Assembly: GCA_046757665.1 (NCBI GenBank)
Contig: JBHHYO010000009.1
Span: 1-63,683 of the forward strand
Direction: 5' to 3'
DNA length: 63,683 bases
From: Nitrospinales bacterium
Lineage (GTDB): Bacteria; Nitrospinota; Nitrospinia; Nitrospinales; JAJDAT01
Under the pieces are notes generated by a model, which saw only the letters and a program-made list of their open reading frames with translations, made no database searches and was not told the DNA's origin. A program made the translations under genes and the position numbers. Shown here one piece after another: positions 1 to 63,683 of the stretch. How positions within the stretch are numbered: position 1 is the first letter of the stretch; the number at the start of each line of letters is the position of its first letter.

Positions 1-96
1 GACACCTCCCCCTCCTTGTCTTTCAATCCGCCGGATTCACGGGCGTTGCGCGGTCGCATCCCTGCATTTCACGCTATATATAAGGGGATAAAAATC

Positions 97-124
97 GGAG
101 ACTGGAGACGGGAGGCTGGAGACG
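97..124 (+). repeat. Heptamer tandem repeat
   Basis: GGAGACT GGAGACG GGAGGCT GGAGACG. Confidence 0.75.
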
Positions 125-131
125 GTCAATG

Positions 132-158
132 GTCACGCTTCGACGGGCTCAGCGTGAC
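132..158. repeat. REP-like hairpin (TTCGACNNGCYCA core)
   Basis: GTCACGCT-TCGACGGGCTC-AGCGTGAC; related copies at 645-673, 20672-20698, ~303-325 and ~21714-21737. Confidence 0.75.
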
Positions 159-737
159 GGGGAGTCGGAAAAAACGGAGATCGGAGACCGGGAAAAAACG
201 GGAACCGCAAAGGCGCCAAGGGCGCAAAGAAAAATCCCCCCAGCCCCCTTCCAGAAGAAGGAGTAAATTTCAAATGGGGTTTTTCCGTGTTCATCTGTGT
301 GTCCTTCGACAGACTCAGGGCAGGCATCGGTGGTTCAACTTTTTTGCCTTTCTTTGCGGCTTTTGGTGATTTCGGTATGGTAAATTTTAATCTTCAAAAC
401 GCGGGCTTCGACATGCCAAAACCAGTTCTTACAAGTCGTTTTAAATCATGCGGATACAGGACAAAATGCGATCCGGTTTTTGGGGCGTTTTGCCGCGAAA
501 ATCGTTCATTTTTTACCTGACCGGCAACCGAAGAAACGGCTTGTGGCGCAAGGGGTTGGCGGGTTTGCTACCTGACGTTTCGACTATTTCGTTCCTCGTT
601 TTTCAAAAAATTTTTTTTCGGAAAAAACGGCTACGGTCAGGCGCTGTCACGGTTCGACGGGCTCACCATGACAGGAATGCGGGCGGGGCCGGTCAGGTAT
701 GGCGGTTTTTTGCGCGGCCCGCCTGGTCGCGGGGTTT

Positions 738-3233
738 TTACAAATCCCGATGTCCTCGGACATGATGGGTGTAGCCGTCGGTGGTGATGGTGATGGCGCC
801 GTCGAGGTCGGTGCGCCACACGGTTGCGCCGAAATCCGTGTAGCGTTGCACAACCCGGGGGTCGGGGTGGTGGAACGGGTTGTGGTAGCCGCTGGAGAAA
901 AACACCGTCCTGGGGCGGACGGCTTTGATGAATGCTTCGGTATTGGAAAACCGGCTTCCATGGTGCGGCGCTTTGAGAAAATCGGCGCGCAGGGCCGCCC
1001 GGTTTTCGATGAGATAACGCTCCTCGCCGGCTCCGATGTCGGCGGCAAACAACATGCTGAACTCCCGGTAGTCCAGCCGCAGTACCGTCGATAGCGTGTT
1101 GCTGACGCGGGTTTGCCCGTTTTGTTTTTCCCGGCGGGCGTAATCGGTGTTGGGGTGAAGCGGCGTGATTTGTACTTCTCCCACGCGAATCGGCCGTCCC
1201 GGTTGCAGGGTAATCGGCTCGGCGTTGCGCGCCAGGGCCTTGCGGCGGAACGTGGTCAAGCGGGCGTCGCCGATTCCCGTGTCCCGGTAGAGCAGGTGGC
1301 CGACCGGCATCAGGTCGAGCAGGGATTCCAGGCCGTCGATGTGGTCGTCGTCCGAGTGGGTCGCCGCCATGTAGTCGATTTTGCCGACGCCGCGGTTCCA
1401 CAGCGTCGGGGCGACGACGAAGCGTCCCACGTCGAAACTATCGCCGAAAAATCCGCCGCCGTCGATCAACAGGGTTTGATGGTTGGGAAATTCGATGAAG
1501 ATCGACTCGCCGCCGCCGACATCCAGAATGGAGACGGAGAGTTTTTCCGAGGGCCATTGCGGAAACCGCGGCCAGACCATCCATGTGACAACCCACAGGC
1601 CGGCGGCCATCAAGCCGTATGCCGCGGGCTTGAGCCAGGGCGGCGGAGGCGTCTCCGGTTGCCTTTGGTTCTCCCGGTATTTGTGGAGCCAGTAAACCGC
1701 GCCGAACAAGGTCGCATAATACAAGGCAAACCAGAGGTGCGGCGGCGTGGCGAGAAATACGGAAGCGTAGGGCAGTGAGGCGAAAAAATGCGGCACGATA
1801 AGAAAAATCTTCAGTAATACGGAAATGACCGGCATGAACGGCGCCGCCAGGGGTTGCCAGAGCAGGCCCAGCGCGAGCGCCAGAAGGGCCAGGGGAATCA
1901 GCGCCATCGCAAAGGGCACAATCACGATGTTCAGGAAAAATCCGACGAGGCTGACGCGGTTGAAATGAATCAGCAAAATGGGCAGTACGCCCAGGTTGGC
2001 GGCCAGGGTGACCCATACGGTGGTTTTCAGGTATTTCTCATACCAACCGGGTTTCCTCATGCGGTCGATGGCGTCCTTTTTTTGCTTGCGGATGAAATGG
2101 AGGGCAAACAAAATGCTGAACACCGCCATGAACGACAACTGAAACCCGACGTCCGGAATGGCTCTGGGGTTCCACGACAACACGGCGAATGCCGCCAGCA
2201 GAAGCGCGTTGAACAACCGGTGACCCCGGTCGACCAGGATCGCCAGCAGGAAAACGAAAATCATGATTCCGGCGCGCAGGGCGGAAACTTTTGCTCCGAC
2301 GAGGATTCCATAGAACGAGAGCGGCAACAGGGTGAAGAGGATGGCGGCCTTCCGGGCTTTCCCGGCCCGCGCCGCCGACGGAAAATAGCGGCAGAAGAAA
2401 GAAAACAAAAGGGGGTAAGCAACAAGGTAAGAGGCGAGGGAAACAAAGCCGATATGCAGTCCCGAAACCGCCATCAGGTGGGCGATGCCGGCGGCGCGGT
2501 AATCTTCCTTGATGTCGTCCGGCAGTGTCTGTTTTTCCCCCAGGAGCATGGCCTTCAGCAAACCGGCTTTCCGCGGGCTCAAATGGCGGTCGATCGTGCG
2601 AAACATGTTTTCCCGGGCGGCGTGGCGCAAGGTGACAAAGGCGGACAGGGGAACGGCGCCGATTTTCTCCACGGATTCGGGTTTGGAAACGTTGCCGATG
2701 ACGCTGATTCCCCTCGATTCCAGATAGCGGATGTAGTCGAAGCGGCCGGGATTTTTGAAGTTTCGCGGACGTTTCAACCGCACGTTGTGGATGCGTAGCA
2801 AGTCGCCCGGGCGCAGGAAGTTTGCCGCGGAATATAAAACGATCCTGGCGCGGCCGCTGACAGGGACCGCGGCGCTTTCGCGATAACGGATTTTCGCCAG
2901 CTCGATGACGTAATGCGTCTGCCGGGGAGGTTTTTGGGTAACCGTGAGGAGATGCCCGGTGACCTCCGCCCGCCGGCCGTCCTGCAAGTGGAGCAGAATA
3001 TGGTCGTCCGGCCGAAAATGCTCCGGCAGGCCGGGCGCCAGGCAACCGAGGCCGAACAAGCCGGTTAACAAGGCCCAACTCACGGGCCGATTCTTTTTGC
3101 GCCGGGCGATTAAGGCGATTGCGGTGATGGTGAGGACAAGGGTGGGACAGGGAAACAGGAAGTGCCTGGAGGCGGGGAGCGTGGTTAATATCCCGCCGGC
3201 GTAAACCAGGAAAAAAGGAAGCAGGGAACCCAT
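738..3233 (-). CDS. comEC: DNA internalization competence protein ComEC/Rec2
   Basis: DUF4131-like N-terminus (RNFKNPGRFDY), Competence domain (HLMAVSGLHIG), metallo-beta-lactamase C-terminus (LDVGGGES, THSDDDHIDG, PHHGS, NPFHHP). Confidence 0.95.
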   Translation of the reverse strand: MGSLLPFFLVYAGGILTTLPASRHFLFPCPTLVLTITAIALIARRKKNRPVSWALLTGLFGLGCLAPGLPEHFRPDDHILLHLQDGRRAEVTGHLLTVTQKPPRQTHYVIELAKIRYRESAAVPVSGRARIVLYSAANFLRPGDLLRIHNVRLKRPRNFKNPGRFDYIRYLESRGISVIGNVSKPESVEKIGAVPLSAFVTLRHAARENMFRTIDRHLSPRKAGLLKAMLLGEKQTLPDDIKEDYRAAGIAHLMAVSGLHIGFVSLASYLVAYPLLFSFFCRYFPSAARAGKARKAAILFTLLPLSFYGILVGAKVSALRAGIMIFVFLLAILVDRGHRLFNALLLAAFAVLSWNPRAIPDVGFQLSFMAVFSILFALHFIRKQKKDAIDRMRKPGWYEKYLKTTVWVTLAANLGVLPILLIHFNRVSLVGFFLNIVIVPFAMALIPLALLALALGLLWQPLAAPFMPVISVLLKIFLIVPHFFASLPYASVFLATPPHLWFALYYATLFGAVYWLHKYRENQRQPETPPPPWLKPAAYGLMAAGLWVVTWMVWPRFPQWPSEKLSVSILDVGGGESIFIEFPNHQTLLIDGGGFFGDSFDVGRFVVAPTLWNRGVGKIDYMAATHSDDDHIDGLESLLDLMPVGHLLYRDTGIGDARLTTFRRKALARNAEPITLQPGRPIRVGEVQITPLHPNTDYARREKQNGQTRVSNTLSTVLRLDYREFSMLFAADIGAGEERYLIENRAALRADFLKAPHHGSRFSNTEAFIKAVRPRTVFFSSGYHNPFHHPDPRVVQRYTDFGATVWRTDLDGAITITTDGYTHHVRGHRDL

Positions 3234-3364
3234 TTTGCCTGACCCGTGGACGTTTGCGGTTGCTGTTGCCGGAATTTAATCTAGCACAACGGGAAAGACG
3301 TGTGTCGGTTTATTGAGGGAAAAGAAGTTGTTGCGAAAGCAGTGGGCGGAAAATCCGGGCGGGA

Positions 3365-3898
3365 TCAATCCATCAGCACCAGGCCGATGGGATGCGTTGT
3401 CGCGCAATGGTCCATGGCCTTTTCCGAAATCCAGCCGTTGTTGAAAATGGTTTTGGGAATGTCCACCCCAAAGGCGCGGAGAGTCGGGCGGGCCTGGGCG
3501 GGGAATTTGCAACCGGTTTCGATGGTGCATTCCTCGCACAGGTCGCAGGCCGTCGCGCAAAGGCCGAAAGCTTTGTAATAACCTTTGTCCTTCAAGCTGT
3601 CCTCAAGGCGGACGACGATCCCCCGCACCTGTTTGCAGTCGGGGGCTTTAATCAGAATGGCTTTTTCGTAGTCCCGCAACAGTTCCGAAACTTCGTCCGG
3701 AACCGGCGTGAAGGGCGGGCAGGTGAGCCGGGTTCCAAAATGGGGGCAACCGAACTGGCACTGGGTTTTAAGCCAATGGGCCAGGGAAATGGTTTTCGTC
3801 TGGATGACTTTTGCCTGGAGGCAACCCAGCTCCAGCGCCTCCTGAATCATTTCCTGATTGGTGCGGATATCTTTTGGAAGTTCTCTTAAGTTCGGCAC
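3365..3898 (-). CDS. DUF2284-type predicted metal-binding protein
   Basis: CQFGCPHFG...TCPP and CDLCEEC...CKFP...RPTLRAFGVDI motifs. Confidence 0.8.
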   Translation of the reverse strand: MPNLRELPKDIRTNQEMIQEALELGCLQAKVIQTKTISLAHWLKTQCQFGCPHFGTRLTCPPFTPVPDEVSELLRDYEKAILIKAPDCKQVRGIVVRLEDSLKDKGYYKAFGLCATACDLCEECTIETGCKFPAQARPTLRAFGVDIPKTIFNNGWISEKAMDHCATTHPIGLVLMD

Positions 3899-4150
3899 AA
3901 GTTACCTGAAAGCTTAATCTGGAATCGTCTAACAGGAAACAGGAAAGCCGGTTCAAGGTCAAGCACTATGTAGGAATTTTCCTATTTTGTTTATCAGAAA
4001 AATTGAAGCGTGCGGACGTTTTTTCGGATGCGTTCGAGGCTTTTATGATAACCTCTTGAATTATATTGCGCTTACTTGCTTTTTTACGGGCCGCGGCTCC
4101 TTGAATAACCGCACACCGATTACAAAAAAAACATCTTCGGAATCTTCAGG

Positions 4151-4879
4151 ATGAGCTTTCCTTTCCAAGCCGTTTTGTTTGACTGGTCCTACACCCTGGT
4201 GGACCTGGTTAAGGAAGACGATGCCGCCGCGTTTCGCAAGCTGATAGATTTTATGCGGAAGAAAGGCCTGCAAGCCCCGGATGTCGAAACGTTTTTCCCG
4301 GCGTATCGGGAACTGTTTGAAGCGATGATACGGCTTTCCCGCCAGACGCACCGGGAGGCTTGTTTCGAGCATGTCTTGAATTACTTTCTATTGCAGTGGC
4401 GAATCGACCTTGCCGGCAAAACCACGGTAAAAGAACTTTTAACCGTTTATTACCGGGAGATTTACGCGCCGCGCAAGCTTTTCCCGGATGTTCTGCCGGT
4501 CCTGCAATCCCTGCAGGCCCAGGGAACGAGGATGGGAGTCGTCTCCAACACCACCAATCCGGGGTTCATGAAAGATTTCGAGCGGCGTTGGCTGGGGCTG
4601 GATTCTTTTTTTGAATTTTCCATTTATTCTTCGCAGATGCCCTATCGCAAGCCGCATCCTTCTATTTTTAAGTTGGCCGTCAAGCGGTTGGGCCTGTCGC
4701 CCGGCGACATTCTGTTTGTCGGCGACAGTCCGGAAACAGACGTGGTGGGGCCGAGGGCGGTGGGAATGCCGGTGGCGTGGCTCAACAGAGAAAAGGTTGC
4801 CCCGGCCGATGGCATTGATCCCGACTATGAGATCAATTCCCTGACCGAACTGCCGGCCATCACGGTTTCCGTGCCGTAG
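4151..4879 (+). CDS. HAD-superfamily hydrolase (subfamily IA)
   Basis: LFDWSYTL (motif I variant), VSN, RKPHPSIF, FVGDSPETDVVG. Confidence 0.9.
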   Translation: MSFPFQAVLFDWSYTLVDLVKEDDAAAFRKLIDFMRKKGLQAPDVETFFPAYRELFEAMIRLSRQTHREACFEHVLNYFLLQWRIDLAGKTTVKELLTVYYREIYAPRKLFPDVLPVLQSLQAQGTRMGVVSNTTNPGFMKDFERRWLGLDSFFEFSIYSSQMPYRKPHPSIFKLAVKRLGLSPGDILFVGDSPETDVVGPRAVGMPVAWLNREKVAPADGIDPDYEINSLTELPAITVSVP

Positions 4880-4881
4880 CC

Positions 4882-5637
4882 ATGAAAAATCCGCCGCGCT
4901 TTTTCGTGCCTCCGGAACATATTTCCAACGACCGGGTCGCCGTGCGCGGTTCGGACGTGGCGCACATCCGCACCGTCTTGCGGCTTAAGCCGGGGGACGA
5001 TATTCACGTTTTCGATGGCCGGGGGGTTCTCTATACCGTGCGGCTCGACGCCGTGCGCTCCAGGGAGGCGGCAGGCGCCATCGTTGCCAGAACAAAAATT
5101 CAAACCGAACCCCTGGTAGCCATCACCTTGGGCCAGGCGGTTCTTAAAGGAAACAAATTCGACGGCGTAATCCGCAAGGCGGTGGAGCTGGGGGTTGGTT
5201 GCATCGTGCCCTTGCAGACCGAGAGGACGGTCGTTAAAATTTCCGAGGCCGACCGGGTGAAAAAGCATCGGCGCTGGCAAAAAATCGCCGCCGAGGCTTC
5301 CAAGCAATGCGGACGCGGCATGGTCCCCACAGTCGGCGAAGCCGCGCTTTCCATCGAACGGTTTTGCATCGACTGCCAAGGCCATGGACTGAAGCTGGCG
5401 TTCTGGGAAAATGAGGAACACACCCGGTTGCGGGATTTGTCCGCCGCCGCGCCCGACGCACTCAAAGACGGCATCGCCTGTCTGGTCGGGCCGGAAGGCG
5501 GGTTGACCCTGGCGGAAGTCGAAACCGCGCGCGCCCACGGGTTCCGGTGCGTAACGCTTGGCCCGCGAAAGCTGAGGGCGGAAACGGCATCCGTTGCCGT
5601 GCTGTCCATCATACAAAATCTGTGGGGAGATTTTTAG
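4882..5637 (+). CDS. rsmE: 16S rRNA m3U1498 methyltransferase
   Basis: HIRTVLRLKPGD, KAVELGV, EASKQCGR, VGPEGG, LGPRKLRAETA. Confidence 0.96.
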   Translation: MKNPPRFFVPPEHISNDRVAVRGSDVAHIRTVLRLKPGDDIHVFDGRGVLYTVRLDAVRSREAAGAIVARTKIQTEPLVAITLGQAVLKGNKFDGVIRKAVELGVGCIVPLQTERTVVKISEADRVKKHRRWQKIAAEASKQCGRGMVPTVGEAALSIERFCIDCQGHGLKLAFWENEEHTRLRDLSAAAPDALKDGIACLVGPEGGLTLAEVETARAHGFRCVTLGPRKLRAETASVAVLSIIQNLWGDF

Positions 5638-5696
5638 CGCCTTGCATGATATGCTCGCGGGATAAAATCGTTAACCGTCAACTAGCAACGGTCACC

Positions 5697-6470
5697 ATGC
5701 AATATCAGTTCAAACTCGACGTCTTCGAAGGGCCGCTGGACCTGCTCCTCCACCTGATCAGGGAGCAGAAAATGGATCTTTACGACATCCCCATCGCCGA
5801 GATCACCCGTCAGTACCTGGATTATCTTAATCTCATGAAGGAGCTGAACCTGGAAATCGCCGGGGAGTATCTTGTCATGGCGGCGGAAATGACGCGCATC
5901 AAATCCAGAATACTTCTGCCTCGGGAGGAAGTCGCCGACGAGCCGGAGCAAGAAGGCGAAGACCCCCGGCAGGCATTGATGCAACGATTGCAGGAATACC
6001 AACGTTACAAGGACGCGGCTTTTGAATTGCGCAAGCGGGAGCTCGACCGGCAACAAGTGTTCTCCCGCTCCGCCCCTCTCGACTTGCCGGACGAGCCGGG
6101 CGGCGACCTCATCGACGCCAATGTGTTCGATCTGTTGTCCGCCTTCCAGAAAGTTTTGAAGGGCAAATCCTTTGCCGAGGATTATGAAATCAAAGTTACC
6201 GTTATATCCGTCGCGGAAAAAATGAAGGAGATTCTGGAAATCCTGAACGCCTCGGAAAGCGTGACCTTCAATTCATTGTTTACCGACTTGAGTTCCAGGC
6301 TGGAGGTGATCGCCGCCTTTCTGGCTCTGCTGGAACTGATTCGCATGAAGCTCATCCGCTCGCAACAAGCCGGCGGGTTTGAAACTATCCGCATTTATCT
6401 GGTGGGCGACCACGAAACCCAACAGGAAGCCCTGAGACGATACAAGGAATCCAATCCCGACGCCACGTGA
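5697..6470 (+). CDS. scpA: Segregation and condensation protein A (SMC kleisin)
   Basis: FEGPLDLLLHLI...DIPIAEITRQYL, KSRILLP, FLALLEL; start set at ATG 5697. Confidence 0.95.
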   Translation: MQYQFKLDVFEGPLDLLLHLIREQKMDLYDIPIAEITRQYLDYLNLMKELNLEIAGEYLVMAAEMTRIKSRILLPREEVADEPEQEGEDPRQALMQRLQEYQRYKDAAFELRKRELDRQQVFSRSAPLDLPDEPGGDLIDANVFDLLSAFQKVLKGKSFAEDYEIKVTVISVAEKMKEILEILNASESVTFNSLFTDLSSRLEVIAAFLALLELIRMKLIRSQQAGGFETIRIYLVGDHETQQEALRRYKESNPDAT

Positions 6471-6498
6471 TCCTTGTGGGGTCAAAACTTTTTTCAAA

Positions 6499-6930
6499 AT
6501 GGGTTTGATGAGCGCCGGGCGGTGGGAGCATTTCAACCATGGGGCGGATATCGGGGTGCGCGGGATTGGCGCGACCCGGAGCGCGGCGTTCGAGCAGGCG
6601 GCGCTGGCGTTGACGGCCGTCGTCACCGATCCGCCGAGCGTCGCGAGCGACCGGGAAATCCTCATCAAATGCGAGGCGCCTGACGACGACTTGTTGCTTG
6701 TCGAATGGCTGAATGCGTTGATCTACGAGATGGCGGTTCAGCGCATGTTGTTCGGACGGTTTCAGGTCAACCTTGACGGCGGGTCGCTGAGCGCCCATAT
6801 TTGGGGTGAACCGGTTGATGTCGAAAAACACCGGCCCCGCGTGGAAGTCAAGGGCGCGACGTTTACCGAATTGCGGGTCCGGCAAACCCCGGACGGATGC
6901 TGGTCCGCCCAGTGCGTGGTGGATGTTTGA
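6499..6930 (+). CDS. Archease (RtcB activator)
   Basis: HGADIG, WLNALIY, EVKGAT, C-terminal VDV; directly upstream of rtcB. Start could be 6508. Confidence 0.92.
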   Translation: MGLMSAGRWEHFNHGADIGVRGIGATRSAAFEQAALALTAVVTDPPSVASDREILIKCEAPDDDLLLVEWLNALIYEMAVQRMLFGRFQVNLDGGSLSAHIWGEPVDVEKHRPRVEVKGATFTELRVRQTPDGCWSAQCVVDV

Positions 6931-6951
6931 ACCTTGAGAGTTGGGAAGATC

Positions 6952-8382
6952 ATGGACTTGTCTTTGTTAAAACGGCACTCCGAGTACGAATGGCGCGTGG
7001 AGCCTTTCGGCGACATGCGCGTGCCGGGCGTCATCTTTGCCGATGAAGACCTGATCCGCGAAATGGATCACAAGGTGTACGAGCAGGTCGTCAATGTCGC
7101 GGCCCTGCCGGGGATCCAGAAAGCCTCCTTCGCCATGCCGGACGCGCACTGGGGATACGGGTTTCCCATCGGCGGCGTGGCGGCTTTCGATGCCGGCCAG
7201 GGCGGCGTTATTTCCGCCGGCGGGGTGGGTTTCGACATCTCCTGCGGCGTCCGCACCCTGCATACGGGGTTGGCGAAGGAAGATATTCCGCCGATTAAGA
7301 ACCGTCTGGCGGAGGTTTTGTTCGCAAAAGTTCCGGCGGGTGTCGGTAGCCGGGGCCGTATTCGCCTGAGCCACCGGGAACTGGACGACATGCTGGCGGG
7401 CGGGGCGCGCTGGGCCGTCGAACGCGGTTATGGCTCCAAAAACGACTTGCGCCGCACCGAGGAAAACGGTTGCATGAAGGACGCGGTTCCCGGCGACGTG
7501 TCCGACAAGGCCAAGAAACGCCAGCGCGATGAAATGGGCACCCTGGGGTCCGGCAATCATTATCTGGAAATTCAGGAAGTCGTCGAAGTTTACGACGCGG
7601 ACATCGCCGGCGCTTACGGGATCGGGCGGGGCGACGTTGTGATCAGCATCCACTGCGGCTCGCGGGGGTTGGGACACCAGATCGGCACGGAGTTTTTGAA
7701 AACCATGGTCATGGCGGCCCGCGGTTACGGGATCAAGCTCCCCGAACGCGAGCTGGCCTGCGCGCCCATCGACTCGCCGCTCGGCCAGAGTTATCTTGGC
7801 GCCATGCGGGCGGGCATGAATTGCGCCATGGCCAACCGCCAGATCATCACTCATCTGGTGCGGGAGGCGTTTGCCGAAGTCGTGCCGCGCGCCGACCTGC
7901 CCCTGCTTTACGACGTCTCCCACAACACCTGCAAGATGGAAGAGCACGACGTGGACGGCGTTCGCCGCAAACTCTTCGTGCATCGCAAGGGCGCGACCCG
8001 CGCCTTTGGCCCCGGCCACCCGGACATTCCGGAGGATTTGCGGAATGCTGGCCAGCCGGTTTTGATCGGCGGAACCATGGGCACGGCGTCCTACGTTCTT
8101 GCCGGTACGCGGCAAAGCATGAACCTGGCGTTTGGCTCGGCGGTGCATGGCGCCGGGCGCAGTATGAGCCGCAGGCAGGCCGGCAAAAACTGGAACGGCC
8201 GGCAGGTCGTCGATCAATTGGCGGAACGGGGAATTTTGATCCGTAGCCTTTCGCAACGCGGCATCGCCGAGGAGGCGCCGAAAGCTTACAAGGATGTCGG
8301 CGCCGTGGTCGACGCGGCGCACCGTTCCCGCCTCGCCCGCAAGGTGGCGAAACTGCAACCGATGATTTGCGTCAAGGGGTGA
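6952..8382 (+). CDS. rtcB: RtcB RNA ligase (archaeal/archease-associated type)
   Basis: MPDAHWGYGFPIGG, GFDISCG, GTLGSGNHYLE, HCGSRG, HRKGAT, HGAGR, EEAPKAYKD, terminal VKG. Confidence 0.97.
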   Translation: MDLSLLKRHSEYEWRVEPFGDMRVPGVIFADEDLIREMDHKVYEQVVNVAALPGIQKASFAMPDAHWGYGFPIGGVAAFDAGQGGVISAGGVGFDISCGVRTLHTGLAKEDIPPIKNRLAEVLFAKVPAGVGSRGRIRLSHRELDDMLAGGARWAVERGYGSKNDLRRTEENGCMKDAVPGDVSDKAKKRQRDEMGTLGSGNHYLEIQEVVEVYDADIAGAYGIGRGDVVISIHCGSRGLGHQIGTEFLKTMVMAARGYGIKLPERELACAPIDSPLGQSYLGAMRAGMNCAMANRQIITHLVREAFAEVVPRADLPLLYDVSHNTCKMEEHDVDGVRRKLFVHRKGATRAFGPGHPDIPEDLRNAGQPVLIGGTMGTASYVLAGTRQSMNLAFGSAVHGAGRSMSRRQAGKNWNGRQVVDQLAERGILIRSLSQRGIAEEAPKAYKDVGAVVDAAHRSRLARKVAKLQPMICVKG

Positions 8383-9487
8383 GTTGTTGTCCCGCGGGTT
8401 TCGGGTCTCTGTTTTCCGTTTCGAGGAGGATGCGCGCCAGGTTGCGCCCTGCCTCGCCGGCCGCCTGGGTGAGGGCGTTGAGCGCCGCCGTTGTTTTGTC
8501 CGGGCCGAACGCCTTGGTTTTGAACGGCGCGGTGCCGATGATCCGGCGGTCGGATTTCCGCAGGGCCGACAACTGGCCTTCCGCATAGAAAACGTAGTTG
8601 TTGAGGGCGAAGCCGCTTTCCAGTGCCGACACTTCGCCGGATATTTCGATGGCGGCATCCTCGCGGTTTCTTTTGAAACCGTCTTGTTCCAGGGCCGCCG
8701 CCAGTCCGGCGATAAAGGCTCGTTCCGCGCCTTCCGGGCCGATGACCTTTATGGACAGAGCCAACTGCCGGGCCGCAGTGGAGGCGCTTTGATGCGCCGT
8801 TTGCAACAGCGACAGCAAGTCGCGCGTGTTGTTCACGCCGTCCCGGTTCAGGAGCGCAAGGTCGTCCAGCTCCTTGAGGATGTCCAGGGCTTGTTTGTAA
8901 AAATCCGCGGCCTGGTGGTAGCTCTTTTGGCTTTCCGTCTCCCGGCCGCGGAGATAAAGATCGTAGGCCGCGTTGGCCCGGGCGGACTTTTCGCGCTCCC
9001 GGCGGGCGAGTTCCCGGCCGATTTGTGATTTCGGCATTTTGACGAGCACGTACACATCGTATCGGCCGTCGTTCTTTTCGGCGAACCAGTCCTCGACGTT
9101 TGCTCCTTGCACTCGCGCCTTGCTTTTGGCCTTGATTTGCAGTTTGAGGTTCTGCTCGGTTTCGGTGATGTTTTGCTCCGACACCGAATCGATTTTCGTG
9201 CCCAGGTAGTTGGCGATTTTCCCCATGGCGCTTTTTATGGCCGCATCCTGTCCCTGGTCCAGGGATTCGGCGGCGGTGTTCATGCCCACGAAATAAAGGT
9301 TCGCCGGGTCCCCGGGAGGGTTCATGATCCAGTCCGGCTTGGCGGCGCTCGAACTCAAGGCGGAAAAGGAGAAAGCGCCGCCGCCAGACGATTTGCTCCA
9401 GGCCGGTTTGTGGGCGCAGGCCGGCGGAACCAGAAGCAGAAACGCCGCGAGAATGTTGACCGATGGCTGATTGAAAAGTTTTTTCAT
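8372..9487 (-). CDS. Putative lipoprotein with LPP20-like domain and a TPR-like helix
   Basis: Signal peptide ending PPAC; KPDWI...YFVG...A..DA..SA..KIA motif; last gene of the lipoprotein operon. Confidence 0.65.
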   Translation of the reverse strand: MKKLFNQPSVNILAAFLLLVPPACAHKPAWSKSSGGGAFSFSALSSSAAKPDWIMNPPGDPANLYFVGMNTAAESLDQGQDAAIKSAMGKIANYLGTKIDSVSEQNITETEQNLKLQIKAKSKARVQGANVEDWFAEKNDGRYDVYVLVKMPKSQIGRELARREREKSARANAAYDLYLRGRETESQKSYHQAADFYKQALDILKELDDLALLNRDGVNNTRDLLSLLQTAHQSASTAARQLALSIKVIGPEGAERAFIAGLAAALEQDGFKRNREDAAIEISGEVSALESGFALNNYVFYAEGQLSALRKSDRRIIGTAPFKTKAFGPDKTTAALNALTQAAGEAGRNLARILLETENRDPKPAGQQLTP

Positions 9488-9536
9488 CTTCTCTCACCTC
9501 GGCCTTCTTTCCCATGGAGGGAAGAGAACCCGATGT

Positions 9537-10163
9537 TCAACGTCCGAAGATCGACCGGTCCTTGACTTTGCGAACTTCCTTTTCCTCGCTCCAGTCCAGC
9601 GTGCCTTGCTCCAGGTCCATGAGGTTGAGGGTCATTTTATAATAAACGTCCTTGCCGGCTTTATCGACATTGGCAATGCTGATAATTTCTCCGAACAGAT
9701 GGTATTTGGGACCCTTCAATCTGCCGGGGCGCAGTTTGGCCTTGTCGTCCATGAGCGCGCCCTTGCCCGAGGGGTCCATTTGCTGTTCGAATTCCTTGAA
9801 CATGTCCTGCTCGGCGTGGGCCTCCTGTTTGTCGGCGACAAATTTTACTTTGTGGCTCTTGATCAGGGTGGTGCGCACCTTGTCGGTGATGGCCTTGGTG
9901 TCGATATGTTCGGATGTTTTGTTTTTAACCTCGGTGATGCGGATGATCGGCTTTTCGGCGGGATCAAAAATGTCGGCGGCGAGCAAGGATTCGGCCATTT
10001 TCTGGGCGATCATTTGCAGGTCGTTGGGGTTGAAAGCCAGTTGCGGGTTGGCCCGGACGCGAGTCGGTTCCACATACTGGGCCTTGGCGGCGCACCCGGC
10101 AGTGGCCAGAACCAGCACAACCCATACCAGGCGGCGGAATTTTAAATCGAGGCGATGTGTCAT
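9537..10163 (-). CDS. LpoB-like lipoprotein (PBP activator family)
   Basis: Lipobox LATAGC; DLQMIAQKMAESL, VKNKTSEHID, YYKMTLNLMDLEQGTLDWSEEK. Confidence 0.8.
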   Translation of the reverse strand: MTHRLDLKFRRLVWVVLVLATAGCAAKAQYVEPTRVRANPQLAFNPNDLQMIAQKMAESLLAADIFDPAEKPIIRITEVKNKTSEHIDTKAITDKVRTTLIKSHKVKFVADKQEAHAEQDMFKEFEQQMDPSGKGALMDDKAKLRPGRLKGPKYHLFGEIISIANVDKAGKDVYYKMTLNLMDLEQGTLDWSEEKEVRKVKDRSIFGR

Positions 10164-10215
10164 AAAAATTGTCTCCTTCCTGCTTTCGTGTGTTGATGAC
10201 TCCTTGGGACGTTGT

Positions 10216-11682
10216 TCAAAAATCTTTATGGAAAATGCGGGCCGAGTTGTCCCAGGCTCTGACAAAAACGACGGTTTCCTTTTTCGGGTCACGGGCCACC
10301 TCGCCGCGGAAAATTTCCACTGAGCCGCGGCGTTGGATGCTTATCGTGACGCCGGACTTCTCAATATGCCCGGAGTAGAAAAATACTTTGTCCGGAAGAA
10401 GGGTCCAGGTCCGGAGGTCGGCGTTTTCCACGACCAGGTTCATAACCGATCCCAGAAAGGAGCCCAGGTCGCCCATGTTCTCCCGCAGTTTGTAATCCTT
10501 GATCGACTGGACGATCAGGCGGCTCATGGTCTTCATGGCGATGAGAGGCAGTTTTTCGTCGTAATCCTTCAAGGCCAGGGCGCTGACGCGGGAGAGCAGT
10601 GGCGCGGAGTCGATACGGTTACCGTCGGCATCGAGCACGTCCACGCGGGTTACCGCCGAGGGGTGAAGAACCGGTTTGCCGTATGACACCTTGTTGAGCG
10701 CTCCCGTCCATGGGTTGAGCAGAACTATGGACTGTTTCTGTTTTTCCGGGGCGTAACCCGCAAAGACGAACAAATAAAAATTGTCCCTGGCCACGCGGGA
10801 CTGCCCGTTTTCGATGGCTTCCAGGCGAATTTTGTCCTGCCGGACAAAGGGGTTGTCGGAAATTTCGACCGCCCGCCTCAAGGGGGGCAGGGAATTGCCC
10901 AACTCGCCGTTCAAGCCGTAAACCACCGAGGACAGGACCTCGGTGAAAGCGTTTTCGTAAGAACTGCGAAGGTGTTGTATCATCTTCCTGTCGCGGGAGG
11001 GCAGTTGGCCTTCGGCTATCATGGTATCGGGACTGAAAGCGTCTCTTAAGTCGACGGCGTTCCGGCGGCGCCTGGGTGCGTTTTCCACTCTTTGGATGGC
11101 CCGGTCATAAGAAGCTCTGGCCTTGGCCAATTCTTCTCCGGACCGTTCCTTGATCAATTTTTGTCTTATATATGCCCGTTCGATTTCCACGCGGGCGGCG
11201 GCCGGGTCGCCCTGCATCAGGTAATTCATCGCCTTCAAGCTGTGCAGAAACACTTTTTCATAGTTGGCGAACTGGTAGTCTCCCATGCCCTCGGAAAGGG
11301 AAGCTTCGCCGATTTGAGTGGAGATCGCCGACAAACTGACGATCGCCCGCTCCTCCTGAATATTATAAATCCGGTAGGCCTCTTCAAGCACCTCATTACT
11401 TTTTTTAAATTCGCCCTGGTAGCCGTAAGCGGCGCCTAGCTCCAGAAGCTCCACGGGATCGACATGGCTTTTAAATTTTCTCGACCCGGCCGATGCCGAG
11501 GTGTAAACCTTTTTTTCCAGTTCCCGAAGATAGCTGTTCTGGCCCGACGTTCCGGCTGTCGCACCGGCAAATCCGGCCTTAACACGGTGCATCTGGGCCG
11601 TATGTTGCGAGGCCGCGCACGCGCACATAAAGAGTGCCAGGAGCAGAGTCGGAACCGTTTTTGAGCAAACACTGCAAGGCAT
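10216..11682 (-). CDS. COG3014-like TPR lipoprotein
   Basis: Lipobox-like FMCAC; YEKVFLH..KAMNYL, AARVEIERA, ADLRTWTLLP. Confidence 0.75.
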   Translation of the reverse strand: MPCSVCSKTVPTLLLALFMCACAASQHTAQMHRVKAGFAGATAGTSGQNSYLRELEKKVYTSASAGSRKFKSHVDPVELLELGAAYGYQGEFKKSNEVLEEAYRIYNIQEERAIVSLSAISTQIGEASLSEGMGDYQFANYEKVFLHSLKAMNYLMQGDPAAARVEIERAYIRQKLIKERSGEELAKARASYDRAIQRVENAPRRRRNAVDLRDAFSPDTMIAEGQLPSRDRKMIQHLRSSYENAFTEVLSSVVYGLNGELGNSLPPLRRAVEISDNPFVRQDKIRLEAIENGQSRVARDNFYLFVFAGYAPEKQKQSIVLLNPWTGALNKVSYGKPVLHPSAVTRVDVLDADGNRIDSAPLLSRVSALALKDYDEKLPLIAMKTMSRLIVQSIKDYKLRENMGDLGSFLGSVMNLVVENADLRTWTLLPDKVFFYSGHIEKSGVTISIQRRGSVEIFRGEVARDPKKETVVFVRAWDNSARIFHKDF

Positions 11683-11776
11683 ATTGGAGCTCCAAAATCA
11701 AGCCGGTTGCGGGGTTGCACGATTATTATGCCACACAAAAGCCGGTTGCCTTACGGCAAAAACGGTTGCCTGTTTT

Positions 11777-12730
11777 TCAGGATTCTTGTCCGGGGTCTTG
11801 ACGTTGTTTCCGGAATGCCAGGTCGGAGAGCTTGCTCACGCCCCGGTTACGGCAATGGAGTTGCAGGCCCTCAATGATTTTTATCGTGACGGTGGGGTCA
11901 AGGAAGTTGGCGGTGCCGACCTGCACGGCCCCGGCCCCCGCCATCAGAAACTCCAGGGCATCCCGGGTGGACGCAATGCCCCCGATGCCGATGACGGGAA
12001 TTTTTACCGCGCGGACGGTTTCGTAAACCATGCGCAAGGCGATGGGTTTGATCGCCGGGCCGGACAACCCGCCGGTAAGGTTCCCCAGGCTCGGTTTGCC
12101 GGTTTCCGGATCGAAGGCCATGCCGGTGAGGGTGTTGATCAGCGAAATGGCGTCGGCTCCCTCGTCTTCGGCGGCGCGGGCGGTTTCCGCAATATTGGCG
12201 ACGTTGGGCGACAGTTTGACGATCAGAAATTTTTTCGCCGCGCCGCGGACCGCGCCCACTACTTGCCGAACAATCTCCGGGTCGCTACTGAAGTATGTGC
12301 CGCCACTGGATACGTTGGGACAAGAGATATTCATTTCCAGCGCGTCGACACGCTCCAGCGCCGACAAGGCCCGGGCCATCTCCGCGTATTCGTCCACGGT
12401 GTCGCCGAAGAAATTGACGATGAGCCGGGTGCTGTAACGCTCAAGCCGGGGTAGTTTTTCCCGGACAAATTGATCCAGGCCGATGTTTTCCAGGCCGATG
12501 GCATTCAGCATTCCGGAGGCGGTTTCCACCATTCGGGGCACGGGGTTGCCGATTCGCGGCTTCAATGACAGTCCTTTTGTGCAAAAGCCTCCCAGCCGGT
12601 TCAGGTCAAGGAAATCGGCGAACTCCAAACCGTAACCGAATGTTCCCGAGGCGGCGATAACGGGATTGCTCAGCGCCAGCTTTCCCAAATTTAATGAAAG
12701 ATCAATGTCGAAGTTTTCGTTGCGTTCCAT
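11777..12730 (-). CDS. pyrD: Dihydroorotate dehydrogenase, class 1B catalytic subunit
   Basis: ASGTFGYG, MLNAIGLEN, NISCPNV, VKLSPN, GGLSGPAIKP, VQVGTANF. Confidence 0.95.
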   Translation of the reverse strand: MERNENFDIDLSLNLGKLALSNPVIAASGTFGYGLEFADFLDLNRLGGFCTKGLSLKPRIGNPVPRMVETASGMLNAIGLENIGLDQFVREKLPRLERYSTRLIVNFFGDTVDEYAEMARALSALERVDALEMNISCPNVSSGGTYFSSDPEIVRQVVGAVRGAAKKFLIVKLSPNVANIAETARAAEDEGADAISLINTLTGMAFDPETGKPSLGNLTGGLSGPAIKPIALRMVYETVRAVKIPVIGIGGIASTRDALEFLMAGAGAVQVGTANFLDPTVTIKIIEGLQLHCRNRGVSKLSDLAFRKQRQDPGQES

Positions 12731-12798
12731 TATGATGTATTCACCAAAAAATTGCCCGTGCCGGCGTTTTGTCAAGCGCCGTTTCCCTGGCGTTGCTC

Positions 12799-12827
12799 TT
12801 GACACTCGTAGAGTGGGCCGATATACT
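12799..12827 (+). promoter_or_regulatory. Sigma70-like promoter upstream of the SPOR gene
   Basis: TTGACA-N17-TATACT. Confidence 0.65.
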
Positions 12828-13012
12828 GCTTCTCGGTTTGGTTGTGTTCATGACTGAAAATTCAACATCGGCGATTTAGACTTCCGCAATTGTAACACTC
12901 CTTTTTATTCTCATCCCTCTTGGTTCTGAAACCACCCGGTATCCGCGGAAGATTTGACATCCGGTCCGACAGTCAATCATAAACCATTTTTTGACCGCTG
13001 GCCAAATCAGAC

Positions 13013-14062
13013 ATGACAACCGATTACCCCGAAGAAATCAATCGATACAACAAGCGGGTCGAGGATTTGATCGACGACGCTGAAATCGAAGCGGAGCTTG
13101 AGGCGGAGCACAAAATAAGGTCCAAGAATACCCGGCTGTTTTTGATTTCCCTGGTCGGGGCAGGCCTGTTGATCTTTATTTATTTGGGAGTCAACATGCC
13201 GTTTGAGGACCAAGCGCCCCCCGTGCCGGAAAAACCGCAAGTGGCCCGGAATCCGGCTCAACCCAAGCCGATTCCTTTTCCTCTGAACTCGCCTCAGCAG
13301 GCGGCTTCGAGCCCGGCCACTCAAAAGACGATTGGCGTCCCTCCCGAAAAAAGTCTCTTTCAACCGCCGGCAACCGGAAAGAATATCTCCGCCGCAAAAA
13401 GCAATAAGGCGGCAAAAAAACCGGTCAAGGCAAGGCAGACCAACCTCACGTCGGTCTCCAAGCCTGTTGTTGCGATAAAGAAGCCCTCCAAAGCGAAAGT
13501 TAAAACATCGGTCAAAAGAGTTGCGGTCAAGGCACCTCCTCTACCTTTTGCAAAAACCGACAGCAATCCGAAAGTCCAAAAACAGAGCCCGCCCTTGCCT
13601 CAAAAAGGTTATTGGGTGCAAGCGGGAGTCTTTTCCGTCAAAACCAACGCCGACAAATTCGTGAGCACGCTGAAAGCCAAAGGCCTGAATCCAGCCATTT
13701 ACTCCCGTCCCACCCAGCGGTTGATGAATGTGGTTTTTGTCGGATCCTATAAGAATAAAAACAGCGCCAGGGAATCTTACGAAGAATTACAACAAGCCGG
13801 CTTCGACCCGGTACTGAAAAAAAACGACGACAATAGTTATACGTTTGTCCTGGGAAAATTCAAAACCAAAAATGAAGCCAATTTGTTGCGGGATCGGTTG
13901 AGCCTGAAAGGTTTTCTGTCCGGCGTGAAAAAATCAAAAGTGCAGGACACCAACTATGTGGTTCAGCTTGGCGCTTTCCGAACCAGGGAAGAGGCGCGTT
14001 CCATCCGGGACAAAATGGAACAACTCGGTTACAAAAAAACGTTCATCAAAACCGTTGGTTGA
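13013..14062 (+). CDS. Membrane-anchored SPOR-domain protein (FtsN/DedD-like)
   Basis: Short N-terminus, one TM helix, Pro/Lys-rich linker, four SPOR half-repeats (YWVQAGVF...YVVQLGAF). Confidence 0.85.
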   Translation: MTTDYPEEINRYNKRVEDLIDDAEIEAELEAEHKIRSKNTRLFLISLVGAGLLIFIYLGVNMPFEDQAPPVPEKPQVARNPAQPKPIPFPLNSPQQAASSPATQKTIGVPPEKSLFQPPATGKNISAAKSNKAAKKPVKARQTNLTSVSKPVVAIKKPSKAKVKTSVKRVAVKAPPLPFAKTDSNPKVQKQSPPLPQKGYWVQAGVFSVKTNADKFVSTLKAKGLNPAIYSRPTQRLMNVVFVGSYKNKNSARESYEELQQAGFDPVLKKNDDNSYTFVLGKFKTKNEANLLRDRLSLKGFLSGVKKSKVQDTNYVVQLGAFRTREEARSIRDKMEQLGYKKTFIKTVG

Positions 14063-14238
14063 CTGCTTGATGATGCCCTCGCTTCCGGTGGCTTCTCCGG
14101 GATCGCTTGCTTTTCTGAATCGAGTGCACTGCCGTTCTCCTTCAAGATTCAAAAAAGCGGTACCAAAATCTTCCCTTTCCTCTTATCATATTCCTGATTC
14201 ATATCCTCTCTTCTTCAGTTCCTTTTTATAGGTTAACA

Positions 14239-16224
14239 GTGCGGGAATTCGGTCTCATTCAAGATTTGCTCATTCTCCTGCTGGTTTCCCTTCCGATCAA
14301 TATTGCATTTCACAAAGTCAAATTGCCTTCGGTGATGGGGTTCCTGATCGCCGGCATCCTTATTGGTCCTAACGGACTGCGGTGGATCGGTGATCCCCAT
14401 TCCGTGGAGGCGCTGGCGGAAATCGGCGTTGTGTTGCTCCTGTTTGTCATCGGACTGGAGTTTTCACTGCGCCATATACTGCAGAACCTTGCATCGGTTG
14501 TCGGTTGCGGTGCTCTGCAAATGCTGTTTACCAGTGTAGTTATTTTTCTTGTTTTCGAGGGCATGGGGTTTCCCCGCTCCCAGGGAATTTTGATCGGCCT
14601 GCTGGCGGCGCTCAGTAGCACGGCCATCGTCTTGAAGCTGATTACCGACCTGGCGGAAATCGACACCCTGCACGGGAAAATCTGTATTGGCGCCTTGCTC
14701 TTTCAGGACCTTTGTGTTGTCCCGATCATGCTCATTATTCCCCTCCTGGGCCAAACCACCGGATTGTCTCCGGTGGATTTGAGTTTGGCTTTGTTGAAAT
14801 CTCTCGCGGCAGTTGTTGCCATTTTCTTTTTTTCCCGCCTGGCGGTTCCCAGAACCCTGGAGTTTATAGCCCGGATGGGGAGCAAGGAACACCTGACTCT
14901 TTTTGTCATTTTGCTTATCCTCGGAACAGGCTGGCTGTCCCATGCCGCGGGTTTATCCCTGGCCATGGGCGCATTCATCGCCGGACTGATTCTTTCCGAT
15001 TCCGAGTACAACCATCAAATCATTTTGGACATCCTTCCCTTGAAGGATTACTTCGGCAGTATTTTCTTTATTTCCGTGGGGATGCTGTTGCAAACCCGCA
15101 TCTTTTTGGATTCGATTTTTAATTATCTGGGGCTGGCGGTGGCGGTGATCGTGGTCAAAGCCATTCTCACCCTTCTCGCCTGCCTGTTGACAAAAAGCTC
15201 CTTGCGGATTGCCTTTGTCGTAGGGATCAGGCTCGCGCAGGTCGGAGAGTTCTCGTTATTGCTGGCCGGCCTGGCCCTGGGCAAAGGTTTATTCTCGGAG
15301 GAGTTGTACCAGTCGTTTTTAATCGTTTCCATTCTTTCCATGCTGGCGGCCCCGATTTTGATCCAAATGTCCTCGAACATTTCAATCAAGTTGTGGTCCC
15401 GTTTCGGCACAGCGCCGGAAATCGAGGATGCCGGCCGTGAAAAAGAAGGCCGGACCGGACACGTGATCATAGCCGGATACGGCCTTGTGGGGCGCAACCT
15501 GGCGCGTGTGCTCAATGAAACCCATATCCCCTTTTTGGTGCTTGAATTGAATGGTGAAAGAATCAAGCGAGCTTTGGTGCAGAAAATGCCAGCACATTAT
15601 GGCGACGCCACGCACCGCGAAACCTTGTTGCACGCCGGAATCCAGCAAGCCCGGATGATCGTTTTTTCCATTTCCGACCATACGGCCGCCGAGCAGGGGA
15701 TCAAGCTGGCCCGGGAACTCAATCCCAAGATTTACATTCTGACCCGAACCCGGTTTGCCAGTCAGGTGGAGGAATTGAACGCCGCCGGCGCGGACCAGGT
15801 CATCCCCGAAGAATTTGAAACTTCCATCGAGATATTTTCCCGGGTGTTGAAAGAGTTTCATGTCCCGCAAAACATCATCGAACAACAAGTGGAACTTGCG
15901 AGACTGGAAGGCTACAGTATGTTTCGCGGTCTCTCGTTGAACATGGAGCGGTTAAGAAAATTTTCCGTCTATCTCGCGGCCAGCCTGACCGAGTCTTTTT
16001 ATGTCCTCGAAAATTCCTGGTCCAACGACAAGACCCTTCGGGACCTTGAATTAATCATCCGGGAACAGGCTCGGTTGATTGCCGTCATCCGCCACGATGA
16101 GCTTCACGCCAACCCGGACGGCGGTTTTCGTCTCCAGGAGGGCGACATTGTTATTCTCTTCGGACGCCACGCCCAGTTGGCCCAGGCCGTGAAAATCATG
16201 CAAGATGGCCCGACCGCATCTTGA
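14239..16224 (+). CDS. CPA2-family cation:proton antiporter (Kef-type) with TrkA-N and TrkA-C domains
   Basis: AEIGVVLLLFVIGLEFS, LSSTAIV, LFQDL, AQVGEFS, GYGLVG, YGDAT. Confidence 0.92.
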   Translation: MREFGLIQDLLILLLVSLPINIAFHKVKLPSVMGFLIAGILIGPNGLRWIGDPHSVEALAEIGVVLLLFVIGLEFSLRHILQNLASVVGCGALQMLFTSVVIFLVFEGMGFPRSQGILIGLLAALSSTAIVLKLITDLAEIDTLHGKICIGALLFQDLCVVPIMLIIPLLGQTTGLSPVDLSLALLKSLAAVVAIFFFSRLAVPRTLEFIARMGSKEHLTLFVILLILGTGWLSHAAGLSLAMGAFIAGLILSDSEYNHQIILDILPLKDYFGSIFFISVGMLLQTRIFLDSIFNYLGLAVAVIVVKAILTLLACLLTKSSLRIAFVVGIRLAQVGEFSLLLAGLALGKGLFSEELYQSFLIVSILSMLAAPILIQMSSNISIKLWSRFGTAPEIEDAGREKEGRTGHVIIAGYGLVGRNLARVLNETHIPFLVLELNGERIKRALVQKMPAHYGDATHRETLLHAGIQQARMIVFSISDHTAAEQGIKLARELNPKIYILTRTRFASQVEELNAAGADQVIPEEFETSIEIFSRVLKEFHVPQNIIEQQVELARLEGYSMFRGLSLNMERLRKFSVYLAASLTESFYVLENSWSNDKTLRDLELIIREQARLIAVIRHDELHANPDGGFRLQEGDIVILFGRHAQLAQAVKIMQDGPTAS

Positions 16225-16335
16225 GTTGTCTTAACTCAGGTCGCAGTGCCGACAGCCGCCGGGGTTTGCTCTTTAAACCTTTAAGTCAGGGCGGAATTCC
16301 TTTATATTCGTGCGATTGACGATTTAGGAGCGTGA

Positions 16336-17277
16336 ATGGAAATCGATTTGTTGCTCATCATATCCGGTGTAGCTCTGCTTTTCCTGGGCGGCGAAATTCT
16401 CGTAACCGGAAGCGTGCGCATTGCACAAAGATTCCAGGTCAGCACATTTGTAATCGGCGCGACGGTGATAGGGTTTGGAACCTCTTCGCCCGAGTTGGCG
16501 GTGAGCATCTCCGCGACCCTCAAGGACGCGCCGGAAATGGCGCTGGGCAACGCCATTGGAAGCAATATCGCCAACGTGTGTCTGGTCCTGGGGGCCACCG
16601 CTTTGCTGACCCCCCTGTTTATTGCGAAACTTCGCTTTAAGCAGGAAACCCCTTCTCTGCTGTTTGTCACCTTTTTGATTTTATACATGGCCTGGGACTT
16701 CTATCTGAGTTTCAATGAAGGTCTCGTGTTGCTGTTCCTCCTGGCCGCCTATCTCTGGATGGCGTTCAGAAAAAGAGAAGAGACGGAGATGGAAATCGAG
16801 GAAACAGGGAAATACTTTGCTCAAAGCGGCATGGGCGTTCAGGTTCTTCTCATCGTAGCGGGATTAGGCCTGCTGGTTACCGGCGCCAACTGGCTGGTCC
16901 AGGGTAGCATCGGTGTTGCCCGGCTTTTTGGCGTCAGCGAATGGTTGATCGGCATAACCATTGTCGCTGTCGGAACGAGCCTGCCCGAAATCGTCGCTTC
17001 GATGATTGCCGCCCGCCGAGGGCACAGCGAAATGGCCATCGGCAACATTTATGGAAGCAACATCTTTAATATTTTAATGGTCCTCGGCGCCACCGCCGTC
17101 GTTCATCCCCTTCAAATCAAGGAATCCATCCATCCCGACCTCATGATCAGCACCGGCCTGACGTGTCTGTTCCTGATTTTTCTACGGATCGGCCACGGAC
17201 TTTCCAAGTGGGATGGCGGTTTACTGCTGATTTGCTACACCGCCTATATCGGCGTGAAAGCCGTGGGGATCATCTGA
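16336..17277 (+). CDS. Calcium/sodium antiporter (YrbG/CaCA family)
   Basis: Two alpha repeats: GTSSPEL...GNAIGSN and GTSLPEI...GNIYGSN. Confidence 0.93.
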   Translation: MEIDLLLIISGVALLFLGGEILVTGSVRIAQRFQVSTFVIGATVIGFGTSSPELAVSISATLKDAPEMALGNAIGSNIANVCLVLGATALLTPLFIAKLRFKQETPSLLFVTFLILYMAWDFYLSFNEGLVLLFLLAAYLWMAFRKREETEMEIEETGKYFAQSGMGVQVLLIVAGLGLLVTGANWLVQGSIGVARLFGVSEWLIGITIVAVGTSLPEIVASMIAARRGHSEMAIGNIYGSNIFNILMVLGATAVVHPLQIKESIHPDLMISTGLTCLFLIFLRIGHGLSKWDGGLLLICYTAYIGVKAVGII

Positions 17278-19261
17278 CGGCGGCCGCAAGGGGTTTGGGC
17301 GGCCTGACGTTACGAAATTTCCACAATTGTTTTTTGTAATAGGGTTTGTCCGGAGCGAGCTCGATCGCGGTGCGAATGTTGTTGATGGCAAGCTTCGTCT
17401 CGCCCTTGACATAATAAATTTCCGAAAGCGTGTCTATATATTCCGGCTTGCTGGGGTGGGCCGCCAGGGTTTTGTTGGAAAGCAACATGGCCTCATCCAG
17501 ATGCACTCTTTTTTTGGCGTACAGCCAGGCCAGGCGGTTCATGGCGTTAAAAAAATCGTCACGCGATTGTATCGCCTTTTTGCAATGGCCGATGGCGATG
17601 GTGTAGTAACCTTTCTTGCTGAAAGCCCGGCACAGCTTGTAAAAAACCTGGCCGTTTTGCGGCTCGATTTTGGACGCGGCGGTGAGCACCTTGATGGCGG
17701 AGTCCAGTTTGCCGTCATCGATCAGGGCCGTTGCCAGGGACACATGGCGCCGGACATTTCGCGGCTGGGCCGGCAATGCTTTTTGGAATTCCTCGGCGGC
17801 CCGTCCGGGTATTCCCTTGGCCAGCAGAACCTTCCCCAGCTCAAAATGAACGTCCGGGTTGCGGTAGTTTAACCGGACCGCGTTTTTCAGGGCCGACAGC
17901 GCCTCGTCCCATTTTTTTTCGGCGGCGGATAGCCGGCCAAGGTAAAAAAAGGTCTCGCCGTTTTTCGGGTTCAGGTTCATAGCTTGTTCGAACGCCTTCC
18001 TCGCGTCTTGCGGTTTCCCCTTGTCCAAGTGAATCTTCCCCAGTTGCAAATGAACATGGGCGTTCTTCGGTTCCAGCGCCCCGGCGGCCTGATAATGCTT
18101 TAACGACTCATCCAGCGCCCCCTTCTGAAAATACCAGTCCGCCAGGCGAATCCGGGCCGGAAAGTTTCGCGGAAACAGTTTGACTACGGTCTTGAATTCC
18201 CTGGCGGCTTCTTCTCCCCGCCGCGTTTTGAGAAGCAGGTTTCCCAGGGAGAGATGAAGCTCCGGGTCCCCTTTCTTCAAGCGAATGGCTTCCCGGATTT
18301 CCTTGATGGCGCGAGTCAGTTCCCCCTTCTCGGCGTACAGGTCGCTGAGCGCTTTGTGGGATGCGTAAAAACCGGGATTCAACTTGATGGCCATGGCAAG
18401 GTTGGCGACGGCCTTTTCCGGAGCGTTTTCTTTAAGTTGAACGATCCCCAGGCCGTAAAACGCCTGCGAGTTGGTCGGGTCGATATCGATAACCATTTGA
18501 TACGTATCCCTGGCCTTCTTCAACTGCCCCATGGCGTCCAGCGTTTTTGCCAGCTTGAGGTGGTAGCCACTTTCCGAAGGATTCAACTCGATCGACTTTT
18601 GAAACTGCTCGGATGCCTTGGCAAACTGGTTTTCTCTGAGATAAACCTCCCCCAGGCCGGCATGGCCTTGCGCGCTGTTTTCGGAGGTTGCGAGCGCTTT
18701 TTTAAACTCCGCCTTCGCGGCGGCAAACTTGTTTTCCTCAAGCAAGGCATATCCTCTGGATAGGGAGGGGTCCGGCGTGTCGGTGGACAATTTCGGATAA
18801 AGAAGGCCGACCCCAAGCGCCGCCAGAACAATAACGCCAACCACCGACTTGACGGGGAATCCGCTCTGCTCCAGGGAAGAGGCGGTTCTTTTCCGTTGCG
18901 CTGATCCGGAGGGATGGACGGCGCTCTTTTTCTCCAGCGGCCGGACGGGGGCATCGACCATTTTACACTTCCCCTCAAAACTGGACCCCTCGTCAATCAC
19001 CAGATGGAAAGTCGAAATGTCTCCGATCAAATGGCTTTCGCTGGCCAGGGTGATCTTGTTTTTCGCATGAATATTGCCGCGGATTTCACCCATGTTGGTG
19101 ACATCGTAAGTTTTGATGTCGCCGAGAACCTTGCCTCCCTTGTTGACGATAAAATGGTCCGCGGAAAAAACTTCTCCCTCCAGCTCGGCTCCAAAATGGA
19201 TAACCCCCTTGACCCACAAAGTGCCTACCAGCTTGACGCCCTGTTCAAAATAGGAATCCAT
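17270..19261 (-). CDS. Bactofilin domain-TM-TPR fusion protein
   Basis: First ~100 aa show the bactofilin beta-helix pattern ending IDEGSSFEGKCKM, followed by a TM segment (VVGVIVLAALGVGLLY) and ~13-14 TPR units. Confidence 0.8.
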   Translation of the reverse strand: MDSYFEQGVKLVGTLWVKGVIHFGAELEGEVFSADHFIVNKGGKVLGDIKTYDVTNMGEIRGNIHAKNKITLASESHLIGDISTFHLVIDEGSSFEGKCKMVDAPVRPLEKKSAVHPSGSAQRKRTASSLEQSGFPVKSVVGVIVLAALGVGLLYPKLSTDTPDPSLSRGYALLEENKFAAAKAEFKKALATSENSAQGHAGLGEVYLRENQFAKASEQFQKSIELNPSESGYHLKLAKTLDAMGQLKKARDTYQMVIDIDPTNSQAFYGLGIVQLKENAPEKAVANLAMAIKLNPGFYASHKALSDLYAEKGELTRAIKEIREAIRLKKGDPELHLSLGNLLLKTRRGEEAAREFKTVVKLFPRNFPARIRLADWYFQKGALDESLKHYQAAGALEPKNAHVHLQLGKIHLDKGKPQDARKAFEQAMNLNPKNGETFFYLGRLSAAEKKWDEALSALKNAVRLNYRNPDVHFELGKVLLAKGIPGRAAEEFQKALPAQPRNVRRHVSLATALIDDGKLDSAIKVLTAASKIEPQNGQVFYKLCRAFSKKGYYTIAIGHCKKAIQSRDDFFNAMNRLAWLYAKKRVHLDEAMLLSNKTLAAHPSKPEYIDTLSEIYYVKGETKLAINNIRTAIELAPDKPYYKKQLWKFRNVRPPKPLAAAVR

Positions 19262-19519
19262 AATGTTTCTCGGAGGCCCCCTTAACTTTCAAAGAGTTTC
19301 ATACTAGCAAAATTGTCCGGACCGCACAACTTGGGCGGCCGGGGCTTTCCCCGTCTTGACGGGGAAATGACGGCGAGCGGAAGGGACGTCGTCTGCCGGC
19401 GTGGCGGCGATTTTTCCGCGAACCATTGATAAATCATTCGAGACTTGGTATTTTAGCATCCACGATCACATCTGCTGTCACCCATCTCTCTGACATTGCA
19501 AAATCATTTGGAGTCACCC

Positions 19520-20242
19520 ATGAGAAGAAGCGACGGTCGCGCCGGCGACGAAATGCGCAAAATAAAGATCACGAAAAACTACATCTCCCATCCGCGAGGT
19601 TCCGTCCTCATGCAAATGGGGCATACGAAAGTCATCTGCACCGCCAGCGTGGAGGAAAAAGTGCCGCCCTTCATGCGCGGCGAGAACCGCGGCTGGGTCA
19701 CCGCCGAATACTCCATGCTCCCCGGCGCCACCCATACCCGCACGGTCCGCGAAGCCGCCCGCGGAAAACTTTCCGGAAGAACCCAGGAAATTCAGAGACT
19801 GGTGGGCCGCGCCATACGGGCCGTCACCGACCTGAAAGCCCTGGGCGAACGCACGGTCTGGCTCGACTGCGACGTCATTCAGGCGGACGGCGGCACCCGG
19901 TGCGCCTCCATCACCGGCGCCTTTGTCGCCTTCTGCCTTGCCCTGAAAGCCCTCAAAAAAGAAAAACTCATCGACACCCTCCCCATCAAGGATTTCGTCG
20001 CCGCCGTCAGTGTCGGACTCGTCGACGAAAAAAAACTCCTCGACCTGGACTATTCCGAGGATTCCACCGCCGGTGTGGATTTGAACGTCGTCAAAACCGC
20101 TTCCGGAAAATTCGTGGAAATCCAGGGCACCGCGGAGAGCCATCCCTTTGACGACAAACAACTGTCCGGGATGCTGGCCCTGGCGGATAAAGGCATCAAG
20201 GAACTCGTCGTCTCGCAAAAAAAGATCGTCGGCGCCTTTTGA
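19520..20242 (+). CDS. rph: Ribonuclease PH
   Basis: [47 protein letters not shown]. Confidence 0.97.
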
Positions 20243-20249
20243 CCCGCTT

Positions 20250-20866
20250 GCCTGACCGAATCGCCCGCATCCGCCACCCGCTCGATTGCGCTTGACCTTG
20301 ATTGATCGCCGGATACGGGTCAGCCCATCCCACCCCGGCCCTGGGCCGGCCTGACCGGAGCCGGTTTTCGCGAAAAAAAATTTTTTAAAAAACGAGGAAC
20401 GAAATAGTCGAAACGTCAGGCCATAAAACCACCAACCCCTTGCGCCACAACCCGTTTTCCCGGTTGACGGTCAGGTAAAAAATCAACGAATTTCGCGGAA
20501 AACCGCAAAAAAACCGGATCGGATTTTGTCCTATATCTAATTGATTCCAAAATAGTTATAGAAACCAGTTTTGGCATGTCGAACCCCGCCGTTTGAAGAT
20601 TAAAATTTACCATGCCAAAATCACCACCGAGGCGCCGAGACACGGATTTCGCGGCGAGCGTTGCCCGCCTTGTCATGGTGGGCTTGTCGAACCATGACGT
20701 CCGACTGCGCTGTCTGGAGCTTGATCTCAGTCGAAAGTTTAGCCCTCTTCCCGCAGGCGTTGCCCGCCTCCATTTTTTTATCCCTTACATATAGCGCGAA
20801 ATGCAGGTATGCGATGGCGGAGGCCCATTTAATTCGGCGGGTTGAAAGACAAAGAGGGGTAGGTGT
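20250..20866. repeat. Dispersed non-coding modular element, copy 2 (inverted relative to copy 1)
   Basis: Reverse-complement match to 2-699 in three blocks; a 13-bp direct repeat GCGTTGCCCGCCT (20658-20670, 20757-20769) flanks part of its variable spacer. Confidence 0.9.
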
Positions 20867-20900
20867 GGCGCGGCAACCCATCGGGTCTGGTCAACCCCTG

Positions 20901-21507
20901 GTTCCCACGCTCTCAGGCTGTGTCACAACAGGATTAAAAAAAGCGGAGGTAGTGTTTTTTGAAAATATGGATTGGTCAAAACAGACGCCGTTCTTAATCC
21001 AACCTTTTTTCGACCCGATTAAGCGTTATCTTCGTTAACCGGGCCTGTTTTTTTAAACGATAGCTTAATGGATTACCCTACGGACAAACATAACAATCGT
21101 TATTCCGGTCGTAGCGAAACCGGTCGTTCGTATTGGCGTAGCCCGCATCTTACTACCGTCTACAAATAGCGTGTTGCCTTCGATTAAACCCAGCTTAAGG
21201 CACAACCGGGCGCATTGCTTGAGAACGTTTTTAAGGCCCTGGGAGTGATCCTTTCTGAAGCGCGCAATGGTTTTATGATCCGGCTTTAACCCGCCCATCA
21301 GCCACATAGCGGAAACAGTTGGCTTTGCCGACGGTCTCCATAGCGATAGGCCATAACATAGGTTCCTTATTCAGGGGGGGATTACAGGAGATCGCACCGA
21401 CTCAAGGCAAACATTGACGGAGCGGCGAGTGACCCTGGTTTAACTCAGCGACGCTTTGATATCAATTCATACCCGTCTATTGTGACACAGCCTGAGAGCG
21501 TGGGAAC
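20901..21507 (-). mobile_element. Internally deleted IS1182-like element within a REP-like palindrome
   Basis: Perfect 28-bp inverted repeats GTTCCCACGCTCTCAGGCTGTGTCACAA (20901-20928 / 21480-21507) enclosing a transposase fragment. Confidence 0.75.
21065..21307 (-). pseudogene. IS1182-family DDE transposase fragment
   Basis: WLMGGLKPDHKTIARFRK...LFVDGSKMRA matches the IS1182 W-L-x4-PDHxTIxxFR and first catalytic DG motifs; the rest is missing. Confidence 0.8.
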
Positions 21508-21520
21508 GAGGGGGAACAAT

Positions 21521-21745
21521 CGTCATTGCGAGGCGGCGGAGCCGACGAAGCAATCCAGAAAGGACCCATTCCCACCGGGCGTGGCCCGGCTGGATCGCCG
21601 CGCCGCCGGTGGCGGCTCGCGATGACGCCGGGGCGGCGAAGAGCGAAAAACGCAAAGGAAAATCCCCCAAACCCCCTGCCTTGAAGGGGGCTTTTCTGTG
21701 TTCATCTGTGTGCCCTTCGACAGACTCGGGGCAGGCATGGTTGCG
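21521..21745. repeat. Mosaic of REP-like repeats
   Basis: GTCATTGCGAG...GAAGCAATCC with inverted partner GGATCGCCGCG...CTCGCGATGAC; 21657-21745 is a direct, diverged copy of ~229-335. Confidence 0.75.
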
Positions 21746-21766
21746 GGTGATTCAGTCAGGTGTGCG

Positions 21767-22363
21767 TTAATTGGGGGCGACGTCGGATTCCCAGGTTTTG
21801 GGATGTTCGCCGCGGACGGCGTCTTTGTGGATGTCGTCGACGATGGTGCGCTCGGTTTTTTTCACGGCCTTTTTCTTGAGCGGCCGCAGTTCGCAGGTGA
21901 GAAGGATGTGATGCCCCAGAGGGGTTTGCACCGGCTTGGGGATTTTATGTTTTTCGGTTTTGCCGATAGCGTCGATCAGGGTCTGGTTGAGGACGTTTTT
22001 GTCGTGGATTTCCATGTTGTTGGAAATCCATGACAGGTCGCCGCCCAGGACGCGGCTGGGGCAGGCGCTGTATTTTTTTGCCAGCCGGTCAAAGAAGTTT
22101 TCAACTTTTTGCTGGTCGAGGAACTCCTTGTCGGGGTCGTCCATCGGTTTTTCCGCCAGGGTCTTTTGGAAATCCAGGATCGTTTGCCGCACCAGTTCCG
22201 CGGCTTCGCGCGAGGACAGGCGGATGTGGCGGACGCGGCGCTCCAGCGGCTGGTCGGTTTTGAAAACCGCCTTCTTGGCAACGAACTTTTTCCTCGGTTT
22301 AATGACCGGGATCGCGGGTTTGGATTCTTTCGCGGATTCGCTTTCAGCCATGAGATATTCCAT
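21767..22363 (-). CDS. Parvulin/PpiC-like peptidyl-prolyl isomerase domain protein
   Basis: VRHI, FDRLAKKYSACPS...GGDLSWI, PVQTPLGHHIL. Confidence 0.75.
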   Translation of the reverse strand: MEYLMAESESAKESKPAIPVIKPRKKFVAKKAVFKTDQPLERRVRHIRLSSREAAELVRQTILDFQKTLAEKPMDDPDKEFLDQQKVENFFDRLAKKYSACPSRVLGGDLSWISNNMEIHDKNVLNQTLIDAIGKTEKHKIPKPVQTPLGHHILLTCELRPLKKKAVKKTERTIVDDIHKDAVRGEHPKTWESDVAPN

Positions 22364-22412
22364 GTCAAAAGATGATGAATCAAGTATAGCAATTTTCGGG
22401 ATGAACCGGCAC

Positions 22413-23279
22413 CTATTTCGCTGAGTTGGGCGGCGCGGTTTCTTCCGGCATCAGCGATTCCAGATAGTCGATGACGCCGAAGGTGTCGTTGCCGCCGATG
22501 ACCTGATGCGCGGCCCGCTTGACCTCCGGCAGGGCGTTTTCGACGGCGATGGCCCGGCCGGCGATTTTGAACATTTCCAGATCGTTCAGGTAATCGCCGA
22601 ACACCACGGTTTTGGCGAGCGGGATTTGTGCATGTTCGGCAAGTTGTTCGACCATCCGGCCCTTGTTGGCGCTACGGTGAAACACCTGCAACCAGTAATG
22701 CCCGCGAACGGCAATGTCCTCGGCGAAGTACAGGTTGAGGTCCGCGGGATACTTTTCTTTCAGGGCGAGGTACAGCGGTTCCAGCACGGCGCGGCTGTCG
22801 ATGAACAACGAGCCCGAGATATCCTCCGATTTCAGGAAATCGTAATGGGACACGCGCTGGAGGCGTCCGTTGCCGCCCTGTTCGCGGACGTAGTTTTGTG
22901 ATCCGGGGTTGGTGACGCCGCGGAAGTAAACGCGGTTGGCCTGATTGAAAATGAAGGGATCGACGCCCATCGACCCGGCCAGGTCGATGAGGTCCGCAAC
23001 GATGTGGCGGGGAATAAACCGCGACAGGCGAATGTTGCGTCCGCTGTGAAACTCGGTGAGATAAACGCCGTTAAACAGAACAACCGGCAGGTTCAGGTTC
23101 AAGGCTTGCAACAGGGGATAGGCGGCGTCGTAATTTCTGGCGGTGGCGATGGAAAACATCAGGCCCCGGTCGATCAGCCGGTTCAGGCGGGCCGCCGCCG
23201 CGTCGGGAAAACCGCCGCCCGGCGTCAGCAGGGTGCCGTCGAGATCGGAGATGTACAGGTAGTTTTTCGGGTCGGGCAT
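22413..23279 (-). CDS. Cof-type HAD hydrolase (subfamily IIB)
   Basis: ISDLDGTLL, IATAR, ANKG, FGDYLNDLEMF, AVENA. Confidence 0.9.
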   Translation of the reverse strand: MPDPKNYLYISDLDGTLLTPGGGFPDAAAARLNRLIDRGLMFSIATARNYDAAYPLLQALNLNLPVVLFNGVYLTEFHSGRNIRLSRFIPRHIVADLIDLAGSMGVDPFIFNQANRVYFRGVTNPGSQNYVREQGGNGRLQRVSHYDFLKSEDISGSLFIDSRAVLEPLYLALKEKYPADLNLYFAEDIAVRGHYWLQVFHRSANKGRMVEQLAEHAQIPLAKTVVFGDYLNDLEMFKIAGRAIAVENALPEVKRAAHQVIGGNDTFGVIDYLESLMPEETAPPNSAK

Positions 23280-23553
23280 GGGTCGCTGCGGATTGACGGT
23301 TGCGAATTTCCGGTTTTTGGCAAAGCCTTTTGATCCATGGTATATTAGCTTTTCCTTGTTCAGCAAATCATTTTCCTGGCCGGGTCGAAAACGGGCATGT
23401 GTTTGTAAGGAAAAGCGGCGCGGTGCGACAAAATGAGCGGGCTTATCGAAGCACAAAAGGAGGTTCTTGCCGGGCTTTTTCAGCCGACTGTTGAATAGGG
23501 AATTCTGGGAAAAGTGGTTTAACTCATTTCATCATGAAAAAGGAGGGGAAGTT

Positions 23554-24645
23554 ATGAAACGTTTTTTCGGGTGGCAAGCGGTTGCCATTATAACGGTGAT
23601 GTTTGTTTTCGCGAGCGTGGATTCCGGGATCGGCTCGCAAGCCAATGCGGGTTCACTGCCCGACACAGGACTGGGTAGCTACACGAGAGCCCATGCCATG
23701 AATCCTTCACCGCCTGACCGTGTCGGCGGCCCGCTGGAAATCAAGGTATCTTTAAAGGGAGGCTCAACCCGATGGGCGCAACCTGGCCCGCGCGCAATGG
23801 ATCCAGCCGTCTTTGGAACTCCCAATCATCCGCTCGGCTGGGAAAAAACGCCTTTTCCGCTGGTGGGGATTCCTCCCGAAATGCGCCAGCAAATGGACGG
23901 GGCTTATTCGATTGTCGATCACGCAACCCCCTTCAGCGACTGGTTGCCCGTAGGTAAAGGCGACCTGGAGATGACTCTTATTGATGCGACCGCTATTGAC
24001 GGCTCCCGAACGAAGGACAAGGTTTCCTTTGTGGCGTCTTTCGAGGCTCCGGACAAGTCGCATACTTACAGGGTCGAGGCCAATATGGCGTTGCCGCACG
24101 GCAAGTTCTTCCCGACCTTTGGCGGCGTGGTGACCGATCACCTGTTGCATGGCGTGACCGGCCTGGGTACCCGGCTGATGCCGACAGAGTACACTTATGT
24201 GGCATTCTGGGCCAAGGGCAAGGTTTTCGTCGACGGCAAATTGACCAACGACAATCATCTGGTCCATATGATGATCACCGAGGGCGTACGCAAAAAAGGC
24301 GGGTTGCAATTTGACAGTGGAGTCAATGGGGTCGGCAGGGTTTTGCATCTGATGGTGCCGCCTTACAAACTGGGGCCAAAGGGTCCTGAAAAGTCTCCTC
24401 TCAAGACGGGCTACCTGCCGTTTCCCATGGTTCAAAAACGGATGATGGCGATCAAGGAGAAAATTATGGGAATGCCCGCCGGCCCGCAGAAGAAAAAGAT
24501 GATGGCTCGGATGATGGTGACGAAAAACCTCATGATGCACACCAAGGAACATGTGATGAAAGCAATGAAAGCCGGCAAAATGTTCGGTCAGCCCTTTCTT
24601 CACGTGATGTTCGGCAACCCGGATATTCGAGTCACACATAAGTAA
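23554..24645 (+). CDS. Exported hypothetical protein, His-motif-rich with a Met-rich segment
   Basis: AGGAGG RBS, signal peptide, motifs PHGKFFPTFGGVVTDHLLHG, HLVHMM, LHLMVPP and QPFLHVMF; 14 Met in 52 residues near the C-terminus. Confidence 0.8.
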   Translation: MKRFFGWQAVAIITVMFVFASVDSGIGSQANAGSLPDTGLGSYTRAHAMNPSPPDRVGGPLEIKVSLKGGSTRWAQPGPRAMDPAVFGTPNHPLGWEKTPFPLVGIPPEMRQQMDGAYSIVDHATPFSDWLPVGKGDLEMTLIDATAIDGSRTKDKVSFVASFEAPDKSHTYRVEANMALPHGKFFPTFGGVVTDHLLHGVTGLGTRLMPTEYTYVAFWAKGKVFVDGKLTNDNHLVHMMITEGVRKKGGLQFDSGVNGVGRVLHLMVPPYKLGPKGPEKSPLKTGYLPFPMVQKRMMAIKEKIMGMPAGPQKKKMMARMMVTKNLMMHTKEHVMKAMKAGKMFGQPFLHVMFGNPDIRVTHK

Positions 24646-24656
24646 AAAATGAACCG

Positions 24657-24685
24657 GTTGAGCGTCGCTGAAGAGCGGCGCTCAA
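24657..24685 (+). terminator. Strong intergenic stem-loop (stabiliser or partial terminator)
   Basis: GTTGAGCGTCGCT-loop-AGCGGCGCTCAAC with no U-tract. Confidence 0.55.
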
Positions 24686-24746
24686 CTCAAAACTATACAA
24701 ATCGGCAGGAGTGAATACTGTTTGTGTAGTGAAAGGAGGATGCCGG

Positions 24747-25121
24747 GTGAGTAAGGTGAATTACAAATGGGGCTGTCATGTTGTCCTGGTCGCTGTTCTT
24801 TTAGCCTTTGCGGCATGGCCAATGGGTTTGTTGGCTGATGAAGGCGCTGTTGTGGTTGTGGAACGCGATACCTCATATAATCCCGACACGATAACGGTCC
24901 ATCTCGGCCAGGTACTGGAAGTGCGTAACCGGGACGAGTTCTGGCACAGTTCTCTCATCAGTAAGGTTGATGAGAACGGCTTCGAGACAGAGAAAGTATT
25001 CAAAAAACGCCGGGATCGGCGCGGCGGAGAGTGGCGGTACACCTTTAAAGAGCCTGGTAAGTACGTCATCCGTTGCACGAACCATGATGGCATGTCCGCG
25101 GACATTGAGGTCGTTGGTTAG
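24747..25121 (+). CDS. Exported cupredoxin (plastocyanin/amicyanin-like blue copper protein)
   Basis: Signal peptide, YNPDTITV..G, NRDEFWHS, FKEPGKYVIRCTNHDGM (type-1 Cu ligands H, C, H, M); GTG start after AGGAGG. Confidence 0.85.
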   Translation: MSKVNYKWGCHVVLVAVLLAFAAWPMGLLADEGAVVVVERDTSYNPDTITVHLGQVLEVRNRDEFWHSSLISKVDENGFETEKVFKKRRDRRGGEWRYTFKEPGKYVIRCTNHDGMSADIEVVG

Positions 25122-25184
25122 TCGAAATCCATTCATTAAATTGTTAGCGACAGCGGCCCGTCCGGAATTACCTGGGAGAGAGAT

Positions 25185-26213
25185 ATGAAGTTTCTTGTCA
25201 GGCCCTTGACGGGGTTGCTGGTGTTAACGCTAATCCTCGCATACGCAGAACGTTCCCACGCCAAGGCGGCGCCTCTGGTCTCCGTCAAGGTGGACGCCCC
25301 GCCCAAACTCGATGGCAGTGGGGCGGATGCCGTGTGGCGGAAGGCCAAGCCGCTGACGGCACAGGCGGAAGACGGGCCGGAAATAAATATCCGGAGCGTT
25401 TACACCAGGGACAGGCTCTACTTTCTCATCTCCTGGAAAGACGCCACCGAATCCATCAATATGGACAAGTGGGTTTATGACGGGAGCCATTGGGGCATCA
25501 AGCAGGAGATCCGCTGGGAAGATGAAGACCCCTGGGAGGCGGATTCGGATCGCCTGTGTTTCCAGTGGCCCATACGGGACGATGAGTTGATCCGCAAATT
25601 CGCCGAGAAAGGGTGCGCGACGCTCTGCCACAAACCCAACAAGACAAACAAGATGTTCACCTCGACGCCGAACCAGCTCTCGGATATATGGCAGTGGAAG
25701 GCGTCCCTGACCAATCCCCTGGGCTATGCCGAAGGTGGTTTTCTGGATCATACAAACCTTTCCAGGGAAGAGGAGCCGGATGCCGACAAGAGGATCAACG
25801 CCGCGCACAAGTGGGACGACCTCGGCCCCGGTGGGTTGAATTATGTCCGCAACAAGGAAGGCGAAGGACCCAAATGGATGTCCGGGGTTTCTTTGCAGGA
25901 CCCTTTTCTCGTCAAGGGCAACGAGGTTCCTCTCGACATGTCGAAGATCAAAAAAGGCGATACCGTTCCCGGTTGGGTGTTGGCCAGGCCCAGGGGTAGC
26001 CGGAGCGATATAGACGCCGCGGCAAAGTATGACAAGGATGAAGAAATGTGGGTTTTGGAACTGAGCCGGAAACTGGCGACCGATGACAAAGCGCATGATG
26101 TGCAGTTTGACGACCTCTCCAAAACCTACTACTTTGGTATAGCCGTCTGGGAAAACGACCGGCTCTATGGCCATACGAGAGTCAAAAAACCTTTCGGCCT
26201 GACGTTTCAATAG
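25185..26213 (+). CDS. Exported EbdC/ethylbenzene-dehydrogenase-related heme protein with CX3CH motif
   Basis: PKLDG..D.VW..A, LYFLISWKD, DRLCFQW, GCATLCH, DIWQWK, WVLELSRKL...DVQF...YYFGIAVW. Confidence 0.75.
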   Translation: MKFLVRPLTGLLVLTLILAYAERSHAKAAPLVSVKVDAPPKLDGSGADAVWRKAKPLTAQAEDGPEINIRSVYTRDRLYFLISWKDATESINMDKWVYDGSHWGIKQEIRWEDEDPWEADSDRLCFQWPIRDDELIRKFAEKGCATLCHKPNKTNKMFTSTPNQLSDIWQWKASLTNPLGYAEGGFLDHTNLSREEEPDADKRINAAHKWDDLGPGGLNYVRNKEGEGPKWMSGVSLQDPFLVKGNEVPLDMSKIKKGDTVPGWVLARPRGSRSDIDAAAKYDKDEEMWVLELSRKLATDDKAHDVQFDDLSKTYYFGIAVWENDRLYGHTRVKKPFGLTFQ

Positions 26214-26477
26214 CGATCGCACTTCCGCGGGAAATCCCTTTTCCCGATTGAATATTTTGTCCCCGCACGGTATCCTTTTTACAGGACGCAGGTAAGCCAA
26301 TTGAACCATGCCAGCTTGTTGAGCGGTGGTGTTTTGAGCCCGTTCTGCAAGCTTTTTTTTCTTCCGGACCGACAAGTGAAGACAACAACCTTTTCCATTG
26401 AAACGTTTTTTTGCGGGTCGAAACGCCGGAGAGCCGCCGGGGCTTTTCGGTTATTTTGGCGGTGTGGAGTTTGCGCG

Positions 26478-27302
26478 ATGTTTTGCGCCCTGGTTTGGGC
26501 ACTGCCGGCATCGGCGGCGACGTTCGATTTCTCCGCCTGGGACGCGATGCTGAAAAAATACGTCGCTCCCAAGACGATTTCCGGCATTCCGCTGAATGCC
26601 GTTGCCTACCGGGAAATCAAGGACGACCCGGAGTTCAGGAAACTGATTGCCCAACTGGCAAAGTTTCCGCCGGAACGGCTGGAAACCCGCGAAGAAGAAC
26701 TGTCCTTCTGGATAAACGTTTACAACATCATGGCGGTGAAAATGGTTGTTGACCATTATCCCGTCAGGAGCATCAGGGTCGTGGGAAGTTTGCTGGAGGA
26801 AGTGGAAGGTTTGCTGGAAAAAATGGGAAAACTGGCGCCGAAGGCGAAGCAGTTATTGTTGCAACTGGAAGGTTTTGCGCCGAAGGTTTGGAACATGCCG
26901 GTAGGGTTTGTGGGGGGCAGGGAACAGACCCTGAATGCGATTGAACATGAAATTCTTCGCAAAATGGGTGAGCCGCGGATTCACGTGGCCATTGTTTGCG
27001 CTTCCGTGAGTTGTCCGGACATTTTGAGGGATGCGTACACGCCCGAATCGCTTGATTCACAGCTCACCGGACAGATGAAACATTTTCTGCAAAACCCGGG
27101 CAAGGGGATGAGGATCGACCGGGAAAACGGACGGCTGTACCTGTCTTCCCTGTTCAAGTGGTTCGGCGATGATTTCAAGTCTCATGGAGGCGTGTTGTCG
27201 TTTATTGCCAATTATGTGTCTCCCGAACAGCAAAAACTCCTTCAATCCAGAAAATGGGAAATAGTTTATATGGATTACGACTGGAGTTTGAACGAACTGT
27301 AA
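26478..27302 (+). CDS. DUF547-domain exported protein
   Basis: WDAMLKKYV, FWINVYN, LNAIEHEILR, EPRIHVAIVCASVSCP, LSSLFKWFGDDF, YDWSLN; start uncertain. Confidence 0.88.
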   Translation: MFCALVWALPASAATFDFSAWDAMLKKYVAPKTISGIPLNAVAYREIKDDPEFRKLIAQLAKFPPERLETREEELSFWINVYNIMAVKMVVDHYPVRSIRVVGSLLEEVEGLLEKMGKLAPKAKQLLLQLEGFAPKVWNMPVGFVGGREQTLNAIEHEILRKMGEPRIHVAIVCASVSCPDILRDAYTPESLDSQLTGQMKHFLQNPGKGMRIDRENGRLYLSSLFKWFGDDFKSHGGVLSFIANYVSPEQQKLLQSRKWEIVYMDYDWSLNEL

Positions 27303-27427
27303 TATTGGGAACGCTGGGCGGCGGTCCGGGAACAGGCGGTCCGGGAACAGGATGAAAAGCGATCGAATTTTTCGGCGGGCCGGACATTTAATTTTGCTCG
27401 CCTCGGCACGTCGGAAAGTTTTTCCGG

Positions 27428-28585
27428 TTAATCGGCATGTTTTCTTAAAAAAGTCGGGATATCAAAATCCACCGCCACGGGATAAGAGTTTACGGGCATT
27501 TCTCCTTTCAGCGAATTGGCCAGGACTTTCAAGTTCTCCGGATCGGGTTCGATGACAACGGGTTTTTTGTCCTGGGGTTTTTCGGTGATTTTCTGCATGA
27601 TGGTTTTGCTGGTTTGCTCTTCGGCTTTTTCATAGCCGGTGGCGATGACGGTAACGCGGACATCGCCTTCCAGGGATTTGTCGATCACCGCGCCGAAAAT
27701 GATATGCGCGTCTTCGTGGGCGTTCTTCTGAATTAACTCGGCGGCCTCGCTTGCTTCATGCAGGGTCAGGTCCTCTCCGCCGGTGATGTTGATCAGCAGG
27801 CCGCGGGCGCCGTCCACGGTGGCGTCGTCCAGAAGGGGGCTGGAGATAGCGTTTTGCGCGGCCTCTACGGCCCGGTTCTCGCCGGAGGCGATTCCGGAAC
27901 CCATTAGCGCCTTGCCCATGTTGGACATGATCGTGTTGACGTCGGCGAAGTCCAGGTTGATCATTCCGGGAATGACGATCAAGTCGGAGATACTGCAAAC
28001 CGCTTTTTGCAGGACGTCATCGACGGCGGCGAACGCCTGGGTGAAGGAGGTTTGCTTGCCGATAAAGCTCAGCAATTTCTGGTTGGGGATGACAATTAGC
28101 GTGTCCACGGCTTCTTTCAGTTCCTGAAGGCCTTCCTCGGCCTGCGTTTGCCGTCTTTTCCCTTCAAAGACGAAGGGGCGGGTGACGACGCCGACGGATA
28201 GGGCGCCGGTTTCCTTGGCGATTCTGGCGATGACCGGGGACGCACCGGTGCCGGTGCCGCCGCCCATGCCGGCGGTGATGAAAACCATGTCTGCGCCGGA
28301 CAGCATGTCGCGCAGTTGATCTTCATTTTCCTCGGCGGCCCGGCGGCCCACTTCCGGGTTGGAGCCGGCTCCCAGTCCTTTGGTCTGGCTACCGCCGATC
28401 TGAAGTTTGTGGGGGCAGTTGGACATCTCCAGGGATTGCATATCGGTGTTGGCGACGATGAACTCCACGCCCATGATTTTGGCGCTCACCATGGAGTTTA
28501 CCGCGTTGGTTCCGCCACCGCCCACACCGATGACCTTGATGCAGGCAGAATATTCGTTGTCGGTTTCAAATTCGATCAGACTCAT
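27428..28585 (-). CDS. ftsZ: Cell division protein FtsZ
   Basis: [24 protein letters not shown]-terminal DIPTFLRK. Confidence 0.99.
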
Positions 28586-28597
28586 GGTTTTCCTCCA

Positions 28598-29830
28598 TTA
28601 AAAAAATTCGTCTACCCAGTGCTTCATCCGGGTAAAAATTTTATCGAACAGGTTGCGCCCTTTAAGTTCCTGGGTTCTTCCCATTCGATGGTTTTTTAAG
28701 CCGTACAGGATCAGGCCGGTACTGGTTGCGTAACGGGGGTTGTTGACGACGTCGATCAAGCCGCCGAGTCCCTGGGGAATGCCGATGCGGACGGGCGCCT
28801 GGAAGACCTCCTCCGCTTGCTCGGCCATGCCGTCCATGCAGGCCGCGCCGCCCGTCAGGACAATTCCGGAGGAGATCAGGTCGCGATAACCGGATATCTC
28901 AATTTCATTGTTGAGCAGGTCGAACATTTCCTTGGAACGGGCTTCGATGATGCCGCATAAAATCTGCCGGGACACCTCCTTGGGATTGCGTCCGGCGACG
29001 TTTAAAACTTCAACGGTTTCGTTTTCCTTGACCAGCAGGGAGTGCGCGCAACCGTACATGTGCTTGATCTTTTCCGCCTCGTTGTTGGGGGTTCGCAGGC
29101 CGATGGCGATGTCGTTGGTCATTTGCGATCCGGCGATGGCCAGCACCGCCGTGTGTTTGATGGCTCCCTGATAAAACAGGGCCATGTCCGAAGTGCCGCC
29201 GCCGATGTCGATCAGGGCGACTCCCAGTTCTTTTTCATCCTGGGAGAGCACCGACTCGCTGGACGCCAGTTGTTCGAGAACGATATCCTGAACGCCCAAA
29301 CCGGCCTTGTTGACGCATTTCACGATGTTTTGCGCCGAGGAAACCGCGGCGGTGACGATGTGCACCTTGGCTTCCAGGCGAACTCCCGCCATGCCCAGCG
29401 GAGTCTTGATGCCGTCCTGGTTGTCGATCAGATATTCCTGCGGCAGGACGTGGAGAACCTCCCGGTCCATCGGAATGGCAATAGCCTTGGCGGCTTCGAT
29501 GACCCGGTCGACATCCTGCTGAACGACCTCCTTGCCTTTGACAGCAATGATGCCGTGGCTGTTCATGCTTTTGATGTGACCTCCGGCGATGCCCACGAAA
29601 GCGGAATCGATTTCGCAACCGGCCATGAGTTCGGCTTCCTCGACGGCTCCCCGGATCGACTCGACGGTGCTGTCGATGTTTATGACGACGCCTTTGCGCA
29701 GACCTCGGGACGGGTGCTGGCCAAGACCGATGATGTCGATGCGTCCGGTCGGCGTCACTTCACCGATGATGCAACAAATCTTGGTTGTGCCGATATCCAG
29801 GCCAACTAGAAAATTATCTTTTTTGGACAT
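28598..29830 (-). CDS. ftsA: Cell division protein FtsA
   Basis: GLDIGTTKI, DIGGGTSD, C-terminal amphipathic WVDEFF. Confidence 0.98.
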   Translation of the reverse strand: MSKKDNFLVGLDIGTTKICCIIGEVTPTGRIDIIGLGQHPSRGLRKGVVINIDSTVESIRGAVEEAELMAGCEIDSAFVGIAGGHIKSMNSHGIIAVKGKEVVQQDVDRVIEAAKAIAIPMDREVLHVLPQEYLIDNQDGIKTPLGMAGVRLEAKVHIVTAAVSSAQNIVKCVNKAGLGVQDIVLEQLASSESVLSQDEKELGVALIDIGGGTSDMALFYQGAIKHTAVLAIAGSQMTNDIAIGLRTPNNEAEKIKHMYGCAHSLLVKENETVEVLNVAGRNPKEVSRQILCGIIEARSKEMFDLLNNEIEISGYRDLISSGIVLTGGAACMDGMAEQAEEVFQAPVRIGIPQGLGGLIDVVNNPRYATSTGLILYGLKNHRMGRTQELKGRNLFDKIFTRMKHWVDEFF

Positions 29831-30773
29831 GTTTATCCCTACCTCCCTTGTTGAAAGCTTTTGTCGTTCCGGGAGAGGAGTTCCGGCGTTTCCCGGGCTT
29901 GACCACAACCTGGTCCTTGAAGGACAAATTGATATATTCAAACGGTTCTTTTTCCGGATCAATCAGGTCCAAAATAATTTTGAAGTTTTCGAAACCCTCG
30001 TCCAGGTTATCCAGATCGACCAGGAGCCGGGTGGCTCCGTTGCGGGTAGTCAGTATCGCTGGAGAACTTTTTTTCAGTTGTAACGTGTTGATGGGGTTGT
30101 TCAGGAAAAACGGCAGGCGGTTCAGGTAATGCATGAGTTTCAAGCCCGCCAGCAGGTCTTCGGTCGCCACGCTTTGTCCCGGTTTTACGGTTTTGCCTTT
30201 CATCCCGGCGATCAGGGGGAGGTGACGGAATTCCGGGCTGTCCGGCCCCATCAAAACGGCGAAATGGTCCATGAGGTAGATGTCATCGAACTGGATGCGC
30301 GCATACGGCGTTCGTTCTTCCACGGAAATGTGGATATTGTCCGGCAGTCGGCGTTCGACGGAAACACTGCGAATCCAGGGATGCCGGTTCAATTGGTCGC
30401 CGATGGCCGCCAGGTCGAGCGTGAAAATGTTTTTTCCCTTGATGGGGTCGGTCAAGCCCAATAGAGTCTCCCGCGACAGCAGGCGGTTGCCGCTGATGGT
30501 GACGTTGGCAACCTGTAAGTGCGGCGACTGGGTCAGGAACAGATAACCCTGGAAAACGGAGAAGCAGAAAGCCGTAATCAGAACAATTTCTATCAGGCTT
30601 TCCAGTTGGCTTTTCAGGAGACCAAGGCGCGCGGCGGTTCGTCTGGTTTGGCCGACTTTACCGGTTTTCGGCTTGCTTTGGCGCTTGCTGGGCCGGCGTT
30701 TTCCCGGGCTGGGGCGGGATACGGGTTTCCAGGTGATTGCCGGCGTGCCTTGCTCTAAAAGAGTATAGCTCAT
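29814..30773 (-). CDS. ftsQ: Cell division protein FtsQ/DivIB
   Basis: TM helix plus POTRA domain (ISGNRLLS, HPWIRSVSVERRLPD, EERTP); position between ddl and ftsA. Confidence 0.9.
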   Translation of the reverse strand: MSYTLLEQGTPAITWKPVSRPSPGKRRPSKRQSKPKTGKVGQTRRTAARLGLLKSQLESLIEIVLITAFCFSVFQGYLFLTQSPHLQVANVTISGNRLLSRETLLGLTDPIKGKNIFTLDLAAIGDQLNRHPWIRSVSVERRLPDNIHISVEERTPYARIQFDDIYLMDHFAVLMGPDSPEFRHLPLIAGMKGKTVKPGQSVATEDLLAGLKLMHYLNRLPFFLNNPINTLQLKKSSPAILTTRNGATRLLVDLDNLDEGFENFKIILDLIDPEKEPFEYINLSFKDQVVVKPGKRRNSSPGTTKAFNKGGRDKHVQKR

Positions 30774-30779
30774 AACGGT

Positions 30780-31703
30780 TTATTCCGAGTAATCCAGTTG
30801 TGCGCGTTTCAATATTTCCATGACCAGGTCCGGAAACTCCATTCCCGCCTGCTTGGCCGCCATCGGTAGCAAACTGGTCGGCGTCATTCCCGGAATGGTG
30901 TTCATTTCCAGGACATGGGGAGTGCCTTGCGAATCGAGAATGACATCCACCCGCGGCACACCCCGCGCCTGGAGAACGCGGCAGACTTCGACGGAGATTT
31001 CTTCGCACCGTTTGACCTCGTTGTCCGGGATATCCGCCGGGCAAATGTACCGCGTTTTTCCGGGCGTGTATTTTGCCTCGTAGTCATAAAACCCGGTCAG
31101 CGGAATGATATGGACGATGGGCAAGGGGCGGTCGCCGCACATGGAGATGGCGAGCAGTTTCCCTTCGATATATTTTTCGACGATGACTTCGCTCGAATGC
31201 TCAAAGGCTTTTTCCACCGCCTCGCGCCAGTGGCTTTCTTCCCTGACGATGGAGACGCCGATGCTGGAACCCTGGTCCGAAGGTTTGACCACTACCGGCA
31301 AGTCCAGGGTGCGCTGGATTTCTCCCCGATCTTTGTACAGCACCTGGAACTCGGGAGTGGGGATTCCGTGATGTTGAAACAGTTTCTTGGACATGACTTT
31401 GTTGAAGGCCACGGCGCTGGCGAGAACGCCGGACCCGGTATAGGGGATTTTGAGGCAATTCAAAAGACCCTGGATGGCGCCGTCTTCGCCGTATGTTCCA
31501 TGCAGGGCAATGAAAGCGAGATCAACCCCCTGGGTCGTTAAAGCCTGGGTGATGTGTTCGTCAACGTCGATAGCCACGGCCTGCAATCCTTTGCGTTGAA
31601 TGGCTTGAAACACCGCTTTCCCGGTTTCAAGTGAAACTTCTCTTTCCGTAGACAGCCCGCCCATCAGGACTCCGATGGTTTTGTTTTTCAAGTGTTCCAA
31701 CAA
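30780..31703 (-). CDS. ddl: D-alanine-D-alanine ligase
   Basis: GGLSTEREVSL, LHGTYGEDG, GSSIG, YDYEAKY, EMNTIPG. Confidence 0.97.
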   Translation of the reverse strand: MLEHLKNKTIGVLMGGLSTEREVSLETGKAVFQAIQRKGLQAVAIDVDEHITQALTTQGVDLAFIALHGTYGEDGAIQGLLNCLKIPYTGSGVLASAVAFNKVMSKKLFQHHGIPTPEFQVLYKDRGEIQRTLDLPVVVKPSDQGSSIGVSIVREESHWREAVEKAFEHSSEVIVEKYIEGKLLAISMCGDRPLPIVHIIPLTGFYDYEAKYTPGKTRYICPADIPDNEVKRCEEISVEVCRVLQARGVPRVDVILDSQGTPHVLEMNTIPGMTPTSLLPMAAKQAGMEFPDLVMEILKRAQLDYSE

Positions 31704-31751
31704 GCTGTCTCCGATCGTTTTTTACAACCTGGGTTCGAGGTCAAACCGGCA

Positions 31752-32669
31752 TCAAACCCAGATAATTTCTTTTTCCAGTTCAATGCCCGTTTTTTCCTTG
31801 ACCACTCGCTGAATGTGTTCGATCAGTTTCAGGACATCCTCGGCGCGGGCATGGCCCTTGTTGACGATAAAGTTTGCGTGCTTTAACGAAACCGCGGCGT
31901 CGCCGACACGGGCTCCCTTGAGTCCCGCGGCTTCGATAAGTTTTCCCGCGGTGTGTCCCGGGGGATTTTTGAAAATGGAGCCCGAGTTTGGCCGGTTTAA
32001 CGGTTGCTTGCGGCTTCTTTTCCGCAAGTAGCCGTCCATGGTGTTCTGGATGGTCATTCGGTCGCCTTTGCGCAGTTCCAGTTCGGCCTCAACGATTACG
32101 CCGCCGCCGGAAGGGAAAACGGTTTTCCGGTACTGGAAGGAAAGGTCTGCTTTTCCCAGGACTTGCGTTTCTCCGTCCCGGGTGATTCGCGTAAGGCTTT
32201 TGACGGCCTGGCCGATTTCCGTACCTTCGGCGCCGGCATTCATGACCAGGGCGCCGCCCAGGGAACCGGGAATTCCCGCCAGGCCTTCCAGTCCCGTCAA
32301 GGAATGGCGGGCGGCATATTTCGCCAGGTAGGACAACTTGACTCCCGACCCGGCTCTTAACAGGGCGGTTTCCCCGCCTGCCGAGTTGGCGGAAAACGTA
32401 ATCCCCTTGACCGCCTTGAAACTGTCCTTGAGGGAGATCACGATACCGCGGAACCCATTGTCATTAACCAGAAGATTGGTCCCCTCGCCGAGGACGAACA
32501 CCGGCGTGCTCTCGATATGCTTGAAAATAATTTGCAAATCCTCGATGCCGGCGGGTGAAATGAAGATGTCGGCGGGTCCTCCGATCCTGAAGGAGGTGTG
32601 CAGGGACAGAGGTTCGTCGTATTTCACCTGTCCCTTGATCCTGTGTAGCCAGTCTTGGTTTTTACTCAT
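31752..32669 (-). CDS. murB: UDP-N-acetylmuramate dehydrogenase
   Basis: HTSFRIGGPA, GIPGSLGGALVMNAGA, GSIFKNP, KHANFIVN. Confidence 0.97.
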   Translation of the reverse strand: MSKNQDWLHRIKGQVKYDEPLSLHTSFRIGGPADIFISPAGIEDLQIIFKHIESTPVFVLGEGTNLLVNDNGFRGIVISLKDSFKAVKGITFSANSAGGETALLRAGSGVKLSYLAKYAARHSLTGLEGLAGIPGSLGGALVMNAGAEGTEIGQAVKSLTRITRDGETQVLGKADLSFQYRKTVFPSGGGVIVEAELELRKGDRMTIQNTMDGYLRKRSRKQPLNRPNSGSIFKNPPGHTAGKLIEAAGLKGARVGDAAVSLKHANFIVNKGHARAEDVLKLIEHIQRVVKEKTGIELEKEIIWV

Positions 32670-32804
32670 GGTTTTTCTCAGCACGATCTTTCGTCCCAGG
32701 ACGGTTTTTGGAAAATCCCAACGGGTCCGGGTTGGGATGCCGTGATTATTGTTTGTGTGGGCAAAGCGAATCAGTCGTTGTTTCCAGGATGCAGTTATCA
32801 TAGG

Positions 32805-34208
32805 TTATTTATCCTCACCCGAAGGGTTTAACGAGGCGGGGAAGTTTGCCGGCAAGTCGCGGCCCAATTCCCCGATATCTCCTGCTCCAAGCGTCATGAC
32901 GACATCTCCCGGTCGGACCGTTCGAAGCAGGTGGGAGACAATCTCTGTTTTGGTTTCCAGATACTCGACGTTCTTGTGCCCGCAGTTTCTAGCGCCTTCG
33001 ACAATTTGGCGGGCGTGGACTCCCTCGATGGGATCCTCGCCCGCGGGATAAATCTTCGTTACGATCAGCGAATCGGCGTCGTTGAAAGCGGACCAGAACC
33101 GTTCCATCAGCAATTGTGTCCGGGTGTAACGGTGCGGTTGAAAGATGACAACCAATCTGCGGGCGGGCCAGACTTCCTTGGCGGCTTTTAAGGCGGCCTG
33201 GATTTCCGTCGGATGATGGCCGTAATCGTCAACCAGCACAAAGGAATCCGATTGTGTCATGACCTCGAATCGGCGTTGCACGCCGGGAAAGTTTTTCAGC
33301 GCTTCCTTGATGACGGCGAAATCCAGTTCCAGTTCCATGCCGACGGCGATAGCCGCCAGGGTGTTGCGGGCGTTGTGCTTTCCGGGGATGCAGGAAGTAA
33401 TGCCGCCAAGTTTTTTGCCGCGGAAATAAACGTCAAAACGTGTTTTCAGGCCGTCGTTTTCGATGTTTCTGGCGCAGTAATCCGCCTGGCGGGTCAAGCC
33501 GTACGTGATATACCTTTTCCCCAATTTGGGGATCAGCGCCTGGATATGCGGTTCGTCCAGGCACAAAATGGCGGCGCCGTAAAAGGGTAGCCGGTTCAAA
33601 AAAGTCAGGAACGCCGCTTTCATGGCGTCGAATGTCCCGTAAAAATCAAGATGTTCTTCGTCAAGAGTGGTGACGACGGCGATGGTCGGAGCCAGGTGCA
33701 GAAAAGAACCGTCGCTTTCATCCGCCTCGGCGACCAGGAGGTCGCTTTGCCCCAGTTTGGCGTGACTGCCGATGCTTTTCAGCCGCCCGCCGATAACCAC
33801 CGTGGGGTCCAGTTTGCCGCCGCCCAGCACCGTGGCGACCAGTGAGGTGGTTGTGGTTTTTCCATGTGTGCCGGCAATGGCGATACCGTATTTCATACGC
33901 ATCAATTCCGCCAACATTTCGGCGCGTGGGATAATAGGGATCAATTTTCCCCTGGCGGCGAGCAGTTCCGTGTTGTTCGGCTTGATGGCCGTGGAAGTGA
34001 CCACAACCTGGGCATTTTCGATATTCCGGGCCATATGCCGATAGCTGATTCTGGCGCCGGCCTTTTCCAGGTGGTCCGTCACGGCGGACCGCGTTTGGTC
34101 GGATCCACTGACCTCGTAACCTAGATTGATCAGCACTTCAGCGATGCCGCTCATCCCGGAGCCTCCGATACCGATGAAATGAATTCGCCTGGTTTTTCCT
34201 AAAAACAT
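32805..34208 (-). CDS. murC: UDP-N-acetylmuramate-L-alanine ligase
   Basis: GIGGSGMSG, GTHGKTTT, EADESD, DDYGHHPTE, FQPHRY. Confidence 0.98.
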   Translation of the reverse strand: MFLGKTRRIHFIGIGGSGMSGIAEVLINLGYEVSGSDQTRSAVTDHLEKAGARISYRHMARNIENAQVVVTSTAIKPNNTELLAARGKLIPIIPRAEMLAELMRMKYGIAIAGTHGKTTTTSLVATVLGGGKLDPTVVIGGRLKSIGSHAKLGQSDLLVAEADESDGSFLHLAPTIAVVTTLDEEHLDFYGTFDAMKAAFLTFLNRLPFYGAAILCLDEPHIQALIPKLGKRYITYGLTRQADYCARNIENDGLKTRFDVYFRGKKLGGITSCIPGKHNARNTLAAIAVGMELELDFAVIKEALKNFPGVQRRFEVMTQSDSFVLVDDYGHHPTEIQAALKAAKEVWPARRLVVIFQPHRYTRTQLLMERFWSAFNDADSLIVTKIYPAGEDPIEGVHARQIVEGARNCGHKNVEYLETKTEIVSHLLRTVRPGDVVMTLGAGDIGELGRDLPANFPASLNPSGEDK

Positions 34209-34248
34209 GGGTCAACATAAGTCTTTTAAGAAATGCGGTTTTTGACGA

Positions 34249-35346
34249 TTAATGTCTTGTTTCCTCTAGCAACTGCAAGCAGAGCTGTTTTACTTTTTCA
34301 GTGGCGTTCCGGTTGCCGAGACGGAAACTGTTTTGCTCCATTTTCTTGAGTCGCTCCGGATTCTCCATGCCTTGCCGGATGGCCTGTGCCAGGTTTTCCC
34401 CGGTAAGCTGGTGATCGAGAATCAATTCCGCGGCGTTTTCCGCTTCCAGAATGCGCGCGTTCTTTTCCTGGTGCTGGTGGGCGGCATAAGGAAAAGGAAT
34501 CAGGATCGAGACCTTTCCGGAAGCAGTGACTTCCGCCAGCGTGGTGGCGCCGGCCCGGCAGATGATCAGGGAAGCCTTTCGGTATTGATCCGCCATGTCA
34601 TGGAAAAACGGTCGAACGTCGGCGGAAAATCCTTTGGCGGTGTAGTATTGTTCCATTTTGTCGGCGTCCTGTTGGCCGGTCTGGTGGATAAAGAACAACG
34701 AGTCTTTCAGTGGCGCAAGAATATCCAGAGCATCTTTCACCGCCATGTTGATGGAATGCGCGCCTTGACTGCCGCCGAAGATCAAGACGTTGAATTTTTC
34801 CTGCTTGCCGGCATCCGTCGCCGAACCGGGCGCGCAAAATTCTTCCCGAATCATATTTCCGGTTTCCTCGACTTTGTGGCGCGGAAAAAAAAGCCTGGAT
34901 TGCTTGAAGGAGATGGCGATTTTGTCGGCAACCTTCCCCAGCCATCGGTTGGTGATTCCTGGGACGGCGTTTTGCTCGTGAATCAGGATGGGGATGCGGA
35001 GCGTCCACGCTGAAAGCACAAGCGGTCCGGAAGCGTAGCCGCCGACGCCTACCACCAGGTCGGGTTTGTGACGGATCAGGAAGCACAGCGACTGAGATAT
35101 CCCGACGGGCAACTTGAACCAGGATATCCAGCGTGCTAAGCCGCGCTTGCCGATCAGGCCGCCGGAATGAATGGTCTTGAGATTGAATCCTTCCCGGGGA
35201 AGGACTTCAGACTCGATTCCCTGCTCGGTGCCGACAAAAGTGATTTCGATGTCCTTGCTGTGTTTCATAAGCGCTTTTGCCAGGGCGATCCCGGGATAAA
35301 GGTGACCCCCTGTGCCTCCTCCAGCTATGACGATTCTGTACGCCAT
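34249..35346 (-). CDS. murG: Lipid II GlcNAc transferase MurG
   Basis: GGGTGGH, HEQNAVPG, GGSQGA, RAGATT. Confidence 0.98.
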   Translation of the reverse strand: MAYRIVIAGGGTGGHLYPGIALAKALMKHSKDIEITFVGTEQGIESEVLPREGFNLKTIHSGGLIGKRGLARWISWFKLPVGISQSLCFLIRHKPDLVVGVGGYASGPLVLSAWTLRIPILIHEQNAVPGITNRWLGKVADKIAISFKQSRLFFPRHKVEETGNMIREEFCAPGSATDAGKQEKFNVLIFGGSQGAHSINMAVKDALDILAPLKDSLFFIHQTGQQDADKMEQYYTAKGFSADVRPFFHDMADQYRKASLIICRAGATTLAEVTASGKVSILIPFPYAAHQHQEKNARILEAENAAELILDHQLTGENLAQAIRQGMENPERLKKMEQNSFRLGNRNATEKVKQLCLQLLEETRH

Positions 35347-35353
35347 TTCCGTT

Positions 35354-36469
35354 TCATCGCCGCCGGCCCGTGTATTTGGAGATGTTCAACAAGACTCCCA
35401 TGCATAACATGGAGACCAGCAACGAGGAGCCTCCCAGGCTGATGAACGGCAACGTGAGCCCTTTGGTGGGTAACAGGCCCACCGTCACGGCCATGTTGGT
35501 GAATGCTTGGAAAACGATCAGCAATGTCAAACCGACGGCGAGGTTGGCCCCGAAGGTATCGTGTGCCCGCAGGGCGGTTGAAAACCCGCGCCACATCAAT
35601 AGCGCAAAGAGGATGACAATGCCCGCGGTTCCCATGAGCCCCAGCTCCTCTCCGATTACGGCGAAGATGAAATCCGTATGGGCTTCGGGCAGGTAAAAAA
35701 GTTTTTGCTGGCCGCCTCCCAGTCCAAGACCCCAGGGGCCGCCGCGGCCGAAAGCGTAGAACGACTGGATGGCTTGAAACCCGCTGTCCGCGGGGTCCTG
35801 CCAGGGGTCCAAAAAGGTCATGATCCGGCGTCGGCGGTATTCGGCGCCCATAATCGCGGATACCAGAAAAGGAACCAGGATCAGGCAAGAATAAAACAGG
35901 AACTTGAAACGGACGCCTCCGATAAAGAACATCAGAAATGCCACAACCGCAATAATCATGGCGGTGCCGAAGTCCGGCTGAAACAAAATCGGCAGAAAAA
36001 AGAACCCCAGCACAATCAATTTGGGAAGGTAGCCGTACATGAAACTGGTTAGCTTGTCCTGGCGTTTTACCAGGGATTTGGCGACAAAAAGCACCAGTGT
36101 AAACTTGGCCAGCTCCGAGGGCTGGAACGACCATCCGCCGAGGGAAAGCCATCGTCTTGCTCCACCAACTTCCCTGCCCACGCCGGGGATCATTACCACC
36201 AAAAGCATCACGAGAGTAATTCCAAGGGCAGGGTAGGTGAGTTGTTGGAGCTTGCGGTAATCGGTATTGCTGGCGTACCACATCACCCCAACTCCCAAGA
36301 CCAGCCAGACCGCTTGACGCTTGATGAAGTAATAGGGGTCGTTGTATTTCTCCATCGCCAAGACGGCGCTGGCGCTGTAAACCATGACCAAACCGACCAA
36401 AAGAAGTCCGGCTATGGAAAAATACAAAACCGAATCGTTTTGTGTTTTCTTGGTAGCAGGAGGATTCAA
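35354..36469 (-). CDS. ftsW: SEDS peptidoglycan polymerase FtsW
   Basis: VYSAS, FQPSELAK, QPDFGT, LPEAHTDFIF, PFISLGGSS. Confidence 0.97.
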   Translation of the reverse strand: MNPPATKKTQNDSVLYFSIAGLLLVGLVMVYSASAVLAMEKYNDPYYFIKRQAVWLVLGVGVMWYASNTDYRKLQQLTYPALGITLVMLLVVMIPGVGREVGGARRWLSLGGWSFQPSELAKFTLVLFVAKSLVKRQDKLTSFMYGYLPKLIVLGFFFLPILFQPDFGTAMIIAVVAFLMFFIGGVRFKFLFYSCLILVPFLVSAIMGAEYRRRRIMTFLDPWQDPADSGFQAIQSFYAFGRGGPWGLGLGGGQQKLFYLPEAHTDFIFAVIGEELGLMGTAGIVILFALLMWRGFSTALRAHDTFGANLAVGLTLLIVFQAFTNMAVTVGLLPTKGLTLPFISLGGSSLLVSMLCMGVLLNISKYTGRRR

Positions 36470-36500
36470 GGGTAACTCTCGTCAAAGTTGGCATCGGTTT

Positions 36501-37832
36501 TCATGAAAGCAGGTTCACCAGGGTTCTGAATTGGCGGCCCCGGTCTTCGTAGTCGCGGAACATGTCGAAGCTGGCGCAGGCGGGAGACAATAAAACGACG
36601 TCGCCCGATGCGGCTTGGGCCCAGGCCCGTTTAACGGCCGTTTCCAGCGTGTCGGCTTCTTCCCATGGGGTTGAGCCGTTCAGGATTTGCTTGATTTTGG
36701 CTTTGGCTTCTCCGATCAGGATCAAGTGTTTCACCTTGGCTTTGATCAAGGGGGAAAGAGGCGAAAAATCGGCGCCCTTGTCACGGCCGCCAAGAATTAA
36801 AATAATCGGACGTTGAAAACTGTTTAATGATTTTTGCGTTGATCCGATATTGGTCCCCTTGGAGTCATTGACGAAATCGATCCCCTGAAGGTTCCTGATC
36901 CATTCCATGCGATGCTCCAGGCCCGGGAAGGTTCGAATGGATTTTGCGATTGCCGGAGCGTCGGCGCCGGCAAGAGACGCGGCCGTGGTGGCGGCGAGGA
37001 TGTTTTCCATCTGCCACTGCATGACGGGTTTCAACCGCTCAACCGCGCAAATTTCTCTTTCGCTGTCGTTAAGCCGCACCGTAATGATTCCATCGCGCAG
37101 GAAAGCGCCCTCCCGGACTTCTTTTTGCGTGCTGAAGAAAATTTGCCGCGCGCGCGCGCCGCGGCCAAGGTCGCGGGTCTGGGGGTCATCCGCGTTTAAA
37201 ATCAGCAAATCGTCCTGATTCTGGTTTGTGGTGATTTTTCTTTTCAACGCCGCATACTGCGCCATGGTTTGGTGGCGGTCCAAATGGTCCGGGCTGAGGT
37301 TTAGAATAACGGCGATTTTGGGCCGGAATTGGCTTATGCCCTCTAACTGAAAACTGCTGATTTCCAATACCACGAAGTCTCTGGATTCCCCGTCGACCAG
37401 GGAAATAAAGGGGGTACCGATGTTGCCGCCGGTGACGGATTTTTTGCCCGCTTCTTGCAGGATTCTTCCCAGGAGCGTGGTTGTCGTTGTTTTCCCATTG
37501 GTCCCGGTGATGGCGATGATCGGGGTTTGATTGAATCGGTACGCCAGCTCAATTTCGCTGATGATTTCAGTTTCCCGCTGGCGAGCCTTATCGAGGAAAG
37601 AAGAGTTAATGTCCACGCCCGGACTCAACACGATCAGTTCGGAATCGGCGGGTGGAATGGATTGTTCAAACAGAGCGGTTACTTTCGCATCTAAGTGAAC
37701 TTGTGTTTCCAGAGGCGCTTTTTTTTGGTCGATGAGCGTTACCCGCGCTCCCCGGCGGGCGAGGAAGTTGGCCGCGGCAATGCCTGTCCGCCCCATGCCG
37801 ATTACGGTTATTTTTTTATGTTTGGCTTCCAT
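36501..37832 (-). CDS. murD: UDP-MurNAc-L-Ala-D-Glu ligase
   Basis: GTNGKTTT, EISSFQL, DHLDRH, NDSKGTN, LSPACASFD. Confidence 0.98.
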   Translation of the reverse strand: MEAKHKKITVIGMGRTGIAAANFLARRGARVTLIDQKKAPLETQVHLDAKVTALFEQSIPPADSELIVLSPGVDINSSFLDKARQRETEIISEIELAYRFNQTPIIAITGTNGKTTTTTLLGRILQEAGKKSVTGGNIGTPFISLVDGESRDFVVLEISSFQLEGISQFRPKIAVILNLSPDHLDRHQTMAQYAALKRKITTNQNQDDLLILNADDPQTRDLGRGARARQIFFSTQKEVREGAFLRDGIITVRLNDSEREICAVERLKPVMQWQMENILAATTAASLAGADAPAIAKSIRTFPGLEHRMEWIRNLQGIDFVNDSKGTNIGSTQKSLNSFQRPIILILGGRDKGADFSPLSPLIKAKVKHLILIGEAKAKIKQILNGSTPWEEADTLETAVKRAWAQAASGDVVLLSPACASFDMFRDYEDRGRQFRTLVNLLS

Positions 37833-37835
37833 GGC

Positions 37836-38921
37836 TTATCTGAGTTTCAAGGTGCTCAGGCTGAGAATCGCGAAAATCACCGCGATGATCCAAAACCTGA
37901 CAATAACCTTGGGTTCTTTCCATCCCAACTGTTCAAAGTGATGGTGGAGCGGGGCCATTTTGAAAATGCGCTTGCCGCCGGAATATTTGAAATAAGCAAC
38001 TTGAAAGATGACGGATAATGCTTCGATGACAAAGACTCCGCCGACAAGTAGCAACAAAAGTTCGTGTTTTGCGATAACCGCGACGGTTCCCAACACTCCG
38101 CCGAGAGATAAAGACCCTACGTCCCCCATAAACATCTGGGCGGGGTAAGCGTTGAACCAGAGAAACCCCAGGCTGGCCCCCACGATGGCCGAACTGAGCA
38201 CGGCAACCTCTCCTGCGCCCTTGATATAAGGGATTTGCAGATACCGGGCGAAATTAAAATGGCCGCAAAGGTAAACGATTCCGGTAAAAGTGAACATGGC
38301 AATGATGATGGGGCCGATGGCCAGTCCGTCCAGACCGTCGGTCAAATTCACCGCGTTGGATGTCCCTACAATGGTGACGACGATGAGCAGGAGGTAACCT
38401 GAACCCAGGTCGGGTTGAAAATCTTTCAAAAAGGGCACCGACAGTTTGGTGGCGTAATCGGATCGATTGGGGTCCACAAAGATCAAATACATTCCGATAA
38501 AAAGGCTTAGAAAAATTTGATACATGAATTTCTTTTTGGCGGTCAGGCCGGAACCGCTTTTAATTTTCATGACATCGTCGCAATAACCGATCAGCCCAAA
38601 ACCTATGGCGGCAAAGACAACCAGCCAGATGTAAGGGTTGGTCAGGTCGGCCCATAAAAGGGTGGATGACAAAAACGCGCAGAGCACCAGCAACCCCCCC
38701 ATGGTGGGGGTTCCGGATTTGGCGAAATGCTGTTGCGGGCCCTCATCGCGGATCTTTTCCTTGATCTGGTATTTCTGCAACATGCGGATCATTCCGGGGC
38801 CGAGGAGCAGACAAAAGACCAGCGCCGTAATGCCCGCGTATGCCGAGCGAAAGGTGATATAGCGAAAGACGTTGAAAATGGAATAATCCGAACTGAGCGG
38901 ATAAAAAATGTGATAAAACAT
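37836..38921 (-). CDS. mraY: Phospho-MurNAc-pentapeptide transferase
   Basis: KSGTPTMGG, NAVNLTDGLDGL, FMGDVGS, APLHHHFE. Confidence 0.98.
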   Translation of the reverse strand: MFYHIFYPLSSDYSIFNVFRYITFRSAYAGITALVFCLLLGPGMIRMLQKYQIKEKIRDEGPQQHFAKSGTPTMGGLLVLCAFLSSTLLWADLTNPYIWLVVFAAIGFGLIGYCDDVMKIKSGSGLTAKKKFMYQIFLSLFIGMYLIFVDPNRSDYATKLSVPFLKDFQPDLGSGYLLLIVVTIVGTSNAVNLTDGLDGLAIGPIIIAMFTFTGIVYLCGHFNFARYLQIPYIKGAGEVAVLSSAIVGASLGFLWFNAYPAQMFMGDVGSLSLGGVLGTVAVIAKHELLLLLVGGVFVIEALSVIFQVAYFKYSGGKRIFKMAPLHHHFEQLGWKEPKVIVRFWIIAVIFAILSLSTLKLR

Positions 38922-38932
38922 TTTTTCTTTCT

Positions 38933-40348
38933 TTAAAGGTTTTCCGAGGCCGTAAACCCTTGAACGACTTTTTCCATTTTCGAACCGCGTGATCCCTTGA
39001 ACAACAGGCAATCGCCGGGCCGTGCGTTTTTTGACAAATAATCGACAGCCTCTTGATGGTTGTTCAGGATCACGGCACGATTGGCTGTCATCCCGGCTTT
39101 CAAGGCCGACTGGCCGGCGAGGGCGGCGCGTTTGCCGACGGTGACAAAAAAATCCACCGGGGACCCGGCGGTCTCCTCACCCAAACGGGTATGAGCTTCT
39201 TGCTCGGCGTCTCCAAGCTCCAGCATGTCGCCGATTACGAAAAACCGGCGTCCGGATATTTGATATTGGGACAGAATCGCCAAGGCCTCTCGCATTGACC
39301 GGGGGTTGGCGTTGTAGGTGTCGTTGATGATCGTCATTGACCGGTAGCGTAGAACCTGAAACCGTTGGTCCATGAGCCGGCAATTTTCGAGCCCGCGGCT
39401 GATGGCCTCCGTGTCCACGCCCAGCGAATGGCCCGCGGCGATGGCGGCCAGTGCGTTATAAATGTTGCATCTGCCCAGAAAGGGCAGAAAAACCGGCATC
39501 TCCCGCTCGAACAGGCGAAGGTTGAAATCATACCCGTCGTTGCCCCTTGGGCGGATATCATCGGCCCGGATGTCCGCGGGATTGTCAATGGCGAACGTAA
39601 CCACCCTGGAGCGCAGGGAACGCGCCAGGTCGAGCACCAGAGGGTCGTCGGCGTTGACGATGGCGGTGCCTTTTTGGTTCAGCGCTTGAAAGAGTTCGCC
39701 TTTTGCCGCTTGAACGTTTTTGAGGGTTCGGAGTTTTACCAGGTGGCCTTCGGAAATGTTGGAGATAATTCCCACTTCCGGTTCGGCGATTTCGGCGAGG
39801 CGGCGAATTTCTCCGGCGGCGCTCATACCCATTTCCAGAACGGCAACCTCGTGCCCCGCGTCAAGATTGAACAGAGTGAGGGGAAGGCCGATGTGGTTGT
39901 TGAAATTCCCTTCGGTTTTCAGGGTTTTGAATTTGCGTTCCGCGATTGCGGCCGCCATTTCCTTGGTGGTGGATTTCCCGTTGGTTCCGGTGATGGCTAC
40001 AACCCGCACCTGAAACTGTTTTCTATGAAACCGGGCGCAGTCTTGCAAAGCCGTCAGCGTGTCCCGGACCCGGATGATGAAGGGGAAATCGCTCGCGCCA
40101 CCGGCGTCGTGGAAGGCTTTTGGAATTTTCCCCTCGTTGGAAAGGATTACCCCGGACGCTTTTTTCTCGACCGCCTCGGATATGAAGTCGTGACCGTCGT
40201 AATGTTCGCCGCGAATACAAAAATACAGTTCGCGGGGACGGATTGTCCGCGAGTCTATGGAAACGCCGCGGAAATATTTATCCCCGGAGCCAAACAGAAG
40301 CTCGCCGCCGACAGCCCGTCGAATTTCATTTGCGTTCGATGCGATCAA
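38933..40348 (-). CDS. murF: UDP-MurNAc-tripeptide-D-Ala-D-Ala ligase
   Basis: IDSR, GTNGKSTTKE, NNHIGLP, NDTYNANP, GDMLELG, KGSRG. Confidence 0.98.
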   Translation of the reverse strand: MIASNANEIRRAVGGELLFGSGDKYFRGVSIDSRTIRPRELYFCIRGEHYDGHDFISEAVEKKASGVILSNEGKIPKAFHDAGGASDFPFIIRVRDTLTALQDCARFHRKQFQVRVVAITGTNGKSTTKEMAAAIAERKFKTLKTEGNFNNHIGLPLTLFNLDAGHEVAVLEMGMSAAGEIRRLAEIAEPEVGIISNISEGHLVKLRTLKNVQAAKGELFQALNQKGTAIVNADDPLVLDLARSLRSRVVTFAIDNPADIRADDIRPRGNDGYDFNLRLFEREMPVFLPFLGRCNIYNALAAIAAGHSLGVDTEAISRGLENCRLMDQRFQVLRYRSMTIINDTYNANPRSMREALAILSQYQISGRRFFVIGDMLELGDAEQEAHTRLGEETAGSPVDFFVTVGKRAALAGQSALKAGMTANRAVILNNHQEAVDYLSKNARPGDCLLFKGSRGSKMEKVVQGFTASENL

Positions 40349-41889
40349 TGTTGAGCCCTCTTTCGCAAGGCGGCCAAAGCGACCTCGCGGTCGTCAAAAT
40401 GAATGGTTTGGGTTTTCAGTATCTGGTAGTCTTCGTGACCTTTCCCGGCGATCAGCACCAGGTCGCCGGTTTGGGCCTTGTCGATGGCGTGTTCGATGGC
40501 CTTTTTTCTGTCGGCAATCAGCGTAAAGTCTTTGCCTTCCCTGGCATGAGGCGGGATGCCGCGGCAAATATCCTCGATGATGCGGTCGGGGTTTTCCGAT
40601 CGGGGGTTGTCGGAGGTGATGACGGCAAAATCGCTTTCTTGCAGAGCCACCCGCCCCATTTCCTTGCGTTTCCCCCGGTCGCGGTCGCCGCCGCATCCAA
40701 AAACCAGAATGATTTTGTTGCGGATGAAAGTCCTGGCGGTTTTCAAGACATTGGCCAAGGCATCATCTGTATGGGCGTAATCAATGGCTACGGTGAAATC
40801 TTGCCCCAGATCGACACATTGCAACCGCCCCGGAATGCAGTTCAGACTTTCCATGCCGCGAGCGACGGTTTCCAGCGGCACGTTTTGCTGGAGCGCCGCC
40901 GCCGCCGCCGAAAGCATATTGTAGATATTGTGTTTGCCGAGCAGGCGGGAGTGAATGGGCAGGTTTCCCCAAGGGGTTTTAAGATCGAACCGGCTTCCCT
41001 CTTCGTTGAGGAGGATATTTTCCGCCATGACGCTTGCCCGGTCATGGATGGCTGTGGTCAGGGTGCCCTGGGGAGCCTCCTGCCAAATTTCGCGTCCCAG
41101 CAGGTCATCAATATTCACTACCCGTTGAGCGATGCCGTGGTCGGTGAACAGGCTTTTTTTGGCCAGCATATAATCCTCTAGCGCGTCGTGGAAATCCAGG
41201 TGGTCGCGGCTCAGGTTGGTGAAAACCGCCGTCGTGAAATCCAACTCGCGAACCCGGTGCAGGATCAGGGAATGAGATGAAACTTCCATGACACAGTTTG
41301 GGATTCCCAGGGACACCATTTCCGCCATCATGCGGTTGAGATCCAAAGACTCCGGCGTCGTCATGCCCGCCCGAAATATCTGCCCGCCGTAGCGGTAATT
41401 GATGGTGCCGATCACTCCGGTCGGACTGTCGAAGGCGTGGAAAATGGATTCCAGCAGATAGGCTACCGTGGTTTTACCGTTGGTTCCGGTTATGCCGATC
41501 AAGTTTAATTGTTGTGAGGGATGCCCGAAATATTGTGCGCTGATGCCGGCAAGAACCCGGCGGCAGTTTTCAACGCGAATAGCGGTAATGCCCGGCAAGC
41601 TCGACTCAGCCACCCGGCCGAGAGAGGTTTCCGTGATAAAGGCGGTAGCGCCCCGGTTGACGGCTTCGGCGATAAACCGGGTTCCGTCAAGGCGCAGGCC
41701 GGGCATGGCCAGAAACAAACTTCCCTTTGCCGCCTGCCTGGAGTCGTAAACGATGGAGGAGATGTTTTTGTCAAGAGAACCGCGAAGGTCGAGAAGCGGA
41801 TATCCTGCCAGGATTTGCGACAATTGTTTGGGTCGGTTGGCGTTCACGTTAGTAAGGCGCTTGCCGGAAGATAAATCGAATTGGATCAC
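40345..41889 (-). CDS. murE: UDP-MurNAc-dipeptide-meso-DAP ligase
   Basis: GTNGKTT, MEVSSH, DYAHT, GCGGDRD, DNPR (DAP-specific), AGKGHE. Confidence 0.98.
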   Translation of the reverse strand: MIQFDLSSGKRLTNVNANRPKQLSQILAGYPLLDLRGSLDKNISSIVYDSRQAAKGSLFLAMPGLRLDGTRFIAEAVNRGATAFITETSLGRVAESSLPGITAIRVENCRRVLAGISAQYFGHPSQQLNLIGITGTNGKTTVAYLLESIFHAFDSPTGVIGTINYRYGGQIFRAGMTTPESLDLNRMMAEMVSLGIPNCVMEVSSHSLILHRVRELDFTTAVFTNLSRDHLDFHDALEDYMLAKKSLFTDHGIAQRVVNIDDLLGREIWQEAPQGTLTTAIHDRASVMAENILLNEEGSRFDLKTPWGNLPIHSRLLGKHNIYNMLSAAAAALQQNVPLETVARGMESLNCIPGRLQCVDLGQDFTVAIDYAHTDDALANVLKTARTFIRNKIILVFGCGGDRDRGKRKEMGRVALQESDFAVITSDNPRSENPDRIIEDICRGIPPHAREGKDFTLIADRKKAIEHAIDKAQTGDLVLIAGKGHEDYQILKTQTIHFDDREVALAALRKRAQH

Positions 41890-41897
41890 GGTATTTC

Positions 41898-43643
41898 TTA
41901 AGCCTTGTTTAAAATAAAAACCCGCTCTTCATTTGAGGGAACATTCAAATACCTCAAAGCCTGCTTGGCGATTTCACGAAAAACCGGGGCGGCGACAATA
42001 CTGCCCCAATAGACGTTTTTCGGTCCATCAATCATAACCAGGATGGCCAACTCCGGTGCGTCCGCGGGTACAAACCCGGCAAAGGAGGAAATGAACTCGG
42101 ATTTGGAATAAGCTTTGGTCCGGGGATCGAATGTTTGTGCTGTGCCGGTTTTGCCGGCGACTTCATAACCGGGCAGGGCCGCCCGGGCGCCAGTGCCGAA
42201 CTTGACCGCGCCTTTGAGAATTTCCACTATCTGGCGGCTGGTGTTTCCGGAGATCACCCGTTTGATTACCAGGGGTTTGAACGATTGCGTGACGACCCCG
42301 TTCTGGCGGATGGATTTTGTCAGGTAAGGGCGCATCAGGTTTCCACCGTTGGCGATGGCGGATAGGGCCGTAACCATTTGAATGGGAGTTACGCCGATCT
42401 CCTGGCCGAAAGAAATGGAGGCGAGTGACAGCTTGGACCATTTGGAGACGTGGCGCAGTTGGCCCGCTGTTTCGCCCGGCAGTTTGATCCCGGCTTTATC
42501 ACCGAAGCCGAATTTTCTGATGAATTCGTAGAGACGGTATTTGCCCAGTTTTTCCGCCACCTTGATGGTGCCGATATTGCTGGACTTGATGATGATATTG
42601 CGCATGGACAGCCAACCGAATTTATGGTTGTCAGCTTCTCTAATGCGCTTGTTGCCAACGGTGTAAACTCCGTTCTCGCAGAAGAAAATGTCGTTGGGGC
42701 GAGCCACTCCCGTTTCGATGGCCGCCGCGGCTACAAAAGGTTTGAAAATGGACCCCGGTTCGTAGGAATTGGCGATTATGGGGTTTTTCCAGGAAGGGGC
42801 AGGGTAGGCGGAAAAATCATTCGGATTGTATCGCGGTACGCCGGCCATGGCGTAGATTTCACCCGTGTTCGGATTCATTACCACCGCGATGCCGGCTTTT
42901 GCCCGGTAACGGCGCACCTGTTTGACCAATTGGTACTCGGTGATGAATTGAATGGTTTCGTCGATGGTTAAAACAACATCCGCCCTTTGGCTGGACGGTT
43001 CGTGTTGTTTGCCAACGATGCGGATGCTCTTTCCCCGGGCGTCTTTTTTAATGACCTCCCGGGAGACCCCGCCCTTCAGAATGGAGTCGTAAAAATGTTC
43101 CGCGCCGGCAAGACCCTGATTGTCTACTCCGACGAAGCCGATGACGCTCGCGGCCAACTCGCGCTTGGGATAGAACCGTTTGTGCTCGGTGATGAAACCC
43201 ACCCCGGCAAGATGAAGTTTCCCCAGTTTCTCCGTTTCTTGTAAATCGCATTTGCGCTTGATCCAGACAAAATTCTTTTTTGAAAAAAGTTTGCGCAAAA
43301 CATTATCCCTGCTCATCTTCAAGGTAGTGGCCAGTTTGCTTGCGACATAGGCTTTGTCCGGGATTTCTTGTGGGTTGGCGTAGACGGATTCTACTTCTAG
43401 GTTAGCCGCCAGTTCATTGAGGTTGCGGTCGAAGATTTTGCCGCGTCCGTAAAAAATTTTTACGGTACGAGCGTATTGTTTCTCCGATTGGGCCAGCAAT
43501 TCCTCATGCTGGAAGATTTGCAGATAAAGCAGTTTCCCGAAAAGAGCGACGGCAAACAGGCTTAACAGGCTGTAAACGAGCATCAGCCTGCTACGAAAGT
43601 TGCGGCGGCTCTTGGGAAGCAGGTATGTTTTGGCGTGCGGCAT
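41898..43643 (-). CDS. ftsI: Penicillin-binding protein 3 (FtsI)
   Basis: RGKIFDRN, EPGSIFK (SxxK), SSN, KTGTAQ. Confidence 0.95.
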   Translation of the reverse strand: MPHAKTYLLPKSRRNFRSRLMLVYSLLSLFAVALFGKLLYLQIFQHEELLAQSEKQYARTVKIFYGRGKIFDRNLNELAANLEVESVYANPQEIPDKAYVASKLATTLKMSRDNVLRKLFSKKNFVWIKRKCDLQETEKLGKLHLAGVGFITEHKRFYPKRELAASVIGFVGVDNQGLAGAEHFYDSILKGGVSREVIKKDARGKSIRIVGKQHEPSSQRADVVLTIDETIQFITEYQLVKQVRRYRAKAGIAVVMNPNTGEIYAMAGVPRYNPNDFSAYPAPSWKNPIIANSYEPGSIFKPFVAAAAIETGVARPNDIFFCENGVYTVGNKRIREADNHKFGWLSMRNIIIKSSNIGTIKVAEKLGKYRLYEFIRKFGFGDKAGIKLPGETAGQLRHVSKWSKLSLASISFGQEIGVTPIQMVTALSAIANGGNLMRPYLTKSIRQNGVVTQSFKPLVIKRVISGNTSRQIVEILKGAVKFGTGARAALPGYEVAGKTGTAQTFDPRTKAYSKSEFISSFAGFVPADAPELAILVMIDGPKNVYWGSIVAAPVFREIAKQALRYLNVPSNEERVFILNKA

Positions 43644-43648
43644 AAAAT

Positions 43649-43942
43649 TTATTTGAGAAATACCGTTATCACCTGGTTGTTTTCCATGGGGAGCAGGCCG
43701 AGCTCTTTTTGAGTCAAGGTCTGAATGCGGTAAAGAGACGTCAGACTTTCCTTTTCCAGTTTGAGAAGCCGGTTTTCCCGTGCCAGCTGGTGGCGCTTCT
43801 TTTTTAACGCCTGAAATTCGTATGCGTATTTGACCATTTTGACGTTGGACCATACGAAGGCCATCGAGCCCGCCATGAACAACAGGGAAATGACCAGGAT
43901 CAGAGAAACTTCCTTGGGGGAAACCTGAAACCAACCGTTCAT
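43649..43942 (-). CDS. ftsL: Cell division protein FtsL
   Basis: Small TM plus coiled-coil protein between rsmH and ftsI; start could be 43966. Confidence 0.8.
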   Translation of the reverse strand: MNGWFQVSPKEVSLILVISLLFMAGSMAFVWSNVKMVKYAYEFQALKKKRHQLARENRLLKLEKESLTSLYRIQTLTQKELGLLPMENNQVITVFLK

Positions 43943-43958
43943 TTGGCGAAACACGCCC

Positions 43959-44903
43959 TCAAACATAAATTCTCTCCGCGGCTCTCAATTTTGCGCTTGA
44001 TGCTCGTGGATTGTCCGCCAGCTCTTTTCCGGAAGGGCGGACAGGTCTGCGGGTTAAGATTTTGAGAGTGCTTTTTTGACCGCAAACGCACACGGGAATT
44101 TTCGGCGGACAAATACAGCCTTTTTCCCGGTCCTTGAAGAAGTGCTTGACGATGCGGTCTTCCAGCGAGTGAAATGAAATTGCCAGGAGGCGCCCGGCAT
44201 CATCCAAAACCTCGATGGCGTCCCGCAAGGCTTGTTTGAGTTCTTCCAACTCGTGATTAACGGCAATGCGCAGGGCTTGAAAGGTCCGGGTGGCGGGGTG
44301 GATACTGCTGGGTTGCGGGTTAGGTATTGTTGTGGAGATGATCTTCGATAAGTGGGATGTCGTCCGAATGGGACCTTCGCCCTGCGCTTTGCGGATCGCC
44401 CGCACGATCCGTTTCGCATGCCGTTCTTCACCATACTCCTTTAAAACCTTTAGCAATTCTGTGTCCGACAGAGTGGTCAGCAATTTGCTGGCCGTGGTTT
44501 TGTCGTCACGATTCATGCGCATGTCCAGGGGCCCGTCGCGCAAAAAGCTGAACCCTCTCTCCGGGCTTTCCACTTGGAGAGAAGAAATGCCCACGTCAAT
44601 CAGAAATCCGTCGATTTTATCGATTTTTCTCTGCATCAGGATTGTTTTAATCTTGCTGAAGTTGTTGTGAACAAAGTTAATCCTGTCTCCAAAAGGAGCC
44701 AGCCTTTTGCGGGCTCTTGTCAACGCCTGGGCGTCTCGATCAATTCCCAGGATGCGGCATTGGGGGCCGCTGTTTTTAAGAATTAGTTCGCTGTGCCCTC
44801 CGTCGCCTAATGTGCCATCCACAATCCAGTGTTTGCTTTCGGCATTCAAATAATGAATTACCTTGTCGGCCAATACCGGTTTGTGATAGCTCGGTACGGC
44901 CAT
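43959..44903 (-). CDS. rsmH: 16S rRNA m4C1402 methyltransferase
   Basis: HKPVL, DGTLGDGGH, GPLDMRM, FQALRIAVN, SFHSLED. Confidence 0.98.
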   Translation of the reverse strand: MAVPSYHKPVLADKVIHYLNAESKHWIVDGTLGDGGHSELILKNSGPQCRILGIDRDAQALTRARKRLAPFGDRINFVHNNFSKIKTILMQRKIDKIDGFLIDVGISSLQVESPERGFSFLRDGPLDMRMNRDDKTTASKLLTTLSDTELLKVLKEYGEERHAKRIVRAIRKAQGEGPIRTTSHLSKIISTTIPNPQPSSIHPATRTFQALRIAVNHELEELKQALRDAIEVLDDAGRLLAISFHSLEDRIVKHFFKDREKGCICPPKIPVCVCGQKSTLKILTRRPVRPSGKELADNPRASSAKLRAAERIYV

Positions 44904-44946
44904 TATGTTGTCTCCTTGTGAAAATGCCTCGACGGGGTTTCACGGT

Positions 44947-45345
44947 TCAACTCGCAGTTGGATAAGTTTTTTCCCACAGGCTCATGCTCCAGATTTCGAA
45001 CGTTCGGGACATGCCGACCAGAACCACCTCTCTGTTCAATTCGGCGGTCTTGCGCAGGAAGGCCGGAATCAACACCTTCCCGGATTTGATTTCGCATTCG
45101 TCGGCGCGGGAATAAAAATCTCTCAATCGATTTCTATCCTCTGTGTCGAAAGCCGACAAGTGGTTTAACTTTTCCTCATTGAGAGCCCATTCGTTCTGTG
45201 GAAATACCACCAGATATTGATCCATCGTGCACACAACCAGGTTGGGATTGTTTTCTTTTTCCAGGACAGCCTTGAACTTGGAAGGGATGTTTACCCTTCC
45301 CTTGTCATCGAGATTGACGTAATATGTTCCGAGAAAACCGTTCAT
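44947..45345 (-). CDS. mraZ: Division/cell wall cluster repressor MraZ
   Basis: FLGTY..NLDDKGRV.IP, second AbrB repeat, FEIW; first gene of the dcw cluster. Confidence 0.93.
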   Translation of the reverse strand: MNGFLGTYYVNLDDKGRVNIPSKFKAVLEKENNPNLVVCTMDQYLVVFPQNEWALNEEKLNHLSAFDTEDRNRLRDFYSRADECEIKSGKVLIPAFLRKTAELNREVVLVGMSRTFEIWSMSLWEKTYPTAS

Positions 45346-45394
45346 ATTCTTTTCGTAATAAAGGTATGCGATGAACCGCTAATTAATTGATTCT

Positions 45395-45447
45395 GACACT
45401 TTACTACATAAATTGACATAATCTATCACATTCTGTCACTCTGTCAA
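45395..45447 (-). promoter_or_regulatory. dcw promoter with overlapping 10-bp-phased repeats (probable MraZ operator)
   Basis: Minus strand TTGACA-N16-TAGATT with an extended TG; five AGTG/TGTG/TATG units at exactly 10-bp period. Confidence 0.65.
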
Positions 45448-45677
45448 CAAAAAAGGCGCTTAGTCTATAAAGATTTATGAAGGTTCTTTTCCCCGAAAAA
45501 ATGGTGGATCGGAGGACAAAAGATGACCTTGGATTGTTGGCCACCGTGGACAAAGAATGGGTTGGAAAATTGTGATTACGTATCAAAACGATTCGGGGTG
45601 ACCACAAGCAGGCTCAGCTGGCGAATTTGAATCGTAGGCGGATAATTTTGTGCCGGCAAATCTCCCATGAAATTGCT

Positions 45678-45707
45678 TTGACAGTAATAATCCGCCGATG
45701 TTACTAT
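45678..45707 (+). promoter_or_regulatory. Sigma70-like promoter of the ccm operon
   Basis: TTGACA-N18-TACTAT with a TGn extension. Confidence 0.55.
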
Positions 45708-45784
45708 TTATAAGATAGGCAGGAAGATAGGGATGTCCTTAGAATCTTTTTATGCAGGAAAAGATTACAAAAGGTTAAAGTGAG

Positions 45785-46306
45785 ATGTCTCCCAAAAAAA
45801 TAAAATTTATGGTTGGGGCCGCGTTGATTGTGGGTTCGATAGGCTATCTGATTTCCACCAGCATCAGCAAAACTTCGATGTATTTTGTAACTGTGGGCGA
45901 GCTCGCAAGCCGCGGCATGGATTCTTTTCAAGGCGAGGTGCTAAAGGTCAAGGGCAACGTTGTCAAGGGTTCCATTGTGCGCAACCCAAAAGATTTTCTG
46001 GACGTGGCTTTTGTGATTGCGGATAAGGATGCGCCGGATGGTAAGACGGGTAACCATAAGAAGAGCAATTTAAAAGTCCAATACAAAGGCGTCACTCCGG
46101 ATATGTTCATCGATGATGGGGAAGTTGTGGTTGAGGGGGTTATTAAAGGGGGCGTCTTCCATGCCAATACTCTTCTGACCAGTTGCCCGTCAAAATATGA
46201 GGCGGAACGGGAGGCCGGCAAATCCCATCCGGACGGGCTTTCGACATACGACTTGAAAGACTCATACCAGAAAAAACCGGTTTCCGCGACCAAGACAACT
46301 ATTTAA
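45785..46306 (+). CDS. ccmE: Heme chaperone CcmE (CxxxY variant)
   Basis: N-terminal TM, V.YKG..PDMF...EVVVEG, LLTSCPSKY. Confidence 0.93.
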   Translation: MSPKKIKFMVGAALIVGSIGYLISTSISKTSMYFVTVGELASRGMDSFQGEVLKVKGNVVKGSIVRNPKDFLDVAFVIADKDAPDGKTGNHKKSNLKVQYKGVTPDMFIDDGEVVVEGVIKGGVFHANTLLTSCPSKYEAEREAGKSHPDGLSTYDLKDSYQKKPVSATKTTI

Positions 46307-46401
46307 GCTTTCCTGCCGGACCCGCGGGTCGCCCGGATCACTCTTGATTTTTTTGGAAAACTCCGAGAAGGAGTTTTTTTTTCTTTAGGATTTTTGCGAG
46401 G

Positions 46402-48420
46402 TTGTACATGAATCAGATCGGGGAATTTACGTTATTCCTTGCATTGGCAACGGCGATTTACGGTCTGGTTTGCTATGTGATGGCGGTTAAGGGTAACCGG
46501 ATCGATTTGTACCTGAGTGCGGACAAAACGCCCCTCATTGTCTGGGGGTGTGTCGTTATTTCATCCGCGGCCTTGTTGCGGGCATTTCTTGTCAACGACT
46601 TCAGCCTGGAATACGTCTGGGCCTATTCCAATAAAGAACTGGATATTTTTTACAAGATTTCGTCGTTCTGGGGTGGGCAAAAAGGGTCCTTGTTGTTTTG
46701 GACGCTCATCTTAACCAGTTATACCGCGGTCGTTTATTTCCAGAATCGGAAAAAGAATCTGGAAGTGTTTCCTTATGCGTTGACGGTTTTGCTGGCCATC
46801 ACCACCTTTTTTCTTTTCCTGCTGAATTTTTCCACCAACCCCTTTGAAGTGTTGCCCCTGCCCCCAGAAGATGGAAGGGGGCTGAATCCTTTGTTGCAGA
46901 ATTATTGGATGGTGATTCATCCACCCACGCTGTACCTGGGATATGTCGGTTTTACCATACCGTTTGCCTTTGCGGTTGGGGCGCTACTGACAAAAAATCT
47001 GGACGACGGATGGATTCGTCTAACGCGCAAATGGACTCTTGTCTCCTGGTTTTTTCTCTGCATGGGAAACCTGTTTGGCGCGCAATGGGCCTACATCGAG
47101 CTTGGATGGGGCGGATACTGGGCATGGGATCCGGTGGAAAACGCGGCGTTTATGCCCCTGCTCGTGGCAACGGCCTACCTGCATTCGGTGATGATTCAGG
47201 AAAAAAAGGACATGATGAAAGTATGGAATATGTCCCTGATACTTCTCACCTTTGTCATGACCATCTTCGGAACCTTTATCACGCGGAGCGGTTTGATCCA
47301 ATCGGTGCATTCGTTTGATGAGGCCACCCTGGGCTACTATTTTCTGGGATTCTTGTTTGTCATTGTTGCCGTGTCTTCGTCTTTGATCATTAGTCGGTTG
47401 CCCCTGTTGAAAAGCAAGAACGAGCTGGATTCCTTCTTGTCCCGGGAGAGCAGTTTTTTGTTCAACAATCTGGTTTTACTGGGGATCGCTTTTGCCACCT
47501 TTTGGGGAACCATTTTCCCAATCATTTCCGAAGCTTTCCGGGGAGTGAAGGTTACGGTGGGGCCGCCGTTTTATAATCAGGTAAATGTCCCGATCGGGAT
47601 GACCTTGCTGGCCTTGATGGGAATCGGCCCGGTGATCGCCTGGCGAAAAGCCACATGGTCCAACTTGAAGAAAAATTTTACAAAGCCGCTGATCACTGCA
47701 TTGATCGGGGCGGTGCTGTTGGTCGGGTTTACGTCGTTTAATTCAAAAGCGGAGGTGTTTGCCTACATCACGTTTGTTCTTTGTGTTTTTGTCCTGTCGA
47801 CGATTGCCGGCGAATTTTATAAAGGGACTGTGGCTCGCAGGGAACTGCAGAAAGAAACCGTCGCCGAGGCATTGGGCTCGCTGGTCTGGAAGAACAAGCG
47901 CCGTTATGGAGGCTATATCGTTCATGTGGGAGTGGTCATGATTTTTGCGGGCATTGCCGGCTCATCCGCTTACAGCACCAACGTGGAGAAGCATTTGCGG
48001 ATCGGAGAGACCCTGAAGGTCAGGGATTATACCCTGCGCTATGAGAAATTGACGGCGGTTCAGGCGACGAATGTTAAAACCCGGATCATTGCAGAGTTGG
48101 AGGTCATTAAAAACGGGCGGCACTTGTGGACTGCCCGGCCCGAAAAGGAGTTTTATAAGGGGCAGAACCAACCGGTCTCGGAAGTGGATCTTTACTCTAC
48201 CTGGGTGGAGGATTTATATGTCATTCTTGCGGATTTCCGGGAGGATGAATCCGCCACCATCAAAGTTTACGTCAATCCCATGGTGAGTTGGTTGTGGCGT
48301 GGAGGATTGATCATCGCTTGCGGCACAGTTATAGCCATGTGGCCGGATCGGCGGGAGAGCAGGCGCCGGTTGGAACGATTAAAAAAACAAACCGCGGTGT
48401 TTGCCCCCGCGCAGGAATAA
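46402..48420 (+). CDS. ccmF: Cytochrome c heme lyase CcmF
   Basis: WGGQKGSLL, GLNPLLQ, HPPTLYLGY, WWD motif WAYIELGWGGYWAWDPVEN, SVHSF. Confidence 0.97.
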   Translation: MYMNQIGEFTLFLALATAIYGLVCYVMAVKGNRIDLYLSADKTPLIVWGCVVISSAALLRAFLVNDFSLEYVWAYSNKELDIFYKISSFWGGQKGSLLFWTLILTSYTAVVYFQNRKKNLEVFPYALTVLLAITTFFLFLLNFSTNPFEVLPLPPEDGRGLNPLLQNYWMVIHPPTLYLGYVGFTIPFAFAVGALLTKNLDDGWIRLTRKWTLVSWFFLCMGNLFGAQWAYIELGWGGYWAWDPVENAAFMPLLVATAYLHSVMIQEKKDMMKVWNMSLILLTFVMTIFGTFITRSGLIQSVHSFDEATLGYYFLGFLFVIVAVSSSLIISRLPLLKSKNELDSFLSRESSFLFNNLVLLGIAFATFWGTIFPIISEAFRGVKVTVGPPFYNQVNVPIGMTLLALMGIGPVIAWRKATWSNLKKNFTKPLITALIGAVLLVGFTSFNSKAEVFAYITFVLCVFVLSTIAGEFYKGTVARRELQKETVAEALGSLVWKNKRRYGGYIVHVGVVMIFAGIAGSSAYSTNVEKHLRIGETLKVRDYTLRYEKLTAVQATNVKTRIIAELEVIKNGRHLWTARPEKEFYKGQNQPVSEVDLYSTWVEDLYVILADFREDESATIKVYVNPMVSWLWRGGLIIACGTVIAMWPDRRESRRRLERLKKQTAVFAPAQE

Positions 48421-48441
48421 AACAAACGGAGAACTTGGCCG

Positions 48442-48939
48442 ATGAAAGAAAGACGGTCACAATTTTTGGTCCCGGTGTTGCTTATGGTCGGATGGCTGGC
48501 TCTGGGGGTGTCTGCTACCGCCTCGGCGGGAGTGGTGATTGCCGATCTGGAAAACGCTCTCATGTGCAAATGTGACGATGAATGCGGTAAGGTGTTGATC
48601 AATTGTACCTGCGACACCGCAAAGGAAACGAAAAAAGATTTTAGGAAAAAACTTGAATCGGGACTCACGGTGGAGCAAGTCATCCAGGTCTATGTGGACA
48701 AATATGGTGAAACGGCTTTATCGGCGCCGACCAAATCGGGATTCAATCTGACGGCTTGGTTGACCCCGTTTGCCGCGATTCTTGGCGGGGGGTTGGGTAT
48801 CCGAAAAATTGTTCAAGCCTGGCTCAGAAAAAACCGTTCCCCGCTTTCTCCAGTCCACAAAAAAGGAGATAACACCCCGGCGTCTACCGGTCGATTCTCC
48901 AGGCAATTGCAGGATGAACTGGAGCAGATTGAACTCTAA
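48442..48939 (+). CDS. ccmH: CcmH-like protein (Cys-rich variant)
   Basis: LMCKCDDECG..LINCTC, V.KYGE.AL.AP...GFNLTAW, C-terminal TM. Confidence 0.8.
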   Translation: MKERRSQFLVPVLLMVGWLALGVSATASAGVVIADLENALMCKCDDECGKVLINCTCDTAKETKKDFRKKLESGLTVEQVIQVYVDKYGETALSAPTKSGFNLTAWLTPFAAILGGGLGIRKIVQAWLRKNRSPLSPVHKKGDNTPASTGRFSRQLQDELEQIEL

Positions 48940-48941
48940 GG

Positions 48942-49280
48942 ATGAGCTTAGTCCATTTCATTGAACTGCTTTTGGTTGTGGGAATATTGATTGCAGTTGG
49001 TTTGCCTTTGTTCAGAAAATTTTCCTCCAACAAATTATTTTCCCCCAGAAACCCTGCCGTTGAAGAATATAAACATATGCTGGTGCGAAAAGAAGAAGTT
49101 CTGTTGGCGATCAAGGAATTGGAGTTCGATTTTAAGGTTGGGAAAATATCCCGTGAAGATTTCGATCAAATGATGAAAAAACTGGAAGGGGAGGCCGTTG
49201 AAGTCCTCGAAAGAATCGACTGTCTGGAAAAACAAAAGAAAAATCCTGAATCATCCACCCGCAAGCTGGAAGTTGCCTGA
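48942..49280 (+). CDS. CcmI N-terminal-like small membrane protein
   Basis: TM helix followed by LAIKELEFDFKVGKISREDF. Confidence 0.65.
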   Translation: MSLVHFIELLLVVGILIAVGLPLFRKFSSNKLFSPRNPAVEEYKHMLVRKEEVLLAIKELEFDFKVGKISREDFDQMMKKLEGEAVEVLERIDCLEKQKKNPESSTRKLEVA

Positions 49281-49359
49281 CTGCCCTTGCGATCTTTTTA
49301 CCGTTGCGGTGGCTTGTCCGCCGTAACCCCGTCCCAGATAAAAAAACCCGCCGGACCCC

Positions 49360-50124
49360 ATGGAAGAAAATCCCACAACCGCTTCGCCGGATACTGCTGT
49401 CCAGGTCAAAAATTTGCGGAAAAACTTTGGTTTCATTCAAGCCCTCCGCGGAATCGACTTCGATTTGGCCAAGGGAGAATTTCTGACGATTTTCGGTCCT
49501 AACGGAGCGGGAAAGACAACCCTGATCAAAATCCTTTCTACCTTGACCAAGCCGACCTCCGGCACTGCCCGTGTCGCAGGTTATGATGTCCTGGCGGGAG
49601 ACCCGCGACTGCGGAATGAAATCGGTGTGATCTCGCATGTCTCCTTTCTGTACGAGGACTTGACGGCGCTGGAGAACATGCTTTTTTATGCTAAAATGTA
49701 TCACTTGGAAAATCAAAAAGGCCGGGCAGTGCAGGTCATTGAGGAAGTGGGTTTGAAAGCCCGGATGCATGACCGTGTGCGCACATTTTCCAGGGGCATG
49801 TTGCAACGCCTTTCCATCGCCCGGGCGGTTATCCATCAGCCTTCCGTGTTGTTCCTTGATGAGCCATATACCGGGCTGGATCAACATGCCTCCAACTTGT
49901 TTAAGGAACAACTTTATTCCCTGCATACATCGAAGCGCACGATTTTGATGACGACGCACGATATCTCGCGCGGACTGGAAATGTGCGACCGGGCGGCTAT
50001 TCTGGTGAAAGGGCGGATCGCTTTGATGAAATCGGTTGGGGATATTGACAAGAACGGATTTGACGACCTGTATTTCGAAACAGTAGCTAATGAAAAATCC
50101 CTGAACTCCTTTAGGGATAAATGA
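49360..50124 (+). CDS. ccmA: Heme ABC exporter ATPase CcmA
   Basis: GPNGAGKTT, FSRGMLQR, LDEP; ccm context. Confidence 0.9.
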   Translation: MEENPTTASPDTAVQVKNLRKNFGFIQALRGIDFDLAKGEFLTIFGPNGAGKTTLIKILSTLTKPTSGTARVAGYDVLAGDPRLRNEIGVISHVSFLYEDLTALENMLFYAKMYHLENQKGRAVQVIEEVGLKARMHDRVRTFSRGMLQRLSIARAVIHQPSVLFLDEPYTGLDQHASNLFKEQLYSLHTSKRTILMTTHDISRGLEMCDRAAILVKGRIALMKSVGDIDKNGFDDLYFETVANEKSLNSFRDK

Positions 50125-50158
50125 TCCCCGTGTGCGTTTACTGTGTGGATGAATTCCT

Positions 50159-50839
50159 ATGCGTCAATATGTAGACCAGGTCATTGCCATTGTATGGAAA
50201 GATTTGCTTACCGAGTTAAAAACCCGGGAAATGCTCAGCTCCATGTTTGTGTTTTCCGTATTGGTGATCCTCATTTTTATTTTTTCCATCAACTTGAGCA
50301 TTGTCAACGCCAATGACGTTGGCCCCGGCGTGCTATGGGTGGCGTTTGTTTTTTCCGGAACCCTTGGCTTGAACCGGTCATTCACCCTAGAAAAGAACAA
50401 CGGTTGTTTACAGGGCATCATGCTGACACCCGTGGACCGGACCGCGATTTATTTTGGCAAAATGATCAGCAACCTTTTATTTTTGCTGGTCATGGAAGCA
50501 TTTATCTTGCCGCTGTTCATGATCTTTTTTAATGTAGACATTCTGAGAAACCTTTTGCCGCTGTTGGTTGTGATTTTCCTGGGAACGGTGGGGTTTTGCG
50601 CGCTGGGAGTTTTGCTGTCCTCCATAGCTTCGAATTTGGAAACACGGGAAATCATGCTCCCCATATTGCTGTACCCGCTACTGGTCCCCGTGGTTATTGG
50701 ATCGGTAAAAATGACCGGCCAACTGCTGGCGGGAAAATCCCTGGCGGATATGACGAATTGGATCGGTTTGATCGTCAGCTTTGATATTATATATGTGGCG
50801 GCATCGATCATGACGATTGACCATATTCTTGAGGAGTGA
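50159..50839 (+). CDS. ccmB: Heme exporter permease CcmB
   Basis: KDL..E.K.RE, GVLWVA, RSF..EK..G.L, LPILLYPLLVP. Confidence 0.93.
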   Translation: MRQYVDQVIAIVWKDLLTELKTREMLSSMFVFSVLVILIFIFSINLSIVNANDVGPGVLWVAFVFSGTLGLNRSFTLEKNNGCLQGIMLTPVDRTAIYFGKMISNLLFLLVMEAFILPLFMIFFNVDILRNLLPLLVVIFLGTVGFCALGVLLSSIASNLETREIMLPILLYPLLVPVVIGSVKMTGQLLAGKSLADMTNWIGLIVSFDIIYVAASIMTIDHILEE

Positions 50840-50844
50840 GACGA

Positions 50845-50997
50845 ATGGATGACCAGTTGGGTTTTTTATTTGCGGCCAATGCGTTTGTTTGGGCGGGGAT
50901 CTTTCTATACATATTCAGGCTGATGAGGCAAAACCAGGCGTTAAAGAGAGACCTTGACTTGCTGAAAGACACCCTCAACAAAAATATCGAAAAATGA
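50845..50997 (+). CDS. ccmD: CcmD-like small membrane protein (absent from the ORF track)
   Basis: 50 aa MDDQLGFLFAANAFVWAGIFLYIFRLMRQNQALKRDLDLLKDTLNKNIEK; GAGGAG RBS; ATGA overlap with ccmC. Confidence 0.75.
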   Translation: MDDQLGFLFAANAFVWAGIFLYIFRLMRQNQALKRDLDLLKDTLNKNIEK

Positions 50998-51695
50998 GTC
51001 TTGAAAACAAAACGCCGCCGGAAGAACAAGGTTATGGCCTGTTTTGGTTCAATGGCTTGGCTCTGGCGGCGGCTATCAGCGCTATTTTCATTTACGTTCC
51101 TACCGAAAAAACCGAAGGTGTCATTCAACGCATCATGTATTACCACGTGCCGTCGGCGTGGGTTGCTTTCCTGGCTTTTTTTGTGGTGTTTATCACCAGC
51201 ATCCTTTTCCTCTGGAAGAAAGACAGGGAGTGGGACATTTATGCCCATGCCTCAGCCGAGGTGGGGATTGTATTTTGTTCGCTGGTACTGATAACGGGAC
51301 CGATTTGGGCGAAACCCATCTGGGGCGCCTGGTGGGTGTGGGATGCCCGGTTGACCTCAACGCTGATTTTGTGGCTGATCTATGTGGCTTATCTGATGTT
51401 GCGCGTTCGGACTGAACAAGATTCTATGCGGGCGCGTTATGCGGCCGTAGTTGGTATTGTCGGTTTTCTGGATATTCCCATCATCCATTTTTCCGTTTTG
51501 TGGTGGCGAACGTTTCACCCCTCCCCAAAGGTCATTTCCCAAGAGGGTTTGGGGAAGGGCATGGATCCCTCCATGCTGGCTACCCTGTTGATTTCTCTTG
51601 GCGCGTTCACCTTGCTGTATTTTCTGTTGATGGGACAGAGGGTTCGGATAGAGAAGATGAAAGATGAAATCGATCGCCTCAAGAAAGAAGGGTAA
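50994..51695 (+). CDS. ccmC: Heme exporter protein CcmC
   Basis: YYHVPSAW, WWD motif WAKPIWGAWWVWDARLT, WWRTFHP. Confidence 0.96.
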   Translation: MSLENKTPPEEQGYGLFWFNGLALAAAISAIFIYVPTEKTEGVIQRIMYYHVPSAWVAFLAFFVVFITSILFLWKKDREWDIYAHASAEVGIVFCSLVLITGPIWAKPIWGAWWVWDARLTSTLILWLIYVAYLMLRVRTEQDSMRARYAAVVGIVGFLDIPIIHFSVLWWRTFHPSPKVISQEGLGKGMDPSMLATLLISLGAFTLLYFLLMGQRVRIEKMKDEIDRLKKEG

Positions 51696-52263
51696 AAAAT
51701 ATATCCGCCTTTTTGTGTTGTTGTTTGTCCTGGCCATCCTTTCCTTTTTAATCCACTTCAATGAAGACCCTCTCAACGTTGACCAAGTCAAAGTTCGGAA
51801 AACTTACGATCAGGAAAAACCGAGGGCGGGATATCGGGCTCCCCTGTTTACTCTGAAAAACCTGCAGGGAGGACCGGAAAGCCTGGCGTCCTATCGCGGC
51901 AAAGTGGTTCTCCTCAATTTCTGGGCCACCTGGTGCGCTCCCTGCCGTGTCGAGATGCCGTCGTTTGAAACGCTTTACCGCCGCTATCGCTCGAGAGGGC
52001 TGGTCGTTATTGCCGTGAACCTCGACAAAACAGATGTGGAAAAAGTGAAAATGTTTGTTGACACGCGCCGCCTGTCTTTCCCTGTCGTATTGGATCCCGA
52101 AGGCCGGGTCGAAAAACTGTATCCTTCATTCACCATTCCCGCAACCTATGTGATAGACAAATCTGGCCATGTGGTCACTCAGGTGGATGGGGCTAAAAAC
52201 TGGGAATCGAAAGAAACCTTCGAAGCCGTGGAGTTTTTGTTGAACCAGCCCGTTGCCGGTTAA
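51664..52263 (+). CDS. TlpA/ResA-type thiol-disulfide oxidoreductase (CcmG role likely)
   Basis: TM anchor, LNFWATWCAPCRVEMP, IPATYVID. Confidence 0.9.
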   Translation: MKSIASRKKGKKYIRLFVLLFVLAILSFLIHFNEDPLNVDQVKVRKTYDQEKPRAGYRAPLFTLKNLQGGPESLASYRGKVVLLNFWATWCAPCRVEMPSFETLYRRYRSRGLVVIAVNLDKTDVEKVKMFVDTRRLSFPVVLDPEGRVEKLYPSFTIPATYVIDKSGHVVTQVDGAKNWESKETFEAVEFLLNQPVAG

Positions 52264-52372
52264 AAAATCCTGCAAACCCGGAAGAATCAAAATTGGTTAT
52301 ACTATGAGTCCAGGCCGGTAATGAAGGCAACCGTTTCCATTTAACGGAGGCCGGAGGGTGGGTGTACGAGAG

Positions 52373-54196
52373 ATGAAAAGAGGAACTCAGACATTTTTAC
52401 TGCTTAGCGTGGTCATTATTGTCCTTGACCTGATATTTGTGTGGATCAATTACAAGTCCTCGAAAGAAGCTTTGCAGAAAACCATTGTCCGTGACGGCAA
52501 GGCCATGGAAATCACCTTCGCCCGCACCCTCGACAGCCATGCCACCGACTTGCAGAAAATGGCCGCTTTTGTTTCTGGAAACAGTTTGATCCAGAGCCTT
52601 TTGTTGCGGGCCAAGCGGGCCATCGAGGAAGAAGGTGGGGGCGTGGGTGGGGAAAAATCCCGGGCCGCTCGTAATGATCTGTATGAAAATATCGAAGACA
52701 CTTGGGAAGTCATGAGAGAGCGAGGCGGCGTTCGGCAACTGACGTTTTACCTGGCGCCGAGCACCTTGGTTTTTCTGCGTGCCCACGATCCGGAAAGGTT
52801 CGGCGACCGCATGGACAAAGTGCGCTTGACCATCATGCGGACCAACAGCCAACTCGTTCCCACCCGGGGATTTGAAGCGGGCAGAGAAGACACCGGTGTC
52901 CGTGGCGTTGTGCCGATTTTTGCCGATGATTCCGAAACCGACGAGAATGTGTATGTTGGAGCCGTGGAAGCAGTAAGGCCCATTTCGGTAGTGCTTGCCG
53001 ACCTCGACCAGCGCATGAATGCGGGATTTGCCGTTTTGTTGAACCGCCGGTACTTGAAATCCAACCTTTTTCCGGAAATTCTGGAAAAGCGCCTTGCCGC
53101 CAACCCGATGGTGGGTGATTTTTTTGTCGAGGCGTCCAGCCGTCCGGGGGTTCGCGCCTTGCTCAAAAATGAGGAAGTTTACAATCTGGCGGATTCTATC
53201 GGAATTAAGTTGGTCGAAATCGAAGGCTCCGTCACGAGTATCCTCAGCTTTCCCATGCGGGACTTTATCGGTCTCCAGAATCCTAACTTGCCGGACGCGG
53301 GCAGAGTTCTGGTCTGGCAAAGAGGAGACCCCATCCAGGCTTATGAAAAGGGAGTTAAAATCAATATCGCCTATGCAATAATAGGATTTATCATTATTGA
53401 GGCGCTGTTGTTCTTCGTTCTGAACGGTTATGAAAAACTGACGTGGACCATAAACAAGAAAAGCCTCCAGTTGCAATCCGCGCATGACGAACTGGAGCGG
53501 CGGGTCGAGGAATTGAAGGATTACCGTGAGCGGTTGCGGGAGTTAAATAACCGGCAACAAGCCGTCCGGGAGGAAGAAAAAACCCGCATCGCCCGGGAAG
53601 TGCACGATGAACTGGGCCAGGCCTTGACGGCATTGAAGATGGAATTGGCATGTGTCGAAAGCGAGCTGGGTGAGAAAAACGAAGCCCTGCGAGAAAGAAC
53701 GCGGGCCATGGGGAAATTGATTGACGGTACCGTCACCTCGGTGCAACGCATTTGTATCGAACTGCGCCCGCAAATCCTGGATGTGCTCGGTTTGCGTGAC
53801 GCCATGGAATGGCTTGCCCAGGAATTCCAGAAACGCAATGGCATTCAATGCGACATGACTTGGGATAACGATTCGGTTGACTTGAGCCGGGACCATTCCA
53901 CCACGTTTTTCCGCATTTTTCAGGAAACCCTGACCAATGTGGCGCGGCATTCCGAGGCCGACCATGTTTGGGTCAGTTTTAAAAACAATCAGGCGCACAT
54001 GACCTTGGAGGTCAAGGACAACGGCAAGGGAATTAAAAACGATCAAGCCCGGAAGACAAAATCGTTCGGCTTGATGGGGATCCGGGAACGCGCGATTCTC
54101 TGGGGCGGCGAGGTGAATATTCGTAGTGCCCCAGGCGAGGGAACGACCGTATCCGTGAAAATTCCCAAGACACCTCCACAGGAAAAACGGCAATGA
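52373..54196 (+). CDS. Sensor histidine kinase (Cache-like periplasmic domain, HisKA_3/NarX-type)
   Basis: Two TM helices, FLRAHDPERFGD sensor motif, RIAREVHDELGQ, QETLTNVARH, DNGKG, FGLMGIRER. Confidence 0.92.
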   Translation: MKRGTQTFLLLSVVIIVLDLIFVWINYKSSKEALQKTIVRDGKAMEITFARTLDSHATDLQKMAAFVSGNSLIQSLLLRAKRAIEEEGGGVGGEKSRAARNDLYENIEDTWEVMRERGGVRQLTFYLAPSTLVFLRAHDPERFGDRMDKVRLTIMRTNSQLVPTRGFEAGREDTGVRGVVPIFADDSETDENVYVGAVEAVRPISVVLADLDQRMNAGFAVLLNRRYLKSNLFPEILEKRLAANPMVGDFFVEASSRPGVRALLKNEEVYNLADSIGIKLVEIEGSVTSILSFPMRDFIGLQNPNLPDAGRVLVWQRGDPIQAYEKGVKINIAYAIIGFIIIEALLFFVLNGYEKLTWTINKKSLQLQSAHDELERRVEELKDYRERLRELNNRQQAVREEEKTRIAREVHDELGQALTALKMELACVESELGEKNEALRERTRAMGKLIDGTVTSVQRICIELRPQILDVLGLRDAMEWLAQEFQKRNGIQCDMTWDNDSVDLSRDHSTTFFRIFQETLTNVARHSEADHVWVSFKNNQAHMTLEVKDNGKGIKNDQARKTKSFGLMGIRERAILWGGEVNIRSAPGEGTTVSVKIPKTPPQEKRQ

Positions 54197-54831
54197 AGAA
54201 AATCAGGGTGCTCATCGCGGACGACCATTCCGTGGTCCGTCACGGTTTGAATCAGATTCTTTCAAAAACATCCGATCTGGTGGTTGTCGAAGAAGCGGAA
54301 AACGGCAATGAAGTTTTGGAAAAAATCTGCAAGATCGACGTCGACGTGATCTTGATGGACATTGAAATGCCCGGCAAAAGTGGCCTGGAAACCCTGATGC
54401 AGTTGAAAAACAGCAATCCCAAATTGCCGGTGCTTATCTTGAGCATCTTCCCCGAGGACCATTACGGCATAAGGCTTCTGAAAGCGGGAGCGGCCGGCTA
54501 TTTGACCAAAACCAGCGCCCCGGAACAACTGGTCGAAGCCATTCGCGCCGTTGCCCAGGGAGGAAAATTCGTCAGCCCCCACCTTGCCGAAAAACTGGTC
54601 ATGGATTTAGACAAGGACACGGACAAGCCGCTCCACGAAACCCTGTCGGGGCGTGAATTTCAGGTGTTCTGCATGATCGCCGCCGGAAAAAAATTGAAGG
54701 ACATCGCCGATGGCCTGTCGGTGGGCATAACGACCGTCAGCACCCACCGGGCGCGCATCCTGGAAAAAATGAACATGAAAACCAACGCCGAATTGATCCA
54801 TTACGCCCTCAAAAATGGATTGGTGAGTTAA
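54193..54831 (+). CDS. NarL/LuxR-family response regulator
   Basis: IADDH, MDIEMP, GYLTK, LSGREFQV helix-turn-helix. Confidence 0.95.
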   Translation: MKKIRVLIADDHSVVRHGLNQILSKTSDLVVVEEAENGNEVLEKICKIDVDVILMDIEMPGKSGLETLMQLKNSNPKLPVLILSIFPEDHYGIRLLKAGAAGYLTKTSAPEQLVEAIRAVAQGGKFVSPHLAEKLVMDLDKDTDKPLHETLSGREFQVFCMIAAGKKLKDIADGLSVGITTVSTHRARILEKMNMKTNAELIHYALKNGLVS

Positions 54832-54858
54832 CCCGGCGTAGTCTGTCGAGAAGAGTGG

Positions 54859-56328
54859 TTACAGAAACTCGCTGGCGGGAAGGGTCGTGGCTCCCATAAG
54901 GTACTGGTCGATGCCGCGGGCGGCTTCGCGTCCCTCGGCAATGGCCCAGACGACCAGCGACTGGCCGCGGGTCATGTCTCCGGCAACGAACACGCCGGGC
55001 ACACTGGTCATTTTGTTTGCATCGCAGGCGACGTTGCCGCGTTGGTCGAGTTCAACTCCCAGTTCCTTGATCATGCCTTCATGAATGGGATGCAGGAACC
55101 CCATAGCCAGCAAAACCAAATCGACGTGGCGTTCGAATTCGCTTCCAGGAATTTCGCTCATGGGCCGGCGGCCGGTGATGGGGTCCGGTTCGCCGAATTC
55201 CACCTTCACGGCGTGGACTTTTTTGAGTTTGCCGTTTTCTCCGGACAACCGTTTGGTCATAACACAGTATTCCCGCACGTCGCGGGGGGCCTCGTCGTGC
55301 GAGGAGGTGGAGCGCATGACAACCGGCCACTGGGGCCAGGGATTGGTTTTCGCCCGCTCCTTGGGTGGCGCGGGTAGCAACTCGAATTGATACACCATCT
55401 TCGCGCCCTGGCGCAAGGACGTGCCCAGACAGTCCGACCCGGTATCGCCGCCGCCGATGATCAACACGTTTTTGTCTTTAGCGGTGATCGATTGTTCCGG
55501 CGGGATGGTGTCGCCCTCCATGCGCCGGTTTTGCTGGGGCAAAAATTCCATGGCGAAGTGGACGCCTTCCAGGTTGCGCCCCTCGACGGGCAAGTCACGC
55601 GGTTTTTGTGAGCCACCGCACAATACCACGGCGTCATACCGCTCCTTCAATTCCACGGCGGAGATATCCACTCCGACATTGACGCCGGTTTTGAAAACGA
55701 TGCCCTCATCGGCCATCAGCTTGATGCGGCGCTTGACGATTTCCTTTTCCAGTTTGAAGTTGGGGATGCCGTACATCAGCAAACCGCCGACACGGTCGCT
55801 CTTCTCGTAAACGGTTACCTGGTGCCCGACGCTGTTGAGCTGGGCGGCGGCGGCCAGGCCGGCGGGACCCGATCCGACAACGGCGACTGTTTTCCCCGTG
55901 CGCTTCCGTGGCGGATGTGACCTGATCCAACCCATTTCAAACCCCTTGTCGGCAATGGCCTGCTCTATGCGGCGGATGGTGACCGGCGGCTCGTTGATGC
56001 CCAGCACACAGGCTCCCTCACAAGGCGCGGGGCAAATCCGCCCGGTGAACTCGGGAAAGTTGTTGGTTTTCGACATCAAGGCCAGGGCAGACTCCCATTG
56101 GCCGCGGTAAACCATGTCGTTCCAGTCCGGGATCAAGTTGCCCAGGGGACACCCGGTGCCGCTCTGGCAGAAAGGCACTCCGCAGTCCATGCAACGCGCC
56201 CCCTGTTCCTGGAACTTGTGGTCGGACATGGGACGGTAACATTCCTTATAGTCCTCCAACCGCTCGGGAATGGGTCTTCCCGGAGGCAGTTCACGCGCGA
56301 TTTCCATGAACCCTTTGACCGCGCCCAT
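54859..56328 (-). CDS. gltD: Glutamate synthase small subunit
   Basis: [47 protein letters not shown]. Confidence 0.97.
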
Positions 56329-59300
56329 CAGAGAACCTCCGCCATAAGAGTTTCTTTCTCCCGGCGCCGGCGTTCTTCGAGAACCCGCCGGTAGTCACGC
56401 GGATAAACTTTGACGAACCGGGGCAGGAAGGTTTCCCACTCATCAAGGATTCCAGCGGCGACCGTGCTTTGCGTGAACCGGTGATGTTCCTCGATCAACC
56501 GCCGGAGCGTGTTGATATCCTCTCTTTCCTCCACCGGCACGAGATCGACCATGCCGGGGTTGCACAGGGTGTTGAAGTTGCGGTCGCGGTCGAGGACATA
56601 AGCGATACCGCCGCTCATTCCGGCGGCAAAATTGCGTCCGACATCTCCGAGGACCACCACAATCCCTCCGGTCATATATTCGCAACCATGCTCGCCAACG
56701 CCTTCGACGACGGCATGGCAACCGCTGTTGCGAATGCAAAAACGCTCGCCGGCGACGCCGCGCAGATACGCTCTTCCTGAAATTGCCCCATAAAGCACCA
56801 CGTTGCCTACAATGATATTTTCTTCGGGAATAATGGTCGATTCCGCGGCGGGATGGACGATGATCGCTCCGCCGGACAATCCCTTGCCGAGATAGTCATT
56901 GGCATCGCCTTCCAGGCGGAAAGTGATGCCTGGCGCGAGAAATGCCCCAAAACTTTGCCCCGCCGACCCCTTGAAATGAATTTGGATCGTATCCTCCGGC
57001 AGACCCTCTTCACCATATTTCACGGAAACGTGATAGCTCAGCATGGCGCCGGTGGTGCGGTCGGTGTTGCCGATGGGAAGGTTAAGACGGACCTTGCTTT
57101 TATTGTCCAGCGCCGGCCGGCATTGGCGGATTAACTCATGGTCCAGCACGTTGGCGATGTTGCTGTGATCCTGCTCCACGACGTGCCGGATCGCCACGTT
57201 TTCGGGGACCTCCGGTTTGTAAAAAATATTGGATAAGTCAATTCCCGCGGCTTTCCAGTGATCGACCGCCGCATCGGTTTCGAGCAAGTCCACCCGGCCG
57301 ATCAGGTCATTGAACTTGCGGATGCCCAGTTGTGCCATGATTTCCCGGACCTCCTCGGCGATAAACCTGAACTGGTTGACCACGTATTCCGGTTTGCCGG
57401 CGAACTTTTTACGCAGTGCTTCATCCTGGGTGGCAATGCCGACGGAGCAGGTGTTGAGGTGGCATTTTCTCATCAAAATACAGCCCAATGAGACCAGGGC
57501 CGAGGTGGAGAAACCGAATTCATCGGCGCCGAGCAGTCCGCCGATGATGACGTCGCGCCCGGTTTTAATCTGACCGTCGACCTGGACGGCGATGCGGCCG
57601 CGCAGGTCATTCATGACCAGAATCTGCTGAGTTTCCGCCAGGCCCAGTTCCCAGGGAAGCCCGGCGTGTTTGATGGAGGTTTGCGGGGATGCTCCCGTGC
57701 CGCCGTCATGGCCGGCGATCAGTACACCATCGGCATGTGCCTTGGAAACCCCGGCGGCCACGGTGCCCACGCCCATTTCCGCCACCAGCTTGACGCTGAC
57801 CTTACCGTTGGGGTTGGCGTTATGCAGATCGAAGATCAACTGTTGCAAATCCTCGATAGAATAAATATCGTGGTGTGGCGGCGGTGAGATGAGGCCCACC
57901 CCCGGTGTGGAGTGGCGAATTTTGGCAATGTACTCGCTGACCTTGTGACCGGGCAACTGACCGCCTTCGCCGGGCTTGGCGCCCTGGGCGATTTTGATCT
58001 GCATTTCGTCGGCGTTCGCCAGGTAGTAACTGTTTACCCCAAACCGTCCGGAGGCTACCTGCTTGATCTTGCTACGGCGCGAATCGCCATTGGGATCGAG
58101 AATGTAACGTACGGGGTCCTCTCCACCCTCACCGGTGTTGCTTCGTCCGCCCAGCCGGTTCATGGCAATGGCGAGGGTCTCATGGGCCTCCCGCGAGATG
58201 GAGCCGATGGACATGGCTCCCGTGCAGAATCGTTTGGTGATTTCCGAGACCGGCTCGACGTCGTCGATGTCGATAGGCGTGCATTTCTTGAATTTGAACA
58301 GGCCGCGCAGGGTGCATTGCCGGGTGCTGATTTCGTCGGAAATTTTACTGAATTTTTTGTACAGGGCATAGTTGTTGGAGCGCACGGCGTGTTGCAGGGT
58401 AGCAACGGTGTTGGGATTTAACATGTGATGCTCCTCGCCGCGCCGCCAGTGGTAATTGCCGCCGGGATCCATGACGTAGGGACCGCCATTGGTGGCGGCA
58501 AATGCCCGATGGTGCCGCGTCAAAGTTTCGCGGGCGATCACCTCCAGCCCGACGCCGCCGACACGCGATGGGGTTCCGGTGAAATAGCGATTGATTACCG
58601 AATCATTCAGACCGACGGCCTCGAAAATCTGTGCGCCGCGGGAGCTTTGGATCGTCGAGATGCCCATTTTGGCGATAATTTTAAACAGTCCCTTACGGGT
58701 TGAATTCAGGTAGTTCTCCAGGGCAGTCGGGATGTCGATATTTTTCACGAAAACGTTGTCCCGGACCAATTGGGCGACCGTTTGATAAGCCAGATAGGGG
58801 TAGATCGCCCCGGCGCCATAGCCGATGAGCAGGGCGAAGTGCATCATCTCGCGGGCTTCTCCGGTCTCCACCACCAGGCCGACCGATGTGCGGGTCAACT
58901 CCCGCAACAAATGATGATGTACCGCGGCGGTGGCCAGCAGACTGGGAATGGCGGCGTTGCCGGCATCCAGGCCGCGGTCCGTAAGAACCAGGATCGTAGC
59001 GCCGTCGCGGATGGCTTGGGATGCTTTTTGACATAAATTTTCCAACCCCTTTTGCAAACCGTCCTCGCCCTCGGACACGGGGAACAACATGGGCAGGGAA
59101 ACGGTTTTCAAGCCCGGCCGGTCTAAACCACGAACCCTTTCCATCTCCCGGTCGTTAAGAATCGGATGCTGAATTTTGAGCTTGCGGCAATGCTCTGGCG
59201 ACTCGCTCAGCAAATTCAATTCTTTTCCCAAGGTGATCTCCATCGACATCACCAACTCCTCACGGATGGAGTCGATAGCCGGGTTGGTGACCTGGGCGAA

Positions 59301-60869
59301 CAGTTGCTTGAAATAATTGAACAACAACTGGGGCTTGTTGGATAACACCGCAAGCGGGGTGTCATTGCCCATGGAACCGGTGGCTTCCATGCCGTTCTGC
59401 ACCATGGGGGCCAGAACGATTTTGAGGTCTTCCGCCGTGTAGCCGAAAGCCGAATGACCGACTGGCAAGGAAATCGTTTTCGCTTGAGGGGCGGTTGCCG
59501 GGTCCGGCAGGTTTTCCAGGTTCACCTGGTTTTCCTTGACCCAGAGCGTATAAGGCTTGCGGCTGAAGATATCGGATTTTAACTCGTCATCGGCGATGAT
59601 ACGTCCCTGGCCGAGATCGACGAGAAACATTTTGCCGGGTTGCAACCGTCCCTTGAATTGAATGTTGGCCTCATCGACCGGCAACACGCCCACTTCGGAA
59701 GCCATGATCACCATATGGTCCTTGGTAACGATATAACGTGAGGGGCGCAGGCCGTTGCGGTCAAGAACGGCGCCGATCACTTCGCCGTCGGAGAACGCCA
59801 TGGATGCCGGCCCGTCCCACGGCTCCATCATGGAAGCGTGAAATTCGTAGAATCCGCGTTTGTCCGCGCTCATCGCTTTGTGCCCGCTCCAGGGCTCGGG
59901 AATCATCATCATCATGGCGTGCGACAAGGGTCTGCCGGACAGATAAAGCAACTCCAGGGCATTATCGAAATCCGCCGAGTCACTGCCTCCCGGTTCGATG
60001 ACCGGCAGGATTTTTTGAATGTCGTCGAACTTGTCCGATTCAAACACGGCCTCACGGGCGCGCATCCAGTTTTGATTGCCGCGGACGGTGTTGATTTCTC
60101 CGTTGTGGGCCAGGAGGCGCAGGGGTTGTGCCCGGCTCCAGGACGGAAATGTGTTGGTGCTGTACCGGGAATGCGCTATGGCCAGGGCCGACTCCAAATC
60201 CGCGTCCTTAAGATCGAGGTAAAAGGTCTCCAACTGCTCGGACATCAATTGGCCCTTGTAAATGAAGGTGCGGCAGGAAAGACTGCAAATATAAAATTGC
60301 TCGTCTTCGTTGAGCCCCGATTTCAGGACGCGCATTGAGACCTGCTTGCGCAAGCTGTAAAGCTTTCTTTCCAGCTCCATGGTGTCCCCCACGGACTGTT
60401 GGGGGGCGACAAAGATCTGGCGGATGATCGGTTCCACCTTGCGGGCGGTTACGCCGATGGTCGTGTTGTCTACGGGGACATCCCGCCAGCCGAGAATGGC
60501 CAAGCCCTCCCGCTCGGCGGTTTCCTCGAAAATTCGGACGCAGGCGGCGGCGCGTTCCTTGTCCTGCGGGAGAAACACCTGGCCCGCGCCATATTTTCCC
60601 GGCTCCGGCAGGGCGATCCGCAATCCGGCGCAATGCTTGCTGAAGAATTTGTGGGGCAATTGGATCAAGATGCCGGCGCCGTCACCCGTCAACGGGTCGC
60701 TACCCACGGCGCCCCGGTGCTCCAGCTTTCTAAGAATCTCCAAACCATCGAGAACAATCTGGTGCGATTTCCGCCCTTTCATGTGAGCGACAAACCCCAC
60801 GCCGCAATTTTCCTTCTCAAAGGCAGGGTCGTATAATCCTTGTTTTTTTGGCAAGCTTGAATAGTTCAT
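56328..60869 (-). CDS. gltB: Glutamate synthase large subunit
   Basis: CGVGF N-terminal nucleophile, [48 protein letters not shown]-terminal domain. Confidence 0.98.
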
Positions 60870-60958
60870 GATTGTTAAAAATAATAAAAAATTATCGGAA
60901 ACTTCCTCAGAAGTTGCAAAAAACCTCAAAAACGCGCACTTCAACAATATTCAAATAA

Positions 60959-60974
60959 AGCAAATTGCGTGCCT
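60959..60974 (-). promoter_or_regulatory. Sigma54 (-24/-12) promoter of gltBD
   Basis: Minus strand AGGCACG-CAAT-TTGCT versus consensus TGGCACG-N4-TTGCW, ~90 bp upstream of gltB. Confidence 0.7.
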
Positions 60975-61407
60975 AAAACAACACGGCATTGATTTGATTT
61001 CGGTTGCGCCCGTCGAGCCGAAATGCGGATTCGATAATTGTGTTTTTTTATGACATTGCGGTGTTGCTTTATTATATAATCACAAAATCCCGGAAAATTC
61101 GATTGAAAAAACGTACGAAGAATGAGGCGCGTTTTGTTGCGGGTTAATGCCGGGTCATGGGCAAGCGCAAACGTCATGGGCCGCATTTGAATTTTCGATG
61201 CCTCGGAGCCAGGTAATTTCCCATTATAGCTGTATTTTAACCGGGAATTCTGATACAACTGATTGCGCGGAGGGTTTTTCCAGTACCCTCGGGTAATCTC
61301 CCTTCCGTCGTTGGTCCGCATCCCCGGTTTTTAAAAATCATGGGTTGCCGTTTTCGACCGAAGAGGGCTAAAATAAATAGAACAGGTTTCTATCTTGGAG
61401 AAGCGCA

Positions 61408-62052
61408 ATGATCGTCGGCGACGTCATGGCGAAAAAGCTCGTGACCATCAAAACGGGTCAATCGTTGAAAAAAGCCCACGAGTTGATGACGGAAAATTCC
61501 GTCCGCCATTTGCCGGTGGTCGAGAAGGATGAGCTTTTGGGCATCATCACCGAAAGTGACATCCGCTCCGCCGTTATTTTAAGTAACCGGCGCCCTGCCG
61601 GCAAGACGGCGAAATTTCCGGACCCGGACAAAATGCCGGTTCAGGATTACATGACGGACGACCCTCTGACGGTCTATCCGGAAACGCACATTGAGGACGC
61701 CGCTCTCATTATCTACAAGAACAAGGTCGGCGCCCTGCCGGTTTTGAAACAAAACAAGTTGGTAGGAATCATTTCCATCACCGACTTGGTGGGCTTGTTT
61801 ATCGAGTTGATGGGAATCCTTCATTCGAGTTCCCGGATCGACGTGGTCATGGGCAAAGACCCGAAAAATTTTGACACGGTCTCAAAGATCATTCAGGCGC
61901 AAAACCTGAGTGTCATCAGCACGAGCATAGCGCCCTATCCCAAGGATAAAAAGAAACGGGTGTATTCCTTCCGTCTGGACTTGTGCGATACCAAGCAGGT
62001 TGCCCAGGAGATCAAAAAGGCGGGGTTCAGGGTTCTCGCCGCCATCGAGTAA
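61408..62052 (+). CDS. CBS-pair plus ACT-like domain protein (AcuB-like)
   Basis: VRHLPVV...LGIITESDI and VGALPV...VGIISITD, short C-terminal ACT-like domain. Confidence 0.85.
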   Translation: MIVGDVMAKKLVTIKTGQSLKKAHELMTENSVRHLPVVEKDELLGIITESDIRSAVILSNRRPAGKTAKFPDPDKMPVQDYMTDDPLTVYPETHIEDAALIIYKNKVGALPVLKQNKLVGIISITDLVGLFIELMGILHSSSRIDVVMGKDPKNFDTVSKIIQAQNLSVISTSIAPYPKDKKKRVYSFRLDLCDTKQVAQEIKKAGFRVLAAIE

Positions 62053-62122
62053 TTCCCGGCCCGCGGCAACCGGCAATCCACACTATCCATTTATTACGGC
62101 ACACAAGGCAGGCAAACGCATT

Positions 62123-63682
62123 ATGCAATCCGATCAAATCATCATTTTCGACACCACGTTGAGGGACGGCGAACAGTGCCCCGGCGCAAGTATGAACATC
62201 AAGGAGAAGCTGGAAATTGCCCGGCAACTGGCCTTGTTGAAGGTGGATGTGATCGAGGCGGGGTTTCCCGTCGCCTCGCCCGGCGATTTCCAGGCGGTGG
62301 AGCAAATCGCTGGTGAAATCCGCGGGCCGCGCATCGCCGGCCTGGCGCGGGCGTTGCAAAAAGATATCGAAGCGGCGGCCAGGGCCCTGGAAAAAGCCCA
62401 GGCGCCGCGGATTCATATTTTCCTTTCCACCTCCAAAACCCACCGCGAGCACATGGTGGAGAAGGCCAAGGAAGAAATCCTCGACATGGCGGTCCAAGCG
62501 GTACGACTGGGCAAAAAATTCTGCGATGACATCGAGTTTTCGCCGATGGACGCCTCGCGCACCGAACCGGATTTCCTGGTCGCCATCACCCAGGCGGTGA
62601 TCGATGCCGGCGCGACCACCGTCAACATCCCCGATACCGTGGGCTACGCGGTGCCGGATCAGTTTGGCGGCCTGATCCGCCATTTGCGGGAAAACGTGGA
62701 GAATATCGACCGCGCCGTGATCAGTGTGCATTGCCACAACGATCTGGGGCTGGCCGTCGCCAATTCCCTCGCCGCGGTCAAGGCCGGCGCCCGCCAGGTG
62801 GAGTGCACCGTCAACGGCATCGGCGAACGCGCCGGCAATGCCTCGATGGAAGAGGTCGTCATGGCCCTCAAGACGCGCAAGGACTTTTTCGGCCTCCACT
62901 CGGACATCGAAACCAAACACATCATGGCGTGTAGCCGGCTGGTGAGCAGTCTGACCGGGTTCTTCGTGCAACGCAACAAGGCCATCGTCGGCAAAAACGC
63001 CTTCGCTCACGAGTCGGGCATCCATCAGCACGGGTTCCTCAAAAAGAAAGACACCTTTGAGATCATGGAGCCGCGCGACGTCGGGCTGGAGGAGTCCAAC
63101 CTCGTAATGGGCAAACATTCCGGACGCAACGCCCTGCGCCACAAGCTCAAAGCCCTGGGCCATGACCTGGATCAGGAAGAACTGGACCGGGTGTTCGAGG
63201 AGTTCAAGGTTCTCGCCGACGAAAAAAAGGACATCTTCGACGAGGACCTCATCACCCTCGTGCAAAAACAAAAATGGTCCGACGACAGCCTGAACATTTA
63301 CCGGCTGGGGAAAATCAAGGTCGCATTCGAAACCGGCGTTGTCCCGGAGGCCACGGTGGAACTGATCAGCCGCGATGGCAAGGCGCGTACCGCCACCGGC
63401 AAGGGGGACGGGCCGGTCGATTCCATTTGCAACGCCATCGACAAAATCACCGGACTGCAATGCAAACTGCTCGACTACCAGGTGCTGGCCAAAACCAGGG
63501 GCAAGGACGCGCAGGGCGAAGTGACCCTGCGGGTGCTTCATGAAACCCGGGAGGTTCTGGGAAAAGGCGCCAGCGTCAATACCATCGAGGCCAGCGGCCT
63601 GGCATACGTTAACGCCGTCAACAAGCTATTGGTCAAAAGCAAGTCCGGCCCGCTGGCGGGCGGCGAACTGCCCGGCCCCTAG
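62123..63682 (+). CDS. leuA: 2-isopropylmalate synthase
   Basis: [40 protein letters not shown] regulatory domain. Confidence 0.97.
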
Positions 63683-63683
63683 C

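Follow-up and report, generated by a model that had tools for sequence, protein, structure and literature searches.

The window, i.e., the whole 63,683-nt stretch of contig analyzed here, opens with a non-coding segment at positions 2–697, three parts of which recur as reverse complements, in the same order, at positions 20251–20866. A repeat search of the window detected three inverted arm pairs, namely 478–642 with 20349–20513 (165 nt, 86%), 364–491 with 20499–20626 (128 nt, 80%), and 2–110 with 20758–20866 (109 nt, 77%). A third short block links 677–697 to 20270–20251, and CGGTCAGG ends both copies. The longest exact run common to the two copies is 33 nt. An earlier note on this DNA had described three blocks recurring in inverted orientation about 20 kb away and separated by unrelated, REP-bearing spacers. 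This description is accurate, its coordinates being right within a few bases, and REP-like hairpins are indeed found in the spacers (132–158, 646–673, and 20671–20698). The parts of the two copies, designated blocks A, B, and C and linkers 1 and 2, are listed below together with the adjoining genes.

2–110, plus strand: block A of copy 1, with the outer terminus ACACCTCCCCC and the conserved core GCATCCCTGCATTTCACGCTATATATAAGGGG (nhmmer match at 3–109)
97–125, plus strand: tandem heptamers GGAGACN at the inner edge of block A, about four copies (period 7, 3.9 copies), the number differing among copies of the element
111–362, no strand: linker 1 of copy 1, an unrelated filler with a REP-like hairpin at 132–158 and a small repeat at 223–332
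363–642, plus strand: block B of copy 1, about 282 nt, GC 39–51%, with CGGTCAGG at its end
643–676, no strand: linker 2 of copy 1, class 1, a single REP-like hairpin at 646–673
677–697, plus strand: block C of copy 1, ATGCGGGCGGGGCCGGTCAGG, the second sharp terminus
738–3233, minus strand: ComEC-type competence gene (Competence, 1e-63; DUF4131; Lactamase_B)
19496–20242, plus strand: RNase PH gene, rph (RNase_PH, 3e-27; RNase_PH_C)
20251–20270, minus strand: block C of copy 2, located by sequence comparison
20271–20349, no strand: linker 2 of copy 2, class 2, 79 nt, unrelated to linker 2 of copy 1
20350–20628, minus strand: block B of copy 2 (nhmmer, 2.6e-84; inverted arms)
20629–20759, no strand: linker 1 of copy 2, with a REP-like hairpin at 20671–20698 and a GCGGGC..GCCCGC-type small repeat
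20760–20866, minus strand: block A of copy 2 (nhmmer, 5.7e-30), with unrelated DNA beyond the terminus at 20866

Copy 1 is cut by the contig start alone, position 2 being the true A terminus, as judged by its match to other copies. The small repeat at 223–332 in its first linker recurs on its own at 21651–21743, and the class 2 form of the second linker, carried by copy 2, is also present in copies on contigs C17 (two copies), C22, C41, C76, C88, and C106. Beyond copy 1, positions 713–731 of the plus strand hold a terminator-like hairpin that ends in a T run.

In both window copies block C points toward the neighboring gene, at a distance of 41 nt from the stop codon of the ComEC-type gene and 9 nt from that of rph. 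The observation in the earlier note that both copies lie close behind the stop codon of a core gene, in the same polarity, is therefore correct for this pair. As a general rule it fails, leaving a weak tendency: among 30 copies, the C end meets the 3′ end of a gene 19 times and a 5′ end 11 times (two-sided binomial p = 0.20), and among 18 copies the A end meets a 3′ end 10 times and a 5′ end 8 times (not significant). The neighbors are diverse core genes, e.g., gyrB, tsaD, rpsB, pfk, and the genes for RNase R and aconitase.

The window pair is two members of an interspersed non-coding family of about 40 copies, well beyond a chance pair. A profile search (nhmmer) of the metagenome-assembled genome (MAG; 2.97 Mb, 160 contigs, 97.6% complete) yielded 40 matches to block A and 42 to block B, whereas a search of the same assembly with single sequences found 40 matches to B and 23 to A. 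Approximately 24 copies are complete within contigs. Many more are situated at contig ends, so that the family accounts for many of the assembly breaks in the MAG; contigs from public metagenomes covering the window copies likewise break inside the element. In two public vent-metagenome runs holding the organism, the summed depth of Logan contigs over positions 1–667 is 230–266, compared to 11.5–16.4 in most of the adjoining unique DNA. A single non-coding family thus takes up about 25 kb in a genome of 3 Mb, an amount that needs explanation given the compactness of bacterial genomes, and the family should be masked or modeled during annotation of this MAG.

The order A, linker, B, linker, C is held in all complete copies. 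Block A is about 107 nt long, linker 1 ranges from 44 to 790 nt, block B is about 282 nt, linker 2 is approximately 35–80 nt, and block C is about 20 nt, the whole element measuring 0.5–0.85 kb. Similarity ends abruptly on the A side at ACACCTACCCCC (24 copies) and on the C side at ...GCGGGCGnnnCGGTCAGG (27 B/C ends examined). The octamer CGGTCAGG flanks linker 2, being present a second time in 26 of the 27 copies examined. The first linker opens with a varying number of GGAGACN heptamers, followed by a filler of hairpins and small repeats that are found elsewhere too, in either orientation; one such linker holds an IS5-like remnant. At least four classes of the second linker can be told apart, which are unrelated to one another and each recur at several loci; block B itself is of two types, and these together with the linker-2 classes define subfamilies. 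In the metagenome relative L056, three units of linker 2 plus block C stand in tandem after block B. Since assemblers can produce chimeric copies of repeats, the apparent mosaicism may be inflated.

The family has been found so far only in one genus-level lineage of Nitrospinota. The 25-mer TTCGACTATTTCGTTCCTCGTTTTT occurs 33 times in this genome at up to three mismatches, 19 of these occurrences being exact, and at the same stringency it does not occur in 119 other Nitrospinota genomes. A sequence-only profile scored 225–248 bits here and produced single weak matches of 15.8–25.8 bits in nine of the 119 other genomes; three of these nine were aligned, and every one of the conserved islands described below was absent from them. 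Comparison of block B with 40 relatives by BLAST returned one 26-nt chance match and nothing more. In species genomes, a 21-mer had no match among 185,579 genomes, and a 19-mer matched 16 loci, none of which resembles the two compared copies beyond that word. Plasmid and phage collections yielded no match. Viral contigs yielded three bare word matches, one of them being L093; the two others were inspected and are chance matches that have no further similarity. The element is carried by two contigs of one metagenome. A full-text literature search on Nitrospina intergenic repeats and mosaic elements found no description of the family. It matches neither an Rfam family nor any known IS end tested.

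Among 22 complete B blocks, pairwise identity ranges from 0.63 to 0.89, with a median of 0.75. The differences are clustered in patches that alternate with near-invariant islands, namely GTAAATTTTAATCTTCAAA; CCGCGAAA..TTTTTTACCTGAC; and CCTGACGTTTCGACTATTTCGTTCCTCGTTTTT together with an A-run/T-run. The GC content of B (39–51%) compares to 58–70% in comEC coding DNA. The power spectrum of WW dinucleotides in B peaks at 11.5 bp, and the phasing exceeds the 95th percentile both of shuffled sequences and of 339 other intergenic stretches in 18 of the 22 copies; as these are of common ancestry, they do not constitute 18 independent observations, and the signal stems largely from the conserved islands. 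Two direct and two inverted CCTGAC(C/G)G sites surround the A/T tract of B. An IHF-like core is present in copy 2, absent from copy 1, and intact in 15 of 22 copies according to an alignment read by eye; over the whole window such cores occur at chance frequency (7 found, 5.9 expected). A search of the rest of the genome for near-complements or near-matches of the islands found none, save two chance-level M1 matches.

The metagenome contig L055 is orthologous to a locus that is split in this assembly between contigs C129 and C15; the flanks are 84–88% identical, and both organisms carry the element there. With island columns defined as those at least 95% identical among the other 21 paralogs, the orthologous B pair has differences in 3 of the 144 island columns and in 29 of the 138 others (Fisher 2e-7; one locus). 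The orthologous A pair exhibits a similar imbalance, with differences in 5 of 51 vs. 21 of 61 columns (p = 0.003; one locus). The identity of the orthologous B pair, 0.89, is no closer than that of the best paralogs. As no two paralogs are more than 89% identical in B, the burst of copying is old and no recent activity is seen, so the family probably expanded before or around the split of the two related organisms. Parts of the element have remained nearly unchanged while the rest drifted, hence the copies probably do something in place. If transposition alone had constrained them, copies fixed at one locus should decay evenly, and the islands do not. Position-specific constraint between organisms thus points to a function in place, as judged from one orthologous locus.

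Presence and absence of the element also differ between relatives. L056 has an element beside the ortholog of C25:19614, where plain intergenic DNA is found in this genome, and the L056 contig ends within the element. The gap after rph is 22–46 nt to the next ORF in all four sister-genus genomes with rph, compared to 1,524 nt here; because the sister genus has a different gene after rph, the locus does not serve as a clean empty site. Neither the L056 locus nor the rph locus of the four sister-genus genomes yielded an exact unoccupied site.

The termini and the gene content of the MAG were inspected for signs of a mobilizing mechanism. There are no terminal inverted repeats: ACACCTACCCCC and ...CGGTCAGG have in common CCT(G)ACC alone (6/7). 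Nor is there a target duplication, the longest word common to the 20-nt flanks being 3–5 nt in all 14 copies, and the flanks share no common tetra- or pentanucleotide. Subterminal hairpins are absent; block A has direct CCGCC repeats (noted by eye), and hairpins are confined to the variable linkers. Inverted pairs of CCTGACSG occur 31 times inside elements and three times elsewhere; the latter are all genic, hence there is no free-standing MITE with such ends. A search of the 97.6%-complete MAG for the Y1 transposase (PF01797) produced no match, the control search being positive in 6 of 14 known genomes, and no TnpB, IscB, or reverse transcriptase was found in the MAG. It carries three tyrosine recombinases and one gene of the IS110 family (DEDD), which adjoins no copy and has no sequence similarity to the element. 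Large duplicated regions of the genome were considered as IS elements and rejected, as they are ordinary paralogous genes. No parent IS with matching ends was found among the repeat census, the IS110-family gene, and the IS5-like remnants of the 160-contig MAG; since contig ends often fall within copies, an autonomous parent could be missing from the assembly. The statement of the earlier note that there is no credible ORF, transposase, or terminal inverted repeat was confirmed, no consistent ORF being present.

The explanation that we tentatively favor, with confidence somewhat below even, is that an old non-autonomous mobile repeat is now kept as a DNA-level module, protein-binding or bent, comparable in kind to BIME, NIME, and BOX elements. 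Under this scenario, the element would have originated as a non-autonomous mobile sequence copied into intergenic DNA by an enzyme acting in trans, which is not recognizable in this assembly, and the copies would since have been kept by selection. Block B may be intrinsically bent, its AT-rich DNA forming a platform on which a putative sequence-specific protein would find fixed sites. The idea of a DNA-level platform is based on the invariant islands, the phasing of A/T tracts at about 11.5 bp, and the four CCTGAC(C/G)G sites (two direct, two inverted) around the A-run/T-run. The linkers, in turn, would be tolerated landing pads that accumulate REP-like hairpins and other small repeats, which would produce the look of swappable spacers. 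If the islands are binding sites, the genome offers about 40 natural sites with which to fish out a DNA-binding or architectural protein in an uncultured lineage of nitrite oxidizers. The earlier note had proposed a functional cis element or a non-autonomous mobile or non-coding RNA family; the colinear blocks, swappable linkers, and constrained positions speak for the former two, and the RNA version receives no support from folds or covariation, as detailed below.

A purely selfish, decaying family of non-autonomous transposons without a host role, whose islands reflect past requirements of transposition or gene conversion, is an unlikely alternative. It would readily account for the dispersed intergenic copies with sharp ends and subfamilies, for the presence or absence of the element between relatives, for the nested REP-like and IS insertions, which are typical of junk-tolerant DNA, and for the restriction to one lineage. 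However, in the orthologous, untransposed copies described above the frequency of change in the island columns of B is about one-tenth of that in the remaining columns, and in block A the islands are likewise the more conserved, while gene conversion would homogenize entire tracts and not islands alone. Furthermore, the identity of paralogs never exceeds 89%, with no recent activity seen, and yet the 25-mer is exact in 19 of its 33 copies.

It also seems doubtful that the family consists of multicopy genes for non-coding RNAs, in which the islands form the functional RNA and the variable patches serve as specificity or spacer segments, in the manner of guide or bridge RNAs. Islands and variable patches under in-place selection do resemble RNA scaffolds with variable guides. 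A long-range, A/U-rich helix can be drawn around the first variable patch, with a C-G pair replaced by a shifted G-C between the B subtypes (pair 57/134: CG in 8, GU in 6, AU in 2), and the hairpin with a T run after copy 1 (713–731) would suit a transcript read from the plus strand. Against this, Rfam produced no match at the gathering score over the whole window and none when six copies, flanks included, were searched at E ≤ 1. The RNAalifold consensus over 284 columns is weak, −12.07 kcal/mol on one strand (covariation term −0.06) and −9.59 kcal/mol on the other (−0.36), and covariation is near nil, double changes being seen at 4 of 37 pairs on the first strand and at none of 19 on the second. 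Single copies fold no more stably than shuffled sequences (z-scores −1.67, −2.25, −1.41, and +0.10), and the folds differ between the window copies. No sigma-70-like promoter is present inside either window copy, no terminator is found at a conserved position, and the islands are without near-complements elsewhere in the genome. Finally, the variable parts match their own flanks no better than those of other copies, the longest common word being 8.21 in both comparisons.

The arrangement of neighboring copies raises a further alternative, namely, that they pair up and serve as extended inverted ends, or as sites of recombination, on either side of segments of 9–36 kb. Such segments might be composite mobile units or might be invertible, as the earlier note had suggested for the 19.5 kb between the window copies. 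On contigs with two copies, the C ends face each other in six of eight neighboring pairs, the window pair included, and the A ends in none of the eight; set against an expectation of 0.25, the excess of facing C ends gives p = 0.004 in a one-sided binomial test, which is post hoc and covers the eight pairs visible in a fragmented assembly. The 33-nt exact run common to the window copies would also suit recombination between them. On the other hand, the copy most similar to a given pair member is not its partner (ranks 5–8 of 23), and the enclosed genes seen are ordinary core genes. An inverted junction is seen in none of the public contigs, which break inside the element and so can show neither arrangement. 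We consider this reading improbable. Similarly improbable, in our estimate, is an extension of it in which the elements would act as landmarks that give the chromosome orientation, a dedicated DNA-binding protein sitting on the invariant islands of bent B-block DNA and convergent pairs 9–36 kb apart bounding chromosome domains or recombination units; if true, they would be the bacterial equivalent of boundary or anchor sites with an orientation, derived from a domesticated mobile element.

Least probable of all is that the copies are what remains of a multiplied gene for a small protein, or of a locus resembling type I toxin-antitoxin systems. A survey of ORFs in 22 B and 16 A copies found frames broken in most. 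The best candidate, a 65-codon frame through B starting MVNFNLQ, shorter pieces of which recur in other copies, is intact in 3 of 22 (copy 2 among them) but broken or lacking an ATG in 19, about half having ATT at the start. Varying lengths of A/T runs shift the frame, the conserved stretches show no variation at any of the three codon positions while the variable ones change freely, and no hydrophobic toxin-like peptide is encoded.

The favored reading, a formerly mobile and now retained DNA module, invites comparison with known families of bacterial repeats. BOX elements of Streptococcus consist of boxA, a variable number of boxB, and boxC, spanning 67–637 bp, with larger BOX-type families in S. 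suis; BOX is reported to have terminal inverted repeats, to make target duplications, and to be predicted to fold tightly as RNA (PMC3049150). The present family resembles BOX in being a modular, non-coding intergenic repeat with fixed ends, a variable middle, a wide size range, and a lineage-restricted distribution (PMC3049150). It differs in that inverted termini, target duplications, and a tight fold are all lacking; moreover, its variable parts are unrelated fillers and not tandem modules, and it contains a conserved middle of 282 nt.

In neisserial intergenic mosaic elements (NIMEs), dRS3 repeats, each a 20-bp inverted repeat, flank RS blocks; NIMEs form long arrays that lack a large conserved core, and a role in binding a recombinase has been proposed (PMC1797815). 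Features of NIMEs with a likeness here are short fixed repeats around variable blocks of lower GC content, drawn from many families, a wave-like GC profile, and opportunistic insertion of small repeats (PMC1797815). In the present family the octamer CGGTCAGG stands on both sides of linker 2, and L056 has three tandem units, while there are no arrays in this genome. In contrast to NIMEs, the bracket is an 8-nt direct repeat plus about 12 conserved bases of block C, usually present once and joined to the conserved blocks A and B.

BIMEs bind IHF and gyrase. With REP/BIME clusters of enterobacteria and with REPINs, the family shares an intergenic mosaic of hairpins and linkers, long-lived populations, and frequent location at 3′ ends of genes; such populations are thought to bind nucleoid proteins (PMC2817692, PMC3333891, PMC8049555). 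By contrast, REP-like hairpins in our family are passengers of the linkers and not building blocks, and the REP-associated Y1 transposase was not found in the MAG. Assignment to PATEs or REPINs was rejected, since PF01797 is absent, there is no common flanking target, and the ends have no subterminal hairpins.

Like MITEs and the palindrome-associated elements derived from IS200/IS605, the elements are non-autonomous, non-coding, multicopy, AT-rich relative to the genome, and intergenic (PMC2229807, PMC3184786, PMC3049150). Their size of 0.5–0.85 kb is a point of difference. A MITE was rejected as well, as no terminal inverted repeat, target duplication, or parent IS with matching ends was found in the fragmented MAG.

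Tens of copies per genome, a conserved scaffold with variable segments, and the lack of inverted termini are reminiscent of HEARO or omega RNA, associated with IscB, and of the IS110 bridge RNA. Unlike HEARO and omega RNA, the family has no Rfam match and no stable covarying fold, and the MAG contains no IscB or TnpB. Rfam is not known to include a bridge-RNA family, and thus the comparison with bridge RNAs was by fold tests only. An IS110 bridge-RNA element, i.e., a structured RNA of about 180 nt next to a DEDD gene, was rejected, as the DEDD gene is neither adjacent nor similar to the element and there is no covarying fold. A CRISPR leader or array, with repeats of at least 23 nt and unique spacers, was likewise rejected: 8 nt are common to the end of B and to C, and the would-be spacers are a few classes reused at different loci, with REP hairpins. 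The long repeat of a type I toxin-antitoxin system was dismissed because the longest recurrent frame, of 65 codons, is intact in only 3 of 22 copies.

Failing the defining tests of a MITE, PATE/REPIN, BOX, and bridge-RNA element, the family is a member of none of these and is set apart from each. In most families of this kind (REP, BOX, Correia, MITEs), the repeat is short and palindromic, and a known transposase accounts for it; the family described here is without a recognizable parent, large, and asymmetric.

Neighbouring copies of the element on the same contig lie 9–36 kb apart, and in 6 of the 8 such pairs in the organism's own MAG (contigs C2, C3, C9, C17, C39, and C90) their C ends face each other, while A ends face each other in none (post hoc p = 0.004). 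The two exceptional pairs are on C1 and C6.

Several genes and decayed insertion sequences are found at or near element copies or elsewhere in the MAG:

Window 20895–21513: decayed IS5/IS1182-like remnant, enclosed by 37-nt terminal inverted repeats (95%)
Window 21065–21307: DUF772 fragment within this remnant
C54:16311–17402 (region L027): toxin-antitoxin-type gene pair
C124:4859–5932 (region L073): IS110-family (DEDD) recombinase gene, the only one found in the MAG

The A end of copy 2 is directly adjoined by the IS5/IS1182-like remnant. Linker 1 of the C6:57816 copy contains a DDE_Tnp_1_6 remnant that may belong to the same IS type. The A ends of four copies (on C54, C1, C3, and C104) adjoin toxin-antitoxin-type genes, namely PIN, RelB, a Gp49/HigB-like gene with its HTH partner, and HTH_3; on C54, a roughly 160-nt duplication comprising flank and block A lies on either side of the pair. 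The IS110-family gene has TCTAACAGG words on both sides and bears no similarity to the element. At the edge of the contig, it abuts an apparent tRNA 3' end.

The linker fillers are shown to be independent small repeats, since the one occupying positions 223–332 in linker 1 of copy 1 also stands isolated at window 21651–21743 (87–88% identity). REP-like hairpins, passengers in the linkers, are common throughout the MAG, where one type has about 40 matches and a second has 21, nearly all of them intergenic; the assembly yielded no REP-associated Y1 transposase.

The window also encodes, on the minus strand (17270–19261), a protein of 663 residues in which a bactofilin domain at the N terminus precedes a long TPR array.

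On L056, a metagenome contig of a related organism, block B is followed at 2700–3000 by three tandem units of a variable block and a C-type repeat, compared with one such unit per copy in the MAG. The C-type repeats of L056 end in CGGTCAGG, whereas the outermost unit ends in CGGTCAAT instead.
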